A program made the position numbers and the translations under genes. Shown here one piece after another: positions 1 through 64,000 of a DNA stretch of 64,000 nt; the stretch's first letter is position 1, and every line of letters begins with the position of its first letter. This DNA comes from Candidatus Hebobacterum abditum (GTDB lineage: Bacteria; Armatimonadota; Hebobacteria; Hebobacterales; Hebobacteraceae). The notes under the pieces are model-generated. The model saw nothing but the letters and a program-made list of their open reading frames with translations. It did no database searches and had not been told where the DNA came from. The stretch lies in assembly GCA_029821875.1 (NCBI GenBank), contig JALGXW010000008.1, positions 108,713 through 172,712 of the forward strand, written 5' to 3'.

Positions 1-812
1 GGACCAATCCGTACCTCCGGTGGCCGGTCGTCCTCGACGAGTACACCAAGAACCGGGATGTCTGGCGGTGCCCAAGCGCGAAGATGGACTCGACGGCCCG
101 GTTCATCGTACCGATGCCGGACTGGGTGGGATATCTGAGCGCCACCCAGGGCATGTGGGGCGATCCCGTGGGCACCGGCCCATGTTACGAGAACGTCTTC
201 CCGCCCGGATGGGGCGGGGCGGTGACCGACTCCATCCTGCAGGGGAGGAATGCCGGTCCCGGCGTTCAGGGCACGGCGGAGCTTGACGCGGCCAACAAGG
301 TCTTCGTCAAGGGCTACTCCGACGCTGAGCAGAACTTCCACGACACGAAGCTGGTGGAGTTCCAGGATGTGGCCCACGTTCCTGTGGTCGCGGACGGCGG
401 GTTGAAGGCTGGCTTCCTCAGCCCCGCCACGGTGGCCTATCCCGATATCTGCTGCCCGGAGTGCTCTGGCGTTGCCTGGGATGTTTGGGGGTGGCCGACA
501 GTGGATTGCCCGGATGGCAGCTGGTGCCCGGAGTGCGCTGACATCCACGCCCCCGTCTTGTTCACCACGCAGGGGCAGAGAGGCGAGTGGAAGGAGGCGG
601 CCTCCCGTCACCTGGGTGGCAGCAACATTGGCTGGGCCGACGGCCATGCCTCATGGAGCCACGCCCAGAGGATCTGTGCCATGACTGACGAGGGAGACAT
701 CGAAGGCATCGGCCTGATCTGCTTGAGCACCTCCGTGGAAGGGTATCGAGCGAACTGCGGAGACCCTCCGGCAGACGCGGACTTCCTGTTTAGCAAGAAT
801 ACGCCCTGGTAG
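1..812 (+). CDS. 5'-truncated DUF1559 (H-X9-DG) pilin-like protein, paralog of the next gene; reading frame begins at nt 3
   Basis: Frame-3 translation from nt 3 ([27 protein letters not shown]...) aligns with residues ~100-389 of the downstream 1199..2365 protein. It includes the Cys-rich CCPEC...[11 protein letters not shown] segment and the C-terminal [16 protein letters not shown] (H-X9-DG) motif. Confidence 0.8.
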
Positions 813-866
813 TAGGGCAACTACTGCGGCGTTGCTCATCTCGGCTCGGGCGAGATGGGTGTGCAC

Positions 867-907
867 AATGGCGGAGCGCCCTCTGTGGGCGCTCCGCCAT
901 TTTCTTC
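867..907 (+). terminator. Intrinsic terminator hairpin (14-bp perfect stem AATGGCGGAGCGCC / GGCGCTCCGCCATT, 7-nt loop) followed by TTTCTTCC
   Basis: Seen directly, 55 nt after the stop codon at 810-812. A near-identical hairpin follows the paralogous gene at 2451-2481. Confidence 0.6.
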
Positions 908-1000
908 CCGCCTTCGGGCAGGGCCGGTTCGGCACGGACACGACTTGGGGAAAGCGCTCTAGAACCGTCGAATATCACAAGAAAACCGGCGATATTCCCA

Positions 1001-1029
1001 GTGACAAACCCGCGGATCGGCGCTACAAT
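1001..1029 (+). promoter_or_regulatory. Sigma70-like promoter candidate GTGACA-N17-TACAAT upstream of the DUF1559 gene
   Basis: -35-like GTGACA at 1001-1006, a 17-nt spacer, -10-like TACAAT at 1024-1029. It lies in a locally AT-richer stretch about 170 nt upstream of the GTG start. A GAATATC-N14-GATATTC inverted repeat lies just upstream (970-997). Confidence 0.3.
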
Positions 1030-1198
1030 TCCCCTGCAGCAGCCGCCTGATGCGCGGCCTCCGACGGGGCGTCGATGGCGCCTCGCGGTGCTTCCAGGAG
1101 GAGAGGAGGGAGGTGAGGCGGGACCACAGTCGGCGGGTCGCGGTCGGCACCAGACCGCGAAGGACGTGCCTTTATTCCTTAGAGGGAGGTGTGACGAA

Positions 1199-2365
1199 GT
1201 GAGCTTTAGCAGACGTAGAGGCTTCACTCTGATCGAGCTGTTGGTGGTTATCGCGATCATCGGGATCCTGGCGGCAATGGTGTTCCCGGTCTTCGCGAGG
1301 GCGCGCGAATCCGCGCGCAAGGCGGTGTGTCTGAGCAATGTGAAGAACATCGCCCTGGCCATTCAGATGTACCTGGCGGACAACAACGATACGTTCCCGC
1401 CGGGGGAGCACGGGCAGAACGTCCGGGACTACTTCGGCACCGCGCCCGGCGGGGGCGACGACTGCCGCGTCGGTGAGGACAACGAGCGCGTGCCATGGAA
1501 GGCCCACCTGGCCAACCCGTATCTGAGATGGCCCGTGATTCTCGACGAGTACGTCAAGAACCGCGATGTCTATCGCTGCCCCAGCGCCAAGGTCGACCAG
1601 GCGGCGGCCTTCATCTACGGGATCCAGGACTGGCTGCTGTACTTGCAGGTCAACGAAGGGAACTGGGGAGATGCCACTGGCGTCGGCCCGTGCGAAGGCT
1701 ACATGAACATGCCAGCCGGATGGGGTGGTGATGTCACCGACTCCATCCTGCAGCAGTCGCTTGCTGCCATTGACTCTCGCCATGGGACCGGCGCAGGAAG
1801 CAGCAAGACCTTCGTCCAGAACATCGGGGTCGGCGAGGAGAACTTCCGCGACAGGAAGCTGGTGGAGTTCCAGGACGTAACCCACGTTCCGGTCTGTGCG
1901 GACAGCGGCATGTCCGGGAACTTCCTGAGCGTCGCCAACATGGCCTATCCCGACCTCTGCTGCACCGAGTGCGCGGGCATTGTTCCCTGGTCGTGGACCT
2001 GGGGCGGCGCTGCAGCTGGGATAACCGATTGCCCCAACGGCGATTGGTGCATGGAATGCTATGAGATGCACGCCCCCAACGTCTGGTACGACAGCAATGG
2101 CTTCGACGACGAGGCGATGAAGGCCTCCACCCGCCACCTGGGCGGCAGCAATGTTGGCTGGGCCGACGGCCACGCCTCCTGGGTCCAGGCCCAGAGGCTG
2201 TGCAGCATGGCCGACGAGGAAGAGATCGAGGGTGTCGGTACGGTCTGTGGCCCCTGGGGCACCTCGGTGGAGGGGTATCGCGCGAGCTGCGGCGAGCCCC
2301 CGACAGGCTCCCACTTCCACTTCAGCCAAGCAATCGACTGGTATGGCAAGGACACCATCAAGTGA
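1199..2365 (+). CDS. Prepilin-type N-terminal cleavage/methylation domain protein with a DUF1559 (H-X9-DG) domain and a Cys-rich insertion
   Basis: GTG start at 1199 preceded by AGGGAGG. N-terminus [60 protein letters not shown] is the type IV pilin-like methylation motif plus the DUF1559 signature. C-terminus [17 protein letters not shown] is the H-X9-DG motif. The middle segment contains 9 Cys (CCTECAGIV...[17 protein letters not shown]). Confidence 0.85.
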
Positions 2366-2450
2366 GGTCGGACTGCGGGCCCGGCGCTGGCGATGCGCCA
2401 GGGCTATGCTGACCCGGTAGCTTCGATCTACCGTGGACGGTATGTGGACA

Positions 2451-2481
2451 ATGGCGGAGCGCCCACTGTGGGCGCTCCGCC
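2451..2481 (+). terminator. Hairpin (GGCGGAGCGCCC / GGGCGCTCCGCC) downstream of the DUF1559 gene; a copy of the 867-901 hairpin
   Basis: Sequence CAATGGCGGAGCGCCCACTGTGGGCGCTCCGCC is shared with 866-900. It lies 86 nt after the stop at 2365. There is no clear T-tract. Confidence 0.45.
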
Positions 2482-2521
2482 TAACTCCGAAGGCGGCTTG
2501 ATACGGAATCTCAGGCGACTG

Positions 2522-4543
2522 ATGGCATTACTGGCGGATCAGGCGGGAGACGGGCCCGGGTCGAACGCTCCGGGCGCAGGTGCGATCGATACACGGGGGG
2601 GAGTGACCGGCCGCGCCATCGCCATCTCCCTCTTATCCCTGCTGCTCGTCACCCTCGTCAACTTCTACGTCGAGCTCGCCTGGGGCATCAACTGGGGCGC
2701 CACCTGGACGCTCTCCCAGGGCTGCCCGGCCGCGGTGCCCGTGGTCGTCCTGTTTGTGCTCACCGGCGCGATGGCGATTCCGGTGCTTCGGCGCTTCGGG
2801 CTCAGCCGCCGCGAGCTGTTGGTGATCTACTCGGTGGTGCTCGTGGGCGCGCCCGTGGCCACCCATGGCGTGCTCGCCTGGATGCTGGTCAAGAACATCG
2901 CCTACTACTACACCGCCCGCGCGCAGCCGCACTGGGAGACAGTGTTCCTCCAGCACATACCGGTGTGGTGGAGTCCCAGCAGCGCGGCCGCGGTGGAGGG
3001 ATTCTTCGACGGGCGGGTGGCCGTGCCGTGGGGCGAGTGGGTGGTGCCGCTCATCGCCTGGGCGGGCTTCTCCATCGCGCTCTTCGTGTGCACGTTCTGC
3101 CTGATGGTTCTGGTGCAGCGCCAGTGGATCACCCACGAGCGCCTCACCTTCCCCATCGCGCAGATTCCCCTGGAGCTGGTCCGCCGGCCGCGGGCCGGAG
3201 AGAAGGAGCAGCGCGGCCGCCTGCCGATAGCGTGGGCCTTCTGGCTCGGCCTCTTCATCGCGCTGGGGGTCAACTTCCTCAGCACCATCTCGGAGAAGGT
3301 ACCCGCCCTGCCGAGCATCTCGCTCTCCCTCTACGACGTCATCCCCTGGCAGCGGGTGGGGCCTCTGGCCGGCATTGGGGCCCTCACCTTCATCTTCTGG
3401 CCGTGGATGATCGCCATCGCCTACCTGGTTCCAAAGGAGCTGTCCCTCTCGGTGTGGTTCTTCTCCATCGTGCGCGTCGGGCTGACGGTGGCCGCCATCG
3501 CCGCCGGCGCAACGCCGATGCAGCCCCAGGACTGGTGGACAACGTCCTTCCCCGCGCCCTACTACCAGGGCGGGGGCGCGGTGCTCGCCCTTGCCATCTG
3601 GGTGCTGTGGATCGCCCGCAAGCACCTCGCCCGCGCCGCTCGCATCGCCTTCAGCGGCCGGTCGGGCAGGGCGGACGCGGACGAGCCGCTGACCTATCGC
3701 TGGGCGTTTCTCGGATTCATCGCCTCCGCCGCCTTCATGATCTACTTCTTCTGGCTGTCCAACTGCCGGGTCATCTTCGGCCTCATGTTGGTCGCGCTGA
3801 CCGTCGGGTACTTCGCCATCTGGGCGAGGCTGCGGGCCGAGACGGGGCTGGGGTTCCTCTGCTTTCCCATTCAGATCCAGGACGTCGTGCAGATTCCCTT
3901 CGGCAGCAGCGTCTTCCGGCCCGCCGAACAGGTGGCCCTCGTCACCATGCGGTGGGCCTACACGCCGGGGTTCAGCACCTCCTCGGAGATCTTCACAGGC
4001 ACGGCGCTGGAATCGTTCAAGATCGCCGACGCGGCCCGCATCAACTCGCGACGGCTCGGATTCGCGGTGCTGGGCGGCTTCGTGTTTTCGCTGCTGGTGG
4101 GGGCCGTCGTCGTGCTGGCAGGGATCTACCACTACGGCTGGTTCGGCCTCGCCTGCAGCCGGGGCGGCTGGCTCGGCCCCCAGAGCATCAACGATGGCGG
4201 CCGCATCGTGACCTTCCTCACCAATCCGGGGAAGACCGACGTCAACGGCGTCATCGCCCTGTCGGCGGGCGCCGCGGTGGTCGTGACCCTGGGTCTGCTG
4301 CGGCTGCGGTTCTGGTGGTGGCCCTTTCATCCGGTCGGGTACATCGCCTCGAACACATGGGGCTCTCATTGGTGGTACCTTCCGTTCTTCATCGGGTGGG
4401 CGTTGAAAGTGTTGGTGATTCGCTACGGGGGCCTGCGGCTGTACCGCAGCACCATTCCGTTCGCGATTGGTCTCATCGTCGGCGATCTGCTGAATTCGGG
4501 CATCTGGGCGACGGTCCGGATCGTCACGCAAGGCCGCGTCTAG
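2522..4543 (+). CDS. Large polytopic integral membrane protein, function unknown
   Basis: The ORF at 2393..4543 is highly hydrophobic with more than 12 predicted TM helices and is Trp-rich. The start is uncertain: ATG at 2522 or GTG at 2603 (the GTG is preceded by a GGGGGGGAG Shine-Dalgarno-like run). The upstream part of the ORF overlaps the terminator hairpin. No family recognised. Confidence 0.6.
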   Translation: MALLADQAGDGPGSNAPGAGAIDTRGGVTGRAIAISLLSLLLVTLVNFYVELAWGINWGATWTLSQGCPAAVPVVVLFVLTGAMAIPVLRRFGLSRRELLVIYSVVLVGAPVATHGVLAWMLVKNIAYYYTARAQPHWETVFLQHIPVWWSPSSAAAVEGFFDGRVAVPWGEWVVPLIAWAGFSIALFVCTFCLMVLVQRQWITHERLTFPIAQIPLELVRRPRAGEKEQRGRLPIAWAFWLGLFIALGVNFLSTISEKVPALPSISLSLYDVIPWQRVGPLAGIGALTFIFWPWMIAIAYLVPKELSLSVWFFSIVRVGLTVAAIAAGATPMQPQDWWTTSFPAPYYQGGGAVLALAIWVLWIARKHLARAARIAFSGRSGRADADEPLTYRWAFLGFIASAAFMIYFFWLSNCRVIFGLMLVALTVGYFAIWARLRAETGLGFLCFPIQIQDVVQIPFGSSVFRPAEQVALVTMRWAYTPGFSTSSEIFTGTALESFKIADAARINSRRLGFAVLGGFVFSLLVGAVVVLAGIYHYGWFGLACSRGGWLGPQSINDGGRIVTFLTNPGKTDVNGVIALSAGAAVVVTLGLLRLRFWWWPFHPVGYIASNTWGSHWWYLPFFIGWALKVLVIRYGGLRLYRSTIPFAIGLIVGDLLNSGIWATVRIVTQGRV

Positions 4544-4607
4544 CGCGGCCGCCCGGCCCTTCGATAACGAGAGCGAGCCAGGGGCTCGCGCAGAGGAGAA
4601 GAGGAGT

Positions 4608-6617
4608 ATGTATGTAGGAGCTGATTACTATCCGGAGCACTGGCCCCGGGAGCGCTGGGAAGTCGACGCGAAGCTGATGCAGGAGGCCGGGTTCAACATC
4701 GTCCGGCTGGCGGAGTTCGCCTGGATCGACATGGAGCCGATGGAGGGAAAGTACGAGTTCGGCTGGCTCGACGACGCGCTGGCCATCCTCGACAAGCACG
4801 GCGTCTCCGCCATCCTTTGCACCCCGACCGCGACCATGCCGGCCTGGGCGCCGCGCAAGTACCCCGAGGTGATGGCCATGCAGCCCGACGGCGAGCGCCT
4901 CACCTGGGGCGTGCGGAAGAACAACTGCTTCACCTCCGGCACCTATCGGCTGCTGAGCGAGCGCATCACGCGGGCGATGGGAGAGCACTTCGCAGACACT
5001 CCCAACCTCATCGGCTGGCAGACCGACAACGAGTTCGGAGGCCCCGTCTGCTTCTGCGACACCTGCCGCGCCGATTTCCAGGACTGGCTGCGGGCCAAGT
5101 ACGGCACCATCGATGAGCTCAACCGCGCCTGGGGCACGCACTTCTGGAGCCACAAGTACACGACCTGGGGCGAGATCCAGATTCCGCATCCCTCCGGCCG
5201 GGCGGGGCGGCTGGCCGGACCGGACTATCTCAGCACCCATAACCCGAGCCTCTGCCTCGACTTCCAGCGCTATCACTCGCACCTCAACGTGCGCTTCCAG
5301 CGCGATCAGGTGCGCATCTTGCGCGCTCTCTGCCCCAAGCACTTCGTGACCCACAACTTGATGGGGTTCTTCAGCGAGCTGAACTACTATGACTTCGCCG
5401 AGGACCTCGACCACGTGAGCTGGGACAACTACCCGGTGTGGGGCGCGCCGAGCATTCCCTATGTGTCGTCGGCCGCGGCCGATGTGATGCGCGGCCTCAA
5501 GCGCAAGAACTTCTGGATCATGGAGCAGACGGCCGGCCCCGGCGGGTGGAGTAGCTTCGGCCGCAACCCGCGCCCCGGCGAGATCCGCAAAGTCGCCTAC
5601 CAGCAGCTCGCCCACGGCGCCGACGGCCAGGTCTGGTTCCGCTGGCGCACCTGCACGGCCGGGCGAGAGCAGTACTGGCACGGCCTCCTCGGCCACGACG
5701 GCAAGCCGCTCCGCCGCTACAAGGAGGCCGCGCAGACCGCCTCCGAGTACCACAAGCTTGCCCCCGAGCTGGAGGGCACCACGATCAAGGCCGAGGTCGG
5801 GATCATCCACGACTACGAGACCATCTGGGCCCTCAGGATTCAGCCCGGCTTCGAGGGCAACAGCTACCACGCCGCCATGCTGCGCTATTACTCCGCGCTC
5901 GTTCGGGCCGGCGTCAACGTGGATATGATCAAGCCGACGGAGGACTTCTCCCAGTACCGTCTCGTGATCGCGCCCGACTTCTACCTCGTCCCGGACGAGG
6001 TGGCGAAGCGGCTGAGCGATTACGTGAGGAACGGCGGCGTGCTCCTGGCCGACTGCCGCCTGGCGGTCAAGGACGAGACGAACCTCTGCTACGACCGGAC
6101 GCTCCCCGGCCTTCTTACCGAGGCGCTCGGCATCACCATCGAGGAGTACGAGGCGATGGACGGGACGATGGGGTACCCCGTCGTCGGCAAAGAGGGCCTC
6201 AAGGGCACGTACACCGCCATCCAGTACGCCGACTGGCTCAAGCCCAGCACGGCCGACGCGCTGGCCGCTTACGACCAGTGGCACCTGTCGGAGTGCGCCG
6301 CCGCGACACGGAACTCGTTCGGCAAAGGCATAGGCTACTACGTCGGCACGGTCGTGAAGGAGGCCGAGTTCTACGATGAGTTGATGGCCGAGGTGTTGAA
6401 GACGGCGAAGGTCGAGGGCGCGCTGAAGCCGCCCGTCGGCGTCGAGGTGTCGGTGCGCGAGGGCGGCGGGAAGAAGCTGCTGTTCCTCGTCAACCACACC
6501 GAGGAGAAGCAGACCGTGGCCGTGCCCTCGGGCGAGAAGGAGCTCATCACCGACAGCACCACCGGGGACACGATGGAGCTGGACATCTACGGCGTGGCCG
6601 TCATCAAGCTGGCGTAG
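4608..6617 (+). CDS. Glycoside hydrolase family 42 beta-galactosidase
   Basis: MYVGADYYPEHWPRERWEVDAKLMQEAGFNIVRLAEFAWIDMEPMEGKYEFGWLDDAL... plus WQTDNEFGG and the C-terminal trimerisation/beta-sandwich parts match GH42 (BgaB-like). Strong RBS GAGGAGAAGAGGAG upstream. Confidence 0.85.
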   Translation: MYVGADYYPEHWPRERWEVDAKLMQEAGFNIVRLAEFAWIDMEPMEGKYEFGWLDDALAILDKHGVSAILCTPTATMPAWAPRKYPEVMAMQPDGERLTWGVRKNNCFTSGTYRLLSERITRAMGEHFADTPNLIGWQTDNEFGGPVCFCDTCRADFQDWLRAKYGTIDELNRAWGTHFWSHKYTTWGEIQIPHPSGRAGRLAGPDYLSTHNPSLCLDFQRYHSHLNVRFQRDQVRILRALCPKHFVTHNLMGFFSELNYYDFAEDLDHVSWDNYPVWGAPSIPYVSSAAADVMRGLKRKNFWIMEQTAGPGGWSSFGRNPRPGEIRKVAYQQLAHGADGQVWFRWRTCTAGREQYWHGLLGHDGKPLRRYKEAAQTASEYHKLAPELEGTTIKAEVGIIHDYETIWALRIQPGFEGNSYHAAMLRYYSALVRAGVNVDMIKPTEDFSQYRLVIAPDFYLVPDEVAKRLSDYVRNGGVLLADCRLAVKDETNLCYDRTLPGLLTEALGITIEEYEAMDGTMGYPVVGKEGLKGTYTAIQYADWLKPSTADALAAYDQWHLSECAAATRNSFGKGIGYYVGTVVKEAEFYDELMAEVLKTAKVEGALKPPVGVEVSVREGGGKKLLFLVNHTEEKQTVAVPSGEKELITDSTTGDTMELDIYGVAVIKLA

Positions 6618-6651
6618 CTGCGAGCTAAGAGCCTGGAGTGAGGAGGATCAG

Positions 6652-8070
6652 TTGAGCAATTCGAGGATCGAAGTCGATCTCACGGATGTGATCTGCGCGG
6701 CCGAGCGGCGGATCATCGGCATCAACATCGACTACCTCGTCGATCACGACGAGAACCGCGAGCCGGGAGCGCGGCCGCTGCTGGAGGCCCTGCAGGAGAT
6801 GGGGGTCAAGTCGCTCCGCTTCCCCGGCGGCGACAAGTCCGACAACCATCTCTGGTCGGTGCCGCCCTTCGAGCGACCGCAGCCCACCCTCGCCTGTGGG
6901 CCCCGCGAGGGCAGAGAAGTCGTCATCCAGGACGAGGAGGGGAACTGGAAGGTCCGGCTGATGGACTTCGACGAGTTCATGCGCCTGGCCAAGGCGCTCG
7001 GCGCGGATCCGACGCTCTGCACCTGCTACGACGCGCTCTACAAGCCGGGCTGCGATGTGACCAAGGAGCATCTCCTCGAGACGGCCGTCGCCTGGGTCGA
7101 GTACGCCAACGTCAGGCAGAAGTACGGCGTGAAGTACTGGGAGATCGGCAACGAGGGATACATCGACGCCACCGTCAGCCCCCACGACTACGCCCGCGAT
7201 CTGATCGACTTCGCCAAGGCGATGAAGAACGTCGATCCCACCATCCTGATCGGCGCCAACGGGCCGCCTCGAACGGAGGGCACGGGAAGGCAGCAGGAAG
7301 AGGGCGAGCCACCGTGGTGGAAGATCGTCTACGAGGCCGCCGCCGACCACATCGACGTCGCCGTCGTGCACACCTACTCGTGCTTCAAGTGGGGGAGCTA
7401 CGAGTACTACCGCGACCACTCTCCGGGCTATCCCGAGGCACACCGCGATGCGTTGAGCGTCCTCGAAGCGGCCCGCAAGTGGGGGCCGCCGGGCTTCGCC
7501 GACCGTCTGCGGATCACCGACACCGAGCTCAACTCGGCCGACTGGTCCGAGGACGGATGGCCGAGGGTCAACGACCTCGGGCACGGCCTGGTAACGTTCG
7601 ACCTCCTCGGCACGCTGCTCGAGATCGACAAGATCGACATGGCGCAGCTCTGGAACACCCGCTGGGTGAGCCACCCGCCGGATGTGCCGAGCCTGTGGGA
7701 CGCGGTAGACGATAGGAACGAACTGCAGCCCACCGGCAAGGCGCTCGCCATCTGGAGCCAGTTCCTGCGAGATGAGATGCTCCGCATCGGTGAGCCGAAG
7801 CGGTTGCGGACCTTCGCGAGCTGCTCGAAGGACCGGAAGAAGCTCAGCCTCTTCCTTATCAATAAGGATGAGGGCGAGCGGGAGGCGACGGTCTCGATCA
7901 CTGGCGGGCCGGATTCCGGCTCGGCGCAGCGCTGGGTCTGGCAAGGAGAGGGCCCCGGCGACTTCGAGCCGACGTGGTCCGGCCCGGAACCGCTGGCGGT
8001 GAAGAAAGGCGAGATCGCGGTCTCGCTTCCGTCGGATTCCTTGACAGTGCTCGAGGTGGGCCGCGCCTAA
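6652..8070 (+). CDS. Clan GH-A TIM-barrel glycoside hydrolase, GH51-like (alpha-L-arabinofuranosidase-like; GH79 not excluded)
   Basis: LRFPGGDKSDNHLW, DEFMRLAKALGADP and YWEIGNEGY (acid/base NE) follow the GH51 AbfA layout. TTG start at 6652 with GAGGAGG 5 nt upstream. The neighbouring arabinose catabolic genes support an arabinofuranosidase role. Confidence 0.55.
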   Translation: MSNSRIEVDLTDVICAAERRIIGINIDYLVDHDENREPGARPLLEALQEMGVKSLRFPGGDKSDNHLWSVPPFERPQPTLACGPREGREVVIQDEEGNWKVRLMDFDEFMRLAKALGADPTLCTCYDALYKPGCDVTKEHLLETAVAWVEYANVRQKYGVKYWEIGNEGYIDATVSPHDYARDLIDFAKAMKNVDPTILIGANGPPRTEGTGRQQEEGEPPWWKIVYEAAADHIDVAVVHTYSCFKWGSYEYYRDHSPGYPEAHRDALSVLEAARKWGPPGFADRLRITDTELNSADWSEDGWPRVNDLGHGLVTFDLLGTLLEIDKIDMAQLWNTRWVSHPPDVPSLWDAVDDRNELQPTGKALAIWSQFLRDEMLRIGEPKRLRTFASCSKDRKKLSLFLINKDEGEREATVSITGGPDSGSAQRWVWQGEGPGDFEPTWSGPEPLAVKKGEIAVSLPSDSLTVLEVGRA

Positions 8071-8104
8071 TCCAGTCACGGACAATCATCGGAGATACCA
8101 GGAA

Positions 8105-9178
8105 ATGAGTGTGATCAAGTACGGGATCGTCGGCGGTGGATGGCGATCCGAGTTCTACCTTCGCATCATGAAGGCCATGCCGGAGCGGTTCGAGATCACC
8201 GGCATGGTCGTGCGCAACCCGGAGAAGCGGCCGCGCTTCGAGCAGACGTGGGGCGTCAAGACCTTCGAGACCCTCGACGAGATGCTGGCGAAGACCTCGC
8301 CCTCGTTCGTCGTCACATCGGTGAGCTGGCCTGCGAACCCGGGCTTCCTCAAGGAGCTGTCCGAGCGCGGGGTGCCCGTGCTCTCGGAGACGCCGCCCGC
8401 GCCCGACCTCGACGGCTTGACCGAAGTCAACAAGCTGACGAAGAAGGGCGCCCGCATCCAGGTGGCCGAGCAGTACCACGCCCAGCCCCACCATGCTGCT
8501 CTGCTCGGCCTGCTGTCGAAGTGCTTCATCGGTCGCCGCAGCCAGGCGCAGGTCTCGGTGGGCCACGGCTATCACGGCATCAGCCTCATCCGCCGCTTCC
8601 TCGGGCTCGGCTGTGAGGCGCCGAAGATCACGGGCCTGCGGTTCGCCTCTCCCATCATCGTGGCCGCCGGCAAGGGCGGCCCGCAGGAGAAGGAAACCGT
8701 CAAGCAGTCCACCCAGGACTTCTACTTCATGGACTTCGGCGACAGGCTCGGGCTGCTCGACTTCACCGATGACCAGTACTTCGGCTGGATTCGCAACACC
8801 CGCCTCCTCATCCGCGGCGAGCGCGGCGAGATCGTGAACGATCGCATCTACTACCTGAAGAACCATCGGACGCCGGTGGAGCTGAGCCTCGTCCGCCGCA
8901 CCGCCGGCACCGGCAGCAACCTTGAGGGCAACCATCTGCAGGGATACCTCGTGGGGGATACCTGGGTGTACGAGAACCCGTGCGCTCCCGCCCCGCTGGC
9001 CGATGACGAGATCGCCATCGCCACCTGCCTGATGAAGATGGACGAGTACGTGCGCACCGGCGAGGATTTCTACCCGCTGGCCGAGGCCTCCCAGGACCAC
9101 TACCTCTACCTGCTGGGCCAACAGGCGGTGCGGGAGGGCCGCCCGGTCCAGGCCGAGCGGCAGCCCTGGGCAGCCTAG
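8105..9178 (+). CDS. Gfo/Idh/MocA family NAD(P)-dependent oxidoreductase
   Basis: N-terminal Rossmann motif IKYGIVGGGWRSEFYL; overall length and C-terminal alpha/beta domain typical of the family. Confidence 0.7.
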   Translation: MSVIKYGIVGGGWRSEFYLRIMKAMPERFEITGMVVRNPEKRPRFEQTWGVKTFETLDEMLAKTSPSFVVTSVSWPANPGFLKELSERGVPVLSETPPAPDLDGLTEVNKLTKKGARIQVAEQYHAQPHHAALLGLLSKCFIGRRSQAQVSVGHGYHGISLIRRFLGLGCEAPKITGLRFASPIIVAAGKGGPQEKETVKQSTQDFYFMDFGDRLGLLDFTDDQYFGWIRNTRLLIRGERGEIVNDRIYYLKNHRTPVELSLVRRTAGTGSNLEGNHLQGYLVGDTWVYENPCAPAPLADDEIAIATCLMKMDEYVRTGEDFYPLAEASQDHYLYLLGQQAVREGRPVQAERQPWAA

Positions 9179-9210
9179 CAGCCATTTGAACGCTGCTCGG
9201 CCCCGCGGCC

Positions 9211-9292
9211 GAGATTCTTCGCTTCGCTCAGAATGACACCGAAGAGGCCGTTGCCAGAGGCGTCACCCTGAGCAGAGCGAAGGGTCTTGCCC
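9211..9292. repeat. Interspersed inverted-repeat element (family B): arm GAGATTCTTCGCTTCGCTCAGAATGACACC paired with arm GTCACCCTGAGCAGAGCGAAGGGTCTTGCC
   Basis: Seen directly. The same ~25-bp arm (TTCGCTTCGCTCAGAATGACA) recurs at 42705-42905, 60381-60557 and 63795-63840. This copy is intergenic between the oxidoreductase and the beta-helix gene. Confidence 0.6.
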
Positions 9293-9350
9293 TGGACGAA
9301 GCTCCGGGCCGGCGGCCTCCGCGGCCGCGCCCGGGGATGGAGGCGGAGAT

Positions 9351-10817
9351 ATGGCGTTCTATGTGAACCCGTTCGCGGGTGACGACAGCGCGGAGGGCAC
9401 CAGCCCGAGCGCGGCCTGGCGGACGTTGGCGAAGGTGAGCGGCCAGGAGTTCGAGCCCGGCGCGCAGGTGCTGCTGCTGCGCGGAGGCACCTGGAACGAG
9501 GGGCTGCGGCTGCGGGGCTGCGGCACGGCCGACAAGCCCATCCTGCTCGGCGCCTATGGCGAAGGGCCGCGCCCCCGCATCAACGCCGGCCCGACCCATG
9601 CCATCACCGGCGAAGGCGCGATCTCCGGCTGGCGAATCTCGGGCCTCGAGCTGACCAGCACCAATGACCTCAACCCCACCCACAAGATCACCGGCGGGAC
9701 GTGCGGCATCTACGTTGAGCAGGAGGACCTGTGCGAGGGCCTCATCATCGAGGACTGCCTCATCCACAACACGAGCGGCCCGGGCATCTTCCTCAAGGCG
9801 ACCGGAAAGTCCAAGCTCGTCTTCAAGGACACCGTCATCGAGCACTGCGAGGTCTACAACGCGAGCTGCGGGATTCAGTTCCTCGGCCTGCCGGACTACG
9901 GCACCGAGTACTTCGGCGGCTTCCGCGTCGCGCACTGCGTCGTCCACGACATCGGCGGCGACGGCATCGTCCCCTTCTGCGGCAACAACGGTGTCATCGA
10001 GTACTGCACCGCCTACCGCACCGGCCAGGGATGTGACGAGAAAGACCACAGCCCGGTTGCCATCTGGTACGCGTGGGCGAAGAGCTGTGTCATCCAGTAC
10101 TGCCACGCCTATGACAACCGCACCGGCGGCCGCGGCGCGGATGGCGGCGGCTTCGACTTCGACGGCGGATGTGTGGACTGCATTCTCCAGTACAACTACT
10201 CCCACGACAACGAGGGCGCGGGCTATCTCATCTGCTCCTGGGACGCGGAGAAGTGGCCGTGCACGGGCTGCATCTGCCGTTATAACGTGTCGGTCAACGA
10301 CGGGCTCCAGAACGACTACGCGAGCATCCACTTCTGGCAGAACCAGGACTGCACGATCCACAACAACACCTGCATCACCCGCAGCGCCTCTCCCGTGAAG
10401 TTCGCCACCAGCGGCTTCAGCGCGAGGGGCAACCTCATCGCCAATAACGTCTTCCTTATCGACTCCCCCGAGGATATCCCGCTGGTGAAGTCGGAGTTCG
10501 ACATCGGCGAGAATCAGTTCCGAAACAACCTCTACCACCGCGTGCGAGAGGGGCTGTACTTCACACCCGACGGGAAGGAAATCCGCACTCTCGACGAATT
10601 CATGAAGGTGGTCGGTGGCGAGGGCGAGATCGCGGGCGATCCGAAGCTAGCCGATCCCGCCTCGGGCAACTTCCACCTGCGGCCCGACTCGCCGTGCCGA
10701 GGCGGGGGGATGCGCCTCCCCGACATGGGGCCCCGCGACTACTACGGGACTCCGCTGGCCGAGGATGGGCCGGTTGACATAGGCTGTGCGGCCGCGAGGG
10801 GCGCGCCGCCAAAATGA
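9351..10817 (+). CDS. Right-handed parallel beta-helix repeat protein (probable polysaccharide lyase or hydrolase)
   Basis: Repeated G-x-x-I / NxxG / HN beta-helix rungs (ITGGTCGIYVEQ..., IHNTSGPGIF..., HDIGGDGIVP..., SHDNEGAGY...). RBS GGAGGCGGAG before the ATG. Confidence 0.6.
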   Translation: MAFYVNPFAGDDSAEGTSPSAAWRTLAKVSGQEFEPGAQVLLLRGGTWNEGLRLRGCGTADKPILLGAYGEGPRPRINAGPTHAITGEGAISGWRISGLELTSTNDLNPTHKITGGTCGIYVEQEDLCEGLIIEDCLIHNTSGPGIFLKATGKSKLVFKDTVIEHCEVYNASCGIQFLGLPDYGTEYFGGFRVAHCVVHDIGGDGIVPFCGNNGVIEYCTAYRTGQGCDEKDHSPVAIWYAWAKSCVIQYCHAYDNRTGGRGADGGGFDFDGGCVDCILQYNYSHDNEGAGYLICSWDAEKWPCTGCICRYNVSVNDGLQNDYASIHFWQNQDCTIHNNTCITRSASPVKFATSGFSARGNLIANNVFLIDSPEDIPLVKSEFDIGENQFRNNLYHRVREGLYFTPDGKEIRTLDEFMKVVGGEGEIAGDPKLADPASGNFHLRPDSPCRGGGMRLPDMGPRDYYGTPLAEDGPVDIGCAAARGAPPK

Positions 10818-10865
10818 GGCTCGGCGAGGCCGATCAGTGACTCGCCGAGAGGAGGGAATCTGACG

Positions 10866-12365
10866 ATGGCGACCATGCCGAACACCCCGCAGATCAAGCT
10901 GGCGATCGTGGCCGTGAGCCGCGACTGCTTCCCGATCGATCTGTCGCGCAAGCGCAGCAGGGAACTCGTGAAGGCCTGCCGGGCTGCCGGCCTGAAGGTG
11001 TACGCCTGCCCGACAATCATCGAGAACGAGAACGACGCCCTGGAGGCCGTGGTGAAGTGCCGGGAGAACGGCGCCAATGCGGCCGTCGTCTACCTCGGCA
11101 ACTTCGGGCCGGAGGGGCCGCTCTCCATCTTCGCGCAGTACTTCGGCGGGCCGGTCATGCTGTGTGGCGCGGCCGAGGAGAGCAAGGACACGCTGGTCGG
11201 GGGCCGCGGCGATGCCTTCTGCGGGATGCTCAGCGCCTCCTATAACTTCGACCTGCGCGATGTCCCCGTCTATATGCCGCAGATGCCGGTCGGCCTGCCG
11301 GGCGAGCTGGCCGAGAAGGCGGTGCACTTCGCAGCCGTCGCGCGGTGCGTGCTCGGGGTCCAGGGCGTGAAGATCATCGCCTTCGGTCCGCGCCCGCAGG
11401 ACTTCTTCGCCTGCAACGCGCCCATCAAGCCGCTCTACGAGCTCGGCGTCGAGGTGATGGAGAACAGCGAGCTCGACATGCACCTGCTCTTCCAGGACGT
11501 GGCCGAGGATGACAAGGACGTCAAGGCCACCGTGAGAGACATGAAGAGGGAGCTGGGCGCGGGCGCCACCTACCCCGACCTGCTGCCCAAGCTCGCCCGC
11601 TTCGAGGTCGCTCTGACCCGCTTCGCCGAGGAGAACATCGGCTCCAAGGAATACGTGATCTTCGCCAACAAGTGCTGGCCGGCATTCGAGCCGGCCTTCG
11701 GGTTCGTGCCCTGCTATGTGAACTCCCGGCTCGCCACCCGCGGCATGCCCGTGGCCTGCGAGGTGGACCTCTACGGCGCGCTGAGCGAGTACCTCTGCCT
11801 GCTCGCCAGCGGAAAGCCGGTGACGCTGCTCGACATCAACAACACCGTCCCGGCCGACCTCATCGGCAAGAAGGCCGATCTCAAGGGAGCGAAGGCGGAG
11901 GACCTCTTCATGGGCTTCCACTGTGGCAACAGCCCCAGCGCCTGTATGAAGGACTGCGCCATGAGCTATCAGCTCATCATGAACCGGCTCATAGAGGACC
12001 CGAAGGCCGAGCCGGACATCACCCGCGGCACCCTGGAGGGTCAGCTCCGGCCCGGGCCGGCGACTTTCTTCCGGCTGCAGAGCACGGCCGATGGATACCT
12101 GCAGAGCTACGTCGCTCCGGGCAATATCCTCGACATCAAGCCGAACAGCTTCGGCGGCATCGGCGTCTTCGCCATTCCGAACTTCGCCCGCTTCTACCGC
12201 CACGTGCTGCTCGGCATGCACTTCCCGCACCACGGCGCGGTCGCCTTCGACAACGCCGCCAAGGTGCTGTTCGACGCGGTGAAGCTGCTGGGCGTGGAAG
12301 AGATCGGCGTTCCGCTGCCGAAGACCATGCTCTACCCGGGCGAGAACGCCTTCGAGGTGCTCTAG
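10866..12365 (+). CDS. L-arabinose isomerase-like protein of the FucI/AraA superfamily
   Basis: About 500 aa with the FucI/AraA-like fold (VVYLGNFGPEG..., HCGNSPSACM...). It is syntenic with araB and araD downstream. RBS GAGAGGAGGG. Confidence 0.55.
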   Translation: MATMPNTPQIKLAIVAVSRDCFPIDLSRKRSRELVKACRAAGLKVYACPTIIENENDALEAVVKCRENGANAAVVYLGNFGPEGPLSIFAQYFGGPVMLCGAAEESKDTLVGGRGDAFCGMLSASYNFDLRDVPVYMPQMPVGLPGELAEKAVHFAAVARCVLGVQGVKIIAFGPRPQDFFACNAPIKPLYELGVEVMENSELDMHLLFQDVAEDDKDVKATVRDMKRELGAGATYPDLLPKLARFEVALTRFAEENIGSKEYVIFANKCWPAFEPAFGFVPCYVNSRLATRGMPVACEVDLYGALSEYLCLLASGKPVTLLDINNTVPADLIGKKADLKGAKAEDLFMGFHCGNSPSACMKDCAMSYQLIMNRLIEDPKAEPDITRGTLEGQLRPGPATFFRLQSTADGYLQSYVAPGNILDIKPNSFGGIGVFAIPNFARFYRHVLLGMHFPHHGAVAFDNAAKVLFDAVKLLGVEEIGVPLPKTMLYPGENAFEVL

Positions 12366-12473
12366 CGACGGCCCGCAGTAGGCACTCCTCGAGAGAGGGC
12401 GCTGGGTCACTGTGAATGTGACGCGTTGCTCTTGTCTGGATGGTGCCGAGCGTGCGTCGTCTGAGGAACTCGA

Positions 12474-12908
12474 ATGATGAGCGTCGAGACGAACGTCAAG
12501 CAGGCGGTGCCGTTCTTCGGCGTCTCGGACATGGAGGAGTCGCTTCGCTACTATGTCGATGGTCTCGGCTTCCGGATGACCGACAAATGGATGCACGAAG
12601 GCAACCTCCGCTGGTGCCAGCTGGAACTTGGGGAGGCGGCCCTCATGCTGCAGGAGTTCTGGCGGGAAGGGCCCCACGAGGGTAGGCCCGAGGGCAAGCT
12701 GGGCCAGGGTGTGTCTATCTGCTTCATCTGCGAAGACGCACTGGCGATCTATCGCGAGGTCACCTCGCGGGGGATCGATGCTCAGAGGCCCTTCGTTGGG
12801 AACAGGATGTGGGTCACGTCTCTGACGGACCCGGACGGTTACAGGCTCGACTTCGAGAGCCCGACGGAGGCGCCGGAGGAGACGGTGTACTCGGGGGAGG
12901 AAGGGTGA
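12474..12908 (+). CDS. VOC family (glyoxalase/bleomycin-resistance/dioxygenase fold) protein
   Basis: 144 aa. VPFFGVSDMEESLRYYVDGLGFRM... is a typical VOC beta-alpha-beta-beta-beta module. It is embedded between the isomerase and araB. Confidence 0.6.
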   Translation: MMSVETNVKQAVPFFGVSDMEESLRYYVDGLGFRMTDKWMHEGNLRWCQLELGEAALMLQEFWREGPHEGRPEGKLGQGVSICFICEDALAIYREVTSRGIDAQRPFVGNRMWVTSLTDPDGYRLDFESPTEAPEETVYSGEEG

Positions 12909-13021
12909 GGCCCCGGGCGCTTGTGTAGGCGGAGATCGACCCATGGGGCTGAGCGTGAAGCAGATTCCCAGGCTCGGCGCCGAGTAGGTTCAAACTGAGC
13001 CACTGCGCGGGAGAGAGACAG

Positions 13022-14707
13022 ATGCCGAAGTATGCGATCGGGCTTGACTACGGGACGAATTCGGTTCGCTCCTTGCTGGTGAACGCGGCCAATGGCCGCG
13101 AGGTAGGCACCTCGGTGTGGAACTACGAGCACGGCACCGAGGGCGTCATCCTAAGCAGCGACCCCAACCTCGCCCGCCAGCACCCGGCCGACTACCTGAA
13201 GGGCGGCGAGATCGTCATCAGGCGAGCACTCTCTCAGGCGAAGCGGAAGATCAAGGGCTTCTCCCCGGATCAGGTCATCGGCATCGGGGTCGACACCACC
13301 GGCAGCACGCCGCTGCCGGTCGACGAGGACGGCCAGCCGCTGGCCTTCCAGAGGAAGTTCGCCAAGGACCCGGCGGCGATGGCCCGGCTGTGGAAGGACC
13401 ACACCGGCGTGGCCGAGGCGGAGGAGATCACCGCGCTGGCCGAGCGGCTGCGGCCGCACTACCTCGCCAAGTGCGGCGGCACCTATAGCAGCGAGTGGTT
13501 CTTCAGCAAGGTGCTCCACTGCGTTCGGACGAGCCCGAAGGTGTTCGACGCGGCCTACACCTGGGTCGAGATCGCCGACTGGATCCCGGCCGCCCTCACT
13601 GATACGCTCGACCCGGATGGGCTCACGGTGGGAGTCTGCGCGGCCGGCCACAAGGCGATGTACAACGACGCCTGGGGCGGCTACCCCGACAAGCGTTTCC
13701 TCGGCAGACTTCATCCGAAGCTGGCCCAGTTGCGCGACCGGCTTCAGGACAAGGCCTACAACATCGAGAAGGCGGTCGGCGGCCTGAGCAAGGAGTGGGC
13801 GAAGCGCGCGGGCCTGCCCGAGGGGATTCCGGTGGCGGTCGGCGCGTTCGACGCGCACCTCGGCGCGGTCGGCGCGGGCATCAAGCCGGGCACGTTGGTG
13901 AAGATCATCGGCACCAGCACCTGCGACATGATGGTCGCGCCCCTGGGCAGGGATCTGCCCGACATCCCGGGCCTCTGCGGCATCGTTCCCGAGAGCATCC
14001 TGCCCCGCTACTATGGGCTGGAGGCCGGGCAGTCGGCCGTGGGCGACATCTTCAACTGGTTCGTGAACTACGTCGAGCCGGGCGGCCAGCAGATGGGGTC
14101 ACACGAGGCCCTCACGCGGGAGGCTGCCAAGCTGAAGCCCGGGGAGTCGGGTCTGCTCGCGCTGGACTGGAACAACGGCAACCGCACCATCCTCGTGGAC
14201 ACGCGGCTGACCGGCATGCTGCTCGGCCAGACGCTCTACACCCGGCCGGGCGAAATCTACCGGGCGCTCATCGAGGCGACGGCCTTCGGCGCGCTGACGA
14301 TCATCAACCGCTTCGAGGAGTATGGCGTCAAGGTCGGGCAGGTGGTCAACTGCGGCGGCATCGCGGAGAAGAACCCCCTCGTGATGCAGATCTACGCCGA
14401 CGTCACCGGCCGGCCGATGAAGATCTCTCGCTCTGCGCAGACACCCGCGCTTGGCGCGGCCATGGCGGGAGCGGTCGTCGCCGGGAGGAAGGCCGGGGGA
14501 TACCCCGGCTTCAGCGCCGCGCAGAAGGCCATGTCCGGCCTGAAGGCCAAGGTCTACACGCCGGACCGAAAGGCACAGGCCGTCTACGCCGAGCTTTACG
14601 CACTCTACAGCCAGCTCCACGACGCCTTCGGCACCCAGAAGTGGGAGGGCAAGCTCTACAACGTCATGAAGGACCTGCTGGCCGTCCGGGGCAAGGTGAG
14701 GAAGTAG
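13022..14707 (+). CDS. araB: Ribulokinase (FGGY family)
   Basis: MPKYAIGLDYGTNSVRSLLVN..., 561 aa, with the FGGY N- and C-domains. It is adjacent to araD. Confidence 0.8.
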   Translation: MPKYAIGLDYGTNSVRSLLVNAANGREVGTSVWNYEHGTEGVILSSDPNLARQHPADYLKGGEIVIRRALSQAKRKIKGFSPDQVIGIGVDTTGSTPLPVDEDGQPLAFQRKFAKDPAAMARLWKDHTGVAEAEEITALAERLRPHYLAKCGGTYSSEWFFSKVLHCVRTSPKVFDAAYTWVEIADWIPAALTDTLDPDGLTVGVCAAGHKAMYNDAWGGYPDKRFLGRLHPKLAQLRDRLQDKAYNIEKAVGGLSKEWAKRAGLPEGIPVAVGAFDAHLGAVGAGIKPGTLVKIIGTSTCDMMVAPLGRDLPDIPGLCGIVPESILPRYYGLEAGQSAVGDIFNWFVNYVEPGGQQMGSHEALTREAAKLKPGESGLLALDWNNGNRTILVDTRLTGMLLGQTLYTRPGEIYRALIEATAFGALTIINRFEEYGVKVGQVVNCGGIAEKNPLVMQIYADVTGRPMKISRSAQTPALGAAMAGAVVAGRKAGGYPGFSAAQKAMSGLKAKVYTPDRKAQAVYAELYALYSQLHDAFGTQKWEGKLYNVMKDLLAVRGKVRK

Positions 14708-14728
14708 TCTCGCACAGGCTTCGGTGAT

Positions 14729-15421
14729 ATGCTCGACGCCCTGAAAGAAGAGGTCTGCCAGGCCAACCTGCGGCTCGTCGAAGAGCAGCTGGTCATCCAC
14801 ACCTGGGGCAATGTGAGCGGCATCGACCGCGAGCAGGGCCTGGTGGTGATCAAGGCCTCCGGCGTGCCCTATGAGGGCATGGCCCCGGAGCACATGGTGG
14901 TGGTCTCCCTCGACACCGGCGAGAAGGTGGAGGGGGACTATCGCCCGAGTTCAGACACCCCGACACACCTGGAGCTCTACCGCGCCTTCGAGAACATCGG
15001 CGGAGCGGTGCACACGCACAGCCTCTACGCCAGCGCCTGGGCGCAGGCGCGGCGGGAGATTCCGCCACTGGGAACGACCCACGCCGACTACTTCTACGGG
15101 CCGATCCCGCTCACGCGGCAGATGACCGAGGCCGAGATCAAGCAGGCCTACGAGATCAACACCGGCAAGGTGATCGTCGAGCGCTTCGCCGACCTCGACC
15201 CGATGGAGATGCCGGGCGTGCTCGTGGTGAACCACGGGCCGTTCGCGTGGGGCCGCTCCCCCGACGACGCCGTGGACAATGCGGTCTACCTCGAATGCGT
15301 GGCACGGATGGCGAGCGAGACGCTGCGCGTCGACCCTAACGTCGAGTCCATGCCGCAGGCCCTGCTCGACAAGCACTACCTCCGCAAGCACGGCCCGGAC
15401 CGCTACTACGGGCAGGACTGA
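14729..15421 (+). CDS. araD: L-ribulose-5-phosphate 4-epimerase (class II aldolase/adducin family)
   Basis: VIHTWGNVSGIDRE...GAVHTHSLYASAW...LVVNHGPFAWG matches AraD. 230 aa. Confidence 0.8.
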   Translation: MLDALKEEVCQANLRLVEEQLVIHTWGNVSGIDREQGLVVIKASGVPYEGMAPEHMVVVSLDTGEKVEGDYRPSSDTPTHLELYRAFENIGGAVHTHSLYASAWAQARREIPPLGTTHADYFYGPIPLTRQMTEAEIKQAYEINTGKVIVERFADLDPMEMPGVLVVNHGPFAWGRSPDDAVDNAVYLECVARMASETLRVDPNVESMPQALLDKHYLRKHGPDRYYGQD

Positions 15422-15431
15422 CCCGCCGGCC

Positions 15432-17480
15432 TCACCCGCTCTTCTCGATGATCCACACGCCGCGGCCGGGAAGCTCGGCCGGGCCGGACATCTGCTCCCC
15501 GCTCAGCAGCTCGCGGCCGGCCACCGGCGTGAGGTCAACCTGCACCGGCTCGGCGTTGTGGTTGAGGACAAAGGTGAGCGTCTTGCCGCCGTTCGTCCGC
15601 TGAGTCACCTCGACGCCGTCGATCGGCGCGAGGACCGGCTCGATGCCATGTTCCGCGCAGAGGTGGCCCATCAACCCCTCGACGAACTTCGTCTCGGGGT
15701 CGGTGGCGATGTACCAGGCCGCGCCCTTCCCGAAGCGGTTGCGCGTGACCGCGGGCATACCAGCGTAGAAGTCCTTCCCGAACGCGGCGACGGCCTCGGC
15801 CGTCTCCGCATGGATGAGCCCATGCAGCATCCCGCACTCGTAGCTCCCCTGGAGGTCGCCGAGCGCGCTCGCCATGACGATCTCGTTCTTCAGCTCCGGC
15901 GGCACCGCGTCGAACTCCTCCGCCCAGATGCCGAGCATCTTCCGCAGCGGCCCCGGGTAGCCGCCCAGCACGGCGCGGTCGTTCTCATCCACCATGCCGC
16001 TGTACACCGTCGTCACGAACGTCCCGCCCGATTCCACGAACTTCTCGATCTTCTCCGCGAACCCGGGCTGCACCAGGTAGAGGAGCGGCGCGATAGCGAT
16101 CTTGTACTTGCTGAGGTCGAAGCTGGGATGAACGAAGTCCACCGGGACGCCCGCCCGCCAGAGGGCGCCGTAGTACGAGTGGATCAGCGGCACGTACTTC
16201 AGGTCCTGGCTCGGGCCGCTGGAGTACTCGACCGCCCACCAGTTCTCCCAGTCGAAGACCATCGCGACCTCGGCCTCGATGCGGCCGTCGAGCACGTCCG
16301 ATCCGAGCTCTTTCAGCTCCTTGCCCAGCTCGGCCGACTCGCGGAACACGCGGGTGTTCTCGTGTCCGGCGTGGGAGATGACGGCCCCGTGCCACTTCTC
16401 GCACGCGCCCTGAGACCGGCGGAGCTGGAAGTACATGATCGCGTCCGAGCCGTGGGCCATCGCCTGATAGCTCCACAGCCGCAGCACGCCGGGGCGCTTG
16501 AGGGAGTTGTAGGCCTGCCAGTTCTGCTGGCTCGGAGTCTGCTCCATGAGCATAAACGGCTGCCCCTCCTTCAGTCCGCGCATGAGGTCGTGCAGAAGTG
16601 CGACATTCCACGGCTTCACCTGCATCGGCGGATAGCTGTCCCAGGAGATGACGTCGAGGTGCGGCGCCCAGGCGAAGTAGTCGAGCGGCTTGAAGTGCCC
16701 CATCAGGTTGGTCGTGACCGGGACGTCGGGGGTGATCTCCTTGAGCGCATCCCGCTCGAGCAGATAGCATTCGAGGATGCTGTCGGACATGAAGCGCGAG
16801 TAGTCGAGCGAGATGCCCTGAAAGGCCGTCCGCGTTTGATCGTACGCCGACAGATGCTCCGACAGTGTGTTCGGCGGGACGATCTCCTCCCAGTCGTAGA
16901 AGGTGTGCCCCCAGAAGCGCGTGCACCAGCGCTCGTTGACCTCATCCAAGCTCCCGTACCGCTTCTGCAGCCACGCGCGGAAGGCGGCCGCGCAGTTCTC
17001 GCAGTAGCAGGCGCCGCCGAACTCGTTCGAGACGTGCCAGATGACGAGCGAGGGATGGCTCTTATAGCGGGTGGCCAGCGCCTTCGCCATCTCGCGGGCG
17101 TAGTGCCGATAGGTAGGGCTGTTGGGGCAGGAGTTGTGGCGGGCGCCGTACTGGCGCTTGCGGCCGTGGAAGTCAACGCGCAGCACATCGGGATGGCGCC
17201 GCGCCATCCAGGCCGGATGGGCGGCAGTTGAGGTGGCCATGCAGGCGTAGACACCGTTCTTCACGAGCAGGTCGAGGATCTCATCGAGCCACTCGAAGTC
17301 GTAGTGGGTTTCATCAGGCTGAAGGTGGGCCCAACTGAACACGGGGAGGGTCGCGATGTCGATGTTGGCCAGCTTGAAGAGCCGGACGTCTTCGTCCCAG
17401 ATATCCCGCGGCCATTGGTCCGGGTTGTAGTCGCCTCCGTAGAACACCTTTGGAAGCTTCGGGCTGATCACTTCGCTCAC
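15432..17480 (-). CDS. Glycoside hydrolase family 42 beta-galactosidase (second copy)
   Basis: VFYGGDYNPDQWPRDIWDEDVRLFKLANIDIATLPVFSWAHLQPDE... and WHVSNEFGG match GH42. GTG start. Convergent with araD. Confidence 0.85.
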   Translation of the reverse strand: MSEVISPKLPKVFYGGDYNPDQWPRDIWDEDVRLFKLANIDIATLPVFSWAHLQPDETHYDFEWLDEILDLLVKNGVYACMATSTAAHPAWMARRHPDVLRVDFHGRKRQYGARHNSCPNSPTYRHYAREMAKALATRYKSHPSLVIWHVSNEFGGACYCENCAAAFRAWLQKRYGSLDEVNERWCTRFWGHTFYDWEEIVPPNTLSEHLSAYDQTRTAFQGISLDYSRFMSDSILECYLLERDALKEITPDVPVTTNLMGHFKPLDYFAWAPHLDVISWDSYPPMQVKPWNVALLHDLMRGLKEGQPFMLMEQTPSQQNWQAYNSLKRPGVLRLWSYQAMAHGSDAIMYFQLRRSQGACEKWHGAVISHAGHENTRVFRESAELGKELKELGSDVLDGRIEAEVAMVFDWENWWAVEYSSGPSQDLKYVPLIHSYYGALWRAGVPVDFVHPSFDLSKYKIAIAPLLYLVQPGFAEKIEKFVESGGTFVTTVYSGMVDENDRAVLGGYPGPLRKMLGIWAEEFDAVPPELKNEIVMASALGDLQGSYECGMLHGLIHAETAEAVAAFGKDFYAGMPAVTRNRFGKGAAWYIATDPETKFVEGLMGHLCAEHGIEPVLAPIDGVEVTQRTNGGKTLTFVLNHNAEPVQVDLTPVAGRELLSGEQMSGPAELPGRGVWIIEKSG

Positions 17481-17633
17481 TCCATGAACGCCAGCAGAGA
17501 TTGGGTGCGTCCCGCAGGTTCTTCTGGCTCGGGGCCGCGTACCCCTCCCCGGGACCGTTCTGCGCGGCGAATGGAAACGAAGAGGCAGGAGGCACCCGCC
17601 TGCCCAACGAACAGCGCGGGGCAGAGTGAAGCC

Positions 17634-19130
17634 ATGAGCTTAATGGGCGTCGATATCGGGTCGAGCCGCTGCAAGGCGGTCGTCTTCGCCGCCGACGGGA
17701 GCGTGCTGGCCGAGGCCGCCGAGGACTACGAGCCGCAGTTCCCCGCGCCGGCCCGCGTCGAAATGGACTCGGAGGCGCTCTGGCAGGCCGTGGCCGCAGC
17801 CATCAGGTCGGCCGCCGAGGCGAGCGAGGAGCCGGTCGAGGCCACCGGCCTCAGCAGCCACGGCGAGTCCTTCGTTCCCGTGGACGAAAACGGCAATGCC
17901 CTCGGGCCGGCGATCATGAACGCGGACAACCGGGCATCTGAAGAGGCCGAGTGGTGGGAGAAACAGCTCGGCCGGGAGCACATCTTCCAGACCACCGGCA
18001 TGATCGTCCACCCGATGTACCCGATGCCGAAGCTCCGCTGGCTGCGCACCCATGAGCCGGAGCTGTTCGCCAGGGCGGCCCGCTTCGTCAGCGTCAGCGA
18101 TTATGTCTTGCTCAAGCTCGGCCTCGAGCCGCAGATGGCGTATCCTCTGGCCTGTCGGTTCATGGCCTTCGATGTCCGCACGTTGCGCTGGTCCGACGAG
18201 ATCCTCGCCGCGGCCGAGCTGTCACCGGAGCGGCTCCCTACCCCGGTTCCGGCCGGCACGGCCGCGGGCCGGCTCTCCCGGACGGCCGCGGCCGACCTGG
18301 GGCTTCAGCCCGACGTGCCCGTCGTCGTGGGTGGGCACGACCAGCCGAACGGCGCGCTCGGCATGGGCGCCATCGCGCCGGGAATGGTGACGAACTCGCT
18401 GGGGACATGGGAATGTCTGGTGGCCGTCGCCGACGAGCCGACCCTCGGCGAGACGGCGATGGCCGGCAGCCTCAACTCCTACTGTCACGTCGTGCCCGGT
18501 GCCTACATCACCATCGCCTACTTCCCGGCCGGGATCATGGTGAAGTGGTTCTGCGACACCTTCTGCGGCGAGGACGCGGCCGCCGCGGCCGCGCAGGGCA
18601 CCGGCCTGCACGAGTATCTCGAGGCGGCGGCGCCGGAGGGCCCCACCGGACTGTGCATCACGCCGCATCTTATCGGCACGGCGAATCCCCACTTCGATCC
18701 GCGCGCCACCGGCGTGGTCTTCGGCCTCACCCAGACGACGAGCCGCTATCAACTCTACAAAGGTATCCTCGAGGGCCTTGCGTGCGAGCTCGCCATCGTC
18801 TCCGATCTGCTCGCCGACGCGGTCGGCTCGTTCGACCTCCTGCGGTGCACCGGCGGCGGGGCGCGCTCGCGGCTCGGCCTCCAGCTCAGGGCCTCCATCA
18901 CCGGCCGGTCGATGCAGACATTGACCTGCCCCGAGGCGGTCTGCCTGGGCGTCGCGCTGCTAGCGGGGACGACCGCGGGCGTGTACGACGGCCTCGGCCA
19001 GGCCGTCGAGCAGGCCGTTCGCGTCGCCGACACGATCGCGCCCGACCGCGACGCGGCCGCCGCCTATGCTCGCCAGGTCGAGCAGTACCGCCGCCTCTAT
19101 CCCGCGCTCGCGCCGCTGCGCGAGCTGTGA
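17634..19130 (+). CDS. FGGY family carbohydrate kinase (xylulokinase/L-fuculokinase-like)
   Basis: MSLMGVDIGSSRCKAVVFAADGSVLAEAAEDYEPQFP... with the FGGY N and C domains. The real start is at 17634, not at the upstream ORF start 17304. Confidence 0.75.
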   Translation: MSLMGVDIGSSRCKAVVFAADGSVLAEAAEDYEPQFPAPARVEMDSEALWQAVAAAIRSAAEASEEPVEATGLSSHGESFVPVDENGNALGPAIMNADNRASEEAEWWEKQLGREHIFQTTGMIVHPMYPMPKLRWLRTHEPELFARAARFVSVSDYVLLKLGLEPQMAYPLACRFMAFDVRTLRWSDEILAAAELSPERLPTPVPAGTAAGRLSRTAAADLGLQPDVPVVVGGHDQPNGALGMGAIAPGMVTNSLGTWECLVAVADEPTLGETAMAGSLNSYCHVVPGAYITIAYFPAGIMVKWFCDTFCGEDAAAAAAQGTGLHEYLEAAAPEGPTGLCITPHLIGTANPHFDPRATGVVFGLTQTTSRYQLYKGILEGLACELAIVSDLLADAVGSFDLLRCTGGGARSRLGLQLRASITGRSMQTLTCPEAVCLGVALLAGTTAGVYDGLGQAVEQAVRVADTIAPDRDAAAAYARQVEQYRRLYPALAPLREL

Positions 19131-19146
19131 GGGACGGGATCATCGC

Positions 19147-20082
19147 ATGAGCGCCGGCGCCGATAGCAAGGGCCTCGCAGATCTCCCCCTCGCCGAGATC
19201 ATGCGGCGGGCCTACCAGCGTCACGTCCTCGTGCCCGCCTTCAACATCGCCTACTTGCCTCAGGTCGAGCCGATCGCGCAGACGTTGAAGGAGCTGGACT
19301 GCTTCGCCTTGCTGGAGGTGGCGCGGCCGGACATCGAGCGCTTTGAGGCCACGGGCTACGCGGCCGTGGCCTGGGAGTACGAGAGGCAGGCCGATCCGGC
19401 CTACGTCCGTCTTCACCAGGACCATGTCCCCGTGATCGACGAGGAACAGAGGGAGGTGGACTGGCGGCCGCTGATCCAAGAGGCGCTCGACCTGGGCTAC
19501 GATTCGGTCATGCTCGACGGCTCGCGGCTGCCACTGGAGGACAACATCGCGGCCACCAAGTCAGTCGTCGAGATGGCGCACCCACAGGCCGCGGTGGAGG
19601 GCGAGTTGGGTGCGGTGCTCGGGCACGAGCCCGGCCCGCTGCCGCCCTATGAGGAGCTGTTCCACAGCGGGCGGGGCTTCACCGATGTGGAGGAGGCCGA
19701 TCGCTTCGTGCGGGAGACCGGGGCGGACTGGCTCTCCGTCGCCGTCGGTAACGTCCACGGCGCCATCAGCGGCGCCGCGAAGGACCGGGAGAAGGTGCAG
19801 GCGCGGCTGAACATCGAGCACCTGCGGGGGATCTCCGACCGAGTCGGCGTGCCGCTCGTGCTGCACGGTGGCACGGGCATTGAGTTGAGCTGCGTGCTGG
19901 AGGCCGTGGAGAACGGCATCACCAAGATCAACATCGCCACCGCCATCCGGCAGCCCTACGAGGCGCGCCTGCGGGAGGGCGCGGGCGTGGAATCGGCGCA
20001 GCAGGCCGTCGCCGCGGTCGTCGCGCAGCACATCGAGGACTACCGCATCGCCGGAAGCGCGGCGAGGCTGGCGGCCCCCTAG
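19147..20082 (+). CDS. Class II fructose-/tagatose-bisphosphate aldolase family protein
   Basis: HVLVPAFNIAYLPQVEPI..., DGSRLPLEDNIAATKSVVEMAH..., LVLHGGTGI... are hallmarks of class II (metal-dependent) ketose-bisphosphate aldolases. It probably forms an operon with the FGGY kinase. Confidence 0.75.
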   Translation: MSAGADSKGLADLPLAEIMRRAYQRHVLVPAFNIAYLPQVEPIAQTLKELDCFALLEVARPDIERFEATGYAAVAWEYERQADPAYVRLHQDHVPVIDEEQREVDWRPLIQEALDLGYDSVMLDGSRLPLEDNIAATKSVVEMAHPQAAVEGELGAVLGHEPGPLPPYEELFHSGRGFTDVEEADRFVRETGADWLSVAVGNVHGAISGAAKDREKVQARLNIEHLRGISDRVGVPLVLHGGTGIELSCVLEAVENGITKINIATAIRQPYEARLREGAGVESAQQAVAAVVAQHIEDYRIAGSAARLAAP

Positions 20083-20187
20083 ACACCGTCTCGTGGCTGT
20101 CCGGAGCAATGCTCTGCGCCGGTCTTGTCCCTCAAGAACGGCCCCAGTCGTGATGTTATGCAAACAGATGATCCTCAGGGATTTCCA

Positions 20188-20223
20188 CAGTCTGCCGGGC
20201 GATAGTGATCGCCCGGCAGACTG
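20188..20223. promoter_or_regulatory. Perfect 16-bp inverted repeat CAGTCTGCCGGGCGAT-AGTG-ATCGCCCGGCAGACTG
   Basis: Seen directly, 105 nt after the aldolase stop. No T-tract. It may be a terminator or a protein-binding palindrome at the left edge of the low-GC island. Confidence 0.5.
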
Positions 20224-20836
20224 GCAATCAGGCATGTCAGTGGACCTCCCAGGCTCCGCTGCGGCAGAGAACCGCTTCCATTCAGAACGAACCGAGCCGA
20301 CTTCGTGTCTGCCCACCGTACAACGTGACCCTTGCTCTTTCCGAAGCCCCGTGATGGCATAATACGGGCGATATGCTCAGTCATCGAGCCGTGCTCCGAG
20401 GGGGGGCTCTCGGGCGCCCACAGACCAGAGCGGAGGTCAGGCATGACGGCTGGCGGGTCCTGTTGTAACTCTCGCTTTCGCGCTCCAAGTGTGCGTTCCT
20501 CCTGCCGCAGCCCCAGCAGCAACGTCCGGTACCACCCAGCGTAGCCCCCGGTGTAGCGCCTGACTATTGGCATACTTTCCCGGTGTTTCTCCCGTGGTAT
20601 CTGAGCCAGGAGAGAGCAGAGAACGGGCCATGGGTCTTGTGCCCGCCTGTACCGAGGCTTGCATGCGGACGTTGGCTTCGTGCGGGGCCGATGGGTCGCG
20701 GCGCTGCTGTGCCTGGCCCCTTCTCTGCCGCGCGGCCGGAGGTCAGGGAGGAGAGAAGATTGGCGACACGGTCTCTCTGCGGTCTTCTTTCTCCGCAGTA
20801 GGTGTGCAATGGATCAAATGGCATGGAGGTGAAGTG

Positions 20837-21064
20837 ATGCGCGTATCAGATGTGACGTTGGGACAGATCATCAAGAAGCAGTTCGGCGAGGAGAACGGTG
20901 CGGAAATGCTTCGGGAACTGCAAGCGGCAGTTGACAAGAAGCTCCCGGCGGACCAACTAAGGGCGGAGGCAACTGCTCTCGCAAAGAAGCATCTGCCAGC
21001 AACGGCCTCGAGTGACACGGATGTGGTTAGTGGCGTATCCCGTATGCTCTTGGTAGCCGCATGA
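20837..21064 (+). CDS. Small ORF (75 aa) immediately upstream of the B12-radical SAM gene; possible precursor or partner peptide
   Basis: ATG at 20837 preceded by GGAGGTGAAG. Its codon usage (GC3 ~60%) matches the adjacent radical SAM gene and not the host (GC3 ~90%). It has no Cys. The same frame is open upstream back to an ATG at 20630, which would add a 7-Cys N-terminal region. Confidence 0.35.
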   Translation: MRVSDVTLGQIIKKQFGEENGAEMLRELQAAVDKKLPADQLRAEATALAKKHLPATASSDTDVVSGVSRMLLVAA

Positions 21065-21170
21065 TCGTGACATAGCTCTGCCGAGCGCTCATGAAGTGGC
21101 GGCCGCAGAGAGACCGCCTGCCACACAGACCAGCCGCCGTGGCCTCAGCCACGGCGCGAGGAAGCCGACG

Positions 21171-23411
21171 ATGAAACGGACGAAGACGCGAAGCGATATG
21201 GTGTTTGTCCTCCCGCCTTCGGATAAGTTTGCGCCACTTCCCAACAGAGGAGTGCTCGCCGACGCCCTCGGGTCAGGCTACATCATTGCGTTTCTGAGAG
21301 AGAACGGCTTCGAGGCGGAGCAGATACTGTCAGCCAAGCCACTAAATGTCTCCCAATGCGTCAGCCACATCATGGCCAGGCGGCCGAGGGTCGTTGGGTT
21401 CACAGTCTACCAGACCAACTACAGTCTGTGCTTGCTCCTTGCGAGAGAACTCAGAGAAGTTGCTCCAGATCTGACCATCGTGTTTGGGGGGCCAACTCCG
21501 AGCGTGCAGTCCGAGACGATCTTGGCAAGGAACGACTGCGTCGATGTCTGCGTGAGAAACGAAGGTGAAGAAACGACTCTTGAGCTTCTGCGCGCCCTTG
21601 AGAGCGCCAACTTCCGCCTGGAAGAGGCAGATCTATCACCCATCAAGGGTCTGACCTACAGGAGCGGAAACGAGGTGCAGGTGAATGAGGCTCGGCATAT
21701 CTACCTCAACAACAGGAGCACGCCGGGTTTCCTCGACCGCTATCCATCGCCTTATCTGACGGGGGTGTTCCACAATTCCGAGCCGGGCGTCGTAACGGCG
21801 AGGGGATGCAACCAGAATTGCACGTACTGCAGCTGCGCTGTTCTTTCGGGGCGCGCCTTCGTCACCCATTCCATCGAACGGGTCGTCGAAGAGCTGGACT
21901 CCATTGCCGGGATTATGGGCGACCGGGATGAACTCGTGATCGTATATGATGATGCCTTCACCCTATTGCCAGCAAGGGCGCGCTCAATATGCCAGAAGCT
22001 GATTGAGAGCAACGTCGACGTGCGCCTAGGATGTATCACCAGGTGTGACAGGGTTGATGAGGAGTTGCTGGACTTGATGAAGGAGGCCGGCTTTGTCTCC
22101 GTCGGATTCGCGCTCGAAAGCGCCACGCCTCGGGTCTTGCGGAACATAGGGAAGGTCACTCGGCCCGATTCCTCGACTGATCCTACGTTCCAGGCGGAGG
22201 AATCGTTCATCGAGGCCTTCAAGAGAAACCTTCAACACACCAGGAGAATCGGCCTGCATGTGTACGCGAGCGTGATGGTCGGATTGCCGGGCGAGAGCGA
22301 GGAAGAGGGCCAAGCGACCATAGATCTCATAGAATCGCTCGAGGTCCCCCAGTATTCACACAACGTGCTCCAGATCTTCCCTGGGACGCCGCTGTGCCAC
22401 GACCACCGAAGGTATGGCATCAGAACGGAGGTTGCTGCTGACGGGATCACGCTCACTACCAGGCATGCCTATGATCCCTACAAGCTGGGGCACGCGCCCA
22501 ACTCAAACCATGAGCAATGGATCAAGGGTCACCAGAGGTACGACACGAAGGCGTTGTCGCTGTCATTGGAGCCAAGGGGCGGCGCGGTCTTCTTCAACAA
22601 TCTCGTCCTCTCGTCCGATAGCTGGGACGAGGCACTCCCTGAGTGGCTGGAGAAGTACCTTTCGGTCAACGGGAGAGTCATCCAAGTGTTCAGCAGTCTG
22701 AGCTCGGCATCGGACTGGTGGTCTCGGCCGGAAGTGTCGAAGAGCCCCACGAAAGGCTTCGCAGATCTGCCGACAGGATCGTACGGGCCGTACTACAAGA
22801 CTGCGACCGAGGATGGAACTCCCTGCATTCGCCCCTGCGCTGCCCACGTCTGGGGATTGCGGTGCGAGTACCCAGTGTACTTCGTCGATTCGAAGAGACT
22901 GCCCTTGTTGAACGGCGAGGACGTGACTTCCTTGAACAGTGTGTTCGTCGAAGAGGAGAAGACAGACGCGAACACCTTGTTCGGTCTGCTGATGGAGCTT
23001 TCGAAGACAGAGACCCAGGAGGGCATTTCCGGATTGCCTGCGATTCCCTACTTGCGGGGCTTGTGCAGATGGGATACGCAGCCTCCCAATTGCGTCAGTC
23101 TCGAAACAGTGATAGTCGACGCCGAGGCCAATGTCAGGCCGTGTTGGCACGCCGAGCCCATCGGCAAGGTTGGCATGCCTTTCGACGAACTGCGCCAAAA
23201 CCTCCGTCGTTTACGCGGCAGGGCCGAAGAGGAGCGCGGGTGCAGGACCTGCGGGGAAAACGACACCTGCGTCAAATGTCCCTCGCCCGCTCCCCTATCG
23301 GACGAGGAGTACTGCAGACTGAGGGCCGGATATCCAGTCGAAGAGGCCGCTTCCACAGCCAGGAACCTGAAGATACTGGAAGAGTCTTTCCTGCCGTATA
23401 CGATGCTCTAG
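21171..23411 (+). CDS. B12-binding domain radical SAM protein with a long Cys-rich C-terminal (SPASM/twitch-like) extension
   Basis: The N-terminal cobalamin-binding Rossmann-like region (VVGFTVYQTNYSLCLLLARELREVAPDLTIVFGGPTPS) is followed by the radical SAM motif CNQNCTYC (CX3CX2C). A ~300-aa tail carries about 10 Cys including CRTCGENDTCVKC (CX2CX5CX2C). RBS GAGGAAG. Low GC relative to flanks. Confidence 0.75.
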   Translation: MKRTKTRSDMVFVLPPSDKFAPLPNRGVLADALGSGYIIAFLRENGFEAEQILSAKPLNVSQCVSHIMARRPRVVGFTVYQTNYSLCLLLARELREVAPDLTIVFGGPTPSVQSETILARNDCVDVCVRNEGEETTLELLRALESANFRLEEADLSPIKGLTYRSGNEVQVNEARHIYLNNRSTPGFLDRYPSPYLTGVFHNSEPGVVTARGCNQNCTYCSCAVLSGRAFVTHSIERVVEELDSIAGIMGDRDELVIVYDDAFTLLPARARSICQKLIESNVDVRLGCITRCDRVDEELLDLMKEAGFVSVGFALESATPRVLRNIGKVTRPDSSTDPTFQAEESFIEAFKRNLQHTRRIGLHVYASVMVGLPGESEEEGQATIDLIESLEVPQYSHNVLQIFPGTPLCHDHRRYGIRTEVAADGITLTTRHAYDPYKLGHAPNSNHEQWIKGHQRYDTKALSLSLEPRGGAVFFNNLVLSSDSWDEALPEWLEKYLSVNGRVIQVFSSLSSASDWWSRPEVSKSPTKGFADLPTGSYGPYYKTATEDGTPCIRPCAAHVWGLRCEYPVYFVDSKRLPLLNGEDVTSLNSVFVEEEKTDANTLFGLLMELSKTETQEGISGLPAIPYLRGLCRWDTQPPNCVSLETVIVDAEANVRPCWHAEPIGKVGMPFDELRQNLRRLRGRAEEERGCRTCGENDTCVKCPSPAPLSDEEYCRLRAGYPVEEAASTARNLKILEESFLPYTML

Positions 23412-23464
23412 GGAACGGAGCGGACCATAGGCAGCGTCACCTGATGGCAGGCCCCGGTTGACGG

Positions 23465-23489
23465 AAGCTGCGCTTGTCAGGCAGCTTCG
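23465..23489. terminator. Bidirectional hairpin GAAGCTGC-N9-GCAGCTTC between the convergent radical SAM and GH4 genes
   Basis: Seen directly in the 135-bp convergent intergenic region. Confidence 0.4.
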
Positions 23490-23546
23490 GGACACCGGGA
23501 GAAGCGCTAGCCGCGAACGCGCTCGCTGTCTAGTGCCGAAGCCGCG

Positions 23547-24992
23547 CTACGACGCCCACGCCTTGCGCACTTCCTCCACTGACTTCTCGGGGACGCGGAC
23601 GCCGTCGTAGTCTCGCGGCGGAATGCGGTCGGGTGAGGCGAGGCGCTTCTTCGCGTCGGCGATGGTCTGCTTGTACTGCGGCAGCAGCGCCTCCTGGGCG
23701 ACGAGCATCTCGTCCACCATCTGCCAGATCTCCGGCGGATTGCAGACCGCGGCCGTGAGCGGGTCCATCATCATCGCCTGGCGCAGCAGCATGTCGTCGC
23801 CCTGCACCGCCGCCTCCACGGCCAGCCGCTGTACGGTGACGCTCGCATTGCACACGGCCGCGCAGCCCATGGGCAGGTCGCCGACCTGGGGGATGTTCAT
23901 CCCGTTCGCGTCCACGTATCCGGGCACCTCGACGATGCAGTCGGCCGGGAGATTCGTGATGCAGTTGTTGTTCACCACATTGAAGTGACCCCGGTAGACG
24001 CGGCCGGTCTCCAGCCCCTCCATGATGTACGAGCCGTGCTCGCCGCCGCGGTCCTCCGGGGTGAAGGTCCAGGGATCGGCCTCCATCCACTTCGGGAAGT
24101 CGGTCTCGAACCAGTTGCGGCCCTCCCGGCACGCCCGTAGGTAGCCGCCCGTCTCGCCACCCATCCAGTAGCTCAGGTCGATCCAGTTCTTCAGGTCATC
24201 CAGGCGCTTGCGGTACCAGGGCAGGTATTCGCTGAGGTGGCCGTTGGACTCGGTGCTGTAGTAGCCGAAGCGGCGCAGCATGTCGATGCGGACCTTCTCC
24301 GACCTGCTCAGGCCCGGGTCTTTCTCGAAGGCTTCGAGGATCTTGCCGGTGAGGTCCTCGCCCTTGTGCTTGACGCTGATGTACCAGGTCTGGTGGTTGA
24401 TGCCCGCGCAGATGATGTCCACCTCTTCCTTCGGCAGGCCGAGCGCCTTCGCGATCTGCCCGTGGCCGCCCTGCACGCCGTGGCACAACCCCACGCAGCG
24501 GACCCCGCCGTACGTGTTGGCGGCCCAGGTGTTCATGGCGTTCGGGTTCGCGTAGTTGAGGAACCAGGCGTCGGGCGCGGCCACCTCGCGGATGTCCTTG
24601 CAGAAGTCGACGATCACCGGGATATTGCGCTGCCCGTACATGATCCCGCCGGGCGCGAGGGTGTCGCCGACACATTGATCCACCCCGTACTTCAACGGGA
24701 TGTCGATGTCGGTCTGGAATCCCTCCAGACCGCCGACCCGGACCACTGAGAAGACATACTTCGCGCCCGTGAGCGCCTCCCGGCGGTCGGTCGTGGCGGT
24801 GATCTTCGCCGGCAACCCGGCCGCCTCGATGTCGCGGCTGCACAGCTTGTACACCATGTCGAGGTTGCGCTCGTTGATGTCGGTGAACGCAAACTCTGTG
24901 TCCCTCAACTCAGGCACGCAGAGGATGTCGCGCACGATCTCCCGCGTGAAGCCGATGCTTCCCGCGCCGATGAAGGCTGCCTTAAGCGCCAT
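23547..24992 (-). CDS. Glycoside hydrolase family 4 (NAD+/Mn2+-dependent alpha-glucosidase/alpha-galactosidase-like)
   Basis: MALKAAFIGAGSIGFTR... (NAD-binding GxGS), catalytic Cys region GLCHGV and 481 aa length are typical of GH4. RBS GAGGAGG. Confidence 0.8.
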   Translation of the reverse strand: MALKAAFIGAGSIGFTREIVRDILCVPELRDTEFAFTDINERNLDMVYKLCSRDIEAAGLPAKITATTDRREALTGAKYVFSVVRVGGLEGFQTDIDIPLKYGVDQCVGDTLAPGGIMYGQRNIPVIVDFCKDIREVAAPDAWFLNYANPNAMNTWAANTYGGVRCVGLCHGVQGGHGQIAKALGLPKEEVDIICAGINHQTWYISVKHKGEDLTGKILEAFEKDPGLSRSEKVRIDMLRRFGYYSTESNGHLSEYLPWYRKRLDDLKNWIDLSYWMGGETGGYLRACREGRNWFETDFPKWMEADPWTFTPEDRGGEHGSYIMEGLETGRVYRGHFNVVNNNCITNLPADCIVEVPGYVDANGMNIPQVGDLPMGCAAVCNASVTVQRLAVEAAVQGDDMLLRQAMMMDPLTAAVCNPPEIWQMVDEMLVAQEALLPQYKQTIADAKKRLASPDRIPPRDYDGVRVPEKSVEEVRKAWAS

Positions 24993-25034
24993 AACTACCT
25001 CCTCAGGTTCTTTGCAGAAGACGCGCCGGGCGGC

Positions 25035-26468
25035 TCAATCGCCCGGCGTGGGCGGCGACGGCATTTCCACATCGAGCGACTTGCAGGCGTTCTCGAAGAT
25101 GCGGTCGAGCTCCTTCTGAGTGGCCGCGTCGATCTGATACTCGTAGCTCTCGATCGCCTCCCGGGCCTTGTCCAAGGCGAGCTGCTCGACGGTCGGCTCT
25201 CCCGCCGACCGCCACCGCCCGACATTGTCCCGGCGGAAGAGCGGCGAATCGAAGAAGTCCGGCAGCGCTTCGAGCGTAGTCGGATGGGTGAGGAAGTTCC
25301 CTTCCGGCACTCCCTCGGCCACGACCTTCGCTATCTCTTCTGCCGTGCCGCTCCACTTCATCCCATCGAGGATGTGCTGCACGTAGCGGCCGATCTCCAT
25401 GTCGATGATGAACTGCGCGGGGCTGAACACCTCGTCCATCGACAGCTGCCCGGCCCCCATGAAGAAGTGCCTGAACCCGGCCAGGCCGAGCATCAGCAGG
25501 TAGGCCGTGCGGTCGACCGCCGCCAGGGCGTCGGCGCGCTTGGCATTGGTGTCGAGGTATATCCAGTCGAGGCGGTAACCGGCGAAGTGCTCGCCGAGGT
25601 CCTGCAGGAGCTTCTGGATCATGACGTTCTCCGGCAGGCTGTAGGCCACGGTCAGGTCGCGCATGTCGCCGAAGTCCACTCGGATGGGAAGAAGCTGATC
25701 CGGGTACGTCAGCCCAAGGCGGTCGGCCACGATCCAGCCGGCCAGGCTCTCCGCGAGGCTCTGCGCCAGCAGGCCGGGCGCGGTGAGCGGCGCCGTCATC
25801 CCGCCCGTCGGAATGGGGCAGATGCTCGCACCAATGTCCAGCAGCGGATCGTCCTTGAACTTCCAGAACAGGTCGAGGGCAACGTAGTCGAGCGTCAGCG
25901 GGCTGATGACGAACTGAAATCCTACCTCGTAGCGCCTCCCGGCGGCCGCGTGGAGCTCGCCAATCCATCGTATCACGTCTGGCTCGTGGGTCACCATGGC
26001 CCCGCCGAGCCCGGCCGTCGTCTCCAGGCAGGCCTTCTCGAGCCACAGCACCTGGACGCGGTCGTCCACATCGTTGGGGTAGACTGGGGGCGGCCCCTCG
26101 TCGTCGAAACTGGCGACCAGCTTCAACATCTCGATCGCATCGGCCGCGGTAGAGGCGCGCACCTCATTCGTCTGCATGTCGATGATGTTGAAACAGGTCC
26201 AGGGCCCCGTGACCCTGATCCTCTCCTCCGGCTTCCGCTTGCGGCCGGCCGCCCGCAGCTTCTCGATCTCCGCCTCGACCACCTCCGGCGCGAACTTGAG
26301 CCGGCCGTCCGAGTAGCTGACGCCCTCCTCCGCGCTCACCGCGTCCGCGGTCGGCTCGTGCTTGCAGGCGATGCCGACATCGGCCAGGATCCGCAACACC
26401 GCGCCGTGGACCGTCTGGGTGTGATCGGCGCCGAGACCGCCGGACAACGAGAACTGTAGTCGCTCCAT
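25035..26468 (-). CDS. MttB-superfamily (trimethylamine/quaternary-amine methyltransferase-like) protein, non-pyrrolysine type
   Basis: About 478 aa TIM-barrel protein with the MttB-like architecture. There is no in-frame amber codon. No corrinoid-protein partner is present in the window. Start taken as ATG 26468 (GGAGG 6 nt upstream); a GTG at 26474 is also possible. Confidence 0.45.
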   Translation of the reverse strand: MERLQFSLSGGLGADHTQTVHGAVLRILADVGIACKHEPTADAVSAEEGVSYSDGRLKFAPEVVEAEIEKLRAAGRKRKPEERIRVTGPWTCFNIIDMQTNEVRASTAADAIEMLKLVASFDDEGPPPVYPNDVDDRVQVLWLEKACLETTAGLGGAMVTHEPDVIRWIGELHAAAGRRYEVGFQFVISPLTLDYVALDLFWKFKDDPLLDIGASICPIPTGGMTAPLTAPGLLAQSLAESLAGWIVADRLGLTYPDQLLPIRVDFGDMRDLTVAYSLPENVMIQKLLQDLGEHFAGYRLDWIYLDTNAKRADALAAVDRTAYLLMLGLAGFRHFFMGAGQLSMDEVFSPAQFIIDMEIGRYVQHILDGMKWSGTAEEIAKVVAEGVPEGNFLTHPTTLEALPDFFDSPLFRRDNVGRWRSAGEPTVEQLALDKAREAIESYEYQIDAATQKELDRIFENACKSLDVEMPSPPTPGD

Positions 26469-26684
26469 TAGCACCTCCGCCGACGCCCCTGTCGCCGTTC
26501 TCTCTACACTTGTGTTCTATTTGCGCAGCCAGCCAGTGTCACCTCTCCGGGGCTCGTCCGGCGCCGTCGGGGAGGACCCGTCGTCGCGTGAGGCTGTGGC
26601 AGACAGGAGGTGACAGCCTTCGCTTCCGGCCTGGCCGCCGCTTCGGCAGTGCAACTACTGAGGCAACGGGGCCGCGGGTCGCTC

Positions 26685-27287
26685 TCAGTCTCGGACGGTC
26701 GCGAGGTGGCGAGTGTCGTTGCGGCGGAGGATGCGGAAGGTGGAGCCAGATCCCTCCAGCTCCCAGATGCCGGTGTGGCTAATCGCGAGATCCTTCCCCA
26801 GAGAGGAGAGCATGTGGGGACAGAGCGTCGTGAGGATCACGTTGTTCGTGACACCGTGGGCGACGATGGCGATGTCGCCCACCTCCCGATCGCCGATATG
26901 GCGGGCGACCACGGGCCGGACTCGCACGGCGACCTCGTCCAGGCTCTCTCCCTCAGGAAGGCAGACATGGGTGCGGCCCTCCCGCCACTCGCCCTCGACT
27001 CGCTCCCACTCTCGCTGCTCCTCGTGTCCCCATCGCCAGAGCGTCCCCATCTCGATCTCCTTCAGCTCCGGCTCCACGACGAGGGGCGCGCCGACGGCCG
27101 CCGCGAGCGGCCGCGCCGTCTCCGCGGCCCGCTTCATCGCGGAGCAGAGGACGCGCTCCAGCGCGGAGTCTCTCAGGGCCTCGGCGAGACACGCCGCCTG
27201 CGCTCGGCCGGTCGCGCTCAGCGGCGGATCGCCACCCCAGTCGGGGCGAGGGTCGGGCTCGGCATGGCGGATGAGGAGCAGTCGCAT
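26685..27287 (-). CDS. Histidine phosphatase (phosphoglycerate mutase-like) family protein
   Basis: N-terminal LLLIRHAEPD (RHG-type motif) and AIVAHG later in the protein. 200 aa. RBS GGGGGAAG. Confidence 0.7.
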   Translation of the reverse strand: MRLLLIRHAEPDPRPDWGGDPPLSATGRAQAACLAEALRDSALERVLCSAMKRAAETARPLAAAVGAPLVVEPELKEIEMGTLWRWGHEEQREWERVEGEWREGRTHVCLPEGESLDEVAVRVRPVVARHIGDREVGDIAIVAHGVTNNVILTTLCPHMLSSLGKDLAISHTGIWELEGSGSTFRILRRNDTRHLATVRD

Positions 27288-27347
27288 GCCGTCCCGCTTC
27301 CCCCGTCGATCGGCCAGCTCCTCTTCGCCCTGCTACGGAAGACATTC

Positions 27348-27371
27348 GGGCAGGAGGCAAGTGCCTGCCCC
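27348..27371. repeat. Family A hairpin variant GGGCAGGAGGCAAGTGCCTGCCCC
   Basis: Shares the GGGCAGG / CCTGCCC arms with the copies at 38147, 45153, 46247, 58436 and 61958. Confidence 0.4.
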
Positions 27372-27425
27372 ACGGGATCGCGGACTTCGGCAGCACGTCG
27401 CCGAAGCGACCAGAAGCGCCTAGAG

Positions 27426-27470
27426 GCAAGACACTCCTGGTCGCCTTCCATGCGCGTTCCCGACGTGCTT
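27426..27470 (+). repeat. About 45-bp direct repeat, left copy (AAGACACTCCTGGTCGCCTTCCATGCGCGTTCCCGACGTGCTTGT), bracketing the FAD-oxidase gene
   Basis: Its partner at 29096-29140 (AAGACACTCCTCCTGGATTTCTACGCGTTCCTAGCGTGCTTGT) shares about 80% identity. Confidence 0.55.
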
Positions 27471-27492
27471 GTCTGCGGGCGTGCGCTGTCGG

Positions 27493-28881
27493 CTAGACAG
27501 ACGGTTTGATGTTCTGGTTGAGGTGGAAGAAGTTGGTCGGGTCGTACTTGCTCTTCACCTCGACCAGCCGTGCGTGGCTTCTCCCAAAGGCCGCCGGCAC
27601 GCGGGCGGTTTCGTCCTGCGTCATGAAGTTCACGTAGACGCCGCCGGTGCCGTGGGGCGTCATGACGTTGAAGAACTCGCGAGCCCAAGCGATGCAGCGC
27701 TCGTCGTCGTTGGGGCTCTCCCATCGGCCGTGGAAGTTCATGACGAACCTCGCGTCTCGATGGCTGTAGGCGGTGGCCTCTGGCGAGACGCGGCTGGCCT
27801 GCCCATCGATCATGCCGAGGAAGATCTCACTCTGCGGGGAGGGGAGCCTGCCCGTGTACTCGACGATCGTCTCAATCGCGCCATCGCTCAGGGCGGCGAG
27901 GTTGTGCGATTTCCAGTAGTTCCGGGCGCCGGGGGTCAACAGGGGGTCGAAGGCCTGCTGCCAGGCCGTATAGGGTTGGGGGCCGAGGTGCTCGCCATGA
28001 GGCGTTCCGAACTCGCGCAGGGGCGCGATCGCCCGCCGGCCCTCCTCGATGTCCCCGGCCCAGAATACGGCCAGGGCGGCCACCTCCTTGCCATGGACGT
28101 CTTCGGGCAGAAACGGCAGCGGAGGCGCCTGGCGCAGCACGGCCCACACGTTCATGTCCTCGGGCATGTCGTCCGCGAACTCCCGGTACTTGGTCAGCAC
28201 CTCCTTCGCCTGGTCGAACGGATACACGATCAGCCCGGCCAGCACTTCCGACCCGAGCGGGTGGAGCTGGAACTCAAACCGGGTCACCACACCGAAGTTC
28301 CCGCCGCCGCCGCGCAGCGCCCAGAAGAGGTCCGGGTGCTCGTCCTCGCTGGCGCGGACCCAGTGGCCGTCGGCGGTGATCATCTCGGCGGACAGGAGGT
28401 TGTCTACGGTCATCCCGTACTTGCGGGTGAGCCAGCCGAAGCCGCCGCCCAAGGTGAGGCCGGCGACCCCCGTCGTCGAGTTGATTCCTGCCACCGCGGC
28501 CAGGCCGAAGGCCTGTGTCTCCCGGTCCAGGTCGCCAAGCCTCGCGCCGGGTTCGACGTAGGCCCGGCGCGTCTGCGGATTCACGCGCACGGACTTCATC
28601 GGCGAGAGGTTGATCATCAGACCGTCGTCGCAGACCGCGTTCCCCGCGATGTTGTGCCCGCCGCCGTGGATGGCCACCTCCAGGCCTTCATCACGGGCCA
28701 GCGCGAGCGCGCCCATCACGTCCGCCACGCCCGCGCAGCGTGCGATGACGGCCGGTCTGCGGTCTATCATGGCGTTCCAGATGGTGCGGGCCTCGTCGTA
28801 TCCGGAGTCGCCGGGCAGGAGCACGTCTCCCCTCACCTTCGATCTCAGTTCCTCGATTACGTCTGTCTGTGCGATAGCCAT
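27493..28881 (-). CDS. FAD-linked oxidase (FAD_binding_4 / berberine-bridge-enzyme-like C-terminus)
   Basis: MAIAQTDVIEELRSKVRGDVLLPGDSGYDEAR..., RGGGHN, GGGFGW and the C-terminal BBE-like region (NFFHLNQNIKP). Start at 28881 with RBS GGAAGGGGAGGA; the upstream 61-aa extension of the ORF was rejected. Confidence 0.8.
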   Translation of the reverse strand: MAIAQTDVIEELRSKVRGDVLLPGDSGYDEARTIWNAMIDRRPAVIARCAGVADVMGALALARDEGLEVAIHGGGHNIAGNAVCDDGLMINLSPMKSVRVNPQTRRAYVEPGARLGDLDRETQAFGLAAVAGINSTTGVAGLTLGGGFGWLTRKYGMTVDNLLSAEMITADGHWVRASEDEHPDLFWALRGGGGNFGVVTRFEFQLHPLGSEVLAGLIVYPFDQAKEVLTKYREFADDMPEDMNVWAVLRQAPPLPFLPEDVHGKEVAALAVFWAGDIEEGRRAIAPLREFGTPHGEHLGPQPYTAWQQAFDPLLTPGARNYWKSHNLAALSDGAIETIVEYTGRLPSPQSEIFLGMIDGQASRVSPEATAYSHRDARFVMNFHGRWESPNDDERCIAWAREFFNVMTPHGTGGVYVNFMTQDETARVPAAFGRSHARLVEVKSKYDPTNFFHLNQNIKPSV

Positions 28882-29095
28882 CGTCCTCCCCTTCCTCGTT
28901 ATCCCCACCAGTCGCTTTGACGAGCGGAGCGCGAGCAACTCGCGCCCCACCCTACCGCGGCCAAAGGCCAAGCCTTGTCCACCTCTCCCAGCTTGTGTGC
29001 ACTCCACGACACACTTGCTCCGGACCCGATGGGGAGGCCCGCTTCGCAGCGGGCCCGGCCACAAGCCGCCGAGGCAACTAGCAGCATCCAGAACG

Positions 29096-29140
29096 AAGAC
29101 ACTCCTCCTGGATTTCTACGCGTTCCTAGCGTGCTTGTAG
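29096..29140 (+). repeat. About 45-bp direct repeat, right copy, bracketing the FAD-oxidase gene
   Basis: See 27426-27470. Together the two copies flank a 1.67-kb segment containing only the oxidase gene. Confidence 0.55.
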
Positions 29141-29299
29141 GGGGCAGATGGCCGACTGTATGTGGTTCCATACAGATGTGGCGTCGATTGCGAGAACGGC
29201 CAGAGCGCGTTCGGAGTCTAATATTGTGAGCCAAGCGCGGAGTGGCGATCCGCAGGCCAGGCCCCGAAACATCGATGTAGACGTGTGTCCGCGCGCCTG

Positions 29300-29328
29300 T
29301 GGGAAGGTGAGGCCAACCGTGATATAAT
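29300..29328 (+). promoter_or_regulatory. Candidate pspA promoter with a perfect -10 TATAAT (29323-29328) and a weak -35 TGGGAA
   Basis: TATAAT is rare in this ~68% GC DNA. It lies 80 nt upstream of the pspA-like start. A CTGTATG-N6-CATACAG inverted repeat (29157-29176) lies further upstream. Confidence 0.3.
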
Positions 29329-29407
29329 CTGGTGCCGAACGAAGGGGACTCTGGGCCGGGGGGAGAGGGGAGCATCGCTCGAACTCCGGGGAATCTGCAG
29401 AAGGAGG

Positions 29408-30211
29408 ATGCTGAGCATGGCTGGCTTCTGGAACTGGTGGTTGGATCGTCTCGGATTGGGCGCCACGCAAGAGGAGCAGCTCGACCGCGCCGCCGAGAAG
29501 ATGGCGAGGGATGTCGAGCTGAAGAAGGAGCTGGCGGCGAAGACCGTCGCGCTGGCCCGCGCGAAGCACCGGGAGCTGGCGGAGGCGGTCGCCAGGCACG
29601 ATGCTCTGGAGCAGGCCGCCGTCAGGCTTCAGCAGGCGAACCGTCCGGATGCCGTGCAGCAGATAGCGGTCGAGCTGGCCGAGAGCCAGGCGAGCGTCGA
29701 GACTCTCACTCAGGAGCTGCAGGATCTCAACGCGGCCGCCAACGATGGTGTCGAGGGCTTCCGCCAGGAGAGAGACGATTCCGCGCAGCTGCTTCGCCAG
29801 CACGGCCGGCTGAAGGCCGTGGCCGACATGAACCGGCAGCTGGAGGCGCTTCGGGCGGAGATGAAAGCGCTGGCCGGGGCCTCCACCGCTCGCGGGGCCT
29901 ACAAGGCGATCGCCAGTGAGATCGAGGTGAAGGCACAGGAGCACCGCGCCATCGCGCAGCTCGAATCCGGCGACACGGCGAGGAAGGCCCAGGTCACACA
30001 GGCTCTCACCGAGGTGAGGGTGCAGGAGATCATCCAGGCGATCGAGGCGAAGGCGCGGGAGGCCCTCCCCGGGGCAACCATCAGCGTGAGCTTGCTGAAC
30101 CAGGCCCGCGCGGCGCTCGACTTCGATCCCGTGAAGGGCGCCCTCCCGGCGCCGGCCGCCGAGGAGGAGGGCGAAGCTCAACAGGAGGTCAGTGACGAGG
30201 AGGAGGCATGA
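29408..30211 (+). CDS. pspA: PspA/IM30/Vipp1 family membrane-stress protein
   Basis: MLSMAGFWNWWLDRLGLGATQEEQLDRAAEKMARDVELKKELAAKTVALARAKHRELAEAV... is a long coiled coil with the PspA/IM30 N-terminal amphipathic helix. RBS GAAGGAGG. The stop overlaps the next start (ATGA). Confidence 0.75.
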   Translation: MLSMAGFWNWWLDRLGLGATQEEQLDRAAEKMARDVELKKELAAKTVALARAKHRELAEAVARHDALEQAAVRLQQANRPDAVQQIAVELAESQASVETLTQELQDLNAAANDGVEGFRQERDDSAQLLRQHGRLKAVADMNRQLEALRAEMKALAGASTARGAYKAIASEIEVKAQEHRAIAQLESGDTARKAQVTQALTEVRVQEIIQAIEAKAREALPGATISVSLLNQARAALDFDPVKGALPAPAAEEEGEAQQEVSDEEEA

Positions 30212-30975
30212 ACGCAGCCGCGCTGTTCGAGTGGCACAATCTCTTCTTCGTGATCTCGATCCTGACGTCTTTTGTGATTCTTCTCCTGTCTCTCCTGTCT
30301 GCGCTGACAGGATTGGGACACGAGATGGGGGGCGACGTTGACGCCGATGTGGACGCTGACGTCGATGTTGACGCAGACTTCGACGTGGACGTCGACGCGG
30401 ACGTGGACGTCGATGCTGATGTCGATGTTGACGCCGATATCGGCATCGGCGATGCGGATGCCGAAGCCGAACATATGATTCCCCACGACGTGGGCCAGGA
30501 AGTCCACCCCAGCGGGGGCTTCTTGAGGGCGCTCACGCTGTTCGGCATCGGGCGAGTGCCGATATCCGTGCTGCTCTGCTCGTTCCTGGTTCTCTTCGGC
30601 GGCATCGGCCTGATCTCCAACCAGGTCTTTACGAGCATGCGATTGCCGCCGGTGGCTTACTTCTGGCCATCGCTGGGGATCGCCGGAGTCTTGGGACTGA
30701 TCGTCACCGGCCGCCTGGCAGCCTTCATGGCGAAGCACATGCCGTCGGTTGAGACGGTCAAGATCACCAGACGGGATCTGGTGGGGAGGATCGGGACCTC
30801 CGTCTACGGTGTGGACGAGAAGTCCGGGCAGGTCCAGGTTCGCGACCGCCACGGCAATCTCCACCGGGTCGCCGCCAGAACGGCCGGCGGCCGGGTCGAA
30901 TCGGGGAAGGACGTGCTGCTGGAGGAGTATGTCGCGCAGGGAGACTACTTCGTTGTATCCGAGTCAGGGCTTTAG
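30208..30975 (+). CDS. NfeD/YuaF-like membrane protein with an acidic (DVDA)n linker and a C-terminal OB-fold
   Basis: N-terminal TM segment, then DVDADVDADVDVDADFDVDVDADVDVDADVDVDADIGIGDADAEAE, then 3 TM helices and a C-terminal beta-barrel-like segment (GRIGTSVYGVDEKSGQVQVRDRHGNLHRVAAR). It sits immediately upstream of a flotillin gene, as in yuaF-floT operons. Confidence 0.6.
   Translation: MNAAALFEWHNLFFVISILTSFVILLLSLLSALTGLGHEMGGDVDADVDADVDVDADFDVDVDADVDVDADVDVDADIGIGDADAEAEHMIPHDVGQEVHPSGGFLRALTLFGIGRVPISVLLCSFLVLFGGIGLISNQVFTSMRLPPVAYFWPSLGIAGVLGLIVTGRLAAFMAKHMPSVETVKITRRDLVGRIGTSVYGVDEKSGQVQVRDRHGNLHRVAARTAGGRVESGKDVLLEEYVAQGDYFVVSESGL
30334..30471 (+). repeat. In-frame hexanucleotide tandem repeat (GAYGYN)n, about 23 units, encoding the (DV/DA)n tract
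   Basis: Seen directly: gacgtt gacgcc gatgtg gacgct gacgtc gatgtt ... The 6-nt periodicity makes it a potential slipped-strand length-variable tract. Confidence 0.7.
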
Positions 30976-31009
30976 CCCGGACTCGAATCCTAGATAGAAG
31001 GAGGAGTCG

Positions 31010-32992
31010 ATGGGAGCAGGGATCTTCCTGATGTTCTTGGGTCTGGCTTTGCTGTTCGCGCCGTGGTTCGTGGAAAGCGAGATGCCTTTGCTGGCACGCG
31101 GCATCTTCTCCGCTCTTGGCATAGCAGGCTTCCTGATCGGCGGGCTGCTGATCATCATCACCAAGCTCTATGTCAAGGCCTCCGCGGAGATGTCGTTCGT
31201 CCGCACCGGCATGGGCGGGCCAAAGGTCATCTTGGACGGCGGATGCCTGGTGATCCCGGTCGTCCACACCGTCGTCAGCATCATGCTCAACACCTTCAAA
31301 CTAGAGATCGAACGCAGGGAAGCAGAAGCACTCATCACCGGGGACAAACTCCGGGCAGACATCAAAGCAGAGTTCTACATCCGGGTGGCGGCCGAAAGCG
31401 ACGATATCCTGCAGGCGGCCCGGTCTCTCGGGGGCAAGTCTCTCCAGGGCGCCGACGCCGTGACGGGACTGGTGGGCGACAAGCTCGTGTCCGCGCTGCG
31501 GTCGGTCGCCGCCAAGTCGCCGCTGGAGAACCTGAACATCGAGCGAGAGAAGTTCGCCAACGACGTCGCCGAGGCGGTGAGGGCCGACATCAAGCAGAAC
31601 GGGTTGACCCTCGAAACCGTCACCATCTCCAGCCTCGACCAGACGCCGATTCAGTTCTTCAAGGCCGATAACGTGTTCGACGCGGAAGGGCGACAGAGAA
31701 TCGCCCAGATCACCAGCGAGAACGCGGTGCGGGAGAACGAGTTCCGACGGACTGCCGAGCAGGAGATCGCCGAGAAGGACGCTCAGACGCGGGAGGAAGT
31801 CGCCCAGCGTGAGTACCGCGAGAAGCAGGCCGACGCCAAGCGAGATGCCGATGTCGCCAAGGCGGAGGCCGAGCAGGCGCGAGCGGCCGAGGTCTTCACG
31901 GCCGAGCAGCAGTGGCAGACTCGCCAAGCCCAGCTCGCGGCTGAGCAGCAGATCGGCGAGCGCGACGCCCAGAAGGACCGGGAGGTCCGACTCGCTGAGA
32001 TCAATGCCAATCAGGCGGCTCAGACCGCGGATGTCGAACGGGAGAGAGAGGTCGAGGTCGCCAAGCGCCAGCAGATGGTCGCCATCGCCAAGGCCGAGCA
32101 GGAGCAGGCCATGACTCGGGCCGAGCAGCTGCGGGCCGAGCAGGAGCGAGAGAAGGAGAAGCAGGGCGTCATCACCGTAGAGGAGGTCGCCGAGGCCGGC
32201 CGCGACAAGCAGGTCCAGGTGATCGTGGCCGAGCAGAAGGCCGAGGTCGAGCGGGTCCAGGACTTCATGGCCGCCGACATCGAGGCCTACCAGAAGGCCA
32301 AGATCGCCGAGGGCGAGCGCGACGCGGCCGCCAAGACGGCGGAGGCGATCCGGCTCGAAGCCGAGGCGCGGAAAGACGCCAGCGTTCTCCAGGCCGAGGG
32401 CGAGCAGGCCGTCAAGATGGTGCCCGTCAACGTCGACAACGAGCAGGTCACCGTCGAGGCGCGCCGACAGAAGGAGGCCGAGCAGGAGCGAGTCAGCGTG
32501 CTGCTGCAGGAGCTCAAAGCGAAGGCCACCTACGAGCAGGTGGCGGTCGAACTGGAGCAGGCGCTCAAGCTCATCGATGCGGCCAGAGACGTCGGGGTGG
32601 CCGGCGCCGAGGCCTTCGGCCAGGCGCTTGGCGATGCCAACGTCACCCTCTTCGGCGATCCGGACACGATGGAGCAGTTCTCCCGCCGCTACTTCGGCGG
32701 CGTGGGCGTGAACGCTTTCGCTCAGGGATTGCTCGCAGGCGGAGATGGACCGGTCACGACCGGACTCCAGACCGTGATGTCCAGGCTCGCGGGGAGGCTC
32801 AACCAGCCCGCCGCGGGCCGGCTCGAGGGACTGGTCGGCGAACTCGAGGGACTGGCAAAGGACAATCCAAACCTGGCGCCAATTGCAGCCCGGTTCTCCT
32901 CCCTCGTAAGCGGCCCCGAGGAGGCCGCTCCGGAGGAGCCAGAGAGCAAGGGCGAGGCCGGCGGAGGCAGCACACCCAAACGCCGCCGCTGA
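31010..32992 (+). CDS. Flotillin-like SPFH/band-7 protein (FloT/YuaG-like) with a long EA-rich coiled coil
   Basis: N-terminal TM/hairpin region, SPFH core (VRTGMGGPKVILDGGCLVIPVVHTV..., TLETVTISSLD), then about 300 aa of E/A/Q/R-rich coiled coil. 660 aa. RBS GAAGGAGGAG. Confidence 0.8.
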   Translation: MGAGIFLMFLGLALLFAPWFVESEMPLLARGIFSALGIAGFLIGGLLIIITKLYVKASAEMSFVRTGMGGPKVILDGGCLVIPVVHTVVSIMLNTFKLEIERREAEALITGDKLRADIKAEFYIRVAAESDDILQAARSLGGKSLQGADAVTGLVGDKLVSALRSVAAKSPLENLNIEREKFANDVAEAVRADIKQNGLTLETVTISSLDQTPIQFFKADNVFDAEGRQRIAQITSENAVRENEFRRTAEQEIAEKDAQTREEVAQREYREKQADAKRDADVAKAEAEQARAAEVFTAEQQWQTRQAQLAAEQQIGERDAQKDREVRLAEINANQAAQTADVEREREVEVAKRQQMVAIAKAEQEQAMTRAEQLRAEQEREKEKQGVITVEEVAEAGRDKQVQVIVAEQKAEVERVQDFMAADIEAYQKAKIAEGERDAAAKTAEAIRLEAEARKDASVLQAEGEQAVKMVPVNVDNEQVTVEARRQKEAEQERVSVLLQELKAKATYEQVAVELEQALKLIDAARDVGVAGAEAFGQALGDANVTLFGDPDTMEQFSRRYFGGVGVNAFAQGLLAGGDGPVTTGLQTVMSRLAGRLNQPAAGRLEGLVGELEGLAKDNPNLAPIAARFSSLVSGPEEAAPEEPESKGEAGGGSTPKRRR

Positions 32993-33058
32993 CCCGAACC
33001 GCGGATAGTACGAGAGGCCGCCCGGCACAACCCTGTCGGGCGGCCCCGTTGGGGGGAT

Positions 33059-34387
33059 ATGCTCATGACGATCCGCTTCCTGACGTGGATGAAAGCATCC
33101 CGAATGTGGCCGCGGCTGGCCTGCGCGCTGGCCCTGTCGGTGGTGATCGGCGGCGCGGGCTGTGGCACGTCGCAACCACCGCCGCCGGCCCCTTCAGCCG
33201 AAGTGGCCGCGCTCATTGAGCAGTTGAGGCAGGGCGACACCGAGGAGCGGACGTCCGCGGCACACGAACTGGCAGAGCTCGGCCCGGCGGCCGAGCCGGC
33301 CGTGCCGGAACTCAGGAAGGCTCTGGACGATCCAGATTCTGAGGTGGGACAGTCGGCGGCAGAGGCCCTGGCGCGATTGGGCCCGGCGGCCGCCCCAGCG
33401 GTGCCCGAGCTCATCGACTTGTTAGGTGACGAGGACGCGAGCCGCCGCGCCTGGGGATGCCAGGCTCTGGGCAAGATCGGGCCAGCAGCGGAGCCGGCCC
33501 TACCCAGGCTGGTGCGCGTGACCCGGGATCCGAACTGGCGCGTTCGGGCCTTTGCGATCAGGGCACTAGTGAACATTGACCCCATGCATGGGCAGGCGGT
33601 AGACGCGTTCACGCGGTCGCTCAGGGATGACGACCACGAAGTTCGCTTGGCCGCCGCGTATGCTCTCTTCGAGGCCGGCCCTGCTGCGGACCCCGCCATA
33701 CCCGCCCTCATCATCGCGCTCGGCGACGAGTATCCTGATGTCCAAGCCTGGGCGGCCGCGGCCTTGGTGGAGACCGGGGTGCCGGAGTCGGCGATGTCGG
33801 CGCTAATCGCAGCCTTGGGAAGTGAGGACCACCACGCGCGGGAAGGGGCAGCCCACGCGCTCTCTCGAATCGGTGCCGAGGCGGAATCGGCGGTGCCCGC
33901 GCTCATCCACGCATTGCAGGACGAGCACCACCGCGTTCGGTACGGCGCGGCGATTGCCCTGGCGTGGATCGGTCCCGTGGCCGCGCCGGCTGTGCCGGCA
34001 CTCATCAGGGCGTTGGGCGACGAACGCGACCGAGTTCGTCAGGCGGCCGTGAGCGCGCTCGGCGCTATCGGCCCCGCGGCCGAGCCGGCTGTGCCGGCTC
34101 TCATCGGCATACTGCAAGGGAACGACAGGCATATGCACAGATGGACCGCTTGGGCGCTGGGCGATATCGGCCCGCCGGCGAAGGCGGCCGTGCCTGCTCT
34201 GGTCTCCGCCCTTGACTCGGACGACATTCACCTGCGACGGCAGGCGGTGCGCGCGCTGGGTCACATCGGCCCCTCGGCCTCGGCGGCCGTTCCCGTGCTG
34301 GAGCGACTCCTCGAGGAAGACGACGACATCATCCGCACTCACCTTGCCCCGGCCGCGCTGGAGGGTATTCGCGGATCACAGCCCTAG
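33059..34387 (+). CDS. HEAT-repeat (PBS-lyase-like) lipoprotein
   Basis: Signal peptide with the lipobox-like VIGGAGC, then about 12 tandem ~31-aa repeats (AVPALIxALxDxDxxVRxxAAxALGxIGP...). The start may be at 33089 (MKASRMWPRL...). Confidence 0.7.
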   Translation: MLMTIRFLTWMKASRMWPRLACALALSVVIGGAGCGTSQPPPPAPSAEVAALIEQLRQGDTEERTSAAHELAELGPAAEPAVPELRKALDDPDSEVGQSAAEALARLGPAAAPAVPELIDLLGDEDASRRAWGCQALGKIGPAAEPALPRLVRVTRDPNWRVRAFAIRALVNIDPMHGQAVDAFTRSLRDDDHEVRLAAAYALFEAGPAADPAIPALIIALGDEYPDVQAWAAAALVETGVPESAMSALIAALGSEDHHAREGAAHALSRIGAEAESAVPALIHALQDEHHRVRYGAAIALAWIGPVAAPAVPALIRALGDERDRVRQAAVSALGAIGPAAEPAVPALIGILQGNDRHMHRWTAWALGDIGPPAKAAVPALVSALDSDDIHLRRQAVRALGHIGPSASAAVPVLERLLEEDDDIIRTHLAPAALEGIRGSQP

Positions 34388-34548
34388 CGGAAGGGCCGGA
34401 GGCACGCTCCCTCTCCACACTCCTACGCTGAGGAGTCGCCTGGAGGTGTGCAGCTTTTGACTGGCGGTCCCTCAAGAGGCATACAGAGGTGAACGCTCCC
34501 TGCGCTTCCGGGGCGCAGGCCCTGAGGCGCTGAAGGAGAGGGACCGAG

Positions 34549-36180
34549 ATGCGAACCATAGCCACCATCTGCCTCGTCTGCCTCCTGCTGATCGGGGGCG
34601 CCTCCCAGGCCTGGGCGATACTCACGCCATACCTCATCCACGAGTTCACCCTCGATTCGGACCCCGGCTGGACGTATGCGGCCGATTGGGCCTTCGGCCA
34701 GCCGACCGGCGCGGGGAGCCACTGTGGCGACCCCAGCTCCGCCTACACCGGCACCAACGTCTACGGCAACAACCTCGAAGGGGACTACGACCGGTGGCAG
34801 ATGGCGCGGTCCCTCACCACTACGGCCATCGACTGCTCGGGACTCTCCGAGGTTGAGCTCCGCTTCTGGCGGTGGCTCGGCGTGTCGCGCTACGACCGCG
34901 TCCACATTCGAGTGTCGAACGACTTCGTCAACTGGTATGATGTCTGGACCAACCCCACCGACAGCGACATCTGCGATACCGACTGGGTGCAGTCCTCCTA
35001 CCTGATCACGGCGGCCGCGGCCGATGAGCCGATCGTCTACATCATGTGGGTGATGGGGCCGACCGAGGACAACTACTACCCCGGGTGGAATATCGACGAC
35101 ATCCAGATCTACGGCAGCTTCGCGGCGCCGTTTACTAAGTTTTACGACTTCTCCTTCGACACCGACCCCGGCTGGAGCGTGGAGGGGGACTGGCAGTTCG
35201 GCGAGCCGCTGGGCGGCAGCGGCATGTGCAACGACCCCGAGGGCGGCAACACCGGCCCCAATGTGTACGGCTCCAACCTCGCGGGCCCCTACACCTATTG
35301 GGAGAACCCGCGGAACCTGACCTCCACCGCCATCGACTGCTCCGAGGTGGCGAAGACGAAGCTCCGCTTCTGGCGCTGGCTTGGAGTCTCCGAATATGCG
35401 GGCGCGGCAATCAAGGTGTCCAACGACGGCGAGACTTGGAAGACGATATGGGGGAACTCCGCCAGCGCCGTCTGTGACACGTACTGGCGGGAGGTGGAGT
35501 ACGACATCTCCAGCGTGGCAGACGGAGAGAGCACCGTCTATCTGCGCTGGGTGATGGGCCCCACTCAGGACAACCCCTACGCCGGCTGGAACGTCGATGA
35601 CGTCCAGATCTGGGGGATACCGTTCTTCGGCGACGTGCCCGCAGACCACTGGGCCTTCGGTGAGATCATGACCTGTGTCGCGGCGGGGGTGGTCGCCGGT
35701 TATGCGGACAACACCTACCAGCCGTCCTCGGCGGTGACCCGCGATCAGATGGCGGTCTACATCGCCCGCGCCGCGGGCTGGGTGAGCGTGGGCGACGACA
35801 TGACCACCGCGCCGGAGCTCTTCCCCGACGTGCCGGCCGGCTTCTGGGCGGGCACGGCCATCCAGGCCTGCGTCGGCAACACCGTCGTGGCCGGCTACGA
35901 GGACGGCAATTACCGTCCGTACGGGGTCGTCACGCGCGATCAGATGGCGGTCTACATCGCCCGCGCCGCGGGCTGGGTGGCCATCGACGATGACATGACC
36001 ACCGCGCCGGAACTCTTCCCCGACGTGCCGGCCGGCTTCTGGGCGGGCACGGCCGTCGAGGCGTGTGTGGACAACGGCGTCGTCCAGGGCTATGGGGACG
36101 GCCTCTACCGGCCCTCCCATTACGTGACGCGAGACCAGATGGCGGTCTACATCGCCCGCGCCTACGGCCTGCTGCCCTAG
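34549..36180 (+). CDS. Secreted S-layer-homology (SLH) domain protein with two tandem ~165-aa N-terminal repeat domains
   Basis: Signal peptide MRTIATICLVCLLLIGGASQAWA. Two homologous domains each end in GWN(I/V)DD(I/V)QIWG. Three C-terminal SLH domains (FPDVPAGFWAGTA...VTRDQMAVYIARA). Confidence 0.75.
   Translation: MRTIATICLVCLLLIGGASQAWAILTPYLIHEFTLDSDPGWTYAADWAFGQPTGAGSHCGDPSSAYTGTNVYGNNLEGDYDRWQMARSLTTTAIDCSGLSEVELRFWRWLGVSRYDRVHIRVSNDFVNWYDVWTNPTDSDICDTDWVQSSYLITAAAADEPIVYIMWVMGPTEDNYYPGWNIDDIQIYGSFAAPFTKFYDFSFDTDPGWSVEGDWQFGEPLGGSGMCNDPEGGNTGPNVYGSNLAGPYTYWENPRNLTSTAIDCSEVAKTKLRFWRWLGVSEYAGAAIKVSNDGETWKTIWGNSASAVCDTYWREVEYDISSVADGESTVYLRWVMGPTQDNPYAGWNVDDVQIWGIPFFGDVPADHWAFGEIMTCVAAGVVAGYADNTYQPSSAVTRDQMAVYIARAAGWVSVGDDMTTAPELFPDVPAGFWAGTAIQACVGNTVVAGYEDGNYRPYGVVTRDQMAVYIARAAGWVAIDDDMTTAPELFPDVPAGFWAGTAVEACVDNGVVQGYGDGLYRPSHYVTRDQMAVYIARAYGLLP
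35628..36177 (+). repeat. About 195-bp tandem repeat x3 encoding the SLH domains; copies 2 and 3 are nearly identical at DNA level
   Basis: Seen directly: TTCCCCGACGTGCCGGCCGGCTTCTGGGCGGGCACGGCC at 35821 and 36016; GATCAGATGGCGGTCTACATCGCCCGCGCC at ~35746, ~35941 and ~36136. Confidence 0.7.
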
Positions 36181-36292
36181 CGCATCCCGCGGCGATCGCC
36201 CTCTGACACCGGTGTCGGGCGGGGACGTGTCTCCTGCCCTGTGTCGACCGGCCTCGGCACGGCCGCGCCGTTCCCCCCTGCCGACAGCCGTC

Positions 36293-36580
36293 TCACTTCA
36301 CGGGCGGACTGTCTGCGTATGTCACGACGCCCTTGCCCGCGGGGCTCGCCAGGTTGGGACTTCCGAGCTCGCTCGCCTCGCGCTCCCGCTTTCTCGCGAG
36401 CAATCCGTCGAGATAGTTGAGAAGCTTCTCGACGCCGCGCCAGAACAGACCGCCAGACAGCCGCCTCACGCGGACCAACTGCCGCTTGATGAAGGGGATA
36501 CGGCCGAGCCGTCGGAGCACCGCAACGACGAGCGGGCCGACGACGATCCCCACGAGGAATCCCCCGAGGAACGTATTCAT
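36293..36580 (-). CDS. Small hypothetical membrane protein (95 aa)
   Basis: N-terminal TM helix MNTFLGGFLVGIVVGPLVVAVL. RBS GGGGGAGGG upstream of the ATG. No family recognised. Confidence 0.45.
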   Translation of the reverse strand: MNTFLGGFLVGIVVGPLVVAVLRRLGRIPFIKRQLVRVRRLSGGLFWRGVEKLLNYLDGLLARKREREASELGSPNLASPAGKGVVTYADSPPVK

Positions 36581-36728
36581 GGCGAACTACCCTCCCCCGT
36601 CAGTAGGAGTCAATGAGCACCGCCTAGTCTCTTCCACATTTGGGGGCTCGAAGCGCGCTGTGTGTTCCGCACATCGCCAGCGCGCCAGAGGCGGCTTACG
36701 GGCGGCAGGGCCCATCGCCGGGCCTCGC

Positions 36729-37973
36729 TCAGCTCTCGAAGAGCTGGACGACCTTGTCCAAACTGGCGATGATGTCCACGTTGAAGGGGCACCTCGGCAC
36801 GCAGACGTCGCACTGGTTGCACGCCGACGCCTTGATCTCGAAGCTCTCGTACCAGGCGCGCAGGTCGTCACTACTGGCGCCCCCTTCTGCGAATTCGAGC
36901 AACGTCATCATCGTGCCGATGTCGATGCTCCTCGGGCACGGAAGGCAGTGGTTGCAGCGCGTGCACACGCCCTCGTAGTAAGTTGGGATGGCCTCCACCG
37001 CCGGCTGGTAGTCCCGCTCCTCCGCCGTCGCCTCCAGATAGTGAAGCGTCTGCCGGAGCTCCTCCGCGTTCTTGGCTCCGGGGACAGTCGTGGACACCGG
37101 CTGCGACAGCACGTAGGAGAGGCACTGCGAGGGAGTGATGGAAGTGGGCTTGCCCCTCACATTGAAAAGCGTCCCCCCATGGTATGGCTTCATCGCCACC
37201 AGGCCCACACCGCGGTCGCGGCAGGTCTGGAGCAGAGCGAGAGTTGGCTCGTGATACCGACTGAGGAGGTTGACTCCGAACATGAGAACATCGATCGCGC
37301 CACTCTCCACTGCCTTCGTTGCCGTTGACACATAGTGGCCGCTCATCCCGATACGGCCTACGCGCCCTTGCTCCTTGTAGCGCAGAAGCGTCTCGAGAGA
37401 TGCCGCCCCCCAGTCATCCCACTGCTCCTCCGTATCGATCACCGCGATCATGGCAACGTCCACGTAGTCATTGCCGACTCGCGAGAGGATCTCCTCGAAG
37501 CAGCGCCGCCCTTTGCGGGGATTGCCGTAGTAGGAGGGCCCCCAGTGCGCGGCCAGGATGAGCTTGTCCCGGTGAGGCCTGATCGCCGGCGCGAAGCCGT
37601 CCCAGAAGTCGGCCGCGCCCTGCGGATCATCGTAGAGGACGTCGATGTAATTCAGCCCCGCCGCAACTGCGACGTCCAGGACCTCCTTCATGTTACTCCT
37701 GGACTGCTCGAGGTGTTCCGTTCCCAGCCCTATGGCACTGACCTTCAACCCGGTGCTGCCCAGCTCGCGGTACTCCATCGTCACCTTCGCAGTCTCCTGA
37801 AGATCCCGCGGGGCCGACCCAGAGGCGCCCGCATCGTCTGCCACACTGCTGCCGGGCCCGCGCCGGCCGCAGCCGGCCGCGCTCAGAGTCCCCGCACCCA
37901 GCGCGGCGCCGGCCGCTGCTTGCAGCAGGAACTCCCGCCTGGTGATCCGGCCTCCTGTCTTGCCGCGTCTCAT
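36729..37973 (-). CDS. Tat-exported aldo/keto reductase fused to a C-terminal 2x[4Fe-4S] ferredoxin-like domain
   Basis: Twin-arginine signal RREFLLQAAAGAALGAGTLSAAGC. AKR TIM-barrel (ELGSTGLKVSAIGLGTEHL...). C-terminal CTRCNHCLPCP ... CNQCDVCVPRCP cluster motifs. Start chosen at the Met preceding the Tat motif (37973); the ORF extends to 38144. Confidence 0.65.
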   Translation of the reverse strand: MRRGKTGGRITRREFLLQAAAGAALGAGTLSAAGCGRRGPGSSVADDAGASGSAPRDLQETAKVTMEYRELGSTGLKVSAIGLGTEHLEQSRSNMKEVLDVAVAAGLNYIDVLYDDPQGAADFWDGFAPAIRPHRDKLILAAHWGPSYYGNPRKGRRCFEEILSRVGNDYVDVAMIAVIDTEEQWDDWGAASLETLLRYKEQGRVGRIGMSGHYVSTATKAVESGAIDVLMFGVNLLSRYHEPTLALLQTCRDRGVGLVAMKPYHGGTLFNVRGKPTSITPSQCLSYVLSQPVSTTVPGAKNAEELRQTLHYLEATAEERDYQPAVEAIPTYYEGVCTRCNHCLPCPRSIDIGTMMTLLEFAEGGASSDDLRAWYESFEIKASACNQCDVCVPRCPFNVDIIASLDKVVQLFES

Positions 37974-38146
37974 CTCTATTCCCACTGTGTGAACGGCATG
38001 GCTTTGCGCGGCCGAGGCAATGGGAGCAGCACTTCTGTTGTAGAAGGAAGACTCCTGCCAAGCCTGCCGCGCTGCGCCTTCCGGACACCGCCGGCGCCCC
38101 AAAGGCGGCCAGGGGTGTCGGAGCAACTGCCAACTGAAGCCCATGC

Positions 38147-38203
38147 GCGGGGCAGGAGCTTTGGCTCCTGCCCCGCGAGCGCGAGCACACGTATGTGCTC
38201 GGT
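38147..38203. terminator. Family A hairpin GCGGGGCAGGAGC-TTTG-GCTCCTGCCCCGC followed by a second palindrome GAGCACA-CGTA-TGTGCTC
   Basis: A 13-bp perfect stem, seen directly. It lies about 200 nt downstream of the anti-sigma stop and upstream of the AKR gene. Confidence 0.45.
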
Positions 38204-38381
38204 ACTGAGGAGGTGTGACCCCTCACAGCATCCGTTTGGGCTCGCCTGGTCCGGGGAACTCGGCGTCTTCGACCACTCGGAGATCCCTGGACATTCCAAG
38301 CCCCGGATGAGCTCTGGCGGAGTACGGCCTCCACTGGCTTGTGGGGCGCGACTTCCGTGCCCCGCCGGCTAGCTTTTCTCC

Positions 38382-39818
38382 TTAGTTCTCCGGCAGCTTC
38401 GGCGCGGGGCCGGGCACCCTGATCCAGCCATCCTCGACCACTTCGTCGAACCCATGGCCGTAGACTCGCGCCTTGCCCATGACGTAGTAGCTGTTGCTAC
38501 TCGGCAGGTAGTAGATCTCGATCATGTCTGTGTCGGCGTGTTCGAACCACAATCCCCGATGGTAACCGCTGCACCTGCCATTCGAGATCTTGCCCACGGG
38601 CCTGCCTCCCGCCGCGCGGAATTCTCTGGCCTTGGCTTCGCGTTCGGGGTGCTGCTCCCTGTATCGCTTCTCCCGAGCGTCAGCGCGCGCCCGGGCGGCC
38701 CTCTTCTGCTCCTTCCGCTCTTCGATGGTTACGACCGGGGGCCCCGGCGCCGCGAAGTCCTCATTGGTCACAACGCGTCGGAACTGCCCCCTCACATCTT
38801 CCGCCAACATTCTTCCGAATACGACGTACGTGTTCCGACCTGTGTAGAGCAAGGCCGTGCCATCGTTGTCGACGACCCGGAACCGAAGATTGGGATGGAA
38901 GTCACTGACGGTCGAGGCCTCGGTCGGGCCTCTTCCTGGCGAAAACCTCCAGATAAGGTAGGCGCCCTTAGCTTCCAGCTTCTTGATCGCGGCTTCAACT
39001 TGTTCCCAGTGAGCGGCCGACGCCTGGGAAGGAGGCGCGGTTCGATCAACTACGAGCGCGTCCCCGGGAATGTCGATCTGGAAGACCGAGTCAGGGATCT
39101 CGACATCGTATTCGACTCGCTCCAGCCTGTCTGTAAGCTTGCCAGCGCTATCGTATTCCTCCAGACCGAGGAGGAGATCTGTGTTCGCATCTATGATCAG
39201 GACGCCTCTCGCCGAGCCGCTGCGAGATACCAAGATAGCCTTTTCCGCTTGCCGTCCGTCAGGGAGTTCGGCTGCCTCCCACTTCGTCACCTCCATCCCG
39301 CGCTCAAGCGCCTGGTTGAATAGCCCTCCCCTGAACAGATCGAGGTAGGTCGTACCCTCGTCTAGCGCTATATACTCTTCTGACGGCCTGATTGTCGCGA
39401 TAAGGATGTCATCCGTGGTGCTGAATGTAACAAGTCGGTTGCCGTCGTCCACGACATCCTCTCTTCCCCCGGTCAACATGCGGAACTTCCGCCCTTTGAC
39501 CCAGCCCTCGACCGAGCACTGCTCCCCGGTTACGGGATCCTGCGTCGATCCCACGAAGTGCACGCTCTGCACGTTGGCCATGGCACGCGCCACGGCGGCG
39601 AGCGCGACGGTGTGGCGCCTGGGCAGCAGCCAGAACCCCGATGCCACCAGCACAACCACGAACGCTGCCGCTGCCAACCACCGCGAGGCCCGGATGCCGG
39701 TCCTTCGTCGGACTTGCGCCATCGCCGCCATCGCCCGCGCCTCCAGCTCTGGCCCCGGCACCGACTGGGCGGCCTTGAGTGTCCTCCGGAGATGCCGCTC
39801 CTGCTCCTCAGTCAGCAT
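38382..39818 (-). CDS. Anti-sigma factor with a single TM helix and a large C-terminal extracytoplasmic domain
   Basis: MLTEEQERHLRRTLKAAQSVPGPELEARA... (anti-sigma N-terminal domain), TM WLAAAAFVVVLVASGFWLL, then about 400 aa periplasmic. The start overlaps the sigma-factor stop by 11 nt. Confidence 0.65.
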   Translation of the reverse strand: MLTEEQERHLRRTLKAAQSVPGPELEARAMAAMAQVRRRTGIRASRWLAAAAFVVVLVASGFWLLPRRHTVALAAVARAMANVQSVHFVGSTQDPVTGEQCSVEGWVKGRKFRMLTGGREDVVDDGNRLVTFSTTDDILIATIRPSEEYIALDEGTTYLDLFRGGLFNQALERGMEVTKWEAAELPDGRQAEKAILVSRSGSARGVLIIDANTDLLLGLEEYDSAGKLTDRLERVEYDVEIPDSVFQIDIPGDALVVDRTAPPSQASAAHWEQVEAAIKKLEAKGAYLIWRFSPGRGPTEASTVSDFHPNLRFRVVDNDGTALLYTGRNTYVVFGRMLAEDVRGQFRRVVTNEDFAAPGPPVVTIEERKEQKRAARARADAREKRYREQHPEREAKAREFRAAGGRPVGKISNGRCSGYHRGLWFEHADTDMIEIYYLPSSNSYYVMGKARVYGHGFDEVVEDGWIRVPGPAPKLPEN

Positions 39819-40413
39819 CTCGCACCAGCCTTTCTCGGGCCTTCTGTTTGGCCCGATGCAGAATCGAGTGGACGGCTCGCGCCGAGCGGCCGACGATCTG
39901 ACCGATCTCCTTCTCCGAGAACTCCTGCACATAGTGGAGGCTCAGCACTTCCATCTCGATGTCGGAGAGAGACCTGGCGAGCGCTGCTACTTCGCGCTGC
40001 GCGTCCAGTCGCGCCGCGATGTCGGTCGCCGTGTCCCCTTCGGAGGCCGCTTCGGACACATCTTCGAGCGGCACCTGAGCGGATGGCGGGACCGACTTCC
40101 TTCGGCGCTGTCTGCGCAGCTCGCCCTGGATGTGCCGCCGCGCAATGCCGTAGACCCAGGCAGAGAACGTGGACCTGCGCGGGTTGAAGCGGACGATCCC
40201 CTGCACCGCCGCCGCCAGCGTCTGGACCACGATGTCGTCGGCCAGTCCCCCGTCGCCCCCGAGGCGAGAGGAGGCGAATCCGTGAAGCGGCGCGCCGAAG
40301 CGATGCCAGAGCTGCGCGTGCGAGCGCTCATCCCCCTCGCGCAGGGCCTGCACCAGGTCCCTCTCCGAGTGGACGTCGCTCAGCGATCGCGCCTGATCTG
40401 CCTCAGCCGCCAC
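39808..40413 (-). CDS. ECF (sigma-70 family, group 4) RNA polymerase sigma factor
   Basis: Region 2 (DIVVQTLAAAVQGIVRFNPRRSTFSAWVYGIARRHI) and region 4 (EVLSLHYVQEFSEKEIGQIVGRSARAVHSILHRA). GTG start with GGGAGG upstream. Confidence 0.8.
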   Translation of the reverse strand: MAAEADQARSLSDVHSERDLVQALREGDERSHAQLWHRFGAPLHGFASSRLGGDGGLADDIVVQTLAAAVQGIVRFNPRRSTFSAWVYGIARRHIQGELRRQRRRKSVPPSAQVPLEDVSEAASEGDTATDIAARLDAQREVAALARSLSDIEMEVLSLHYVQEFSEKEIGQIVGRSARAVHSILHRAKQKARERLVRDAD

Positions 40414-40734
40414 TGCCTACCTCCCGCATGCGGGATGACGACACGGCCGTCCACCTACACTTACGCGAATGGGTGGTGAAACGGCGCGCTCGCGGGTCGT
40501 CAGCTGGTTGTTGCTTCGGCGGCCAGGGGCCCTGCCCTACGATACAGTCGCAGGAGAGGCAGACCTTACTTGAGGTAGCCGAGGGCCTCCAGGTGGTCGC
40601 GGGTTCGGTCGCTCATCCCCTCGGAGGGGCGCTCAGGGATGGACGTGCTTCGCCGCGCTCAGGGGAGGACTGATCGTGTGTCGGGGCTGCTAGTCGGGCC
40701 TCGTCTGTACAACGGCGACGCCCTTCGGACCACT

Positions 40735-41139
40735 TCAAGTACGCTGGTCCTCCAGCACCGCCTCGAGGTGAGACTGGCTGAGGAGCCCCATCTTCACCAG
40801 TATGTCTCCGAGGCGGCCGCCGTCCTTGATCTGCTTCTCCAGCGCCTCCTCCAGTTGCGGCTCCGTGATCAGCCGGTACTTCTGGACAAGCAGCTCTCCG
40901 AGGGTGGGGACGGGCCAGCGAACCAGGACACCCGTTGTGGCCGGCGGCTGTTGGCGTGGAGGAGGTCCGACACCGCGGCCCCGAATGTAGAAGCTCGACA
41001 GGACGAGCAGCGCGGCGGCCAGTACCGTGATCGCCCCGATCCACCACCAGGTCGTATCGGCGGCCGTCCAGGCATGCCCGAGGATCACTCCCCCGGTCGC
41101 GCTGAGGAAGAGTCCGAATCCCAGTCGCCGGCGCCGCAT
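40735..41139 (-). CDS. Small membrane-anchored protein with a T2SSE_N/MshEN-like domain (possible c-di-GMP receptor)
   Basis: TM WWWIGAITVLAAALLVLSSF, Pro-rich linker, then LGELLVQKYRLITEPQLEEALEKQIKDGGRLGDILVKMGLLSQSHLEAVL, which matches the N-terminal domain of GspE/MshE ATPases. Confidence 0.55.
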   Translation of the reverse strand: MRRRRLGFGLFLSATGGVILGHAWTAADTTWWWIGAITVLAAALLVLSSFYIRGRGVGPPPRQQPPATTGVLVRWPVPTLGELLVQKYRLITEPQLEEALEKQIKDGGRLGDILVKMGLLSQSHLEAVLEDQRT

Positions 41140-41317
41140 CGCTGCTGCTCCCGATGTCCTCCGAACTCAGTAAGTCTATACCACACCTGGGGGAGTTTCC
41201 GGGCATTTGAGCACGTCAGCAGCCCTCACCCGCTCCTGCTGCCGAGGCCCATTACACGCCCCGCTGCGCAGACGCTCCCTCGCAGGCGCTCAAATGCTCC
41301 GCGCCGAAGAGGGCCGC

Positions 41318-42442
41318 ATGGCCAAAGGACACGTCTACCCAAGCGAAAAGCGCGAGTTCGAGGACGCCGAGACGGGCGCGCAAGTGGTGCAGCTCACCCA
41401 CTGGCGGGGGCACTCCAACCACCTCTACTTCACCACCACCTCCTTCCTGCCGGGCGGCCGGCGGCTCGTCTTCGACGGCGACCGCGACAACCGAGAGAAT
41501 CTGTTCGCGGTGGACCTCGACACCGGCGAGATCGTGCAGCTGACCGATGTCTCCCGGCCCCTCGGCGGGCTGCGCGCCTGCACGAGTCCGGTTCGCCAGG
41601 AGATCTACTTCTTCGAGGGCCGCGACCTGAAGGTCGTTGATGCCGACTCCCTGGAGGAACGGACCATCTACCGCGTCCCCGATGATCGCGTGCCCTCCAT
41701 CCTCACTCCTTCATGTGATGGCCGACTGCTGGCCTTCGCGGAGCGAACCGACTTGGGCTGGGAGATCGGCCCCCAGTACCAGGGCTTCGAGAAGATGCTG
41801 GCCGAGTCGCCGCCGACCACCATTCGCGTAGTGGAGATCGCCACCGGCGAGAACTGGCCCGCGATCGAAGACCCCGCCTGGTGCAGCCACGTCAACTTCT
41901 CGCCAGGCCGGCCGGAGTGGATCTGCTACTGTCACGAGGGGCCGTGGCAGCTGGTGAAGCAGCGCATGTGGATGGTGACCGAGAGCGGCGGCGAGCACTA
42001 CCCGCTCCGCCCCCAGGACGAGAACGACTCGGTCGGCCACGAGTACTGGCTGCGCGATGGCGACCACGTCGCCTTCCACAACTGGCACGAGAAGAAGGGC
42101 CACCTGATGGGGTGGATCAAGTACGACAACACGGGGCTGGTCGAGCTGCCCTTCGCCGCGGGGTCGGGCCACTTCCAGTCGAACTCGGACAACTCCCTCC
42201 AGGTCGGCGACGGCAGCCGGGATGAGCCCTACATCTTGCTGTGGCGGATCGCGGGAGAGGTGGGCGAGGCGCGGAAGCTGGTGCGGCACCAGTCGAGCTT
42301 CCACATCCAGCGCGCCCACCCCCACCCCATCTTCAGCCCGGACGACGACTGGGTCGCCTACACCTCCGACGCCACCGGCTACTGCAATGTCTACCTGGCG
42401 CGGGTGGGAATATGTCGGACAAATCCTACTACGTCTACATAA
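41318..42442 (+). CDS. Oligogalacturonate lyase (Ogl, PL22) family protein
   Basis: MAKGHVYPSEKREFEDAETGAQVVQLTH... matches the Ogl N-terminus; about 375 aa beta-propeller-like. The last ~10 codons overlap the GIY-YIG ORF. Confidence 0.7.
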   Translation: MAKGHVYPSEKREFEDAETGAQVVQLTHWRGHSNHLYFTTTSFLPGGRRLVFDGDRDNRENLFAVDLDTGEIVQLTDVSRPLGGLRACTSPVRQEIYFFEGRDLKVVDADSLEERTIYRVPDDRVPSILTPSCDGRLLAFAERTDLGWEIGPQYQGFEKMLAESPPTTIRVVEIATGENWPAIEDPAWCSHVNFSPGRPEWICYCHEGPWQLVKQRMWMVTESGGEHYPLRPQDENDSVGHEYWLRDGDHVAFHNWHEKKGHLMGWIKYDNTGLVELPFAAGSGHFQSNSDNSLQVGDGSRDEPYILLWRIAGEVGEARKLVRHQSSFHIQRAHPHPIFSPDDDWVAYTSDATGYCNVYLARVGICRTNPTTST

Positions 42443-42702
42443 TGACGAACAACTACGGAACGCTGTACACCGGCGTCACCAGCGACCTGCCGCGTCGTGT
42501 CTGGCAGCACAAGCAAAAGCTCTTGCCTGGGTTCACCAAACGCTACAACCTAACGCGGCTGGTGCACTATGAGGAGACTAACGATGTTACGGGTGCCATT
42601 GCCCGAGAGAAGCAGATCAAGGGATGGGTCCGCGGGAAGAAGGTGGCCCTGATCGAGTCCAGCAATCCGAACTGGACTGACCTGGCGGAGGACTGGTTCT
42701 GA
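42412..42702 (+). CDS. Small GIY-YIG nuclease family protein (COG2827/UPF0213-like)
   Basis: MSDKSYYVYIMTNNYGTLYTGVTSDLPRRVWQHKQ... is the classic GIY-YIG motif. 96 aa. It overlaps the 3' end of the Ogl gene by 31 nt. Confidence 0.75.
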   Translation: MSDKSYYVYIMTNNYGTLYTGVTSDLPRRVWQHKQKLLPGFTKRYNLTRLVHYEETNDVTGAIAREKQIKGWVRGKKVALIESSNPNWTDLAEDWF

Positions 42703-42704
42703 AC

Positions 42705-42905
42705 AGCGGGATTCTTCGCTTCGCTCAGAATGACAGAGTCGCTAGGCCTACAGGTGCGGCACCCTACGTGGAGAGTCCCGCGAATATGGGACAGGCCGCT
42801 GCTCCGCAGCAGTTGCGGTGAGATGCAAAGGTTTGTCTGTTTGGGAGTCGAACCACGCAGTCCCACAAGGAGCTGTCACTCTGAGCGAAGCGAAGAGTCC
42901 CGCCG
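42705..42905. repeat. Family B inverted-repeat element (arms GGGATTCTTCGCTTCGCTCAGAATGACAGAG and CTGTCACTCTGAGCGAAGCGAAGAGTCCCGCC, ~130-bp spacer)
   Basis: Seen directly. The arms are reverse complements of each other. It sits right after the GIY-YIG gene. Confidence 0.6.
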
Positions 42906-43000
42906 TTTGTTCTTGGGCAGGACCCGGGGCCGCATCCGGCAGCGCGTCTCCTGCCCGTCCTACTCGAAACACCGCCAGCCCATCGAAACGCGGACATCAC

Positions 43001-43275
43001 CTACTGCTGGCCAGGTACCACCGTATCGAGATGTACGGCATCAGGAAGAGCAGGAACACGGCCAGCTTGAGCACCGTCATGCCCGCGTAGTTTACACGCA
43101 CGAAGTCGACCTCGTCGATGCCGAAGATTCCTCCATGGACTGCGTACATGCATCCCCGCGCCAACACGTAGATCAACAGCCACAGAATGAGGACGGCATA
43201 GCCGACGACTGCGCTGCGCCAGAGCACTCCTGAGACCGCGTCAAGTGTGACGCGCACACCTTCTGCCCGCTCCAT
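43001..43275 (-). CDS. Small two-TM membrane protein (91 aa), hypothetical
   Basis: MERAEGVRVTLDAVSGVLWRSAVVGYAVLILWLLIYVLARG... Strong RBS GAAGGGGGAG. The longer upstream ORF extension was rejected. Confidence 0.5.
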
Positions 43276-43479
43276 TTCGCTCCCCCTTCCGTTGCGCCGG
43301 GATTCCCCATACCAAGCAGCTTTCGCAGTGCTTCGGTAAGCCTGCGGTTGAAGCCGCGCGCAGTATACACCGCCCCCTGCCTGCCCACAAGGGCATGTAT
43401 ACTTGCTTAGCGATCCGTCTCGCTTAACGCCCGGGCGGGAGGGAGTCTCCTGCCGGTCTCCTCTCACATAGCCGTAGCA

Positions 43480-43507
43480 CTTGACGGACGGTCGCTTGGC
43501 GTGGGAG
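43480..43507 (+). promoter_or_regulatory. Family C 28-bp conserved motif CTTGACGGACGGTCGCTTGGCGTGGGAG (contains a TTGACG -35-like hexamer)
   Basis: Present in three copies (here, 59664-59692 and 60326-60353 on the opposite strand). Each copy is followed within 25-30 nt by a G-rich Shine-Dalgarno and a start codon, or by a hairpin and a membrane-protein gene. Here a 43-codon GTG ORF (43532-43663, single TM) follows. Confidence 0.45.
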
Positions 43508-43722
43508 AGTGGGGGAGGGGAGGTGCGCCCTGTGAACGAGAGCACGCTGAGGGAGATCGGCCGCTACCTCGTCGACCACTGGTACCTTATGCCGCTTGCC
43601 GTGGTTCTCGTCGTGGCGATCGCCGTCGCCTACCACAGGATCACGGAGAAGCTGGGCGCTTAGTCCGCAGGGGGGTCTCATTGTGCGGCCTCCCGCGGTG
43701 GCGTCGACGAAGGAGGCGGCGT

Positions 43723-44337
43723 ATGAGTGACGACAGAGAGAGGCGGAGGGCGGTCTGGCGGAGAGGCACTGAGCTGGGGGCGAGGGTGACAACAGCATTC
43801 CAGGAGGGTGTGATGAGACGCGGGGTGGCGTTGTCGAAGTGGCTGCCGGTCATCATCTGTGTCGCCGGGGCTGCGGCCGCGTTCGGCTATGTGCCGGAGC
43901 GGCAGATCCCGGTGAAGCTCACAGCGACCCCCAAGTCCGACGTGTATGCGGTGGGGGAGAGCATCCTCGTCACGCTGGCCATCGAGAACGGGCTCCGCGA
44001 CGAGATCGGGTTGACGACCTTCTCGCTGGTGCCCAACGACTGGAACGGGGAGACGTATCACTGCAGCGCGGCGGAGATTCATCGCGAAGGCAAACAGGGG
44101 AACCTCTACCTCGCGCGGCCGGAGCTCAAGGTGCCGCGCACCATCTCGGGCCCAAGCGCCCACTACATCAAACCGGGGGAATCGCTGACCATCGAGCTGG
44201 ATCTCAGCAAGTGGCAGCTTCGCGACGGCTGGCTGGCTGGCCGCTACGACGCGAGGTTCAGGGTGGACGAGATCCGCGCGGATAAGTATGTGGTGCTGGC
44301 GGTGAGCTCGGATCCGATCACCTTCGAACTGCGGTGA
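43723..44337 (+). CDS. Hypothetical secreted protein
   Basis: Two candidate starts: ATG 43723 (RBS GAAGGAGG) or ATG 43813 (RBS CAGGAGGG). The latter gives a signal-peptide-like MRRGVALSKWLPVIICVAGAAAAFG. No family recognised. Confidence 0.5.
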   Translation: MSDDRERRRAVWRRGTELGARVTTAFQEGVMRRGVALSKWLPVIICVAGAAAAFGYVPERQIPVKLTATPKSDVYAVGESILVTLAIENGLRDEIGLTTFSLVPNDWNGETYHCSAAEIHREGKQGNLYLARPELKVPRTISGPSAHYIKPGESLTIELDLSKWQLRDGWLAGRYDARFRVDEIRADKYVVLAVSSDPITFELR

Positions 44338-44360
44338 GGCTGGGTCAAGGAGGGGGGAGC

Positions 44361-45137
44361 ATGAGTGAAGGCAGGCGAAGCGCCGGGCCCGTCTGGGTGC
44401 TGTCGATGGCGCGGGGGCTGGGAGTTGGGGCGCTCGGGTTAGTCTTCCTTGGCCTCATAGTCCTCCACGAGGGTCCCGGCTTCTTCTTGGTCGGGGCCGT
44501 TCTGGGGCTGGTCGCGCTAGTCGTCGGGGGGTTGACCGGCCGGCGCCTGAAGAAGCTCCGGGAACAGGAGGAGGAGAGCGCGGGCGATATCGGGCGAACC
44601 GCGGGCGGATTCACCTTGGGCTGTGGCCTGCTGGTGGGGACGCTGCTGCTGCTGGGGTGGCTGCTCCCCTCCCACATCTGGCCCTTTGCCCATCAAGGAC
44701 AGGGGGGCCGCAAGGCGGCCTGCCTGTCGAACGTGAAGAACCTCGCGCTCGCCCTGCAGATGTACCTGGCCGACAACGGCGATGTCTTCCCCGCCGCGGA
44801 CGCGTGGTGCGAGTCGCTGGAGGACTACGTGAAGAACTGGGACGTGTTCCGGTGCCCCTCGGTCCGCGACCGGGACCGCGAGTGTGACTTCGCTTTCAAC
44901 GACGCGCTCGACGGCGCGAGCATGAGCGACCTCGCCGACCCGGCGAGCACGGTGGCGATCTTCGAGAGCGATGTCGGGTGGAACGCGGCGGGCGATGCGA
45001 GCATCCTGCCCGCCGCGCCGAGGCACCTAGAGGGTGACATCTACGGCCGCGCGGACGGCCATGCCCTGTCGGTGAAGCGTGAAGAGCTGTCCCTCGGCCA
45101 GGCCGAGATCGGGTGGTCGTTGAAGGGCGCGGAGTGA
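44361..45137 (+). CDS. DUF1559 (H-X9-DG) domain membrane protein lacking the prepilin N-terminal motif
   Basis: Two N-terminal TM helices, then CLSNVKNLALALQMYLADNGDVFP and C-terminal GRADGHALSV. RBS AAGGAGGGGGGAG. Confidence 0.65.
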   Translation: MSEGRRSAGPVWVLSMARGLGVGALGLVFLGLIVLHEGPGFFLVGAVLGLVALVVGGLTGRRLKKLREQEEESAGDIGRTAGGFTLGCGLLVGTLLLLGWLLPSHIWPFAHQGQGGRKAACLSNVKNLALALQMYLADNGDVFPAADAWCESLEDYVKNWDVFRCPSVRDRDRECDFAFNDALDGASMSDLADPASTVAIFESDVGWNAAGDASILPAAPRHLEGDIYGRADGHALSVKREELSLGQAEIGWSLKGAE

Positions 45138-45152
45138 GAGGCATAGCGCGCA

Positions 45153-45180
45153 GGGGCAGGAGGCACGCTCCTGCCCTACG
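45153..45180. repeat. Family A hairpin GGGGCAGGAGGCACGCTCCTGCCCTACG directly after a stop codon
   Basis: Identical to the copy at 61958-61985 and near-identical to 46247-46273. Confidence 0.6.
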
Positions 45181-45236
45181 AACTGAAGCACCGCCGCGGC
45201 GCGGCCCATCATGTAGAGGATTGGCGCAGGGAGAGA

Positions 45237-46241
45237 GTGCAAATGGCAGAGCAGGAGATCAGGGTTGGCTTCATTGGATCGGGATACATTGCCGGGCAGC
45301 ATGCGGAGGCGCTGCGCGATGTCGAGGGCGTGCAGTTCTCGGCCTGCATGGACATAAAGGATGAGCAGGCGCAGCAGCTCGCCGCGCTCACAGGCGGTCG
45401 TCCTACAGCCAGCCTAGACGAGGCCGTCGAGGAATCCGATGTGCTGTGGGTGTGCACCCCGCCCAAGCACCACCGGCAGCAGGTCCTCGCCTGCCTCGAA
45501 GCGGGCCGGCATGTCTACTGTGAGAAGCCGCTGGCCACCACTCTCGACGACGGCCGCGCCATCGCGGCGGCGGCCGAGGGCACCGACGCGCTGGCCGCCA
45601 TCGGGTTCAACTTCCGCTTCCACGAGCCGTGGCGCAAGTGCAAGGAGCTGCTCGACGCGGGCGACCTCGGCAAGCCGATGATGTTCCTCTGTCAGCGCGC
45701 CGGCCTGGGAGCCACGAGCGGCTGGCGCCGCGACCCGGACGAGCTGTGCGGCATGACCATCGAGTCCCTGTCCCACAACATCGATCTGCTGCGCTTCCTG
45801 CTCGGAGATGTCGCCAGCACCTCGGCACATGTGATGGTGGACCCCGACCAGCCCGAGTTCGACATCTGCCTGGCCGCCACGTTGAAGCTGCGCTCGGGAG
45901 TCGCTGCCGGCATGCAGGCGACATGGGCGTCGGCGGTGCCGGCCACTCGCCACGGCGTCGTGGGCACCGCGGCGACGGCGCTCATCGAGGGCCCGGACCA
46001 GTTCGAGTTCGACTGCCTGCGTGTGTCGCAGAGAGACGATGAGGCCGAGCGCGTCTACCGCTTCGCCCTGCCGTCGAATCCACTCCGGGCCGCCTGCGAG
46101 CACTTCATCGCAGCGGCACGCGGGGAGACTGCACTCGAGATTCCCATCGCCGATGGGCTGCGCGCCCTGGAGGTGTCGGCCGCCATGCTGGCCTCCGCTC
46201 AGCAGGGCGGGGCCGCGGTGGCGGTTGATACGCCGGGCTGA
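45237..46241 (+). CDS. Gfo/Idh/MocA family oxidoreductase
   Basis: IRVGFIGSGYIAGQHAEAL... Rossmann fold; 334 aa. Confidence 0.7.
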   Translation: MQMAEQEIRVGFIGSGYIAGQHAEALRDVEGVQFSACMDIKDEQAQQLAALTGGRPTASLDEAVEESDVLWVCTPPKHHRQQVLACLEAGRHVYCEKPLATTLDDGRAIAAAAEGTDALAAIGFNFRFHEPWRKCKELLDAGDLGKPMMFLCQRAGLGATSGWRRDPDELCGMTIESLSHNIDLLRFLLGDVASTSAHVMVDPDQPEFDICLAATLKLRSGVAAGMQATWASAVPATRHGVVGTAATALIEGPDQFEFDCLRVSQRDDEAERVYRFALPSNPLRAACEHFIAAARGETALEIPIADGLRALEVSAAMLASAQQGGAAVAVDTPG

Positions 46242-46246
46242 GCGAT

Positions 46247-46273
46247 GGGGCAGGGGCACGCTCCTGCCCTACG
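46247..46273. repeat. Family A hairpin GGGGCAGGGGCACGCTCCTGCCCTACG
   Basis: Six nt after the stop of the oxidoreductase gene. Confidence 0.6.
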
Positions 46274-46390
46274 GAGCTCAACGGTCGGGATCGGAGTGCC
46301 CGCCCTACAAGCGGCCCCTGCATAGGAACGGCGGGCCGGCTTGAGGAAAGTGGACTCTGGCAGACTGCCGCAATTCCGGGAGGTCCGATC

Positions 46391-46663
46391 GTGGGCAAAG
46401 CTGGGTTCTGGCTGTCGCTGGCTCCCTGGGCGATGCTGCTCATCGCCTTCACGAGCAACTTCGGCTGAGGGGATCCCTGTGGAGACCTGGTAGGTCTCCT
46501 CCTCGCCGCATCCGCACTGTCCACACCCCTGGCCTTCGGACTGAGCCTCGCCGGATGGCTCAGGCGGGTCCACACGGGCCATGCCATCGCCGGCACGTTC
46601 ATCAGCGGCCTCGCCCTGCTGCTGTCCCTCTTCTGGCTGACGCTGGTACTCATGATCAGCTAG
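46391..46663 (+). other. Small membrane-protein ORF interrupted by an in-frame TGA (46466-46468) with a hairpin 12 nt downstream: possible recoding (Sec) site, pseudogene, or two tiny ORFs
   Basis: GTG 46391 with GGGAGG 7 nt upstream. 25 codons (VGKAGFWLSLAPWAMLLIAFTSNFG), then TGA, then 62 more in-frame codons (GDPCGDLVGLLLAASALSTP...LMIS) ending at TAG 46661-46663. Hairpin GGAGACCT-GGT-AGGTCTCC at 46481-46499. Confidence 0.3.
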
Positions 46664-46782
46664 CGCGCAGGTCCTGCGCCATTCCTGCCGACTCCTGCTG
46701 CTCGCCGCGCCCTGCAGGACGGTAAGGGAGCGGCCCCGAAGCATGGGCCGACGACCAGTTTCCCCAGACAGGAGGAGTGCCG

Positions 46783-48894
46783 GTGAAGCGATGCCTGCTC
46801 GCGCTGGTGGTAGTGGCCGCTCTGGCGTCGGTCTGCCAGGCCGACAAGATGCTCTTCGATTTCGAGGATCCCGCCGGGCCGCCGGCCCTGGAGACCAACG
46901 CCGCGGAGGCGACGCTCGCTCCGGCGCCGTCGGGAGAGGGCCAGGCACTCCGGCTCATCGCCTCGGAGGGAAGATGGCAGTCCGTCAGCTTCCCGGCGGA
47001 GGAGCCCTGGGACTGGAGCGGCTACACCGGCCTGGCGGCGGAGGTCACCAATCCGGGCGTCAAATCGGTGGAGGTGTTCATCAGCGTGGGGAATCCGCCG
47101 GAGGAGGGGAAACAGCGCGGCCCCATGAATGCGGCGTGGCAGTCGGTGGGCGCAGGTGAGACGATCATGCTCGCGCTGCGCTTCAACACCGGCGACGAGG
47201 GCGCGCTGTGGGGGATGCGCGGCTACCCGATCATCGACGGGTACCCGACCGGGCCGGCCTGGGGCGGGGTGATCGATCTGTCCAAGATCGCCTCCCTCGG
47301 CGTTGGGCTCGGGCGGGGCGGAGCCGGAGATGAGGTACTCGTCGACAACATCCGCCTCTGGGGCGGGCCCGACTCGCCGGTCGAGGAGATCCCGCCCTTC
47401 GCCGATCGCTACGGGCAGTACGCCCTGCAGGACTGGCCGGGCAAGGTCGAGAGCGATGAGGACCTGGCGGCACAGCGAGAGGCCGAGCGCGAGGAGCTGG
47501 ACCGGGCGGTTCCGCTGGCGGACCGCGACGAGTACGGCGGGTGGACGGCCGGCCCGCAGTTGGCGGCCACCGGCTGGTTCCGCACGGAGAAAGTAGATGG
47601 GAAGTGGTGGCTCGTCACACCGACGGGACACCTCTTCTTCTCCAGCGGCATCGACGTCGTGCTGCCGGGCCAGCAGACCTTCATCACCGAGCGTGACCGA
47701 TACTTCGAGTGGCTGCCCGAGCGCGACGGCATCTTCGCCGAGTGCTTCGGCTTCGACCCCAATCCCCTCAACCACGCCGGGCCGCTGGAGGACACCGGCG
47801 GCGACACCTTCAACTTCTACCGCGCCAATCTGATCCGCAAGTACGGAGAGGCCTGGGCCGAGCCGTGGAGGCAGGTGACCTACGACCGGATGAGCGCCTG
47901 GGGCTTCAACACCATCGCCGGCTGGTCCGAGGAGGCGGTGTACCACAACTCGCCCCATCCCTTCGCGGTGTGCGTCTGGATGTCGGGTGAGGAGCGGCCA
48001 ATCGAGGGGGCCTATGGCTACTGGCAGCAGATGCCCGATGTCTACGACCCCTCCTTCGATGAGGAAGTGGACCGCGTGATGCGCGAGGCCGGCGCGAAGT
48101 TCGCCGACAATCCCCGCTGCATCGGCTACTTCTTCGAGAACGAGATGTCGTGGGGAGGGGACGGCAGCTTCAACATCGCCGCCGGCACGCTGCGCTCTCC
48201 GGCCGACCAGCCGTGCCGCCGGGAGTTCGTGCGCGCCCTCGAAGAGAAGCACGGCTCCCTCGACGCCGTCAACGCCGCCTGGGAAACCGAGGCGGAGAGC
48301 TGGGACGATCTGCGCGCACCCGACGAGCCCAACGAGGCCTGCGCGGAGGACCTCCGCGCCTTCACCTACGAGTATTCGCTGGAGTACTTCCGCAAGGTGC
48401 ACGCTGGTATGGAGCGGCACGCGCCACACCAGCTCGACCTGGGCTGCCGCTTCGCCTGGGCCAACCGGGAGAGTATACGCGCCTGCGCGGAGGTGGCGGA
48501 CGTGGTCAGCTTCAACATCTACCGGCCCCGCGTCGACGCCGAGCGCTGGGCCCATACCGCCGAGCTCGGCAAGCCCTGCATCATCGGGGAGTTCCACTTC
48601 GGCGCCCTCGACCGCGGCTCACTGCACCCCGGGCTGGTGGAAGTCAGCGACCAGGACGAGCGGGCGGAGATGTTCATCGACTACGTCCACAGCGTGCTCG
48701 ACGTGCCCGCCTTCGTGGGCTGCCACTGGTTCCAGTACGTGGACGAGCCGCTCACCGGCCGCACGCTCGACGGCGAGAACTACAACATCGGCCTGGTGAC
48801 GGTCACCGATACGGTGTTCCCCGAGCTGATCGCGGCCGCCCGGAAGGTGCACGAGGACATCTATCCTCGCCGCTACCACGGCGCCGCCGACTAG
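46783..48894 (+). CDS. Secreted TIM-barrel glycoside hydrolase, GH50 (agarase)-like / clan GH-A, with an N-terminal beta-sandwich domain
   Basis: Signal peptide MKRCLLALVVVAALASVCQA (GTG 46783, 7 nt from AGGAGG). Motifs GFNTIAGWSEE, FFENEMSWGG, IIGEFHFGA and CHWFQYVDEPLTGRTLDGENYNIGLV resemble GH50/GH42-type barrels. Confidence 0.45.
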   Translation: MKRCLLALVVVAALASVCQADKMLFDFEDPAGPPALETNAAEATLAPAPSGEGQALRLIASEGRWQSVSFPAEEPWDWSGYTGLAAEVTNPGVKSVEVFISVGNPPEEGKQRGPMNAAWQSVGAGETIMLALRFNTGDEGALWGMRGYPIIDGYPTGPAWGGVIDLSKIASLGVGLGRGGAGDEVLVDNIRLWGGPDSPVEEIPPFADRYGQYALQDWPGKVESDEDLAAQREAEREELDRAVPLADRDEYGGWTAGPQLAATGWFRTEKVDGKWWLVTPTGHLFFSSGIDVVLPGQQTFITERDRYFEWLPERDGIFAECFGFDPNPLNHAGPLEDTGGDTFNFYRANLIRKYGEAWAEPWRQVTYDRMSAWGFNTIAGWSEEAVYHNSPHPFAVCVWMSGEERPIEGAYGYWQQMPDVYDPSFDEEVDRVMREAGAKFADNPRCIGYFFENEMSWGGDGSFNIAAGTLRSPADQPCRREFVRALEEKHGSLDAVNAAWETEAESWDDLRAPDEPNEACAEDLRAFTYEYSLEYFRKVHAGMERHAPHQLDLGCRFAWANRESIRACAEVADVVSFNIYRPRVDAERWAHTAELGKPCIIGEFHFGALDRGSLHPGLVEVSDQDERAEMFIDYVHSVLDVPAFVGCHWFQYVDEPLTGRTLDGENYNIGLVTVTDTVFPELIAAARKVHEDIYPRRYHGAAD

Positions 48895-48922
48895 CTGCAG
48901 CCGTACAGACCGACGCTCGCGC

Positions 48923-49324
48923 CTACGCGCCTCCGCCCAGGAGGCCGGCGACGACGTTCAGCACCTTCTCGCGATCGAAGGGCTTGGGAAGGTACTCGTC
49001 GGCTTCGGCTCTCATCACACCGTCGATCGGGTACTTGCTGTCCGTGATGTGGTCGGCGACCGCGGTGACCAGGACGACCGGAATATCTTGGGTGTCGGGC
49101 GATGACTTCAGCTTGGCGCAGGCCGCGAAGCCATCCATCTCCGGCATCATCACATCCAGCAGAATGAGATCGGGGCTCTCCGAGGCGGCCTTCTCCAGCG
49201 CCTCGACGCCGTTCTCGGCCGTGACGACCTGGTAGCCGGCCGGCTCGAGGATCATGGCGAGCGCGTTGAGGATGTCCCGGTCATCATCCACCGTGAGGAT
49301 CTTCTTCTGTCCGTCATCACCCAT
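48923..49324 (-). CDS. Stand-alone CheY-like response regulator receiver domain
   Basis: ILTVDDDRDILNALAMILEPAGYQVVTAENGVEALEK...DLILLDVMMPEMDGF...LPKPF. Start at 49324 with a GGAGG RBS; the upstream ORF extension was rejected. Confidence 0.75.
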   Translation of the reverse strand: MGDDGQKKILTVDDDRDILNALAMILEPAGYQVVTAENGVEALEKAASESPDLILLDVMMPEMDGFAACAKLKSSPDTQDIPVVLVTAVADHITDSKYPIDGVMRAEADEYLPKPFDREKVLNVVAGLLGGGA

Positions 49325-49397
49325 CGTGGTACCTCCGTTGAGTTCGACTCTGTCTAAGTTCTCTGCCGCGAGACCCCGTGGGGCTGCTCCCGGACAT

Positions 49398-49436
49398 GGT
49401 GATACGTCTCCGTGGTACGTCTTGGTGATACGTCCC
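49398..49436. promoter_or_regulatory. Three direct repeats (TGGTGATACGTCT / CGTGGTACGTCTT / GGTGATACGTCC) at ~13-bp periodicity upstream of the response-regulator gene
   Basis: Seen directly, 75-110 nt upstream of the minus-strand start at 49324. The spacing fits helical-phase binding by a dimeric or tandem regulator. Confidence 0.4.
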
Positions 49437-49862
49437 TCTTTGAGTTCGCAGTATGGGAGCGTCGGTCCTGCCCCGAGAGGCAGGGCCGTGTGCTGGGAGA
49501 GCCGACCTCGGAGAAGCGCTGGCTGGCAGCATCGCTCTGCAAGCACGTGAGGTTACAGCAAGCACGACGCAGAGCAGTCGCTCGCCATGCCTTCGCTTTG
49601 AGGGCCGTCCGGCCGTTCTGACCGTTGGGCAGCAGCTTGCTGCTGCCACTCCACCCGCGCCCTGACAGCGCACCCGGGGCGATCGCAGGAGAAAGCCGCC
49701 GGAGGCGGCCAAGGCTCCCGCGCAACAGGTGTCGGGCGAATCCCTTGGTGGGGGTCCTGCCGGCGATCAGTCGCGTGTTTCGGAAGCCCCGGGGTCAGGA
49801 GGGCTAGCACTCCCGCTGGGCGAACACCTAGCGAAGAGTCTATCGGGTTGGGGGAATCTCGA

Positions 49863-50438
49863 ATGATGCACGTGGGCCTCGACATCGACGGTGTCCTCTG
49901 TGACCATGTTGCCGGTCTGTGCGAGAGGATAGAGCAACGATACAGAATTGCTCTTCGGCCGGCCATGGTCACCGAGTGGGACCTCGACTTCGGCCCGAGT
50001 TCAGTTGCCAAGGAACTGAGAAGCGCCTACCGGGACAGAGACTTTGTGCTCTCCCTTCCGCCGCTGGAGGGCGCCCAGTCGGCCGTGTGCGCCCTGGCGG
50101 CCAGCAACATACTCGCGCTTGTCGCAGTGACGTCAAGACCCCTTGAGGCCAAGTCGGCCACGGACGATTGGCTGAAGCGCTACTTCCCGGGGATTCCCGT
50201 CCGCTACGCCTCAAGGAAGGAGAGTCTACCTATCGATGCGCTTGTGGACGACTTCCCGCTTTTCGTCGAGCGGTTCGCGGCGGCCGGGAGGAAGGCGGTG
50301 CTATTCTCCCGGCCGTGGAACGTCAAAGATCAGGGCCGTCTTCGAGCGAAGGCGGGAGTCACGGTCGCAGCGAACTGGAGCGACGTTGTGCGTCTGATCA
50401 CAGGAATGTCGCAGCGGAGTGCACAGCGCGCGGGCTAG
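49863..50438 (+). CDS. HAD-superfamily 5'(3')-deoxyribonucleotidase-like (NT5C/YorS-like) protein
   Basis: MMHVGLDIDGVLCD (HAD motif I DxDGV), DDFPLF (motif IV-like). 190 aa. Lower GC than the genome background. Confidence 0.5.
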   Translation: MMHVGLDIDGVLCDHVAGLCERIEQRYRIALRPAMVTEWDLDFGPSSVAKELRSAYRDRDFVLSLPPLEGAQSAVCALAASNILALVAVTSRPLEAKSATDDWLKRYFPGIPVRYASRKESLPIDALVDDFPLFVERFAAAGRKAVLFSRPWNVKDQGRLRAKAGVTVAANWSDVVRLITGMSQRSAQRAG

Positions 50439-50462
50439 AGAGCCAGGCCTCGGGAGGGGGAC

Positions 50463-51011
50463 ATGAACAACCGCAAGGCGCTGCCGGGCCGTGTCGTTGG
50501 CTTCGTCGACATGGTGTTCGCTGTCATCATCGGTGTAAGCCTAACGGGCTACTTCGACGCCTTGAAGCGGGGCGAGGTCACACTGTGGTCGTTTGAGACT
50601 TGGACACTGGGCCTGACCTACCTCGCCATTGTCTACAGTTGGGTCGGTTACCACAAGTCCATTGAACGTCGCCCACATACCGACAAGATCGGCGTGGCCC
50701 GGTTCGCAGTTGACCTCGTCATACTGCTCGTCTACTTCGTGCTCGTGTACTTCTTCGACGACTTCGGGCTGATCATCCAAGCCTTCGCCGTGCTCTTCGC
50801 GCTGTACCTTGGTTGGGGCGTCCTCAAGATGTGGGAGCACCGAGCGTGGGACGAGTGGAAACGATACGCGTGGCGCGTGCCATCGCTCGCGGTATGCCTG
50901 CTCGTCGCCGGTTGCTGGAGGGCGGGTATTCGATTCGAGTGGCCCGAGGGATGGCACGTGTTCCCTCTGCTGACGCTCGTCCTGTCTGTGTACTGGTACC
51001 GGCGATTCTGA
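50463..51011 (+). CDS. Hypothetical 4-TM membrane protein
   Basis: RBS GGGAGGGGGA. Hydrophobic segments VVGFVDMVFAVIIGVSL, TLGLTYLAIVYSWVGY, VDLVILLVYFVLVYFF, LIIQAFAVLFALYLGW. No family recognised. Confidence 0.55.
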   Translation: MNNRKALPGRVVGFVDMVFAVIIGVSLTGYFDALKRGEVTLWSFETWTLGLTYLAIVYSWVGYHKSIERRPHTDKIGVARFAVDLVILLVYFVLVYFFDDFGLIIQAFAVLFALYLGWGVLKMWEHRAWDEWKRYAWRVPSLAVCLLVAGCWRAGIRFEWPEGWHVFPLLTLVLSVYWYRRF

Positions 51012-51243
51012 GCCAAAGCATCCCGGTGCGCCACACGGCGTGAGGCAAGCTTCTGCTCGACGAACTCTCGTATGGCACTGGAGGAGATGGCAGGCGCCGG
51101 AGTCCTGCCCCTCGATCAACGGGGGCGGCGCTTCGTTTCTTCGCCTTCCTGTCGCTTCGGGAGCGTGCTGCCCCAACGACGACGTCTGGACAACCAGCAC
51201 TTGGCCGGCTATCATGGATTCAGCCTTGAGGGGAGGTCCCGAC

Positions 51244-52614
51244 ATGGCCACAGAGGCCGATCGCAGAGAGACTCAGCTGCGACGTTCCGACATCATCCTC
51301 CTGACTGGGGCCGGTGCCTCAGTGCCCCTGGGTCTCCCGGACACGAGGCAGCTCATGGATCACCTCGTGGGGCTCCGGAGCGACCTGGAGGGTTTCCTCA
51401 AACGCATCATCCAGAGCCACGAAGGTGGGGTGCCCGACATCGAGTGGATTCTGGAACGCCTCGACCTATACGAGGATATCGACCGTGAGCTCCAGGCCGA
51501 CCAGAACCTCAGCCGCGAAGCCGAGCGGACAGTCAAGGATGTGGTGAAGCGGTGTGCGGACGCCGCCGAGCGCGTCAGGTCCGCGTTCCCGAAGTACGAA
51601 GCCGTCGAGGAAGACGCGTCACTCGGAGCTCCCACCACGTTGCGTGTGTCTGGGCTTGCCGAGCTCAGTCCGGATTCGGGTCTGGTGGCGACGCCTGTGC
51701 CGCAAGATCTGATCTCTGGGGTGCCTCTAGAGCAGGAGCCCAGTACGGTCGCGTGGGTGCCCTCCACATCTTCCCCGACCTTACGACGACGTCAGGTCAA
51801 ACCACCAGCCTTCGAGCCTGATGTGGACGAGAAACAGCTCGCGATGGCGATGTTCGGCACTGTCACCGACCAAGCCAGGCGCCTGCGGGACGCGGTCTAT
51901 GACAATATCATCCGGATATACAACAAGGTCGATCCCGAGCTAGTCGGTGCCCTCTATGGGCCGTTGATCTTGCCTCTGTGGGAGTACTGCCAGGGGGTCA
52001 GCAGTCGCCTGACTGTTTTCACGACAAACTGGGACCCGACGTTCTACGCACTGAAGGACGTTACAGACCTGCCCATCATCGCAGGTATGACCCAGGGGGC
52101 CTATGACTCGCATTGGGACCCGGCCGTCTATCGGCAAGAAGGCCTCCATGTTCACCACTTGCACGGCTGCTGTCGCTGGGTGATGGGCGGAGAGATCGGT
52201 GGACAGATAGTCTACAACCCGCTGCCACTGCAGGGCACCACGCAATCCGAGTACGAAGTACCAGTCCTCTACAGACCGAGGACGAAGGCGGGGCTCGTCC
52301 TGCAGGAGCCTCACGCGACAGCATATGCGTTCCTCGATAGGGCCGCGACGACCCCTGCCGTCTGGATCGTCGTCGGATACTCGTTCCGCGATGAGCCGAT
52401 CCAGCGGGTGCTTGAGCGCGCAGCAGTTCGCGGGACCATCAGCAAGCTCATAGTGCTTGACCCAGTGAAGGAGCCCGCAGTTCCGGAGGAGTTACAGGCC
52501 GCAATGGCACACTCGAGGTACGAGTTCGGGGACCCTGACGGGACGCGGTCTGTCCTCGCCGCCTTCTTCGATGCCGTGAAGGACGAGGGGGACGCGGCCT
52601 CAGATGGCTCGTAG
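51244..52614 (+). CDS. SIR2_2-like (DUF4020-type sirtuin-like) protein, stand-alone
   Basis: N-terminal IILLTGAGASVPLGLPDTRQLMDHL and C-terminal VWIVVGYSFRDEPIQRVLE are the two hallmark motifs of the SIR2_2 family found in ThsA/DSR-type defence proteins. 456 aa with a low-complexity central insertion. RBS GAGGGGAGG. Confidence 0.55.
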   Translation: MATEADRRETQLRRSDIILLTGAGASVPLGLPDTRQLMDHLVGLRSDLEGFLKRIIQSHEGGVPDIEWILERLDLYEDIDRELQADQNLSREAERTVKDVVKRCADAAERVRSAFPKYEAVEEDASLGAPTTLRVSGLAELSPDSGLVATPVPQDLISGVPLEQEPSTVAWVPSTSSPTLRRRQVKPPAFEPDVDEKQLAMAMFGTVTDQARRLRDAVYDNIIRIYNKVDPELVGALYGPLILPLWEYCQGVSSRLTVFTTNWDPTFYALKDVTDLPIIAGMTQGAYDSHWDPAVYRQEGLHVHHLHGCCRWVMGGEIGGQIVYNPLPLQGTTQSEYEVPVLYRPRTKAGLVLQEPHATAYAFLDRAATTPAVWIVVGYSFRDEPIQRVLERAAVRGTISKLIVLDPVKEPAVPEELQAAMAHSRYEFGDPDGTRSVLAAFFDAVKDEGDAASDGS

Positions 52615-52620
52615 GCCGCC

Positions 52621-52635
52621 TCCGGCGGCTTGCTG
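52621..52635 (+). terminator. Palindrome GCCGCC-TCC-GGCGGC followed by TTGCTGTTT after the SIR2-like gene
   Basis: Seen directly, 7 nt after the stop. Confidence 0.35.
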
Positions 52636-52739
52636 TTTACCCTGACCCCTGCCGAAGGGCCGAAGCCCGGTCTTCGCCCTCACCCCTCCCAACTCTCGCG
52701 CCGCGAGGCAGGGGTGTCAAGGAACGCGTAGCGCGGCCC

Positions 52740-53267
52740 CTACTGCGCGCCGAAGCTGGGCTTCGTGGTCTCCCAGCTCGCGGTGCCTTTGGCGAAGCCG
52801 TAGTTGTTGCCGCCATTGTGGCGCGCCGGTGTCACCACATCGTCCGGCCCGCCGGAAGGGTTGTCACCCGGGCGGGCGGTCTCGTAGAAGAGCACCGTGG
52901 ACTCCGGGTCGGCGATGTCCTCCAGCACCTTCCCGCTGAGGGCGGCGTTCATGGCGTAGCTGCATCGGGCACCCGACTGGTCCCCCGCGCACTTGAGCAC
53001 ATCCGCCCTGTCCGGAAGGTAGGACTTGAAGTCATCCGCCCACGTCGCGGCATTGGGCAGGCGCCCCCCGTGGTCCCACGACCACATCTGCGCGGCGAGG
53101 GCGAGGTTCTTCACGTTCGAGATGCACCTGGCCTTGTCTGCGACGGCGGTTGATCTCTCCACAACCGGCCGCACCGTCTCCGCGGTCTGCCGCACGGTCT
53201 GGTAGGCGACGAACACCACAACCACCACGACGGCGATGATCACGAGCCACAGCTTCCAGCCCTTCAT
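52740..53267 (-). CDS. DUF1559 (H-X9-DG) domain protein with an N-terminal TM anchor and no prepilin motif
   Basis: MKGWKLWLVIIAVVVVVVFVAY..., CISNVKNLALAAQMWSWDHGGRLP and ARHNGGNNYGFAKGTASW. Confidence 0.65.
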   Translation of the reverse strand: MKGWKLWLVIIAVVVVVVFVAYQTVRQTAETVRPVVERSTAVADKARCISNVKNLALAAQMWSWDHGGRLPNAATWADDFKSYLPDRADVLKCAGDQSGARCSYAMNAALSGKVLEDIADPESTVLFYETARPGDNPSGGPDDVVTPARHNGGNNYGFAKGTASWETTKPSFGAQ

Positions 53268-53529
53268 GGATCGGCCCCCTTTGCCGGAGAGTCCTGCGCC
53301 TCGGGTATGACGCGAGATCGCGTCCCTCAGCTTAGTTCGCAGGCCGGAAGCACGCTCCTCCTCTGCGAGCTGAGGGGCTCACCGGCCCTCGGAGCGGGGG
53401 CACGCCCTACAGGCAGGGAAGGACAGAGCGGCCTGTCGTTGAATAAGGAGGTGCTGGTCGAGCGCTGCAGTCTGCCAGGGTCCTCGCGTCGAGAAGTATC
53501 CTCAGAACAGCCGTCTGTGGGGGGAAGAC

Positions 53530-55056
53530 ATGGTCGGGCCACGTGTACGAAGTGCGTTCGTAGTGTCCCTCGCCGGTATGCTTGCTGTGTGCGCGTTCGC
53601 CGGTTGGGCCGTTCCGGAGGTCACGCCCACGAATGATCCCAGCAACGTGCAGACATGGGACGAGCTGCTGCCGGAGCTGGCAGCCCATTGCAGGCGAGCG
53701 GCCGTCGTCATCGAGTCCCGCCGCGGGATACGCGGCGGCCAAGGGAGCGGGGTGATCGTCGATCCCTCGGGGAAGGTCCTCACCGCGCATCACGTCGTCG
53801 AGGGCGCGGAGTCGGTGCTCGTGAAGCTGTGGAACGGCGGCTACCTCCCGGCCGAAGGCTACCTCGGGCTGAACCCGGAGACGGACTGGGCGCTGCTGCG
53901 CGTCCGCGGCGTGGAGCTTCCCCATGTCCCCATCGGGGACTACACCGAGATGAGGCCCGGCGACAAGGTGCTCGTCATCTCCGCGCCCGCCGGCCTGGAA
54001 TACACCGTGTCGGAGGGGATCATGAGCGCGGTCCGGCGCCTGGGCGATATCGAGATCCGCTTCCGGAGGGATCTGCTCAAGTTGGGGTTCTCGGAGGAGT
54101 GTCGGCTGATTCAGTTCTCGGCCCCGATCGCCCCGGGCAGCAGCGGCGGGCCGGTGTTCAACTCGAAGGGGGAGGTGGTCGGGCTGGTCGTGCTGCGGCA
54201 TCGGGCGGACAACGTCTACTTCGCGACCCCGGCCAACCAGGCCCTGCCGCATATGGCGACCGAGAAGGTCATCGCGTTCGACGCCATGGACCTCAGCGCT
54301 ATCGGCGGCCAGAAGATAGATACGGGCCGGAATCCCTCCTCCGTAGGCCGGGTCGAACCCGTGAGGGCTGAGGCCCACGCGAGCGTACCCGCGAAGCAGG
54401 TGTCGGTGGTTCGGCTCGACCACGGACGCTTCGTTGTGCCCGACTCGGTGAAGGTCTACGACAGGGATACCGGAGAGGAGCTTCGCGGCGTCGATCGGGC
54501 GCCCGCGGTGGGGCAGTTCCGGTCGGTGAGCGGCGGCCGCGTCTACTTCAACGAGGCGGATCGGGGGAGGCGGCTGCGGGTGGTCTACGACTACCGCGTC
54601 GAACGAGTGGCCGTGCTCCCACCGGTGAACGTCGGTGATATCCGTGAGTTCACGGAGATGCTCGCCGAGAAGCTCCATACCGAGTTCACCAGCCGCGGCT
54701 ATGAGCTGGTGCCGGATGCGGAGGTCGAGGCCGCCATCTACGCTCTCGATGTGCGCCTGCTCCCGGACAGGAACGCGCTCGATGAGTCGCTTCGCCCGGA
54801 AATGGTGCGCCGGCTGGCGGCCGAGATCGACGCCAGGTACATCCTGTTCACCGTCGTCACGAATGCGGAGAGCTACGGCGCAGACGTCTACTTCTGCGCG
54901 CTGGACGGCCACACCGGCGAGGCCGCGTTTACTGTACGACGGGCAGAGGGGCTGCACGAGGCCAGGAAGCTCTTCAGCAGCCGCGGGAAGCAGAGACGGA
55001 ACAACCTGCACCGGGTCGTGGAGAGAATCGTGGCCGACTTCCTCGACGCCGACTAA
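53530..55056 (+). CDS. Trypsin-like (S1C/DegP-type) serine protease with a ~250-aa C-terminal extension
   Basis: Signal/TM, catalytic His (VLTAHHVV), Asp (DWALLRV) and Ser (GSSGGPVF). RBS GGGGGGAAG. Confidence 0.7.
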   Translation: MVGPRVRSAFVVSLAGMLAVCAFAGWAVPEVTPTNDPSNVQTWDELLPELAAHCRRAAVVIESRRGIRGGQGSGVIVDPSGKVLTAHHVVEGAESVLVKLWNGGYLPAEGYLGLNPETDWALLRVRGVELPHVPIGDYTEMRPGDKVLVISAPAGLEYTVSEGIMSAVRRLGDIEIRFRRDLLKLGFSEECRLIQFSAPIAPGSSGGPVFNSKGEVVGLVVLRHRADNVYFATPANQALPHMATEKVIAFDAMDLSAIGGQKIDTGRNPSSVGRVEPVRAEAHASVPAKQVSVVRLDHGRFVVPDSVKVYDRDTGEELRGVDRAPAVGQFRSVSGGRVYFNEADRGRRLRVVYDYRVERVAVLPPVNVGDIREFTEMLAEKLHTEFTSRGYELVPDAEVEAAIYALDVRLLPDRNALDESLRPEMVRRLAAEIDARYILFTVVTNAESYGADVYFCALDGHTGEAAFTVRRAEGLHEARKLFSSRGKQRRNNLHRVVERIVADFLDAD

Positions 55057-55349
55057 CTGTTTCGCCGTGCACATCTGAGCGAGCATTCCCGCACCCCGCT
55101 GACCTGCGACCGGCAGGCAGACCGCCCACGCACACCGGATCGCCGCGCCGACGCGCCTCTCCGCCGTCTGATGCGCTCCACAGACTCCCATCTCAGCCCC
55201 GCCCCCCACCTATGGAATGAAACTCCATGGGGGTACTGAGTCAATCCGACCGCGGGGGGGCAGAGGCCCGGTTTCCGGCGCCGCGGTTCACCGGCTCAGA
55301 CCAGAGACTGCGCCGATGGCTCATGGCCATCGGGAGAGGAGGCGGACGT

Positions 55350-55793
55350 ATGTCGGCGCGCACACTCAGACGAAGCCATCGCGGCTTCACTCTCATCGAG
55401 ATGCTCATCGTGATCGTGGTCATCGCGATCCTCGCTCTGATCGTGATCCCACGGTTGCTGGGCGCCGGACGTAAGGCGAAGGAAGCCGCCCTTCGGGGCG
55501 ACCTGCATCAGCTCCGCAACGCCGTGCAGCAGTTCGAGGCCGACTGCGGCGACTATCCGTCGGCGAGCTCCCAGCTCATGACCCAGCCGGCCGCCGGAAC
55601 GACCGGTGGCCAGGGCATCGCGCTGGACGTCAACGGCTGGCAGGGCCCGTATCTGCGGACCTCGGACAACAACCTGCCGAAGGATCCGTTCACCGACAGT
55701 GCCACGACTTGGAGCTACACCGCCAGCACGGGTCACATCCAGAGCGGCTCCACTCTCACAGCGATCAACGGCGAAGCCTACAGCACCTGGTAG
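55350..55793 (+). CDS. Type II secretion pseudopilin GspG-like protein (prepilin-type N-terminal methylation domain)
   Basis: GFTLIEMLIVIVVIAILALIVIPRLLGAGRKAKEAALRGDLHQLRNAVQQFEADCGDYP. 147 aa. RBS GGGAGAGGAGG. Confidence 0.7.
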   Translation: MSARTLRRSHRGFTLIEMLIVIVVIAILALIVIPRLLGAGRKAKEAALRGDLHQLRNAVQQFEADCGDYPSASSQLMTQPAAGTTGGQGIALDVNGWQGPYLRTSDNNLPKDPFTDSATTWSYTASTGHIQSGSTLTAINGEAYSTW

Positions 55794-55861
55794 ACACCCA
55801 GCGGACACACAGCATCAGCGACAGCACACGATAAGGCGTGGAGACACGCAAGAGAAGTCAG

Positions 55862-55894
55862 CGACAGCGGGGGAGCCGGACCCCGCTGTCGCCG
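55862..55894 (+). terminator. Hairpin GCGACAGCGGGG-N9-CCCCGCTGTCGC after the GspG-like gene
   Basis: A 12-bp perfect stem, seen directly, 69 nt after the stop. Confidence 0.45.
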
Positions 55895-56045
55895 TCTCAC
55901 CCAGTGCGGCAGCTCTCATCCCAATCGTCACTCTGGTAGCGTTGTGCTGAAGTAGCTGAGTTCCGAAGCGCAGGAGCGCGCCCGTCCCCCTACCCCCCGG
56001 GTGAAGGCGGTGCGGCTCCTGCCTTTTTGGGCGCGGGACGGCTCG

Positions 56046-57500
56046 CTATCCCTCCTTCTCGTACCTCACCAGCACGACCGAGTATGGCGGGACTTCGAAC
56101 TCCGAGGCGCCGTCGGTGACGGCGGCCTGCCCCACCACTTCGTCGAGCACCTCGACGCTGAACTGCCGGATCTCGCCCACTCCATCACTTAGTAGGCCAG
56201 ACAGGTCGGCGCTGACGTCGTACGTCACCGTCTCGCTCCAGTTCAACACCAGCAGGTTGATCTTCCCGTCCGCCTCCTTGGTGGCGATGGCCATGAGGTC
56301 GTCGGCGTCGGTGGTGGCCTGGAAGGTCGGCTTCGCGTCCTTGAGGGCCCGGTTGGCCAGGCGGAGCGCATAGTAGGTGGCGTGGCGCGTGCCGTCGCCC
56401 TTCACGATCCCCCAGGCGGCGTTCCCCTCGTACACCCAATCGTAGAAGGAGAAGAGGTGGCTGCCGTACACGTAGTCATCTCCCGGCTGGCTGAACCGGA
56501 TCAGGTTCTCCACCACCGCCAGCGCCATGTAGGGCACGTCGTAGGAGACATCATAGGTGCCCCACTCCGACAGCCAGATGGGGTAGTCGGGATGGCCGCT
56601 CTTCGCGAGCTCGGCGTGCCTGTCCCGCACGAACTTCCCCTGGTCCCACCAGGCGTAGTTGTGGACGTTCAGACTGTTGAAGTAGTGGCCCACCTCCGCG
56701 AGGAGGCTCGGCACCCACCGCGGGCCTGCGGTGGCGGGCGCGTGCACGTGACAGGTGCGCCCCGGCAGGTAGGTCCGGTAGACACAGTCGAGGGCGTCCT
56801 TCGTCTTCTTCACCATCTCGAAGTACTGCTCTCGGGTGCCGGTCCAGCCCTGCTGGGGGATATTGTCCGGCTCGTTGAACACCTCGAAGTCGTCCACCCG
56901 GTAGTCGTTTCGAACGTTGAGCCAGTAGGCCATGGCGAAGACGTACTCCCACCACTCGTTCCAGTCGGCCTCGGTCTCGGGGACGGCCGCGATCCAGCCC
57001 GGCTTGAGGTGTGTGTCCCGGTTGCGCAGGGAGATCACCGGCCGAATCCCGGCCCCCTTCAGCTCCTCGAACACCCGCCGCCAGGTGAGCGCTGGCAGTC
57101 CTTCGGCGACCTCGATGTGGGGGGAGTAGGCCGAGTCCATCACCTCATCCCATCGCTCCCAGGGAATCACGTCGGGGTCGGCCTTGATCTGCGCGAGGGT
57201 GGGCGAGCCGTACTCGCCGCCGTCATCGGTGGGCTCGAAGCGGGACATGTCGCCATAGATGCGAAGGGTGTTGATCCCGCACTCCTTCATCTCGTCGATG
57301 TCGAAGCGAGCGCTGCCCTCGGTGCCGCCGATGTAGCGCGTGCTCACACCCCATTGCTCGGGGCTTACTTTGATCGTCGCCTCCGCCCTCGTCGGGGCCG
57401 GCGCCTCCTCCGCCGCGCGGCCCCCGGGAGCTGAGCACCCCAGCACTATCACCAGTACACCGCACGCGATCATCAACCCGAACACACGATGTCTTCCCAC
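56046..57500 (-). CDS. Glycoside hydrolase family 5-like lipoprotein
   Basis: Lipoprotein signal MGRHRVFGLMIACGVLVIVLGCS. FEVFNEPDN (acid/base) and IWLSEWG (nucleophile) in a TIM barrel; C-terminal beta-sandwich. Confidence 0.65.
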   Translation of the reverse strand: MGRHRVFGLMIACGVLVIVLGCSAPGGRAAEEAPAPTRAEATIKVSPEQWGVSTRYIGGTEGSARFDIDEMKECGINTLRIYGDMSRFEPTDDGGEYGSPTLAQIKADPDVIPWERWDEVMDSAYSPHIEVAEGLPALTWRRVFEELKGAGIRPVISLRNRDTHLKPGWIAAVPETEADWNEWWEYVFAMAYWLNVRNDYRVDDFEVFNEPDNIPQQGWTGTREQYFEMVKKTKDALDCVYRTYLPGRTCHVHAPATAGPRWVPSLLAEVGHYFNSLNVHNYAWWDQGKFVRDRHAELAKSGHPDYPIWLSEWGTYDVSYDVPYMALAVVENLIRFSQPGDDYVYGSHLFSFYDWVYEGNAAWGIVKGDGTRHATYYALRLANRALKDAKPTFQATTDADDLMAIATKEADGKINLLVLNWSETVTYDVSADLSGLLSDGVGEIRQFSVEVLDEVVGQAAVTDGASEFEVPPYSVVLVRYEKEG

Positions 57501-57621
57501 TCTACATGTCTCCTTCGGGTCTGATGGAGGGGCGGAGGCTCGGCCCCGTTACTTCGGTACCTTGGCGCCGAAGCGCTGTGCCGCCTCCCCTGCGGACTAT
57601 CGCACAGCAAGAGAGCCGGCG

Positions 57622-58377
57622 TCAAGCGGCCGCGGGCGGCTTGAGGCAGATGAAGGTCGTGGCCTCTTCCGGCGTCTTCCCGGGCAGTTCCGTCACCTTG
57701 AAGCCCACTTCTCTCAGGAGAGTCATCCAAGTCTCGGTTGGGAAGAGGCCGCAGACGTGGCGGTCGGTCTCGATCTCCAGCTTCCCGCCGCGCCGGATCA
57801 GGTAGACGAAGGTGCACTCGATGGTGGTGTCGCTCGGGTCGGGGTCGTAGTAGTTCTCGATGAAGACGATCTCGACATCGCCCTCCCGGCCCACCTGGTG
57901 TTGCGTGCGGTTCTGCGCGTACGTCTCCGGCCTGATCTCCTCATAGGTGAGGAAGACTCCGCCCGGCTTGACGTGGAGGAAGGCGGTCTCGAAGGCCGCC
58001 CGCAGGTCGTCCTCGGTGAGCATGTAGTCGATGGAATCGAAGATGACCACCGCGTCGAAGGTCTTCCCCAGCCGGAGCGTCCGCATGTCGCCGACGTGGT
58101 AGGTGACCTCCGGGTTGCGGCGCCTCGCCAGCGCGAGCATGTCCTCGCTGATATCGGCCCCGGTCAGCCGGAAGTGCTTCTTGAGGGTCCAGTCGTTGTG
58201 CCCGCCGCCGCAGCCCATGTTGAGGAGCGTCTTCGCCTCGATCTGGGACTGCTCCCGGATGAGCCGGGCGGACTCCTCGCTCTCCTCGACATAGGTCTCC
58301 GGCGCGCTGACGATCGGCCACGTCCACGCCAGATCGCCGTACAGCCGGCGTTGGTCTTTGTCGGATGATTCGGTCAT
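57622..58377 (-). CDS. Class I SAM-dependent methyltransferase
   Basis: LLNMGCGGGHNDWTL (motif I), DAVVIFDSIDYM, VKPGGVFL. Confidence 0.7.
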   Translation of the reverse strand: MTESSDKDQRRLYGDLAWTWPIVSAPETYVEESEESARLIREQSQIEAKTLLNMGCGGGHNDWTLKKHFRLTGADISEDMLALARRRNPEVTYHVGDMRTLRLGKTFDAVVIFDSIDYMLTEDDLRAAFETAFLHVKPGGVFLTYEEIRPETYAQNRTQHQVGREGDVEIVFIENYYDPDPSDTTIECTFVYLIRRGGKLEIETDRHVCGLFPTETWMTLLREVGFKVTELPGKTPEEATTFICLKPPAAA

Positions 58378-58435
58378 GCCACCGGCTCACTTCGTAAGGC
58401 CGGAGCGGGAAACCTGCCGAGGCCGTTCGCCGTTT

Positions 58436-58484
58436 CCCGTAGGGCAGGAGCTTCGTCTCCTGCCCCAGTCGTTTGCCCTACGGG
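58436..58484. repeat. Family A compound hairpin CCCGTAGGGCAGGAG-CTTCGT-CTCCTGCCCC...GCCCTACGGG
   Basis: Between two minus-strand genes, downstream of the stop at 58478. Confidence 0.5.
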
Positions 58485-59638
58485 CTAACTTCGATCTTCG
58501 CCCGGGCCCCCCGATACCAATGGAGCGCTGTCAGGCAGAACCAGGTGCCCACCAGGGCGGAGACGATCGGACGGAGCATGATGGCGGGCCGATCAAGCAG
58601 CGGTGTGTGTAGGCGGAAGCCGTACTTCACGGAAACCAGCACGTCGGTGACCTCAACCGGCAGTCGCAGTAGGAGGCGGGCCAGACTGAGCAGCAGCAGA
58701 AGGCAGACACCCCCGGCGGCGAAGCGGCCCACCGTAACGACACTGCGCCGGAGGGCCTGCCACAGGCCGGTGTCATCGCTGACGATGGCGCACCAGGTCA
58801 GCGCGAGGAAGAAGCTGACGATCGGCAGTGCGTATGCCTGCCAGAGCCACAGCGGCCCATGGAAGTGTTCTCCGGGGCGATGTCGCATGAAGGCCAATGG
58901 GGCCCACCCGTAGAGCACGGCCATGACGGCAAGGAATAGGAACAGGCGGAGCCAGTAGCGCCGGCCGTCCCGGCCGAACTCCGACCACGAGACGACATCG
59001 CGCTCGACCGCGCTTCTCGCCGCGCCGAAGAACCCGCCCAAGATGAAACTGCTCACTGCCAGCCCGAAGACGTGCAATCCGAAACGCAGCGGCCAGTTCG
59101 CTGGCACAGGGACGCGGTCGTCATCGTCCGGTGGCGCGGGCCGCTGCGCCCGTATCTCGATAGTGCTCGCTGTCCCCTGGTAGTCGAGCCAGCGGACCGG
59201 CACCGCGAACTCGTCCGTTGCCAGCGCGACCTGGGGGTGGAGGAGCCTGAAACGAAGTGACAATGGCAGCAGTCCGACTATGTGTCGAAGTGTGGGTTCG
59301 CTCGCGGTCGCGATCTTCCGCGTCTCGGGGTGAAGGCGCACCCATGCGGCGTACGATGCCATCTTCTCGCCGCCCCTGACGAGCGCGAGCAGGAGCGGCA
59401 CCAACAGCAGCGCGCGATGTCGGCGGAGCGCCCGCCACCCTCCAGCTGCATAGGAGAGGGCCTCCACGACCGATCGGCCCGCCGACCGAAGCAGACGGAC
59501 GAGGGCGGCCCGCGTCGCGTCCTCCCGCGGAGGTGGGGGGCTCGTCTGCAGCGCGAGGCGGCACTTCGCGCACGTCTCCATCCCCTCGCGGTATTCGGCT
59601 CCGCACACTGGACACCACGGCATCGATGCTGCCCCCAT
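58478..59638 (-). CDS. Membrane protein with an N-terminal zinc-ribbon (CPVC...CAKC)
   Basis: MGAASMPWCPVCGAEYREGMETCAKC, then about 8 TM helices. Start ATG 59638 (GGAAGG RBS); GTG 59671 also possible. The family C motif sits immediately upstream. Confidence 0.55.
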   Translation of the reverse strand: MGAASMPWCPVCGAEYREGMETCAKCRLALQTSPPPPREDATRAALVRLLRSAGRSVVEALSYAAGGWRALRRHRALLLVPLLLALVRGGEKMASYAAWVRLHPETRKIATASEPTLRHIVGLLPLSLRFRLLHPQVALATDEFAVPVRWLDYQGTASTIEIRAQRPAPPDDDDRVPVPANWPLRFGLHVFGLAVSSFILGGFFGAARSAVERDVVSWSEFGRDGRRYWLRLFLFLAVMAVLYGWAPLAFMRHRPGEHFHGPLWLWQAYALPIVSFFLALTWCAIVSDDTGLWQALRRSVVTVGRFAAGGVCLLLLLSLARLLLRLPVEVTDVLVSVKYGFRLHTPLLDRPAIMLRPIVSALVGTWFCLTALHWYRGARAKIEVSP

Positions 59639-59663
59639 CACCGCCTTCCGTGGACTCCCCCAT

Positions 59664-59692
59664 CCTCCCACGCCAAGCGACCGTCCGTCAAG
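59664..59692 (-). promoter_or_regulatory. Family C motif (minus-strand reading CTTGACGGACGGTCGCTTGGCGTGGGAGG) just upstream of the zinc-ribbon membrane protein gene
   Basis: 31/33 nt identical to the copies at 43480 and 60326. Confidence 0.45.
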
Positions 59693-59726
59693 TGTGAGTC
59701 TGTGTAAGAGAGCGGCGGGAGACGGG

Positions 59727-60191
59727 CTAGGGCTTCAACTCAAATCCCTTGAGCAAGACGACGCCGTAGAAGCAGGCTATCGCGACTAGGATGGGCGTCA
59801 GGCTGAGGGCGATGGTCAGCCCGGCCGTCAGTCTGCGTCGCTGCTTCTGTATTGAGAGTCCGCGCATGGCGAGTGAGATGCCCACCGGCGCGGCGGTCAA
59901 GGCCGCCAGGAAGTAGGTCGCAGTCAGCCCCATCGGTCGGATCGCCGCTCCGGAGGGGGCCGGCAGCAGCACTACAAGGGTGATCACGACCATGAAGAGA
60001 TTCGCTGCAAGCGCGAACAATAGGCCCTCCTCGCGGGCGTCGAGTCGCCGTCCGGTCCTGCGCTCGTAGGCCCTCCTCAGTAGGAGCATTAGGACCAAGT
60101 AGAGCGCGATAGGCGCGAGCACGAGGATGATGCCGCGGAGCAACAAGACGGCGGCGAGCACAACGGCTATGATGATAAGCGTCTGGCGCAT
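59727..60191 (-). CDS. Hypothetical membrane protein (154 aa, 4 TM)
   Basis: MRQTLIIIAVVLAAVLLLRGIILVLAPIALYLVLMLLL... RBS GGGACGGAG. Confidence 0.55.
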   Translation of the reverse strand: MRQTLIIIAVVLAAVLLLRGIILVLAPIALYLVLMLLLRRAYERRTGRRLDAREEGLLFALAANLFMVVITLVVLLPAPSGAAIRPMGLTATYFLAALTAAPVGISLAMRGLSIQKQRRRLTAGLTIALSLTPILVAIACFYGVVLLKGFELKP

Positions 60192-60240
60192 CGGAGCTCC
60201 GTCCCTCAGCCGCGTAGACGGCGACTGTCCTCCCTCCGAC

Positions 60241-60300
60241 TGACGTTTCGGGAGCAAGGCGCCGGAGGCGCCCAAGGCTCCCGAAAGACCGTCAGAATCG
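60241..60300. repeat. Hairpin CTGACGGTCTTTCGGGAGC...GCTCCCGAAACGTCAG enclosing GCCGGAGGCGCCCAAGGCTCCCG; the inner 23-bp motif recurs at 49700-49727
   Basis: Seen directly, between family C copy 60326 and the membrane-protein gene start. Confidence 0.4.
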
Positions 60301-60325
60301 CGTGCCTCGTCCGCTGCCTCTCATC

Positions 60326-60353
60326 CTCCCACGCCAAGCGACCGTCCGTCAAG
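60326..60353 (-). promoter_or_regulatory. Family C motif, third copy
   Basis: CCTCCCACGCCAAGCGACCGTCCGTCAAG on the plus strand, about 135 nt upstream of the 59727..60191 gene. Confidence 0.4.
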
Positions 60354-60380
60354 GGCGGGGCTTTGTAAGGGGAGCAAAAC

Positions 60381-60557
60381 AGCGGGATTCTTCGCTGCGC
60401 TCAGAATGACAGCAGGAGGGCGGCGGGCGAACGGCGAGATTCTTCGTCCGCCTGCGCCCTCCTCAGAATGACAGCAGGATGGGCGGCGGGCCAACGGCGG
60501 GATCCCCGTTCGGCTTCGCTCAGGGCCGGCCTTCGCTGCGCTCAGGATGACATTGGG
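60381..60557 (+). repeat. Tandem array of family B units (~2.5 copies of ~63 bp: ...ATTCTTCGCTGCGCTCAGAATGACAGCAGGAGGGCGGCGGGCGAACGGCG...)
   Basis: Seen directly: CAGAATGACAGCAGGA(G/T)GGGCGGCGGGC(G/C)AACGGCG(A/G)GAT occurs twice in tandem, followed by a diverged third unit (CGCTCAGGATGACATTGG). Confidence 0.6.
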
Positions 60558-60736
60558 GCATCACACGTCACCGAAGGAGCGGGGAGAGGCGGCCGTGAGC
60601 GGTGTGTGATGGGAGGTGCGCGTTCAACTCCCAGTCGCAAATGCGGTAACTCTGTGCAACACGACCTCGGAGGTCGGTTGCCCCAGGGCGAGGGGCCGGT
60701 GGTGGCGCTTTCGCCGAGGCGGGTGGGAGGCGGTGG

Positions 60737-61048
60737 ATGGATTTCAACCTCTGGGTGTTGCTCCGCGGGCTTGCGGTCGGAGCTCTGTTCGGCGCGCTTC
60801 CCGTGATCGTCGGGGCGACGAGGAATCAGCGCCGCCTCGGGCGCTGGGGCTTCCTCGCGTGCGTGGCGGGATCCCTCGTGTTGGGCCTGTTCCTCGCGAT
60901 ACCAACGGCGATCGTTTCTGTATGGCTCATCCTCAGGGCCGACCGCAGGGCGGCGGCTGCGCGGCAGTCGGCGGCACAGAACCGCCGGCGCTATGCGGAC
61001 GTGCAGACCTATCCACTTCCCCTGGCGCGGGGGCGCCGCTCGGCCTGA
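60737..61048 (+). CDS. Small 2-TM membrane protein (103 aa), hypothetical
   Basis: RBS GGGAGGCGG. MDFNLWVLLRGLAVGALFGALPVIVG..., GFLACVAGSLVLGLFLAIPTAIVSVWLIL. Confidence 0.45.
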   Translation: MDFNLWVLLRGLAVGALFGALPVIVGATRNQRRLGRWGFLACVAGSLVLGLFLAIPTAIVSVWLILRADRRAAAARQSAAQNRRRYADVQTYPLPLARGRRSA

Positions 61049-61170
61049 CACACCGCGGCATCCGCCCGGCTTGACCCGCTCGACGTGCCTGCCACGGTGC
61101 TGTTCCTCCCTTCTCTGCTCCCAGGTTGCAGCCGTGCCACCAGCGAATTCGCCCAGCGGAGGACACAGGC

Positions 61171-61944
61171 ATGATCTTCGATTGTCATGTGCACCTGCCA
61201 TCGGCCGGGCTGGAGCGAACATGGGAGTGGCAGCCGTTCACTCCAGACGTCGCGGCGGCGGTCGGGTATCTGCGGCGGTGCGGGGTCGACCGCGCGGTCG
61301 CCAACTCGATGCGGGGCGAGCTTGCGAAGAGCCCCGCCGAGATGGTCGCCGGCAATGACGAGTCGGCCGCGGCCGCCCGCGAGCATCCCGATGTGCTCGT
61401 CCCCGCCTGCTTAGTCAATACGGACTTCGGCGAGGAGGCCGCGGCCGAGGTGCGGCGCTGCCGCGATGCCCTCGGCATGGTCTGGATCGGGGAGCTGTGC
61501 GGCTACGCGGCCGGCTACACCTATGACACCGACGGCTTCGCGAAGGTGATGGCGCTGGCGAGCGATCTCGATATGATCGTGCAAGTGCATGTCGACGAGG
61601 TCGCAGAAGTAGACCGCATCTGCTCGGAGTTCCCGCGGGTCGCCTTCGTGCTGCCGCACATCGGCGACTCGACCACCGAGGTGGTCGAGCGCTGCGAGCT
61701 GGCGGCGAAGTACACCAACCTCCACCTCGATCTCAGCGGCCACGGCGTGCAGAGGATGGGCGTGCTCGACCTCGCGGTTCGGTGCGCCGGGCCGGAGCGG
61801 GTGCTCTTCGGCAGCGATTACACGATCAACGACCCGGCCGCGGTCATCGCCACCATCCAGGCCTCCCACCTTCCCGACGACGCCAAGGCCAACATCCTCG
61901 GCGGCAACACGGCCCGACTGCTTGCAGAGCGGGGCGTCGACTGA
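61171..61944 (+). CDS. Amidohydrolase-2 (metal-dependent TIM-barrel hydrolase) family protein
   Basis: MIFDCHVHLPS (HxH metal ligands), HVDEV, PHIG, FGSDY. 257 aa. RBS GGAGGA. Confidence 0.65.
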   Translation: MIFDCHVHLPSAGLERTWEWQPFTPDVAAAVGYLRRCGVDRAVANSMRGELAKSPAEMVAGNDESAAAAREHPDVLVPACLVNTDFGEEAAAEVRRCRDALGMVWIGELCGYAAGYTYDTDGFAKVMALASDLDMIVQVHVDEVAEVDRICSEFPRVAFVLPHIGDSTTEVVERCELAAKYTNLHLDLSGHGVQRMGVLDLAVRCAGPERVLFGSDYTINDPAAVIATIQASHLPDDAKANILGGNTARLLAERGVD

Positions 61945-61957
61945 ACCGGCAGGCATT

Positions 61958-61985
61958 GGGGCAGGAGGCACGCTCCTGCCCTACG
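61958..61985. repeat. Family A hairpin GGGGCAGGAGGCACGCTCCTGCCCTACG after the amidohydrolase stop
   Basis: Identical to 45153-45180. Confidence 0.6.
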
Positions 61986-62067
61986 AGAACTGACGATGTC
62001 GGCGAGCGAGTGCGAGGGCGGAGGGGTGCGCCCGAGAGTGCACTCTCGGACGGCAGTCGTCGGGCCG

Positions 62068-62772
62068 TCACACCAGCTTGATTATCACCCGGAGCAGGAG
62101 CCGGAGGAAGGCTTCGAAGGCGTTGCCCTGTTCTGTCAGCGGCCGGATGAAGACATCGGTCTGGCGGAAGAAGGGGCGGAAGATCCACACCATCTGCAGG
62201 GCGACAGCGCCGTAGATCACCAGCCAGATGCGCATGATCCCCAGGCAGCGCGCCCGCACCGCCTCATCGATGTGAGCCGCGGACGCGGCCTGGAAGGCGA
62301 AGCGCACTCCGCCCGCGCCGACAAGGCAGCCCACCAGCAGGTTGATGAACACCACGAAGTGATAGTCCCGCACCGAGGTCAGCATGAGGAAGCCGAGCGG
62401 CGGGGCGAGGGAGGCGAGCAGCATGGTTGAGGCGACGATGGCGGTGAGTACGACGGCCGCCGTCTGCAGCAGCGAGAGCCGGGCGCCGGCCAGCGAGTTG
62501 AGCATGTAGAGTGCAAGCACACACAGGGCGAGAGTGGCGAGGAAGAGCAGGGGGAACTTCACGACATTGTAGAGGATTTGCCAGCCGCCCGCGTAGAGCC
62601 CGACCGTGAAGCCGTAGAGGGCGGAGAGGAGGGCCGCCACGATGGTCATCCGCAGCACCAGCGAGGGCAGGTCGCGGCCCGAGCGGATGCGCTCGAAGAG
62701 CGCCTCTCGCTCGACTAAGTAAGTCTTCGCCAGCGACCAGGTGGGGACCGAGCCCATTGCCGCTTGCCTCAA
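62068..62772 (-). CDS. Polytopic membrane protein (Yip1-like topology), paralog of the next gene
   Basis: Shares GGWQIL(Y/F)...KFP/KLP..., DLLQT, RP(F/Y)F..TDVFIRP blocks with 62788..63672. 5 TM. Confidence 0.55.
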   Translation of the reverse strand: MRQAAMGSVPTWSLAKTYLVEREALFERIRSGRDLPSLVLRMTIVAALLSALYGFTVGLYAGGWQILYNVVKFPLLFLATLALCVLALYMLNSLAGARLSLLQTAAVVLTAIVASTMLLASLAPPLGFLMLTSVRDYHFVVFINLLVGCLVGAGGVRFAFQAASAAHIDEAVRARCLGIMRIWLVIYGAVALQMVWIFRPFFRQTDVFIRPLTEQGNAFEAFLRLLLRVIIKLV

Positions 62773-62787
62773 AGCCGCCGGCCGGGG

Positions 62788-63672
62788 CTACCAGCCCTGG
62801 CCGGAGATGAACTCGCCTATGGTCGTGAGCAGGGCGACGAAGAAGTTGCCGGCCCGCGGGCGGATGAAGACATCGGTGGGGGTGAAGTAGGGCCTGAGCA
62901 GCCAGGCCATCTGCGCGCCGACCAGGCCGTAGAGCAGGACCCACCATCGCACCACGGTTTGTACGCCCCTCTGCTCTGCGGGGGTGGGGTGGAGCGCCCG
63001 CGTTCCCCGGAGCTGGAACTGTACTCCGAAGATGCCGGCGACCGCGAACACGGCGACGTTGATCAGCACCGCGAAGTGGTGGCTCCCCGGCGCGGTGAAC
63101 ATGAAGAACCACACGATGGGTGCGAAGCCGATGAGGATGGTGGCGACCACGGCCGTGCTGCTGAAAGCCAGCGCGCATGTCTGCAGCAGGTCGAGGCGGC
63201 TGCCGCGGTAGCAGCTGAACACATACAGCGACGGCAGGCACAGCAGCAGGGTGAGGATCAGCACCCAGGGCAGCTTGATCGGGTCGAACAGAATCTGCCA
63301 GCCGCCGATGCAGATGCCCACCACCAGGCCGTAGAAGATGCTCCCCAGCAGTGTCACCAGGAAGGCATCGAGGATATAGCGGCCGAGGTTCCGCCGCTCG
63401 ACGATGTCCTCGAAGAGATGCTCGCGGTACTTCAGCAGCCACTCGATGAGCGCGATTCGGCCCAGGAAGCCCAGCTTGCGGGGGCCGGGCGGCTCGGGCG
63501 GGGGCCCGGGCGGGGGCGCGGGTGGCGGTGGTGTCGGCGGCGGGGCCGGTGGCTCGGTCGGCGGTGGGAGCGGTATGGACGAGGCCGGTGGCTCTGATCT
63601 CCCCTCTGCGGAGAAGTGCGTCACTGTCGGTCCGCCCACCAATCGCTGAACGCCTGAGAGGTCGTGCGCCAT
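62788..63672 (-). CDS. Polytopic membrane protein paralog with a proline-rich N-terminal extension
   Basis: N-terminal PPTEPPAPPPTPPPPAPPPGPPPEPPGP, then the same 5-TM core as 62068..62772. RBS GGAGGGAG. Confidence 0.55.
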   Translation of the reverse strand: MAHDLSGVQRLVGGPTVTHFSAEGRSEPPASSIPLPPPTEPPAPPPTPPPPAPPPGPPPEPPGPRKLGFLGRIALIEWLLKYREHLFEDIVERRNLGRYILDAFLVTLLGSIFYGLVVGICIGGWQILFDPIKLPWVLILTLLLCLPSLYVFSCYRGSRLDLLQTCALAFSSTAVVATILIGFAPIVWFFMFTAPGSHHFAVLINVAVFAVAGIFGVQFQLRGTRALHPTPAEQRGVQTVVRWWVLLYGLVGAQMAWLLRPYFTPTDVFIRPRAGNFFVALLTTIGEFISGQGW

Positions 63673-63794
63673 GGCAGTCTCCCTCCAGAGCGACGGCAGT
63701 CGCCGAGCAGGAGCGGACTCCCTGCCCGGCCGCGATCACCCTTCCACCAGCGGCGCCGCGTCTCCTGCGCAGGGCGCGACGACGGGGGGACGAC

Positions 63795-63840
63795 CCATTC
63801 GGCTTCGCTCAGGGCAGGCCGGCGATGCGTCCCCGTGACG
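63795..63840. repeat. Family B repeat fragment (CCCATTCGGCTTCGCTCAGGGCAGGCCGGCGATGCG)
   Basis: Matches unit 3 of the 60381-60557 array (CCCGTTCGGCTTCGCTCAGGGCCGGCC). Confidence 0.45.
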
Positions 63841-64000
63841 GCCGGGAGCCTGCCGACTCCCGGGGGATGGCTTGGCAGGCGGCCTCGCCGGAGGCCACCT
63901 GGGCGCCGAGCAACTTGTGGCTTGAAGTGAACACGCGAGCTGTCCGACCCCGAGGAGGGCTAAGCGTCGCGCCGAAGAGCACTCCCGTCACGCCTGCAAT

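What the first reader, a model, noticed from the sequence alone, without database searches (positions are those of the whole stretch)
20100..23500. Low-GC island with a B12-binding radical SAM / SPASM-like enzyme and an adjacent small ORF: candidate peptide-modification (RiPP-like) cassette
The segment between the aldolase gene and the GH4 gene has visibly lower GC and GC3 (about 60% vs about 90% in flanking genes). It is bounded on the left by a perfect 16-bp palindrome (20188-20223) and on the right by a hairpin. It contains only two genes. One is a 746-aa protein combining a cobalamin-binding domain, a CX3CX2C radical SAM core and a ~300-aa C-terminal tail with ~10 Cys including CX2CX5CX2C (auxiliary Fe-S cluster, SPASM/twitch-like). 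The other is a 75-codon ORF immediately upstream with a canonical RBS and the same atypical codon usage. B12-rSAM enzymes and SPASM-domain rSAM enzymes are each established RiPP tailoring enzymes; a fusion of both next to a small ORF is unusual. No protease or transporter is present, so this may be a minimal or partial cluster, or the small ORF may be a partner protein rather than a substrate.
Basis: partly seen in the sequence, partly recalled or inferred. Interest (0 to 1): 0.7.

Follow-up and report, generated by a model that had tools for sequence, protein, structure and literature searches.

The report
Inserted peptide plus B12 radical-SAM maturase
A 3.45-kb inserted island carries a small peptide gene and a large B12/radical-SAM enzyme with extra iron-sulfur sites; this gene pair recurs across bacteria and Asgard archaea, I found no description of it, and it most likely makes a chemically modified peptide.

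Summary
Window 20088-23538 is a real insertion. Related contigs (89-91% nt identity in the flanks) join the aldolase and GH4 stop codons with 26 nt instead of 3,451 nt. GC3 is 0.62 (small ORF) and 0.73 (enzyme), against 0.86-0.93 in the flanking genes.

The island holds only a 75-aa ORF (20837-21064) and a 746-aa enzyme (21171-23411). The enzyme has a B12-binding domain, a CX3CX2C radical-SAM core and a C-terminal module with 8 invariant Cys. That module's best fold matches are all SPASM/twitch enzymes.

A homologous small ORF lies 39-301 nt upstream, on the same strand, of 63 of about 75 family members from Aminicenantes, Bacteroidales, unclassified bacteria and Asgard archaea. It lies upstream of 0 of 16 distant B12-rSAMs that match only the N-terminal region. 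The peptides share a conserved N-terminal helical "leader" and a variable, hydrophobic C-terminal tail.

No Pfam or NCBIfam model covers the peptide, no model reaches its cut-off on the enzyme, and I found no paper describing the pair.

Best reading: a minimal RiPP-type precursor and maturase pair of an uncharacterised family. The chemistry is unproven; C-methylation and/or epimerisation of aliphatic residues is most plausible.

The parts
20088..23538 (.). Inserted island (3,451 bp) between the convergent stop codons of the class-II aldolase and GH4 genes
   Evidence: Related contigs L104/L105 align at 89-93% identity up to window 20087 and again from 23539, with 26 nt in between. Lower GC and GC3. 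No target-site duplication and no integrase or transposase seen.
20188..20223 (.). Perfect 16-nt inverted repeat with a 4-nt loop, 106 nt after the aldolase stop and inside the island
   Evidence: I2, 100% complementary. No T-run follows it and it does not recur in the window. Its role as a terminator or insulator is inferred.
20224..20824 (.). About 600 nt with no detectable gene or RNA family upstream of the peptide gene; presumed promoter or 5' region, unexplained
   Evidence: No frame-specific GC signal. The 132-aa minus-strand ORF has no Pfam/NCBIfam hit. No Rfam hit. No sigma-70-like site. No similarity to the other loci.
20825..20829 (+). GGAGG ribosome-binding site, 7 nt before ATG 20837 (4 nt before the in-frame GTG 20834)
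   Evidence: Read directly from the sequence.
20837..21064 (+). 75-aa candidate precursor peptide: MRVSDVTLGQIIKKQFGEENGAEMLRELQAAVDKKLPADQLRAEATALAKKHLPATASSDTDVVSGVSRMLLVAA
   Evidence: 41% identical to the 77-aa ORF upstream of the closest rSAM homologue (L001). Scores 61 bits, E = 7e-17, against the iterated family profile. Codon-position GC pattern is that of a coding region.
20837..20986 (+). Leader-like region (about residues 1-50) with the family motif T-h-x-x-h-h-x-x-x-h-G-x-x-x-(A/G)-x-x-h-h-x-x-h
   Evidence: Lowest column entropy in the 49-peptide alignment. Gly17 is invariant in the 31-sequence alignment A2 and nearly so among the 49 peptides. The boundary is approximate.
20987..21061 (+). 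Variable C-terminal part ending in an aliphatic tail (…DTDVVSGVSRMLLVAA); presumed core
   Evidence: Tails differ between clades but are always hydrophobic. No cleavage site is known; the boundary is inferred.
21171..23411 (+). 746-aa B12-binding / radical-SAM / SPASM-like enzyme (alternative starts: GTG 21096, ATG 21198)
   Evidence: AlphaFold model mean pLDDT 86, pTM 0.88.
21264..21587 (+). Rossmann-type B12-binding domain (residues 32-139)
21792..22331 (+). Radical-SAM core (residues 208-387); cluster motif C213-x3-C217-x2-C220 at 21807-21830
   Evidence: PF04055 at 80.7 bits. The three Cys are invariant in 30 homologues, as are C222, C274 and C292.
22431..23030 (+). Middle alpha/beta domain (about residues 421-620) with no sequence-family match
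23046..23330 (+). SPASM-like module (about residues 626-720): C632-x8-C641-x16-C658 … C691-x2-C694-x5-C700-x2-C703-x11-C715
21676..21724 (+). 49 bp that are deleted in a near-identical contig from another sample, which frameshifts the enzyme there
   Evidence: L106 is otherwise 100% identical over 20001-23600 but lacks these bases, giving ORFs of 179 and 548 aa (P0122/P0124).
23453..23499 (.). Imperfect hairpin (19-nt arms, 79% complementary, 9-nt loop) between the convergent rSAM and GH4 genes
   Evidence: I4. Its role as a terminator is inferred.

Best explanation
Window 20088-23538 is a horizontally acquired, self-contained two-gene module of RiPP type.

The 75-aa product is a precursor. 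Its conserved N-terminal helical part (about 50 aa) acts as the recognition (leader) element. Its short aliphatic C-terminal tail (…VVSGVSRMLLVAA) is the part that is modified.

The 746-aa enzyme cleaves SAM at the C213/C217/C220 [4Fe-4S] cluster to make a 5'-deoxyadenosyl radical, which abstracts hydrogen from unactivated side-chain or C-alpha positions of the tail. The N-terminal cobalamin domain most likely then delivers methyl groups (class-B C-methylation), possibly together with epimerisation. The C-terminal SPASM-like module, with two predicted auxiliary [4Fe-4S] clusters, serves electron transfer and/or peptide binding.

Shown: the island, the domain architecture, the invariant Cys set, and family-wide linkage and co-divergence of peptide and enzyme.

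Inferred: that the peptide is the substrate, that cobalamin and the auxiliary clusters are bound, the type of reaction, and the fate of the product (no peptidase or exporter is encoded here).
For: Island status: presence/absence polymorphism against L104/L105, with both forms found in the same metagenome (3300041085: L060 with the cassette, L105 without). GC3 is 0.62 and 0.73 against 0.86-0.93.

Peptide link: 63 of about 75 family genes have the homologous ORF 39-301 nt upstream, against 0 of 16 distant B12-rSAMs. One to three peptide genes occur per locus, including near-identical copies that differ in the tail (L003: …GIVYGFIVP and …GIVYGFIYP). The N-terminus is conserved and the C-terminus variable. 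Mantel r = 0.52, p = 0.001.

Chemistry lead: the tails are rich in Val/Ile/Ala/Gly/Thr/Pro. Such residues are the substrates of B12-rSAM C-methyltransferases in clavusporins (PMC10849626) and of radical-SAM epimerases (PMC13469106).

Host context: a MttB-family methyltransferase gene lies nearby at 25035-26474. By general knowledge this family works with corrinoid proteins, which weakly suggests the host handles corrinoids.
Against: No RiPP recognition element (PqqD-like) was detected in the enzyme.

No leader peptidase, exporter or immunity gene lies in the island or is recurrent in the bacterial loci.

The SPASM HMM is below threshold.

SPASM enzymes usually form cross-links, yet this window's tail lacks Cys and aromatic residues, so the role of the SPASM module in a methylase is unexplained.

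In Asgard archaea the peptide C-terminus (…HWVTVG) is conserved rather than hypervariable, which is atypical of antimicrobial RiPPs.

A sister contig carries a frameshifted enzyme, so the module may be dispensable.

No expression data exist.
Confidence: 0.7

Rival explanations
1. The small protein is an accessory partner (scaffold, chaperone, specificity or regulatory subunit), not the substrate. The enzyme acts on something else, such as a membrane lipid, a cofactor precursor or another protein, as do the B12-rSAM lipid enzymes GrsA/Gmm or the MCR glutamine methylase.
Against: Multiple tandem peptide genes per enzyme differ mainly in their tails. The conserved-N / variable-C pattern is typical of precursors. 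The lipid family TIGR04072 scores 73 bits against a cut-off of 360, and the MCR methylase TIGR04014 scores 69.5 against 360. No lipid-synthesis genes are recurrent neighbours.
Confidence: 0.15
2. The pair makes a peptide-derived signal or cofactor used inside the producer's own regulatory circuit, not a secreted antimicrobial. In this window only the minimal biosynthetic pair was transferred, without its receptor.
For: In Asgard loci the pair sits in a conserved block: HTH-TPR regulator, Ras/Arf-like GTPase, peptide(s), rSAM, then a TPR_12/TPR_MalT protein. TPR-type proteins occur in 28 of 39 loci, GTPases in 20 of 39 and HTH-TPR proteins in 18 of 39. In Aminicenantes-type loci, large Reg_prop/Y_Y_Y/HisKA/HATPase sensor kinases abut the pair. 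The Asgard peptide C-terminus is conserved (…HWVTVG).
Against: None of these neighbours is present in the window or in its closest relatives L001 and L088. TPR and kinase genes are common, and clustering by shared repeats inflates the counts. There is no experimental link.
Confidence: 0.25
3. In this genome the island is a decaying, functionally silent passenger: intact by chance but not expressed.
For: There is no recognisable promoter in the 750-nt upstream region. A near-identical contig has a 49-bp frameshifting deletion in the enzyme. Related populations lack the island altogether. Codon usage is not adapted to the host.
Against: Both ORFs are intact in the window and in L060, with good ribosome-binding sites. 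All family-invariant residues are retained, including 14 Cys. The promoter scan covers only sigma-70 consensus sites, and the host phylum is unknown.
Confidence: 0.15

Closest known systems
Class-B (cobalamin-dependent) radical-SAM peptide C-methyltransferases: PoyB/C (polytheonamides), MpcB (clavusporins), ApyD (aminopyruvatide), TIGR03975 rSAM_ocin_1
   Same: N-terminal B12-binding Rossmann domain plus a radical-SAM core. The gene is adjacent to a short precursor gene. The target region is rich in aliphatic residues. ApyD is the best NCBIfam hit (122.6 bits). The structural neighbours are CysS, TsrM and TokK.
   Different: All of these models score far below their cut-offs (ApyD 122.6 against 750; rSAM_ocin_1 85.7 against 282). 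By general knowledge none of them carries a C-terminal 8-Cys SPASM-like module, and two recent B12-rSAM reviews do not mention SPASM or auxiliary clusters. MpcB uses CX7CX2C and needs a DUF5825 partner (PMC10849626). The leader here matches no Nif11/NHLP or other known leader model.
SPASM/twitch radical-SAM RiPP maturases (SkfB, CteB, SuiB/StrB, PqqE, TigE, anSME)
   Different: There is no N-terminal PqqD-like RRE; a B12 domain sits there instead. The motif is CX2CX5CX2C rather than CX2CX5CX3C. The HMM score is below threshold. The radical-SAM core belongs to the B12 subgroup, not the SPASM subgroup. An extra alpha/beta domain of about 200 aa separates the core from the SPASM module.
Minimal peptide + radical-SAM cofactor systems (mycofactocin MftA/MftC, PQQ PqqA/PqqE)
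   Same: A small peptide whose C-terminal residues are modified by an adjacent radical-SAM/SPASM enzyme. There is no dedicated exporter. Distribution is broad and context is conserved in some lineages.
   Different: Those systems have a separate RRE protein (MftB, PqqD) and several downstream tailoring genes. Their peptides are shorter with invariant target residues. No sequence relationship was detected.

Membership tests
Class-B cobalamin-dependent radical SAM enzymes | N-terminal Rossmann-type B12-binding domain | tested here: met
Class-B cobalamin-dependent radical SAM enzymes | CX3CX2C cluster motif in a partial TIM barrel | tested here: met
   PF04055 at 80.7 bits. C213/C217/C220 are invariant in 30 homologues.
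Class-B cobalamin-dependent radical SAM enzymes | Cobalamin actually bound and required | not testable with these tools
   Indirect only: a conserved TVY-x-x-N loop aligns with the under-cobalt loop of TokK and OxsB (PMC13331322). AprD4, a close structural neighbour, shows that the fold alone is not proof.
SPASM-domain radical SAM enzymes (TIGR04085 / PF13186) | Match to the SPASM profile above its curated cut-off | tested here: not met
   TIGR04085 scores 18.2 bits (E = 0.0026) against a cut-off of 27. There is no Pfam SPASM hit.
SPASM-domain radical SAM enzymes (TIGR04085 / PF13186) | Seven or eight conserved Cys C-terminal to the core, including a CX2CX5CX3C-type block | tested here: met
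   Eight invariant Cys: C632, C641, C658, C691, C694, C700, C703, C715. The block is CX2CX5CX2C, one residue shorter than canonical.
SPASM-domain radical SAM enzymes (TIGR04085 / PF13186) | SPASM/twitch fold | tested here: met
SPASM-domain radical SAM enzymes (TIGR04085 / PF13186) | Two auxiliary [4Fe-4S] clusters | not testable with these tools
   Needs Fe/S quantitation, EPR or Mössbauer spectroscopy, or a structure.
RiPP biosynthetic cassette | Short precursor gene adjacent to the modifying enzyme and conserved with it | tested here: met
   63 of about 75 family genes have it, against 0 of 16 controls. Co-divergence r = 0.52, p = 0.001.
RiPP biosynthetic cassette | Conserved leader and variable core | tested here: met
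   The N-terminal motif has a near-invariant Gly and low entropy. The C-terminal tails are clade-specific. In Asgard archaea the tail is itself conserved.
RiPP biosynthetic cassette | RiPP recognition element (PqqD-like) in the enzyme or a partner | tested here: not met
   No PqqD or RRE model hit in Pfam/NCBIfam scans of the enzyme. The unassigned middle domain could serve this role; this was not resolved.
RiPP biosynthetic cassette | Leader peptidase and/or exporter | tested here: not met
   None in the island. None is recurrent in bacterial loci. An M3 peptidase lies near the pair in 8 Asgard loci.
RiPP biosynthetic cassette | Post-translationally modified product | not testable with these tools
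   Requires expression and mass spectrometry.
Named B12-rSAM equivalogs (ApyD, PhpK, HpnJ, BchE, KedN5, TIGR04072 lipid, MCR Gln methylase) | Score at or above the curated cut-off | tested here: not met
   The best is ApyD at 122.6 against 750. BchE scores 89.6 against 481, and TIGR04072 scores 73.2 against 360. No DUF4070 hit.
Known leader families (Nif11, NHLP, lanthipeptide leader domain) | Profile match of the small ORF | tested here: not met
   None of the 31 peptides matches any such Pfam/NCBIfam model at E <= 0.1.
Genomic island (horizontal acquisition) | Presence/absence between close relatives plus atypical composition | tested here: met
Genomic island (horizontal acquisition) | Mobility genes, flanking direct repeats or a tRNA target | tested here: not met
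   No integrase or transposase, no target-site duplication, no tRNA. The L001 relative lies next to resolvase and Y1-transposase genes.

The most novel reading that the evidence does not exclude
The pair defines an undescribed, cross-domain (Asgard archaea and Bacteria) class of ribosomal peptides matured by a single enzyme that combines cobalamin, radical-SAM and twin auxiliary-cluster chemistry. It would perform a reaction not yet seen in either parent class. The product would act as a signal read by TPR/GTPase (Asgard) or sensor-kinase (Aminicenantes) partners, rather than as an antibiotic.
Probability: 0.2. Interest if true: 0.85.

Novelty: new variant of a known kind. Interest (0 to 1): 0.66.

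Why it matters
Radical-SAM RiPP maturases are a main source of new peptide chemistry. B12-dependent and SPASM-type enzymes have so far been treated as separate subfamilies. Two recent B12-rSAM reviews I searched do not mention SPASM or auxiliary clusters.

This is a family with hundreds of members (775 hits in a capped search). It fuses both modules and always travels with its own, unannotated peptide family.

The window's copy is the simplest possible test object. It is a clean 3.45-kb, two-gene insertion with known empty-site alleles, so it can be cloned as it stands for co-expression and mass spectrometry.

If the chemistry is new, it adds a RiPP class. If the Asgard link to Ras-like GTPases and TPR proteins is functional, it would bear on peptide signalling in the closest archaeal relatives of eukaryotes.

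Tried and rejected
(1) BchE/DUF4070, HpnJ, PhpK, ApyD, KedN5 and lipid TIGR04072 identities. All scores are far below the curated cut-offs and cover only the N-terminal 420 aa. Rejected as family assignments.

(3) A hidden gene, RNA or mobility remnant in 20083-20836. There is no coding signal, no Pfam/NCBIfam/Rfam hit, no similarity to L001's neighbouring genes or to any other locus, and no repeat elsewhere in the window. It stays unexplained.

(4) Word-indexed protein search with the 75-aa ORF alone found only itself. Homology became visible only through neighbourhoods and profiles.

(5) The exhaustive profile search gave only 42 representatives, because the permitted seed alignment was Asgard-biased. 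Its matches to repeats in long proteins (TPR, EF-hand-like, P0158) look like generic helix-Gly-helix similarity.

(6) A conserved 'antisense ORF' cluster found in 20 loci I interpret as a by-product of the conserved rSAM coding sequence; this was not checked further.

(7) Literature. Seven full-text searches and targeted reading found no description of a B12 + SPASM fusion or of this peptide family. The library is incomplete, so this is absence of evidence only.


Full report
**What is in the sequence**

Between a class-II aldolase gene (ends 20082, + strand) and a GH4 glycosidase gene (23547-24992, - strand) lies a segment of lower GC. GC is 0.57-0.60 there and 0.65-0.73 in the flanks. Codon third-position GC is 0.618 for the small ORF and 0.726 for the large ORF, against 0.856-0.929 for six flanking genes.

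The left end carries a perfect 16-nt inverted repeat with a 4-nt loop (20188-20223). The right end carries an imperfect 19-nt hairpin (23453-23499).

Only two genes are credible:
- A 75-aa ORF at 20837-21064, preceded by GGAGG.
- A 746-aa ORF at 21171-23411.

The 750 nt before the small ORF show no coding periodicity, no protein-family hit and no RNA-family hit.

**It is a true insertion**

Contigs from related organisms (L104, L105) are 89-93% identical in the flanking genes. They lose homology exactly at window 20087 and regain it at 23539. In them the aldolase and GH4 stop codons are 26 nt apart, against 3,451 nt here. The filled and empty alleles occur in the same metagenome: L060 is filled and L105 is empty.

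A third sample holds a contig identical over 20001-23600 apart from a 49-bp deletion (window 21676-21724). The deletion frameshifts the enzyme gene.

There is no integrase, no target-site duplication and no tRNA. How the island arrived is unknown. The closest relative of the cassette (L001) lies beside resolvase and Y1-transposase genes.

**The enzyme**

Pfam finds a B12-binding domain (residues 32-139) and a Radical_SAM domain (208-387). NCBIfam lists 28 B12-rSAM families. ApyD is the best at 122.6 bits against a cut-off of 750. None comes near its cut-off, and all cover only the first 420 residues or so.

The last 326 residues have no Pfam match and only a sub-threshold SPASM hit (18.2 bits against 27). 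In 30 homologues at 36-49% identity, eight C-terminal Cys are invariant: C632, C641, C658, C691, C694, C700, C703 and C715. Their 3 + 4 + 1 order mirrors the eight Cys of anSME as I recall that enzyme's layout (for the window positions).

The loop after strand 3 of the B12 domain (T78-V79-Y80-x-x-N83) is conserved. It aligns with the loop that lies beneath the cobalt in TokK (Trp76) and OxsB (Asn186) (PMC13331322). This is compatible with cobalamin binding but does not prove it.

Three further invariant Cys in the core (C222, C274, C292) are unexplained.

**The small ORF is the key**

A word-indexed search with it found only itself. Neighbourhoods of rSAM homologues showed the relationship.
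- The closest homologue (49% identity) has a 77-aa ORF 60 nt upstream that is 41% identical to the window's peptide.
- An Aminicenantes contig has three tandem enzyme paralogues and three related peptides.

I built a profile from five peptides and iterated it. I searched it against all small ORFs of 103 loci fetched from genomes and metagenomes. It gave 81 hits among 7,351 ORFs, and 75 of them lie directly upstream of a family rSAM gene.

Of about 75 family genes with enough upstream sequence, 63 have the ORF ending 39-301 nt (one at 765 nt) upstream on the same strand. Several of the rest have it elsewhere in the array or behind one intervening gene. None of 16 distant B12-rSAMs that match only the N-terminal region has it.

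Peptide and enzyme distances correlate (Mantel r = 0.52, p = 0.001).

The peptides share an N-terminal motif, T-h-(K/R)-x-h-h-x-x-x-h-G-x-x-x-(A/G)-x-x-h-h-x-x-h, with a near-invariant Gly. They end in short hydrophobic tails that differ by clade:
- A/G/V/S-rich in the window's clade: …VVSGVSRMLLVAA, …AVGATSAASAVAI, …VGVVSAGAVVAAF.
- An acidic patch followed by tails such as GIVYGFIYP in Aminicenantes.
- …SLMGHWVTVG in Asgard archaea.

No Pfam or NCBIfam model matches any of 31 peptides. Public sources call them hypothetical proteins.

**How it most likely works**

A conserved leader, a variable tail, multiple tandem copies and strict linkage to one enzyme together form the signature of a RiPP precursor and maturase pair.

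The enzyme's core places it with class-B methyltransferases. Aliphatic tails are what B12-rSAM C-methyltransferases act on in clavusporins (PMC10849626) and what radical-SAM epimerases act on (PMC13469106). I therefore favour radical C-methylation, possibly with epimerisation, of the tail. The SPASM-like clusters would act in electron transfer or substrate binding.

This chemistry is inference. My confidence that the peptide is the substrate is about 0.7. My confidence in methylation specifically is about 0.35.

**Points against**
- No RRE was detected.
- No peptidase or exporter is present.
- The tail lacks Cys and aromatic residues that would give the SPASM module an obvious cross-linking role.
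- A sister population carries a frameshifted enzyme.

**Comparison with known systems**

It works like a B12-rSAM RiPP tailoring system and like a SPASM maturase, but it is a member of no curated family of either kind (see the membership table).

Two recent reviews of B12-rSAM enzymes contain no mention of SPASM or auxiliary clusters. The ThnL paper notes that its enzyme has no auxiliary cluster. Seven full-text searches found no description of this fusion or of this peptide family. The library is incomplete, so prior description cannot be excluded.

**Context elsewhere**

In Asgard archaea the pair is embedded in a conserved block with an HTH-TPR protein, Ras/Arf-like GTPases and a TPR_MalT-type protein directly downstream. 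An M3 peptidase is nearby in 8 loci. In Aminicenantes-type loci large Reg_prop/Y_Y_Y sensor kinases abut it. None of this is present in the window, where only the minimal pair was inserted among sugar-catabolism genes.

**Verdict**

The finding is real. The cassette belongs to a widespread but apparently uncharacterised family. I rate it a new variant of a known kind (radical-SAM RiPP systems), with interest 0.66.

Noticed in passing
L006-L038, L062 (e.g. L062:1301-12467); Ca. Lokiarchaeum ossiferum CP104013 = L028: In Asgard archaea the peptide-rSAM pair sits in a conserved block. The order is an HTH+TPR protein (~640 aa, opposite strand), a Ras/Arf-like GTPase (~185 aa), 1-2 peptides, the rSAM, and a TPR_12/TPR_MalT protein (~687 aa). 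There is often a second GTPase, and in 8 loci an M3 peptidase.
   Followed up: partly
L068:22-3651, L004:949-5670, L061:12258-16094: In Aminicenantes-type bacteria, very large hybrid sensor kinases lie immediately next to the pair on the same strand. Their domains are Reg_prop/Y_Y_Y propellers, HisKA/HATPase, a receiver domain and SpoIIE or PAS.
   Followed up: partly
L003:2460-13451 (Aminicenantes JABAOF010002602 / WVZO01000533): Three tandem rSAM paralogues with three leader-type peptides share the locus with four Cys-rich peptides; three of the four carry a weak or faint 'Lant_leader_dom' hit, and all share the leader 'KKRLVLNKKTI…GG'. A flavodoxin and a phosphodiesterase are also present. 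This may be a composite multi-RiPP locus.
   Followed up: no
window 21676-21724 (vs L106): A 49-bp deletion in an otherwise identical contig from another sample splits the enzyme into 179-aa and 548-aa ORFs. It is either population-level decay or an assembly artefact.
   Followed up: partly
window 20224-20824: About 600 nt inside the island have no detectable gene, RNA family, promoter consensus or homology to any fetched locus.
   Followed up: yes
window 21171-23411, residues C222, C274, C292 (also C63, C127, C288): These Cys are invariant or nearly invariant, in addition to the SAM-cluster and SPASM-like sets. The motif is CX3CX2CXC. They might form another metal site or be structural.
   Followed up: no
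P0158 (1,316 aa; library protein, not in the window): The leader profile matches five tandem repeats (IDYTDQQIADYIAENYG.VTA.N.Q..V..AVAENVPIEQVARAIGA) in a long repetitive protein. TPR- and EF-hand-like repeat proteins also match weakly. This is probably generic helix-Gly-helix similarity.
   Followed up: partly
window 15432-27287: The insertion site lies in a sugar-catabolism cluster: GH42 beta-galactosidase, FGGY kinase, class-II aldolase, GH4 and a histidine phosphatase. Next to it is a MttB-family methyltransferase, which by general knowledge works with corrinoid proteins and so hints that the host handles corrinoids.
   Followed up: no

What the first reader, a model, noticed from the sequence alone, without database searches (positions are those of the whole stretch)
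46391..46663. Small membrane ORF with an in-frame TGA followed by a SECIS-like hairpin (U-GDP-C motif if recoded)
A GTG start with GGGAGG 7 nt upstream opens a frame whose 26th codon is TGA (46466-46468). The same frame then continues for 62 sense codons encoding two further TM-like segments before TAG. Twelve nt after the TGA lies the hairpin GGAGACCU-GGU-AGGUCUCC. A short stem-loop 11-13 nt downstream of UGA with G/U in the apical loop is the established geometry of bacterial SECIS elements. If recoded, the product would contain Sec-Gly-Asp-Pro-Cys, a UxxxC arrangement reminiscent of redox selenoprotein motifs. Alternatives are a recent pseudogene, two independent micro-ORFs (the second lacks a start codon), or a sequencing error.
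Basis: partly seen in the sequence, partly recalled or inferred. Interest (0 to 1): 0.55.

Follow-up and report, generated by a model that had tools for sequence, protein, structure and literature searches.

The report
Small membrane selenoprotein gene, new family
The interrupted small ORF is one real gene for a ~90-residue three-helix membrane protein. Its in-frame UGA and the hairpin after it are conserved in a dozen related sequences, and in most of them the gene sits next to the selenium-activating gene selD. It is therefore very probably an undescribed bacterial selenoprotein family.

Summary

- **Not an error or pseudogene.** Eleven related loci from independent assemblies carry TGA at the same codon. 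Only one homologue (P0003) has a sense codon there (GGA, Gly).
- **The part after the TGA is translated.** It is under purifying selection (dN/dS 0.16-0.5) and has no conserved start codon of its own.
- **The hairpin is a conserved structure.** It keeps its position, has compensatory changes in 4 of 8 pairs (97% of cells paired; 0/500 shuffles reach the score), and meets all four published bacterial SECIS constraints. It is absent from the one homologue that lacks TGA.
- **Link to selenium.** In three of four lineages the gene lies directly upstream of, or within 6 kb of, a bona fide selD. The window lineage (Armatimonadota, Ca. Hebobacteria-like) is the exception.
- **No known family matches.** No Pfam, NCBIfam or Rfam model hits it.
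- **The U-x3-C motif is clade-specific.** Elsewhere the single Cys is the penultimate residue. The Gly homologue has no Cys.
- **Untested.** Sec machinery in this genome, actual selenium incorporation, and function.

The parts
46378..46383 (+). Shine-Dalgarno-like GGGAGG, 7 nt before the start codon
   Evidence: Read directly. It is identical in L081. The selD-linked relatives have a purine-rich GGGAGATCGGAG at the same place.
46391..46663 (+). Single gene for a ~90-residue three-helix membrane protein. GTG start, Sec/UGA at codon 26, TAG stop.
   Evidence: Translation. GC3 is 0.88/0.81 on the two sides of the TGA. The uninterrupted homologue P0003 spans both halves, and all 12 related loci align over both halves. 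In relatives an in-frame stop lies just upstream of the GTG, which fixes the start.
46466..46468 (+). In-frame TGA (codon 26), the proposed selenocysteine codon, in the loop between helices 1 and 2
   Evidence: TGA sits at the same alignment column in L081, L083, L084/85, L086/87, L088, L089, L090, L091, L092 and L093. L082 has GGA (Gly). TGA is otherwise the commonest ordinary stop in the window: 18 of 37 genes.
46481..46499 (+). SECIS-like hairpin: 8-bp stem GGAGACCU/AGGUCUCC with apical loop GGU. It starts 12 nt after the UGA, and the loop starts 20 nt after the UGA.
   Evidence: Hairpin energy is -11.9 kcal/mol. It has the same position in all TGA-bearing relatives. 97.2% of cells are paired and 4 of 8 pairs changed on both sides. 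Covariation is 0.608 against 0.238 for shuffles (0/500), and slid controls reach at most 64% paired. RNAalifold predicts the same helix de novo. It is the only significant hit of covariance model R1 in the window.
46478..46480 (+). Cys codon (TGT) four residues after the Sec position (U-G-D-P-C). Candidate partner thiol in the window clade.
   Evidence: Present in the window and L081 only. The other Sec-bearing members lack it and instead have a penultimate Cys (..MCS..ACT..VCS..LCR). P0003, which has Gly for Sec, has no Cys at all.
46406..46450 (+). Predicted transmembrane helix 1 (residues ~6-20, FWLSLAPWAMLLIAF)
   Evidence: Hydrophobic stretch with the conserved G-F-W-L-S-L-x-P-W motif. 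The AlphaFold2 model of homologue P0003 gives helix 3-26, at low confidence (pLDDT 65).
46487..46558 (+). Predicted transmembrane helix 2 (residues ~33-56), containing the most conserved motif of the family, P-L-A-F-G-L-S-L-A-G
   Evidence: Columns P46, L47, A48, L53 and G55 are invariant. The P0003 model gives helix 33-61.
46583..46657 (+). Predicted transmembrane helix 3 (residues ~65-89), with the conserved G-x-x-I-S-G motif
   Evidence: G68, I71, S72 and G73 are invariant. The P0003 model gives helix 66-96.
46316..46390 (+). Conserved 5' leader of the small gene. No promoter was identified.
   Evidence: It is 91% identical to L081, whereas the 3' spacer 46664-46776 is only ~77% identical. 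The consensus scan found no sigma-70-type promoter.
46248..46270 (+). Intergenic palindrome GGGCAGGGGCACGCTCCTGCCC between the Gfo/Idh/MocA gene and the small gene. One copy of a repeated, lineage-specific hairpin. It is context, not part of the recoding unit.
   Evidence: Copies follow several gene ends in the window. The motif also occurs in L083, L084, L002 and L009. The 90-nt segment that holds it is absent from L081.

Best explanation
Window 46391-46663 is one gene for a ~90-residue membrane protein with three helices.

Inferred mechanism: codon 26 (UGA) is read as selenocysteine. The hairpin 12 nt downstream (46481-99) acts as a bacterial SECIS element and recruits SelB-GTP-Sec-tRNA(Sec) to the ribosome paused at the UGA.

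Inferred topology: the Sec lies in a short Gly/Pro-rich loop (..G-U-G-[D/S]-P..) between helices 1 and 2. By the positive-inside rule (K at the N-terminus, R/K in loop 2) this loop faces the non-cytoplasmic side. So does the C-terminus.

Each Sec-bearing member carries one Cys on that same face. In the window clade it is four residues after Sec. Elsewhere it is the penultimate residue. A selenenylsulfide (Se-S) redox or selenium-carrying pair is therefore the most likely chemistry.

In most lineages the gene sits immediately upstream of selD (selenophosphate synthetase, here fused to an AhpD-like thiol-redox domain). The likeliest role is handling of selenium at the membrane in the service of SelD: capture, reduction or hand-over.

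Shown here: conservation of the UGA, of the hairpin and of the downstream coding sequence, and the selD linkage. Inferred: decoding as Sec, the topology, the Se-S pair and the function.
For: 1. The TGA is at the identical codon in 11 related loci from independent JGI, ENA, Logan and NCBI assemblies. These fall into three of four diverged lineages, with protein identity to the window of 44-86%.
2. The part after the TGA is translated.
   - Its dN/dS is 0.16-0.50 within the selD-linked clade, similar to the part before it.
   - The strongest family motifs (PLAFGLSLAG, IISG) lie after the TGA.
   - Replacements between the window and L081 are far more conservative than random ones (mean BLOSUM62 +0.46 against -0.83, P = 0.003).
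   - No start codon is conserved between the TGA and those motifs.
3. The hairpin is a selected structure.
   - 97.2% of cells are paired and 4 of 8 pairs show double changes.
   - No shuffle out of 500 reaches the covariation score, and slid controls are far lower.
   - RNAalifold finds the same helix.
4. It meets the published bSECIS model (PMC13188914, read).
   - Loop 3-9 nt and stem 4-16 bp: here 3-5 nt and 7-8 bp.
   - G in the first two loop positions followed by G or U: GGU here, UGUAC and U(UGG)A in relatives.
   - 16-37 nt from the UGA to the loop: here 20, and 16-20 in relatives.
   - Energy at or below -7.5 kcal/mol: here -11.9, and -8.7 to -11.4 in relatives.
5. UGA and hairpin co-occur. 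11 of 11 loci have both. The one Gly homologue has neither.
6. selD follows directly in L082, L083, L084, L085, L088, L089, L090, L092 and L093, 26-76 nt downstream where the full spacer is held. The match to TIGR00476 is 369 and 328 bits against a cut-off of 125. A selD-like gene lies 5.6 kb upstream in L086.
7. TGA is a normal stop in this genome (18 of 37 genes) and in the related contigs, so there is no genome-wide reassignment.
8. Sec use is documented in Armatimonadota, the phylum of the closest genomes (PMC13582414).
Against: - No homologue has Cys at the Sec position, which is the usual hallmark of a selenoprotein family. The only sense-codon homologue has Gly.
- The window holds no selA, selB, selD or tRNA-Sec, and the rest of the genome could not be searched.
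- In the window lineage the gene is not next to selD.
- The window/L081 pair gives dN/dS of 0.7-0.9 on only 22 differences. On that measure alone it cannot be told from neutral drift.
- The 51-nt identical stretch around the UGA in that pair is no longer than expected by chance.
- No Rfam SECIS model matches.
- The structure model is low-confidence (pLDDT 65).
- No experiment shows selenium in the product.
Confidence: 0.78

Rival explanations
1. The UGA is recoded through the same SECIS/SelB route but as cysteine. This would use a non-canonical tRNA (tRNA-ReC / SelC*), so the product is a Cys protein rather than a selenoprotein, or a mixture of both.
For: PMC13582414 reports tRNA-ReC-like tRNAs alongside canonical tRNA-Sec in 5 of 5 Armatimonadota genomes that carry UXXU-type hydrogenases. 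It describes them as decoding UGA as Cys in the presence of a downstream SECIS. All structural evidence found here fits this reading as well as it fits Sec.
Against: The tight linkage to selD points to selenium itself. If Cys were wanted, a plain UGU/UGC codon would do, yet none of the 12 loci has one. No tRNA of either kind is present in the sequences held.
Confidence: 0.1
2. The UGA is primarily a regulatory device. The small ORF would be a selenium-sensing leader whose complete translation, possible only when Sec-tRNA is available, controls expression of the downstream gene (selD in most lineages). The peptide itself would be secondary.
For: The ORF ends 26-76 nt upstream of selD in the same orientation in nine loci. 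The 5' leader is conserved.
Against: The protein sequence after the UGA is conserved and under purifying selection, with invariant motifs. That is not expected of a mere leader. In the window and L081 the gene keeps the UGA, the hairpin and conservative substitutions although the downstream gene is a glycoside hydrolase, not selD. In L086/87 it is also not upstream of selD.
Confidence: 0.07
3. The UGA is a true stop. A 25-residue single-helix micropeptide is made. The downstream part is either untranslated or made separately by re-initiation, and the hairpin serves another purpose such as mRNA stability or termination pausing.
For: Gene callers annotate only the downstream part, from ad hoc TTG, GTG or ATG starts (P0001, P0004-P0012). 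L081 happens to have an in-frame ATG 16 codons after the UGA.
Against: Those starts are at different positions and are absent in the window (CTG) and in L086. The uninterrupted homologue P0003 shows the two parts are one protein. Residues between the UGA and any possible restart are conserved, for example G-[SD]-P-L-A-G-L-V-S-L-L. The spacing and loop of the hairpin fit SECIS rules.
Confidence: 0.04
4. Pseudogene or assembly/sequencing error: a GGA (Gly) to TGA nonsense change in a decaying small gene.
For: The one sense-codon homologue has GGA, a single base away from TGA. The window/L081 dN/dS is near 1.
Against: The same TGA occurs in 11 loci from independent samples and assemblers. They span about 45-86% protein identity, have no frameshift or second stop, keep a co-varying hairpin, and show purifying selection downstream.
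Confidence: 0.01

Closest known systems
Bacterial selenoprotein genes with an intragenic SECIS (prototype: E. coli fdhF; consensus bSECIS model as summarised in PMC13188914)
   Same: An in-frame UGA is followed within the coding region by a stem-loop. The loop is small with G then G/U at its start, lies 16-37 nt from the UGA, and the stem is stable. The UGA and the structure are conserved together among orthologues.
   Different: The protein belongs to none of the >110 listed families. Pfam and NCBIfam give no hit at E <= 1, apart from weak sub-threshold noise on SLATT_2 for the window sequence. No Cys-for-Sec homologue was found, only Gly. It is a very small integral membrane protein, which is unusual among bacterial selenoproteins.
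YedE/YeeE family (PF04143): membrane proteins genomically linked to selD, proposed selenium transporters, some of them selenoproteins (PMC5322559; table in PMC13188914)
   Same: It is a membrane protein encoded next to selD. It may contain Sec in a Gly-rich motif (GUxSG in YedE, G-U-G-[SD] here). A role in supplying selenium to SelD is suspected.
   Different: YedE has about ten transmembrane helices, against three here and ~90 residues. There is no sequence similarity: no PF04143 hit.
MerT-like 'putative mercuric transport protein' selenoproteins (PF02411, listed in PMC13188914)
   Same: A small inner-membrane protein with a Sec/Cys pair, thought to bind a soft element. That MerT has three helices is from my own knowledge; the paper table lists only the family and its C/SxxU motif.
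   Different: There is no PF02411 match. The Sec is in an inter-helix loop, not in a C/SxxU motif. The genomic partner is selD, not mer genes.
UGA-to-Cys recoding by tRNA-ReC (SelC*) with SelB and SECIS (cited in PMC13582414)
   Same: It uses the same cis elements (UGA plus downstream SECIS) and was reported in Armatimonadota genomes.
   Different: It would insert Cys, not Sec. No such tRNA could be looked for here.

Membership tests
Bacterial selenoprotein gene (Sec-UGA + bSECIS) | In-frame UGA conserved at the same codon among orthologues | tested here: met
   11 of 12 related loci have TGA in the same alignment column.
Bacterial selenoprotein gene (Sec-UGA + bSECIS) | Coding sequence conserved and under purifying selection downstream of the UGA, in the same frame | tested here: met
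   dN/dS of the post-UGA part is 0.16-0.50 in ten pairwise comparisons. Invariant motifs lie after the UGA. GC3 is 0.81. Replacements between the window and L081 are conservative, P = 0.003.
Bacterial selenoprotein gene (Sec-UGA + bSECIS) | bSECIS model: 3-9 nt apical loop and 4-16 bp upper stem; G in the first two loop positions; 16-37 nt between UGA and loop; MFE <= -7.5 kcal/mol (PMC13188914) | tested here: met
   In the window the loop is GGU, the stem is 8 bp, the loop starts 20 nt after the UGA, and the energy is -11.9 kcal/mol. Relatives have 7-8 bp stems, loops GGU/UGUAC/UUGGA, distances of 16-20 nt and energies of -8.7 to -11.4. In L086 the G rule is met only if U-A closes the loop to UGG.
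Bacterial selenoprotein gene (Sec-UGA + bSECIS) | Structure supported by covariation, not by sequence conservation alone | tested here: met
   4 of 8 pairs have changes on both sides and 97.2% of cells are paired. Covariation is 0.608 against 0.238 for shuffles (0/500). RNAalifold gives the same helix.
Bacterial selenoprotein gene (Sec-UGA + bSECIS) | Homologues with Cys in place of Sec | tested here: not met
   The only sense-codon homologue (P0003) has Gly (GGA) there. The sample is one sequence, so this is weak evidence.
Bacterial selenoprotein gene (Sec-UGA + bSECIS) | selA, selB, selD and tRNA-Sec present in the same genome | not testable with these tools
   None is in the 64-kb window. 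Indirect support: selD is adjacent to the gene in relatives, and the Sec trait is reported in Armatimonadota.
Bacterial selenoprotein gene (Sec-UGA + bSECIS) | Selenium demonstrated in the polypeptide (75Se labelling or mass spectrometry) | not testable with these tools
   This is an experiment.
Any described selenoprotein or protein family (Pfam-A, NCBIfam 20.0) | Significant match to the family's profile | tested here: not met
   No hit at E <= 1 except noise on SLATT_2 (14.7-16.6 bits, below the cut-offs of 40 and 25). Three family sequences were scanned in NCBIfam and five in Pfam, with Cys at the Sec position where there is a TGA.
Rfam SECIS families | Match to a curated covariance model | tested here: not met
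   No hit at gathering score in the window. Nothing relevant at E <= 10 in 46380-46580. From my own knowledge, Rfam's bacterial SECIS models are lineage-specific, so this says little.
YedE/YeeE selD-linked membrane (seleno)proteins | PF04143 domain, about ten transmembrane helices | tested here: not met
   No PF04143 hit. Three helices are predicted.

The most novel reading that the evidence does not exclude
The family is a dedicated, membrane-embedded Sec/Cys protein that works as the selenium acceptor or gate feeding SelD. It would hold selenium as a Se-Se or Se-S adduct at the membrane surface and pass it to the SelD-AhpD fusion encoded next door. This would fill the still-open question of how SelD gets its substrate in vivo. 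A variant of the same idea: because the protein's own synthesis needs Sec, it doubles as a selenium-dependent switch for selD expression.
Probability: 0.25. Interest if true: 0.8.

Novelty: new member of a known kind. Interest (0 to 1): 0.68.

Why it matters
- **Annotation.** Gene callers truncate or miss this gene. Database entries are 48-61-residue fragments, and the window copy has no called homologue. A conserved component of selenium biology in anaerobic Armatimonadota relatives is therefore invisible in current annotation.
- **Selenoprotein diversity.** It would add a very small integral membrane protein to a list dominated by soluble redox enzymes.
- **A testable handle on SelD.** The near-obligate position in front of selD gives a concrete candidate for an unsolved step. 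The 2026 review PMC13188914 states that the in-vivo selenium form used by SelD and its delivery system remain unresolved.
- **Method.** A lone UGA-plus-hairpin call from raw sequence can be validated purely by comparative data.

Tried and rejected
- **Exact look-up of the neighbouring Gfo protein:** not on record.
- **Word-indexed protein search with the Cys-substituted 90-mer:** no hit at E <= 10. The family was only found by the exhaustive HMMER search with the post-TGA part.
- **Genome-contig scan with the 705-aa downstream neighbour.**
  - It identified the phylum: the best hits were Ca. Hebobacteria at 90% and 76% and an Armatimonadota chromosome at 72%.
  - There was no synteny upstream and no tblastn hit of the small ORF in any of the 80 loci.
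  - This spent the only genome scan, so Sec machinery could not then be sought in those genomes.
- **Rfam:** nothing at gathering or E-value thresholds.
- **Promoter/terminator consensus scan of 45100-46900:** nothing.
- **Scan of the window for other genes split by an in-frame TGA with coding signal on both sides.** The only case was two adjacent genes that happen to share a frame, 25035-26474 and 23547-24992 on the minus strand.
- **Covariance model of UGA plus hairpin.**
  - Searched over the window and 1.3 Mb of loci, it found no further copies beyond family members.
  - So it gives no evidence here for other selenoprotein genes with a similar SECIS.
- **The 51-nt perfectly conserved stretch between the window and L081.** I rejected it as evidence because the expected longest gap between 22 random differences in 273 nt is about 44 nt (my own calculation).
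- **AlphaFold2 of P0003.** It gave three helices but low confidence (pLDDT 65, pTM 0.32). I ran no fold search.
- **Genome-wide UGA reassignment (code 4 or 25).** Rejected, because TGA ends 18 of 37 window genes and several genes in related contigs.
Full report
**1. The observation**

The sequence is as described.
- GGGAGG lies at 46378-83, and GTG at 46391.
- TGA is codon 26 (46466-68).
- After 12 nt comes the hairpin GGAGACCT-GGT-AGGTCTCC (46481-99).
- The frame then stays open for 64 codons to TAG 46661-63.

The translation is VGKAGFWLSLAPWAMLLIAFTSNFG*GDPCGDLVGLLLAASALSTPLAFGLSLAGWLRRVHTGHAIAGTFISGLALLLSLFWLTLVLMIS.

The window is 65.8% G+C. Third-position GC in this frame is 0.88 before and 0.81 after the TGA. 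Neighbouring genes give 0.85-0.91 and the flanking spacers about 0.65-0.69. Both halves therefore look coding in one frame.

Taken alone, the hairpin is uncommon but not compelling.
- Of 1536 TGA trinucleotides in the window, 7 are followed 9-15 nt later by a perfect 8-bp hairpin.
- A 76-nt fold is unexceptional (z = -0.87).

TGA is otherwise the commonest stop codon here (18 of 37 genes). The genetic code is therefore standard.

**2. Finding relatives**

- The word-indexed protein search found nothing.
- The neighbouring 705-aa glycoside-hydrolase-like gene placed the window near Ca. Hebobacteria in the Armatimonadota. Identities were 90% and 76%, and 72% to an Armatimonadota chromosome.
- The neighbourhood was not syntenic in those genomes.
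- The exhaustive HMMER search with the 64 residues after the TGA found the family.

That search returned two key proteins.
- P0001 (48 aa, 83% identical) lies on a 950-nt Logan contig (L081) that is syntenic with the window.
- P0003 (97 aa, 48%) lies on JGI contig L082.

P0003 is uninterrupted and aligns with both halves of the window ORF. The two halves are therefore one protein.

Profile searches and one metagenome scan added L083-L093.

**3. The TGA is conserved**

Reading upstream of each truncated gene call in the same frame gives the same picture every time. There is an N-terminal ..GK[AT]GFW[LI]SL.P[WY].. segment, then TGA, then G-[SDG]-.. and the rest of the protein.

Eleven loci carry TGA in the same column. 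They give nine distinct sequences at the hairpin and come from JGI, ENA, Logan and NCBI assemblies. Only L082 has a sense codon there, GGA (Gly).

The family forms four lineages.
- The window plus L081.
- A selD-linked clade: L083, L084, L085, L088, L089, L090, L091, L092 and L093.
- L086/87.
- L082.

This excludes a sequencing error and makes a pseudogene untenable.

**4. The part after the TGA is translated**

- Within the selD-linked clade, dN/dS of the post-TGA part is 0.16-0.50. The pre-TGA part gives 0.10-0.77.
- The most conserved motifs of the family (P-L-A-F-G-L-S-L-A-G and I-I-S-G) lie after the TGA.
- No start codon is conserved between the TGA and these motifs. The window has CTG where L083 has TTG, and L086 has none.

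For the window/L081 pair alone, dN/dS is 0.7-0.9 on 22 differences, which is uninformative. The 13 replacements, however, are much more conservative than random non-synonymous changes. Their mean BLOSUM62 score is +0.46 against -0.83 (P = 0.003), and none introduces a charge or a stop (P = 0.04). There are no indels.

**5. The hairpin is a selected structure with SECIS geometry**

In every TGA-bearing locus a hairpin occupies nt 16-34, counted from the U of UGA. In L084 it is 3 nt closer, after a one-codon deletion.

| Loci | Hairpin |
|---|---|
| window, L081 | GGAGACCU-GGU-AGGUCUCC |
| L083, L093 | GCAGGCUU-GGU-AAGUCUGC |
| L088, L090, L091 | GCAGGCUU-GGU-AAGCCUGC |
| L089 | GCGGGCUU-GGU-AAGCCUGC |
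| L092 | GGAGUCC-UGUAC-GGACUCC |
| L084/85 | GGGGUCC-UGUAC-GGACUCC |
| L086/87 | GGGUCCC-UUGGA-GGGAUCU |

On the alignment:
- 97.2% of cells pair.
- 4 of 8 pairs changed on both sides (G-C/C-G; A-U/G-C/U-A/C-G; C-G/U-A; G-C/U-A).
- The covariation score is 0.608 against 0.238 for shuffles (0/500).
- Slid registers reach at most 64% paired.
- RNAalifold predicts the same helix independently.

Several of these compensatory changes alter the encoded amino acids. RNA pairing is being kept at some cost to the protein.

All four constraints of the published bSECIS model (PMC13188914) are met. The loop is 3-5 nt and the stem 7-8 bp. G then G/U sits at the start of the loop. The distance from the UGA to the loop is 16-20 nt. 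Energies run from -8.7 to -11.9 kcal/mol.

The Gly homologue L082 has neither the hairpin nor a hit of covariance model R1.

**6. Link to selenium metabolism**

In L082 the gene is followed after 39 nt by a 537-aa protein. That protein is a bona fide SelD: TIGR00476 at 369 bits against a cut-off of 125, and NF002098 at 328 bits against 299. It is fused to a C-terminal AhpD/CMD domain.

The same arrangement holds in L083, in L089 and, by tblastn, in L084, L085, L088, L090, L092 and L093. In L086 a selD-like gene lies 5.6 kb upstream on the same strand.

- These SelD proteins are of the Cys type (..NAGCASK..) and have a Cys-rich N-terminal extension.
- Upstream, L083, L088 and L090 have a BcrAD/BadFG-type activase. 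L088 also has an HGD-D protein.
- Immediate adjacency to selD therefore holds in two lineages (nine loci), and proximity within 6 kb in a third.
- The window lineage is the exception. There the gene lies between a Gfo/Idh/MocA oxidoreductase and the glycoside hydrolase.
- There is no selD, selA, selB or tRNA-Sec in the 64 kb.
- Whether this genome has the Sec machinery could not be tested. The literature reports Sec-containing hydrogenases, tRNA-Sec and also UGA-to-Cys tRNA-ReC in Armatimonadota (PMC13582414). Hebobacteria are described as anaerobes of marine sediments (PMC10290634).

**7. The protein**

Three hydrophobic segments are evident (residues ~6-20, 33-56 and 65-89). The AlphaFold2 model of P0003 gives three helices (3-26, 33-61, 66-96) at low confidence.

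Lys sits at the N-terminus and Arg/Lys in loop 2. By the positive-inside rule (my inference), loop 1 with the Sec and the C-terminus lie on the non-cytoplasmic side.

The Cys is Leu, Gly, Ile or Ala elsewhere. There is nevertheless a pattern.
- The window and L081 have the loop Cys and no C-terminal Cys.
- All other Sec-bearing members lack the loop Cys and have a penultimate Cys (..MCS, ..ACT, ..VCS, ..LCR).
- P0003, with Gly for Sec, has no Cys at all and has Ser at the penultimate position.

This fits a Sec/Cys pair on one membrane face. The sample is small.

**8. Explanation and rivals**

Best explanation (about 0.78): a genuine selenoprotein gene decoded by SelB at a bSECIS. The product is a small membrane protein with a Sec/Cys pair that handles selenium or redox equivalents in connection with SelD.

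Rivals:
- Cys insertion through tRNA-ReC on the same signals (about 0.1).
- A mainly regulatory, selenium-sensing leader for selD (about 0.07). This does not explain protein conservation or the window context.
- A true stop with a separate or untranslated downstream part (about 0.04).
- A pseudogene or error (about 0.01).

The main weakness is the absence of any Cys-for-Sec homologue. The second is the lack of information on Sec machinery in this genome.

**9. Comparison with what is known**

The mechanism is the known bacterial Sec-UGA/bSECIS kind. The protein matches no Pfam or NCBIfam (June 2026) model. Every family quoted from the 2026 review's table of >110 families carries such a domain ID. 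[quoted passage not shown]

Functionally the nearest analogues are two.
- YedE is selD-linked, has ten transmembrane helices, and is sometimes a selenoprotein.
- MerT-like selenoproteins are small membrane proteins.

Neither is related by sequence. I rate it a new member (a new family) of a known kind.

**10. Verdict**

Interest is moderately high. It is a credible undescribed selenoprotein family, invisible to gene callers. Its selD linkage offers a testable lead on how SelD is supplied with selenium.

Noticed in passing
window 45154-45177, 46248-46270, 61959-61982, 38150-38173, 58442-58465, 27348-27371; also L083 461-481, L084 1606 and 2040, L002 13902 and 13971, L009 1007: A repeated intergenic palindrome, GGGCAGGAG-N5-CTCCTGCCC, often followed by TACG. 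In most copies it sits just 3' of a gene end and is not followed by a T-tract. It is found only in the window, the selD-linked contigs and the Armatimonadota/Hebobacteria loci, not in about 77 loci from other phyla. It looks like a lineage-specific REP-like or terminator hairpin.
   Followed up: partly
window 46391-46663 compared with 46086-46223 and 46783-47058 (against L081): Synonymous divergence of the small gene between the window and L081 is about 0.10. The two flanking genes show 0.53 and 0.37, with similar dN (0.08-0.10). The 5' leader is also unusually conserved (91%), against ~77% for the 3' spacer. No such synonymous constraint exists in the selD-linked clade. Possible causes are recent recombination of the cassette or an RNA-level constraint. 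This is unexplained.
   Followed up: partly
window 46226-46315: A 90-nt segment is absent from the syntenic contig L081. It covers the last codons of the Gfo/Idh/MocA gene, its TGA stop and the palindrome. In L081 the oxidoreductase ends at a different stop (TAG).
   Followed up: no
L082 503-2116, L084 393-2030, L089 417-1910 (related loci): SelD in these relatives is a fusion protein. It has an N-terminal Cys-rich extension (..HCICDPRKPCPCD..C.CAGER..), a Cys-type SelD core and a C-terminal AhpD/CMD domain with a CxxC motif. It is preceded in several contigs by an HGD-D / BcrAD-BadFG activase pair. This recalls the association between double-cubane proteins and SelD noted in bioRxiv 10.1101/2022.07.06.499078.
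   Followed up: partly
window 25035-26474 (-) and 23547-24992 (-): An MTTB-family methyltransferase gene and a GH4 glycosidase gene lie in the same frame, separated by a single TGA and 42 nt. This was the only other 'split by TGA' candidate in the window. It is best read as two adjacent genes, not recoding.
   Followed up: partly
window 1-20100 and 41207-48894: The window is dominated by carbohydrate-use genes. They include two GH42 beta-galactosidases, an agarase-CBM/GH42-like protein, an oligogalacturonate-lyase-like protein, two FGGY kinases, class II aldolases, a fucose-isomerase-like protein, and a DUF6785/DUF6784 protein. It also has a DUF1559/N-methyl pilin-like protein and an SLH-domain protein, as in polysaccharide-degrading Armatimonadota.
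   Followed up: no
window 46469-46473 with 46500-46504: In the window and L081 the SECIS-like hairpin can be extended by a 5-bp lower helix (GGGGA/UCCUC) across a 7-nt bulge. This gives -17.5 to -18.3 kcal/mol. The lower helix is not obviously conserved in the other clades.
   Followed up: no

What the first reader, a model, noticed from the sequence alone, without database searches (positions are those of the whole stretch)
49325..52740. Second lower-GC island: HAD/NT5C-like 5'-nucleotidase, 4-TM membrane protein and a stand-alone SIR2_2-like protein (candidate anti-phage defence locus)
A 456-aa protein carries both signature motifs of the defence-associated SIR2_2 family (GAGxS...GLP near the N-terminus; VGYSFxD near the C-terminus). 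It is far shorter than DSR1/DSR2 and has no TIR, HerA or Argonaute partner in the window. It is co-directional with a small 4-TM protein and a deoxyribonucleotidase-like HAD phosphatase. The trio sits in DNA with lower GC than the surrounding sugar-utilisation genes. It is preceded by a 520-bp non-coding stretch and followed by a palindromic terminator. Sirtuin-like NADase effectors are established in Thoeris, DSR and SPARSA systems. A SIR2 + membrane protein + nucleotidase combination is not one I recognise as a named system.
Basis: partly seen in the sequence, partly recalled or inferred. Interest (0 to 1): 0.65.

Follow-up and report, generated by a model that had tools for sequence, protein, structure and literature searches.

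The report
Solitary SIR2-like gene, not a trio
The three genes are real, but they are two unrelated acquired modules lying side by side: a conserved nucleotidase plus membrane-protein pair, and a rare stand-alone sirtuin-like gene that is probably an NAD-destroying enzyme and resembles the enzyme half of a known two-part anti-phage system without its partner.

Summary
All three genes exist at the stated coordinates: an NT5C-type HAD phosphatase, a multi-pass membrane protein and a 456-aa SIR2-like protein. Their GC3 is 0.74-0.79 against 0.85-0.91 in the flanking genes.

The 456-aa protein belongs to the SIR2_2 family. Its own Pfam score is just below threshold, but 69 of 70 relatives match the model. 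The GAGAS, TTNxD (N262), LHG (H307) and GYSFRD motifs are conserved. A pLDDT-86 model matches the SIR2 subunit of SIR2-HerA (Nezha) best.

Of 94 loci carrying relatives of the SIR2 gene, only the near-identical copy of this same locus also has NT5C or the membrane protein. NT5C plus the membrane protein recur as a pair in three other independent contexts without SIR2.

Homology to a close relative ends about 90 bp after the membrane gene. A hairpin, a promoter-like site and then the SIR2 gene follow.

The SIR2 subfamily is very rare: 4 representatives at E≤1e-30 among 1.84 billion. It is solitary in all four contexts, low in GC3 in each, and has no HerA.

Most likely it is a horizontally acquired single-gene NADase. 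A defence role is inferred, not shown. Interest is modest.

The parts
49325..49862 (.). 538-bp non-coding spacer between the divergent response-regulator gene (48923-49324, - strand) and the NT5C gene
   Evidence: No ORF with a coding-like GC3 pattern. No Rfam match. No remnant of the 200-aa membrane-protein gene that precedes NT5C in relatives.
49683..49722 (.). REP-like nested hairpin. Its core 18-mer AAGCCGCCGGAGGCGGCC lies at 49693-49710.
   Evidence: An exact inverted copy lies at 52614-52631. A third copy, 91% identical, lies at 60251-60283 and has compensatory stem changes. On the - strand it folds at -27.6 kcal/mol, z -3.9.
49863..50438 (+). NT5C-family HAD phosphatase (5'(3')-deoxyribonucleotidase-like), 191 aa
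   Evidence: Pfam PF06941 at 4.8e-19, above the cut-off. The DIDGV motif I, and the VTSR and VDD segments that I assign from my own knowledge of HAD phosphatases to motifs II and IV, can be read in the sequence. Homologues of 58-71% identity lie directly upstream of a homologue of the membrane protein in L008/9, L010 and L033.
50463..51011 (+). Multi-pass membrane protein of unknown function, 182 aa, 4-6 TM. It starts 24 bp after NT5C and is probably co-transcribed with it.
   Evidence: No Pfam family above threshold; only a weak YijD/DUF1422 similarity. Hydropathy profile. Five homologues found in the word-indexed search of 5.8 billion proteins. Adjacency to NT5C is conserved.
51098..51135 (+). 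Terminator-like hairpin at the point where homology to the relative L011 ends (about 51100). This is the inferred left edge of the SIR2 cassette.
   Evidence: Window 50990-51099 aligns to the L011 spacer (about 85% identity over the matched 107 bp) and then diverges. L011 continues into a 200-aa membrane-protein gene instead. Hairpin found by the scan and folding at -23.7 kcal/mol.
51187..51215 (+). Sigma-70-like promoter candidate, TGGACA-17-TATCAT, 29 nt upstream of the SIR2 start codon
   Evidence: It is the only promoter-like site in 48800-53400 and matches 10 of 12 positions. This is a consensus match only. A GGAGG motif lies about 8 nt before the ATG.
51244..52614 (+). Solitary SIR2_2-family protein, 456 aa. 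It has a Rossmann core, an enlarged helical subdomain and a disordered loop at residues 130-173.
   Evidence: N262, D264, G308, G378, R382 and D383 are invariant across 70 relatives. GAGAS and H307 are conserved in at least 90% of them.
52611..52633 (+). Hairpin overlapping the SIR2 stop codon. It is the inverted copy of the REP-like core and a probable terminator.
   Evidence: A similar GCC(T)GCC-TCC-GGC(A)GGC hairpin follows the SIR2 homologue in L012.

Best explanation
The region is a small composite of two independently acquired modules, not one system.

Module 1 (49863-51011) is a two-gene operon: an NT5C-type deoxyribonucleotide phosphatase and a 4-6-TM membrane protein. The pair is conserved on its own in related bacteria. 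Its role is unknown; I infer a role in deoxynucleotide or nucleoside handling.

Module 2 (about 51100-52634) is a single-gene cassette with a hairpin in front, a promoter-like site and a hairpin behind. It encodes a solitary SIR2_2-type sirtuin.

Shown:
- It belongs to the SIR2_2 family by profile, conserved motifs and predicted fold.
- The NAD-binding GAGAS loop and the catalytic Asn262 and His307 are conserved.
- Its closest solved relatives are the SIR2 subunits of SIR2-HerA (Nezha).
- It has no HerA and no recurring partner in any of four genomic contexts.
- It is a GC3 outlier in all four contexts.

Inferred:
- It works as an NAD+ glycohydrolase.
- It is held inactive until a trigger changes its oligomeric state, as happens in other SIR2_2 enzymes (SIR2-HerA dodecamers, ThsA and FAM118B filaments, DSR2 tetramers).
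- The enlarged helical subdomain or the subfamily-specific loop acts as the built-in sensor or regulatory surface.
- NAD+ depletion then aborts phage infection.
For: SIR2 identity.
- PADLOC SIR2 models match at 1.5e-9.
- A profile of the family against PDB sequences gives 8yhx_G 'SIR2 family protein' at 1.5e-23. The TTNYD and HG motifs align to those of the solved protein.
- 69 of 70 relatives match Pfam SIR2_2.
- N262, D264, G308, G378, R382 and D383 are invariant.
- The model has pLDDT 85.8 and pTM 0.80.
- The top 37 Foldseek PDB hits are all SIR2 subunits from SIR2-HerA (Nezha) entries, at E about 1e-10. KomC, ThsA, DSR2 and SPARSA follow.
- N and H are the residues whose mutation abolishes Nezha immunity (PMC11559045).

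Separateness of the two modules.
- 94 SIR2-bearing loci were checked, and only the near-identical copy of this locus (L001) also has NT5C or the membrane protein.
- The subfamily contexts L002-5, L012 and L022 have unrelated housekeeping neighbours and no conserved flanking ORF.
- The NT5C + membrane pair occurs without SIR2 in L008/9, L010 and L033.
- A homology breakpoint lies at about 51100, with a hairpin and a promoter-like site after it.

Acquisition.
- The SIR2 gene has GC3 of 0.72-0.75 in all four genomes, against 0.82-0.92 in the flanks.
- The family occurs in at least two different lineages, including an Armatimonadetes MAG.

Defence association of the wider family.
- Distant relatives sit next to HerA (7 of 10 viral-contig loci), DNA methylases, integrases, AAA ATPases and second SIR2 genes.
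Against: - No experiment links this subfamily to NAD+ hydrolysis or to phage defence.
- Its own Pfam score is below the gathering cut-off.
- Its neighbours here and in L012, L022 and L004 are housekeeping or sugar-utilisation genes, not defence islands.
- In Nezha the SIR2 subunit needs HerA for immunity. A HerA-less relative may therefore be inactive, or may be regulated in a way I cannot see.
- The promoter and terminator calls are consensus matches only.
- Co-transcription of all three genes by read-through cannot be excluded.
Confidence: 0.6

Rival explanations
1. One reading: NT5C, the membrane protein and SIR2 form one three-gene anti-phage system. For example, an NADase effector could work with a membrane effector or sensor and a nucleotide-degrading enzyme.
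For: The three genes are co-directional, are all lower in GC3 than the flanks, and are bracketed by an exact 18-nt inverted repeat. In L033 the NT5C + membrane pair follows a dGTPase-family protein (PADLOC 2.7e-55). The pair therefore lies next to a nucleotide- or NAD-degrading enzyme of a kind used in defence in two independent contexts.
Against: The combination occurs nowhere else. None of the 93 other SIR2-bearing loci has NT5C or the membrane protein, and none of the 5 other independent contexts of the membrane protein has SIR2. A 232-bp spacer holds a homology breakpoint, a hairpin and a promoter-like site. PADLOC has no match for NT5C or the membrane protein. The bracketing repeat is a member of a hairpin family that also occurs at 60251-60283.
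Confidence: 0.07
2. The SIR2 gene is a decayed or orphaned remnant of a SIR2-HerA (Nezha) system that lost HerA and no longer works.
For: Its closest solved structures are Nezha SIR2 subunits. Distant relatives in viral contigs keep HerA directly downstream. Nezha SIR2 needs HerA.
Against: Four subfamily members at 41-53% identity, from different lineages, are all full-length, all lack HerA, and all keep every catalytic and NAD-binding motif. That pattern means purifying selection on a HerA-independent protein. No HerA remnant is found in the window or in the flanks.
Confidence: 0.1
3. The SIR2_2 protein has a non-immune cellular role, such as NAD+/ADP-ribose signalling, protein ADP-ribosylation or deacylation. 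Its odd composition simply reflects an old transfer.
For: It is flanked by housekeeping genes in all four contexts, with no defence island. SIR2_2 proteins with non-defence settings exist, for example vertebrate FAM118A/B (PMC12700824).
Against: It lacks the zinc module needed for deacetylation: the protein has only four Cys and no CxxC pairs (see also PMC12700824). It is extremely patchy in distribution, with 4 representatives at E≤1e-30 among 1.84 billion. It is a GC3 outlier everywhere. These are the hallmarks of accessory, mobile genes.
Confidence: 0.2

Closest known systems
SIR2 subunit of the SIR2-HerA (Nezha / Gao_19) anti-phage system (PDB 8sub, 8uae, 8wld, 8yhx, 8j4u)
   Same: It is the best sequence-profile match (1.5e-23) and the best fold match (E about 1e-10, TM 0.5-0.64 on the target length). 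Both have the SIR2_2 Rossmann core plus a helical subdomain. The TTNYD Asn and HG His align.
   Different: No HerA lies adjacent or anywhere in the 64 kb, nor in the three other contexts of the subfamily. The identity shown in the Foldseek alignments to these chains is only 9-18%. The protein carries an inserted loop that is disordered at residues 130-173. In Nezha, HerA is required for immunity.
DSR1 / DSR2 (defence-associated sirtuins, single-gene systems)
   Same: It is a single-gene arrangement built on a SIR2_2 NADase domain. DSR2 appears among the fold hits (8wya).
   Different: The aligned DSR2 chain 8wya_E is 919 residues, and DSR1/DSR2 carry a large C-terminal sensor region (my own knowledge). 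This protein is 456 aa and has nothing beyond the SIR2 domain and its insertion.
ThsA (Thoeris) and SIR2-APAZ (SPARSA)
   Same: They share the SIR2_2 catalytic domain. PADLOC Argonaute-associated SIR2 models give the best PADLOC scores. ThsA and SPARSA are weaker fold hits.
   Different: There is no SLOG, Macro or APAZ domain (Pfam finds only SIR2_2). The adjacent genes are not a TIR gene or a short pAgo.
Vertebrate FAM118A/B, partner-less SIR2_2 sirtuins of about 350 aa
   Same: Both are stand-alone SIR2_2 proteins without a zinc module. FAM118B is regulated by homo-oligomerisation into filaments and processes NAD (PMC12700824). It is a precedent for a SIR2_2 enzyme that needs no dedicated partner gene.
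   Different: FAM118A/B form a different, vertebrate-specific clade. I made no direct sequence or structure comparison here.
NT5C / mitochondrial and cytosolic 5'(3')-deoxyribonucleotidases (Pfam PF06941)
   Same: The first gene matches over nearly the whole model, positions 2-174 of 180, at 69 bits. It keeps the DxDxV catalytic motif.
   Different: Here it is paired with a conserved multi-pass membrane protein of unknown function. PADLOC, Pfam and NCBIfam do not describe that pairing.

Membership tests
SIR2_2 (Pfam PF13289; 'SIRim' sirtuins) | Match to the family profile at or above the curated cut-off | tested here: inconclusive
   The window protein scores 22.6 bits against a cut-off of 24.5. 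Its 46%-identical homologue in L012 scores 27.6 bits. 69 of 70 aligned relatives match at E≤1e-3.
SIR2_2 (Pfam PF13289; 'SIRim' sirtuins) | NAD-binding glycine-rich loop (GAGxS) and catalytic Asn and His | tested here: met
   GAGAS is at residues 22-26, N262 lies in TTNWD, and H307 lies in LHG. N262 is invariant, and H307 and GAGAS are conserved in at least 90% of 70 relatives. They align to TTNYD and HG of PDB 8yhx_G.
SIR2_2 (Pfam PF13289; 'SIRim' sirtuins) | Sirtuin Rossmann fold with a helical small subdomain and no zinc-binding module | tested here: met
   The model has pLDDT 85.8. Foldseek probability is 1.00 to SIR2 chains from Nezha, KomC, ThsA, DSR2 and classical sirtuins. The protein has only four Cys and no CxxC pairs.
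SIR2_2 (Pfam PF13289; 'SIRim' sirtuins) | NAD+ glycohydrolase activity | not testable with these tools
   This needs an enzyme assay.
SIR2-HerA (Nezha / Gao_19) | SIR2 gene adjacent to a HerA (DUF87/HerA_C) ATPase gene | tested here: not met
   The neighbours are a membrane protein upstream and a 175-aa protein on the - strand downstream. A HerA profile built from 7 true partners gives no hit at E≤10 in any of the 568 ORFs of the window. L012, L022 and L004 also lack HerA.
Thoeris | ThsA with a SLOG or Macro sensor domain, plus a ThsB TIR gene | tested here: not met
   Pfam finds only SIR2_2 in the protein. No TIR protein is among the neighbours scanned.
DSR1/DSR2 | Single large protein with an N-terminal SIR2 and a long C-terminal sensor region | tested here: not met
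   The protein is 456 aa, and the SIR2 core spans residues 15 to about 450.
SPARSA (short pAgo + SIR2-APAZ) | SIR2 fused to APAZ and encoded next to a short Argonaute | tested here: not met
   There is no APAZ region, and the adjacent genes are not Argonautes. PADLOC Aga_SIR2 models match the SIR2 core only, at residues 247-412.
Proposed SIR2 + membrane protein + NT5C three-gene system | Recurrent co-occurrence of the three genes in other genomes | tested here: not met
   Only 1 of 94 SIR2-bearing loci has NT5C or the membrane gene, and that locus is the near-identical copy of this one. None of the 5 other independent contexts of the membrane protein has SIR2.
NT5C (Pfam PF06941) HAD phosphatases | Profile match above the cut-off and the HAD motif I DxDxT/V | tested here: met
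   The match scores 69.4 bits against a cut-off of 24.8. GLDIDGVL can be read near the N-terminus.

The most novel reading that the evidence does not exclude
The rare HerA-less SIR2 subfamily (window, L004, L012, L022) is a self-contained, minimal single-gene NAD+-depleting defence system. Its enlarged helical subdomain and subfamily-specific loop (disordered at residues 130-173) would replace HerA or the DSR sensor as the trigger-recognition element. A more speculative addition: the neighbouring NT5C + membrane-protein pair is itself an uncharacterised mobile deoxynucleotide-depleting module. It tends to lie beside nucleotide- or NAD-degrading enzymes: SIR2 here, and a dGTPase-family protein in L033.
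Probability: 0.3. Interest if true: 0.55.

Novelty: new member of a known kind. Interest (0 to 1): 0.3.

Why it matters
If the solitary protein is an active, regulated NADase, it would be one of the smallest sirtuin-type immune effectors. It would show that the Nezha-type SIR2 scaffold can work without its HerA motor. That would help define which part of SIR2_2 enzymes senses infection.

The practical lesson for genome scans is different. Here, co-directional genes inside a low-GC patch are a mosaic of separately mobile modules. Synteny across relatives must be checked before a 'system' is named.

The conserved NT5C + membrane-protein pair is a small, previously undescribed linkage. It is worth recording for anyone studying deoxynucleotide metabolism or nucleotide-depletion immunity.

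Tried and rejected
1. The exact 18-nt inverted repeat that brackets the three genes first looked like the terminal inverted repeats of a mobile cassette. I rejected this as a specific boundary signal. Each arm is itself a hairpin, and a third related copy with compensatory stem changes lies at 60251-60283. It is therefore a REP-like, terminator-type element family. It may still mark a recombination-prone spot.

2. I looked for a decayed copy of the 200-aa membrane-protein gene, which accompanies NT5C and the membrane protein in relatives. I searched the 538-bp, 232-bp and 125-bp spacers and found nothing.

3. I tested whether the 870-aa HD/dGTPase protein upstream of NT5C in L033 carries a SIR2 domain, which would have revived a SIR2-NT5C link. 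It does not: hhalign probability is 0.1.

4. An Rfam scan of the spacers found no match.

5. The first structure prediction used 6 sequences and was too poor to use (pLDDT 58). I replaced it with a 70-sequence alignment.

6. The first metagenome scan, with the membrane-protein alignment, returned nothing.

7. I searched the flanks of the four subfamily members for a conserved small partner ORF and found none shared with the window.

8. Literature searches for NT5C together with 'phage defense', and for the assembly accession, found nothing.

9. The longer GTG-started ORF, 51040-52614 (524 aa), was rejected as the gene start. Its extra N-terminus overlaps DNA that is homologous to a non-coding spacer in L011 and has no counterpart in homologues.

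Full report
**What is in the sequence**

The window is high-GC (mean 0.658). Three co-directional genes lie at the reported coordinates.
- An NT5C-type HAD phosphatase runs 49863-50438.
- A membrane protein runs 50463-51011.
- A 456-aa protein runs 51244-52614.

These gene calls match those of an almost identical NCBI contig, L001 (GCA_029821855.1). It differs from the window by 4 SNPs in 6180 bp.

The flanking genes are a response regulator (48923-49324, - strand) and a 175-aa protein (52740-53267, - strand).

The region's GC is 0.630. Only 6.6% of equal-sized windows are as low, and all the others lie at 19-25 kb. GC3 is 0.74, 0.79 and 0.75 for the three genes, against 0.85-0.91 in the neighbours.

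The upstream 538 bp has no coding signal and no Rfam match. A 10-bp hairpin overlaps the SIR2 stop codon. The observation therefore stands, with two small corrections. The membrane protein has four strong and two weaker hydrophobic segments. The protein's own Pfam SIR2_2 score, 22.6 bits, is just below the 24.5 cut-off.

**Is the 456-aa protein a SIR2?**

Yes, on several independent lines of evidence.
- PADLOC SIR2 models match at up to 1.5e-9.
- A profile of six homologues hits the PDB chain 8yhx_G, 'SIR2 family protein', at 1.5e-23. This chain is the SIR2 of a SIR2-HerA complex (PMC11514289). TTNYD and HG align with the corresponding motifs of that chain.
- An exhaustive HMMER search of 1.84 billion representatives gives 441 relatives at E≤1e-3.
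- Of 70 aligned relatives, 69 match Pfam SIR2_2.
- N262, D264, G308, G378, R382 and D383 are invariant. GAGAS and H307 are conserved in at least 90% of the 70.
- With that alignment AlphaFold gives pLDDT 85.8 and pTM 0.80. The model has a Rossmann core, an enlarged helical subdomain (about residues 46-115 and 196-251) and a disordered loop at 130-173.
- The top 37 Foldseek hits against the PDB are SIR2 subunits from SIR2-HerA (Nezha) entries, at E about 1e-10. KomC, ThsA, DSR2, SPARSA and classical sirtuins follow.
- The protein has four Cys and no CxxC pairs. This fits the absence of a zinc module that typifies SIR2_2 enzymes (PMC12700824).

**Is it part of a three-gene system?**

No. The word-indexed search of 5.8 billion proteins found only five non-self homologues. 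The exhaustive search found only four representatives at E≤1e-30. I examined the contexts of these close relatives.

| Relative | Identity | Locus | Neighbours |
|---|---|---|---|
| P0002 | 53% | L002-5 | an unrelated ORF upstream; a xylose-isomerase-like TIM-barrel gene on the other strand |
| Armatimonadetes MAG copy | 46% | L012 | a beta-helix protein and RNase HII |
| P0012 | 44% | L022 | GHMP kinase and an NTP transferase on one side; an RND efflux pump on the other |

No flanking ORF or DNA is shared between these contexts and the window.

I then checked all 94 fetched loci that carry a SIR2 relative. Only L001, the same sequence as the window, also has NT5C or the membrane protein.

The reverse test gives the same answer. 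The membrane protein has five homologues. Wherever the upstream DNA is visible, an NT5C gene of 58-71% identity sits directly in front of it, 24-36 bp away or overlapping. This holds in L008/9, L010 and L033, and none of them has SIR2. A second, 200-aa membrane protein accompanies the pair in L008, L010 and L011 but is absent from the window.

**The junction**

L011 carries a membrane protein 72% identical to the window's. The window aligns with L011 from the end of the membrane gene through position 51099 (about 85% identity over the matched 107 bp) and then diverges. L011 runs on into the 200-aa membrane-protein gene, whereas the window runs into the SIR2 gene.

A hairpin followed by a T-rich stretch (51098-51135) sits exactly at this breakpoint. 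The only sigma-70-like site in the region, TGGACA-17-TATCAT at 51187-51215, lies 29 nt before the SIR2 start codon.

The SIR2 gene with its flanking hairpins, about 51100-52634, therefore behaves as a separate cassette. It is either inserted beside the NT5C/membrane operon or has replaced the gene that follows that operon in the relative.

**Composition points the same way**

The SIR2 gene has GC 0.62-0.63 and GC3 0.72-0.75 in all four host contexts. The flanking genes have GC3 0.82-0.92.

In L008 and L010, the module made of the 200-aa membrane protein, NT5C and the multi-pass membrane protein has GC3 0.70-0.77 next to flanks at 0.92.

Both modules thus look foreign wherever they are found. 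The 'island' in this window is two of them side by side.

**The bracketing inverted repeat**

An exact 18-mer, AAGCCGCCGGAGGCGGCC, lies at 49693-49710 (+) and 52614-52631 (-). These are its only two exact copies in 64 kb.

Each arm is itself a hairpin. A third copy at 60251-60283 is 91% identical to the left arm and has compensatory changes in the inner stem. I read this as a REP-like, terminator-type element family rather than transposon ends. It could still mark a recombination-prone site.

**How the SIR2 protein most likely works**

Shown: it is a SIR2_2 fold with an intact NAD pocket and the Asn/His pair. That pair is essential in Nezha (PMC11559045).

Inferred: it hydrolyses NAD+. SIR2_2 enzymes are typically switched on by changes in assembly, as in SIR2-HerA dodecamers and in ThsA and FAM118B filaments. 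This subfamily has no partner gene, so I expect it to be regulated by its own oligomerisation. The enlarged helical subdomain or the subfamily-specific loop would be the surface that senses a trigger.

A defence role is supported only indirectly.
- The distribution is extremely patchy.
- The composition is foreign in every host.
- The wider family sits beside HerA (7 of 10 viral-contig loci), DNA methylases, integrases, AAA ATPases and second SIR2 genes.

Several points count against a defence role.
- The neighbourhoods here and in L012, L022 and L004 are housekeeping genes, not defence islands.
- Nezha SIR2 needs HerA.
- No HerA is found anywhere in the 64 kb.

**The NT5C + membrane pair**

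NT5C keeps the HAD motif I (DIDGV) and matches the deoxyribonucleotidase family over nearly the whole model. The membrane partner has no family assignment beyond a weak YijD/DUF1422 similarity. PADLOC has no match for either.

In L033 the pair follows an 870-aa protein whose C-terminal half matches PADLOC's dGTPase model at 2.7e-55. Its N-terminal half is not a SIR2.

In one other contig an NT5C homologue lies beside an integrase and a DNA methylase.

This hints at a link with deoxynucleotide catabolism and with variable regions, but it rests on single contexts.

**Comparison and verdict**

The protein works like, and is structurally closest to, the SIR2 subunit of SIR2-HerA. It fails the defining feature of that system, an adjacent HerA. 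It also fails the defining features of Thoeris, DSR1/DSR2 and SPARSA.

It is best filed as a new, rare, solitary member of the SIR2_2 sirtuins. The three-gene 'system' is an accident of adjacency.

Interest is modest.

Noticed in passing
window 49683-49722, 52611-52633, 60240-60295: A family of G+C-rich nested hairpins with core AAG(C/G)CGCC-GGA-GGCG(G/C)CC. Two exact inverted copies bracket the three genes. A third copy (-36.6 kcal/mol, z -6.3) has compensatory stem changes. It looks like a REP-like or bidirectional-terminator element of this genome.
   Followed up: partly
window 21096-23411 (+): The 'first low-GC island' is a single 771-aa gene with B12-binding and radical SAM domains (GC3 0.73). 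Residues 59-447 match the PADLOC candidate model PDC-M51A at 4e-16, probably through the shared domains.
   Followed up: partly
L008 350-2446; L010 128-2197; L011 85-1115: A conserved module made of a 200-aa membrane protein (no Pfam family), NT5C and the multi-pass membrane protein. Gene order varies: the 200-aa gene comes first in L008 and L010 and last in L011. The module's GC3 (0.70-0.77) is far below that of its flanks (0.92).
   Followed up: partly
L033 195-4389: An 870-aa HD protein lies 370 bp upstream of an overlapping NT5C + membrane-protein pair. Its residues 443-808 match PADLOC dGTPase at 2.7e-55, and its N-terminal half carries a DPPW motif. A radical SAM gene follows the pair.
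   Followed up: partly
L025, L027-L032 (viral contigs): Seven of ten distant SIR2_2 relatives (21-25% identity) in IMG/VR contigs have a gene of one conserved neighbour family directly downstream. The one member scanned with Pfam (L027) is a HerA (DUF87/HerA_C). These appear to be SIR2-HerA pairs carried by viral or proviral contigs.
   Followed up: partly
L013 6030-11778; L015 7255-10726; L006 8991-12601: Other arrangements around about 350-aa SIR2_2 relatives. L013 has a DNA methylase followed by two SIR2_2 genes about 400 bp apart. L015 has a split AAA ATPase (AAA_15/23 + AAA_13) followed by SIR2. L006 has DUF5677 + SIR2 + an overlapping 259-aa ORF, a second SIR2 on the other strand and an RHS protein.
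   Followed up: no
L061, L070, L076; L057, L085, L089: Some distant SIR2_2 relatives are followed on the same strand by a small membrane protein: YdjM-family in one group and weakly holin-like in another. They are unrelated to the membrane protein in the window.
   Followed up: no
L012 11430-11450 versus window 52611-52633: The hairpin after the SIR2 homologue in the Armatimonadetes MAG (GCCTGCC-TCC-GGCAGGC) resembles the window's (GCCGCC-TCC-GGCGGC), including the TCC loop. The two proteins are only 46% identical.
   Followed up: no
window 53530-55056 (+): A 508-aa trypsin-like (Trypsin_2) protease with a weak FlgT_M-like C-terminal region. Its protease domain gives weak PADLOC matches (RT-Protease, LmuA) that probably reflect only the shared fold.
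   Followed up: no
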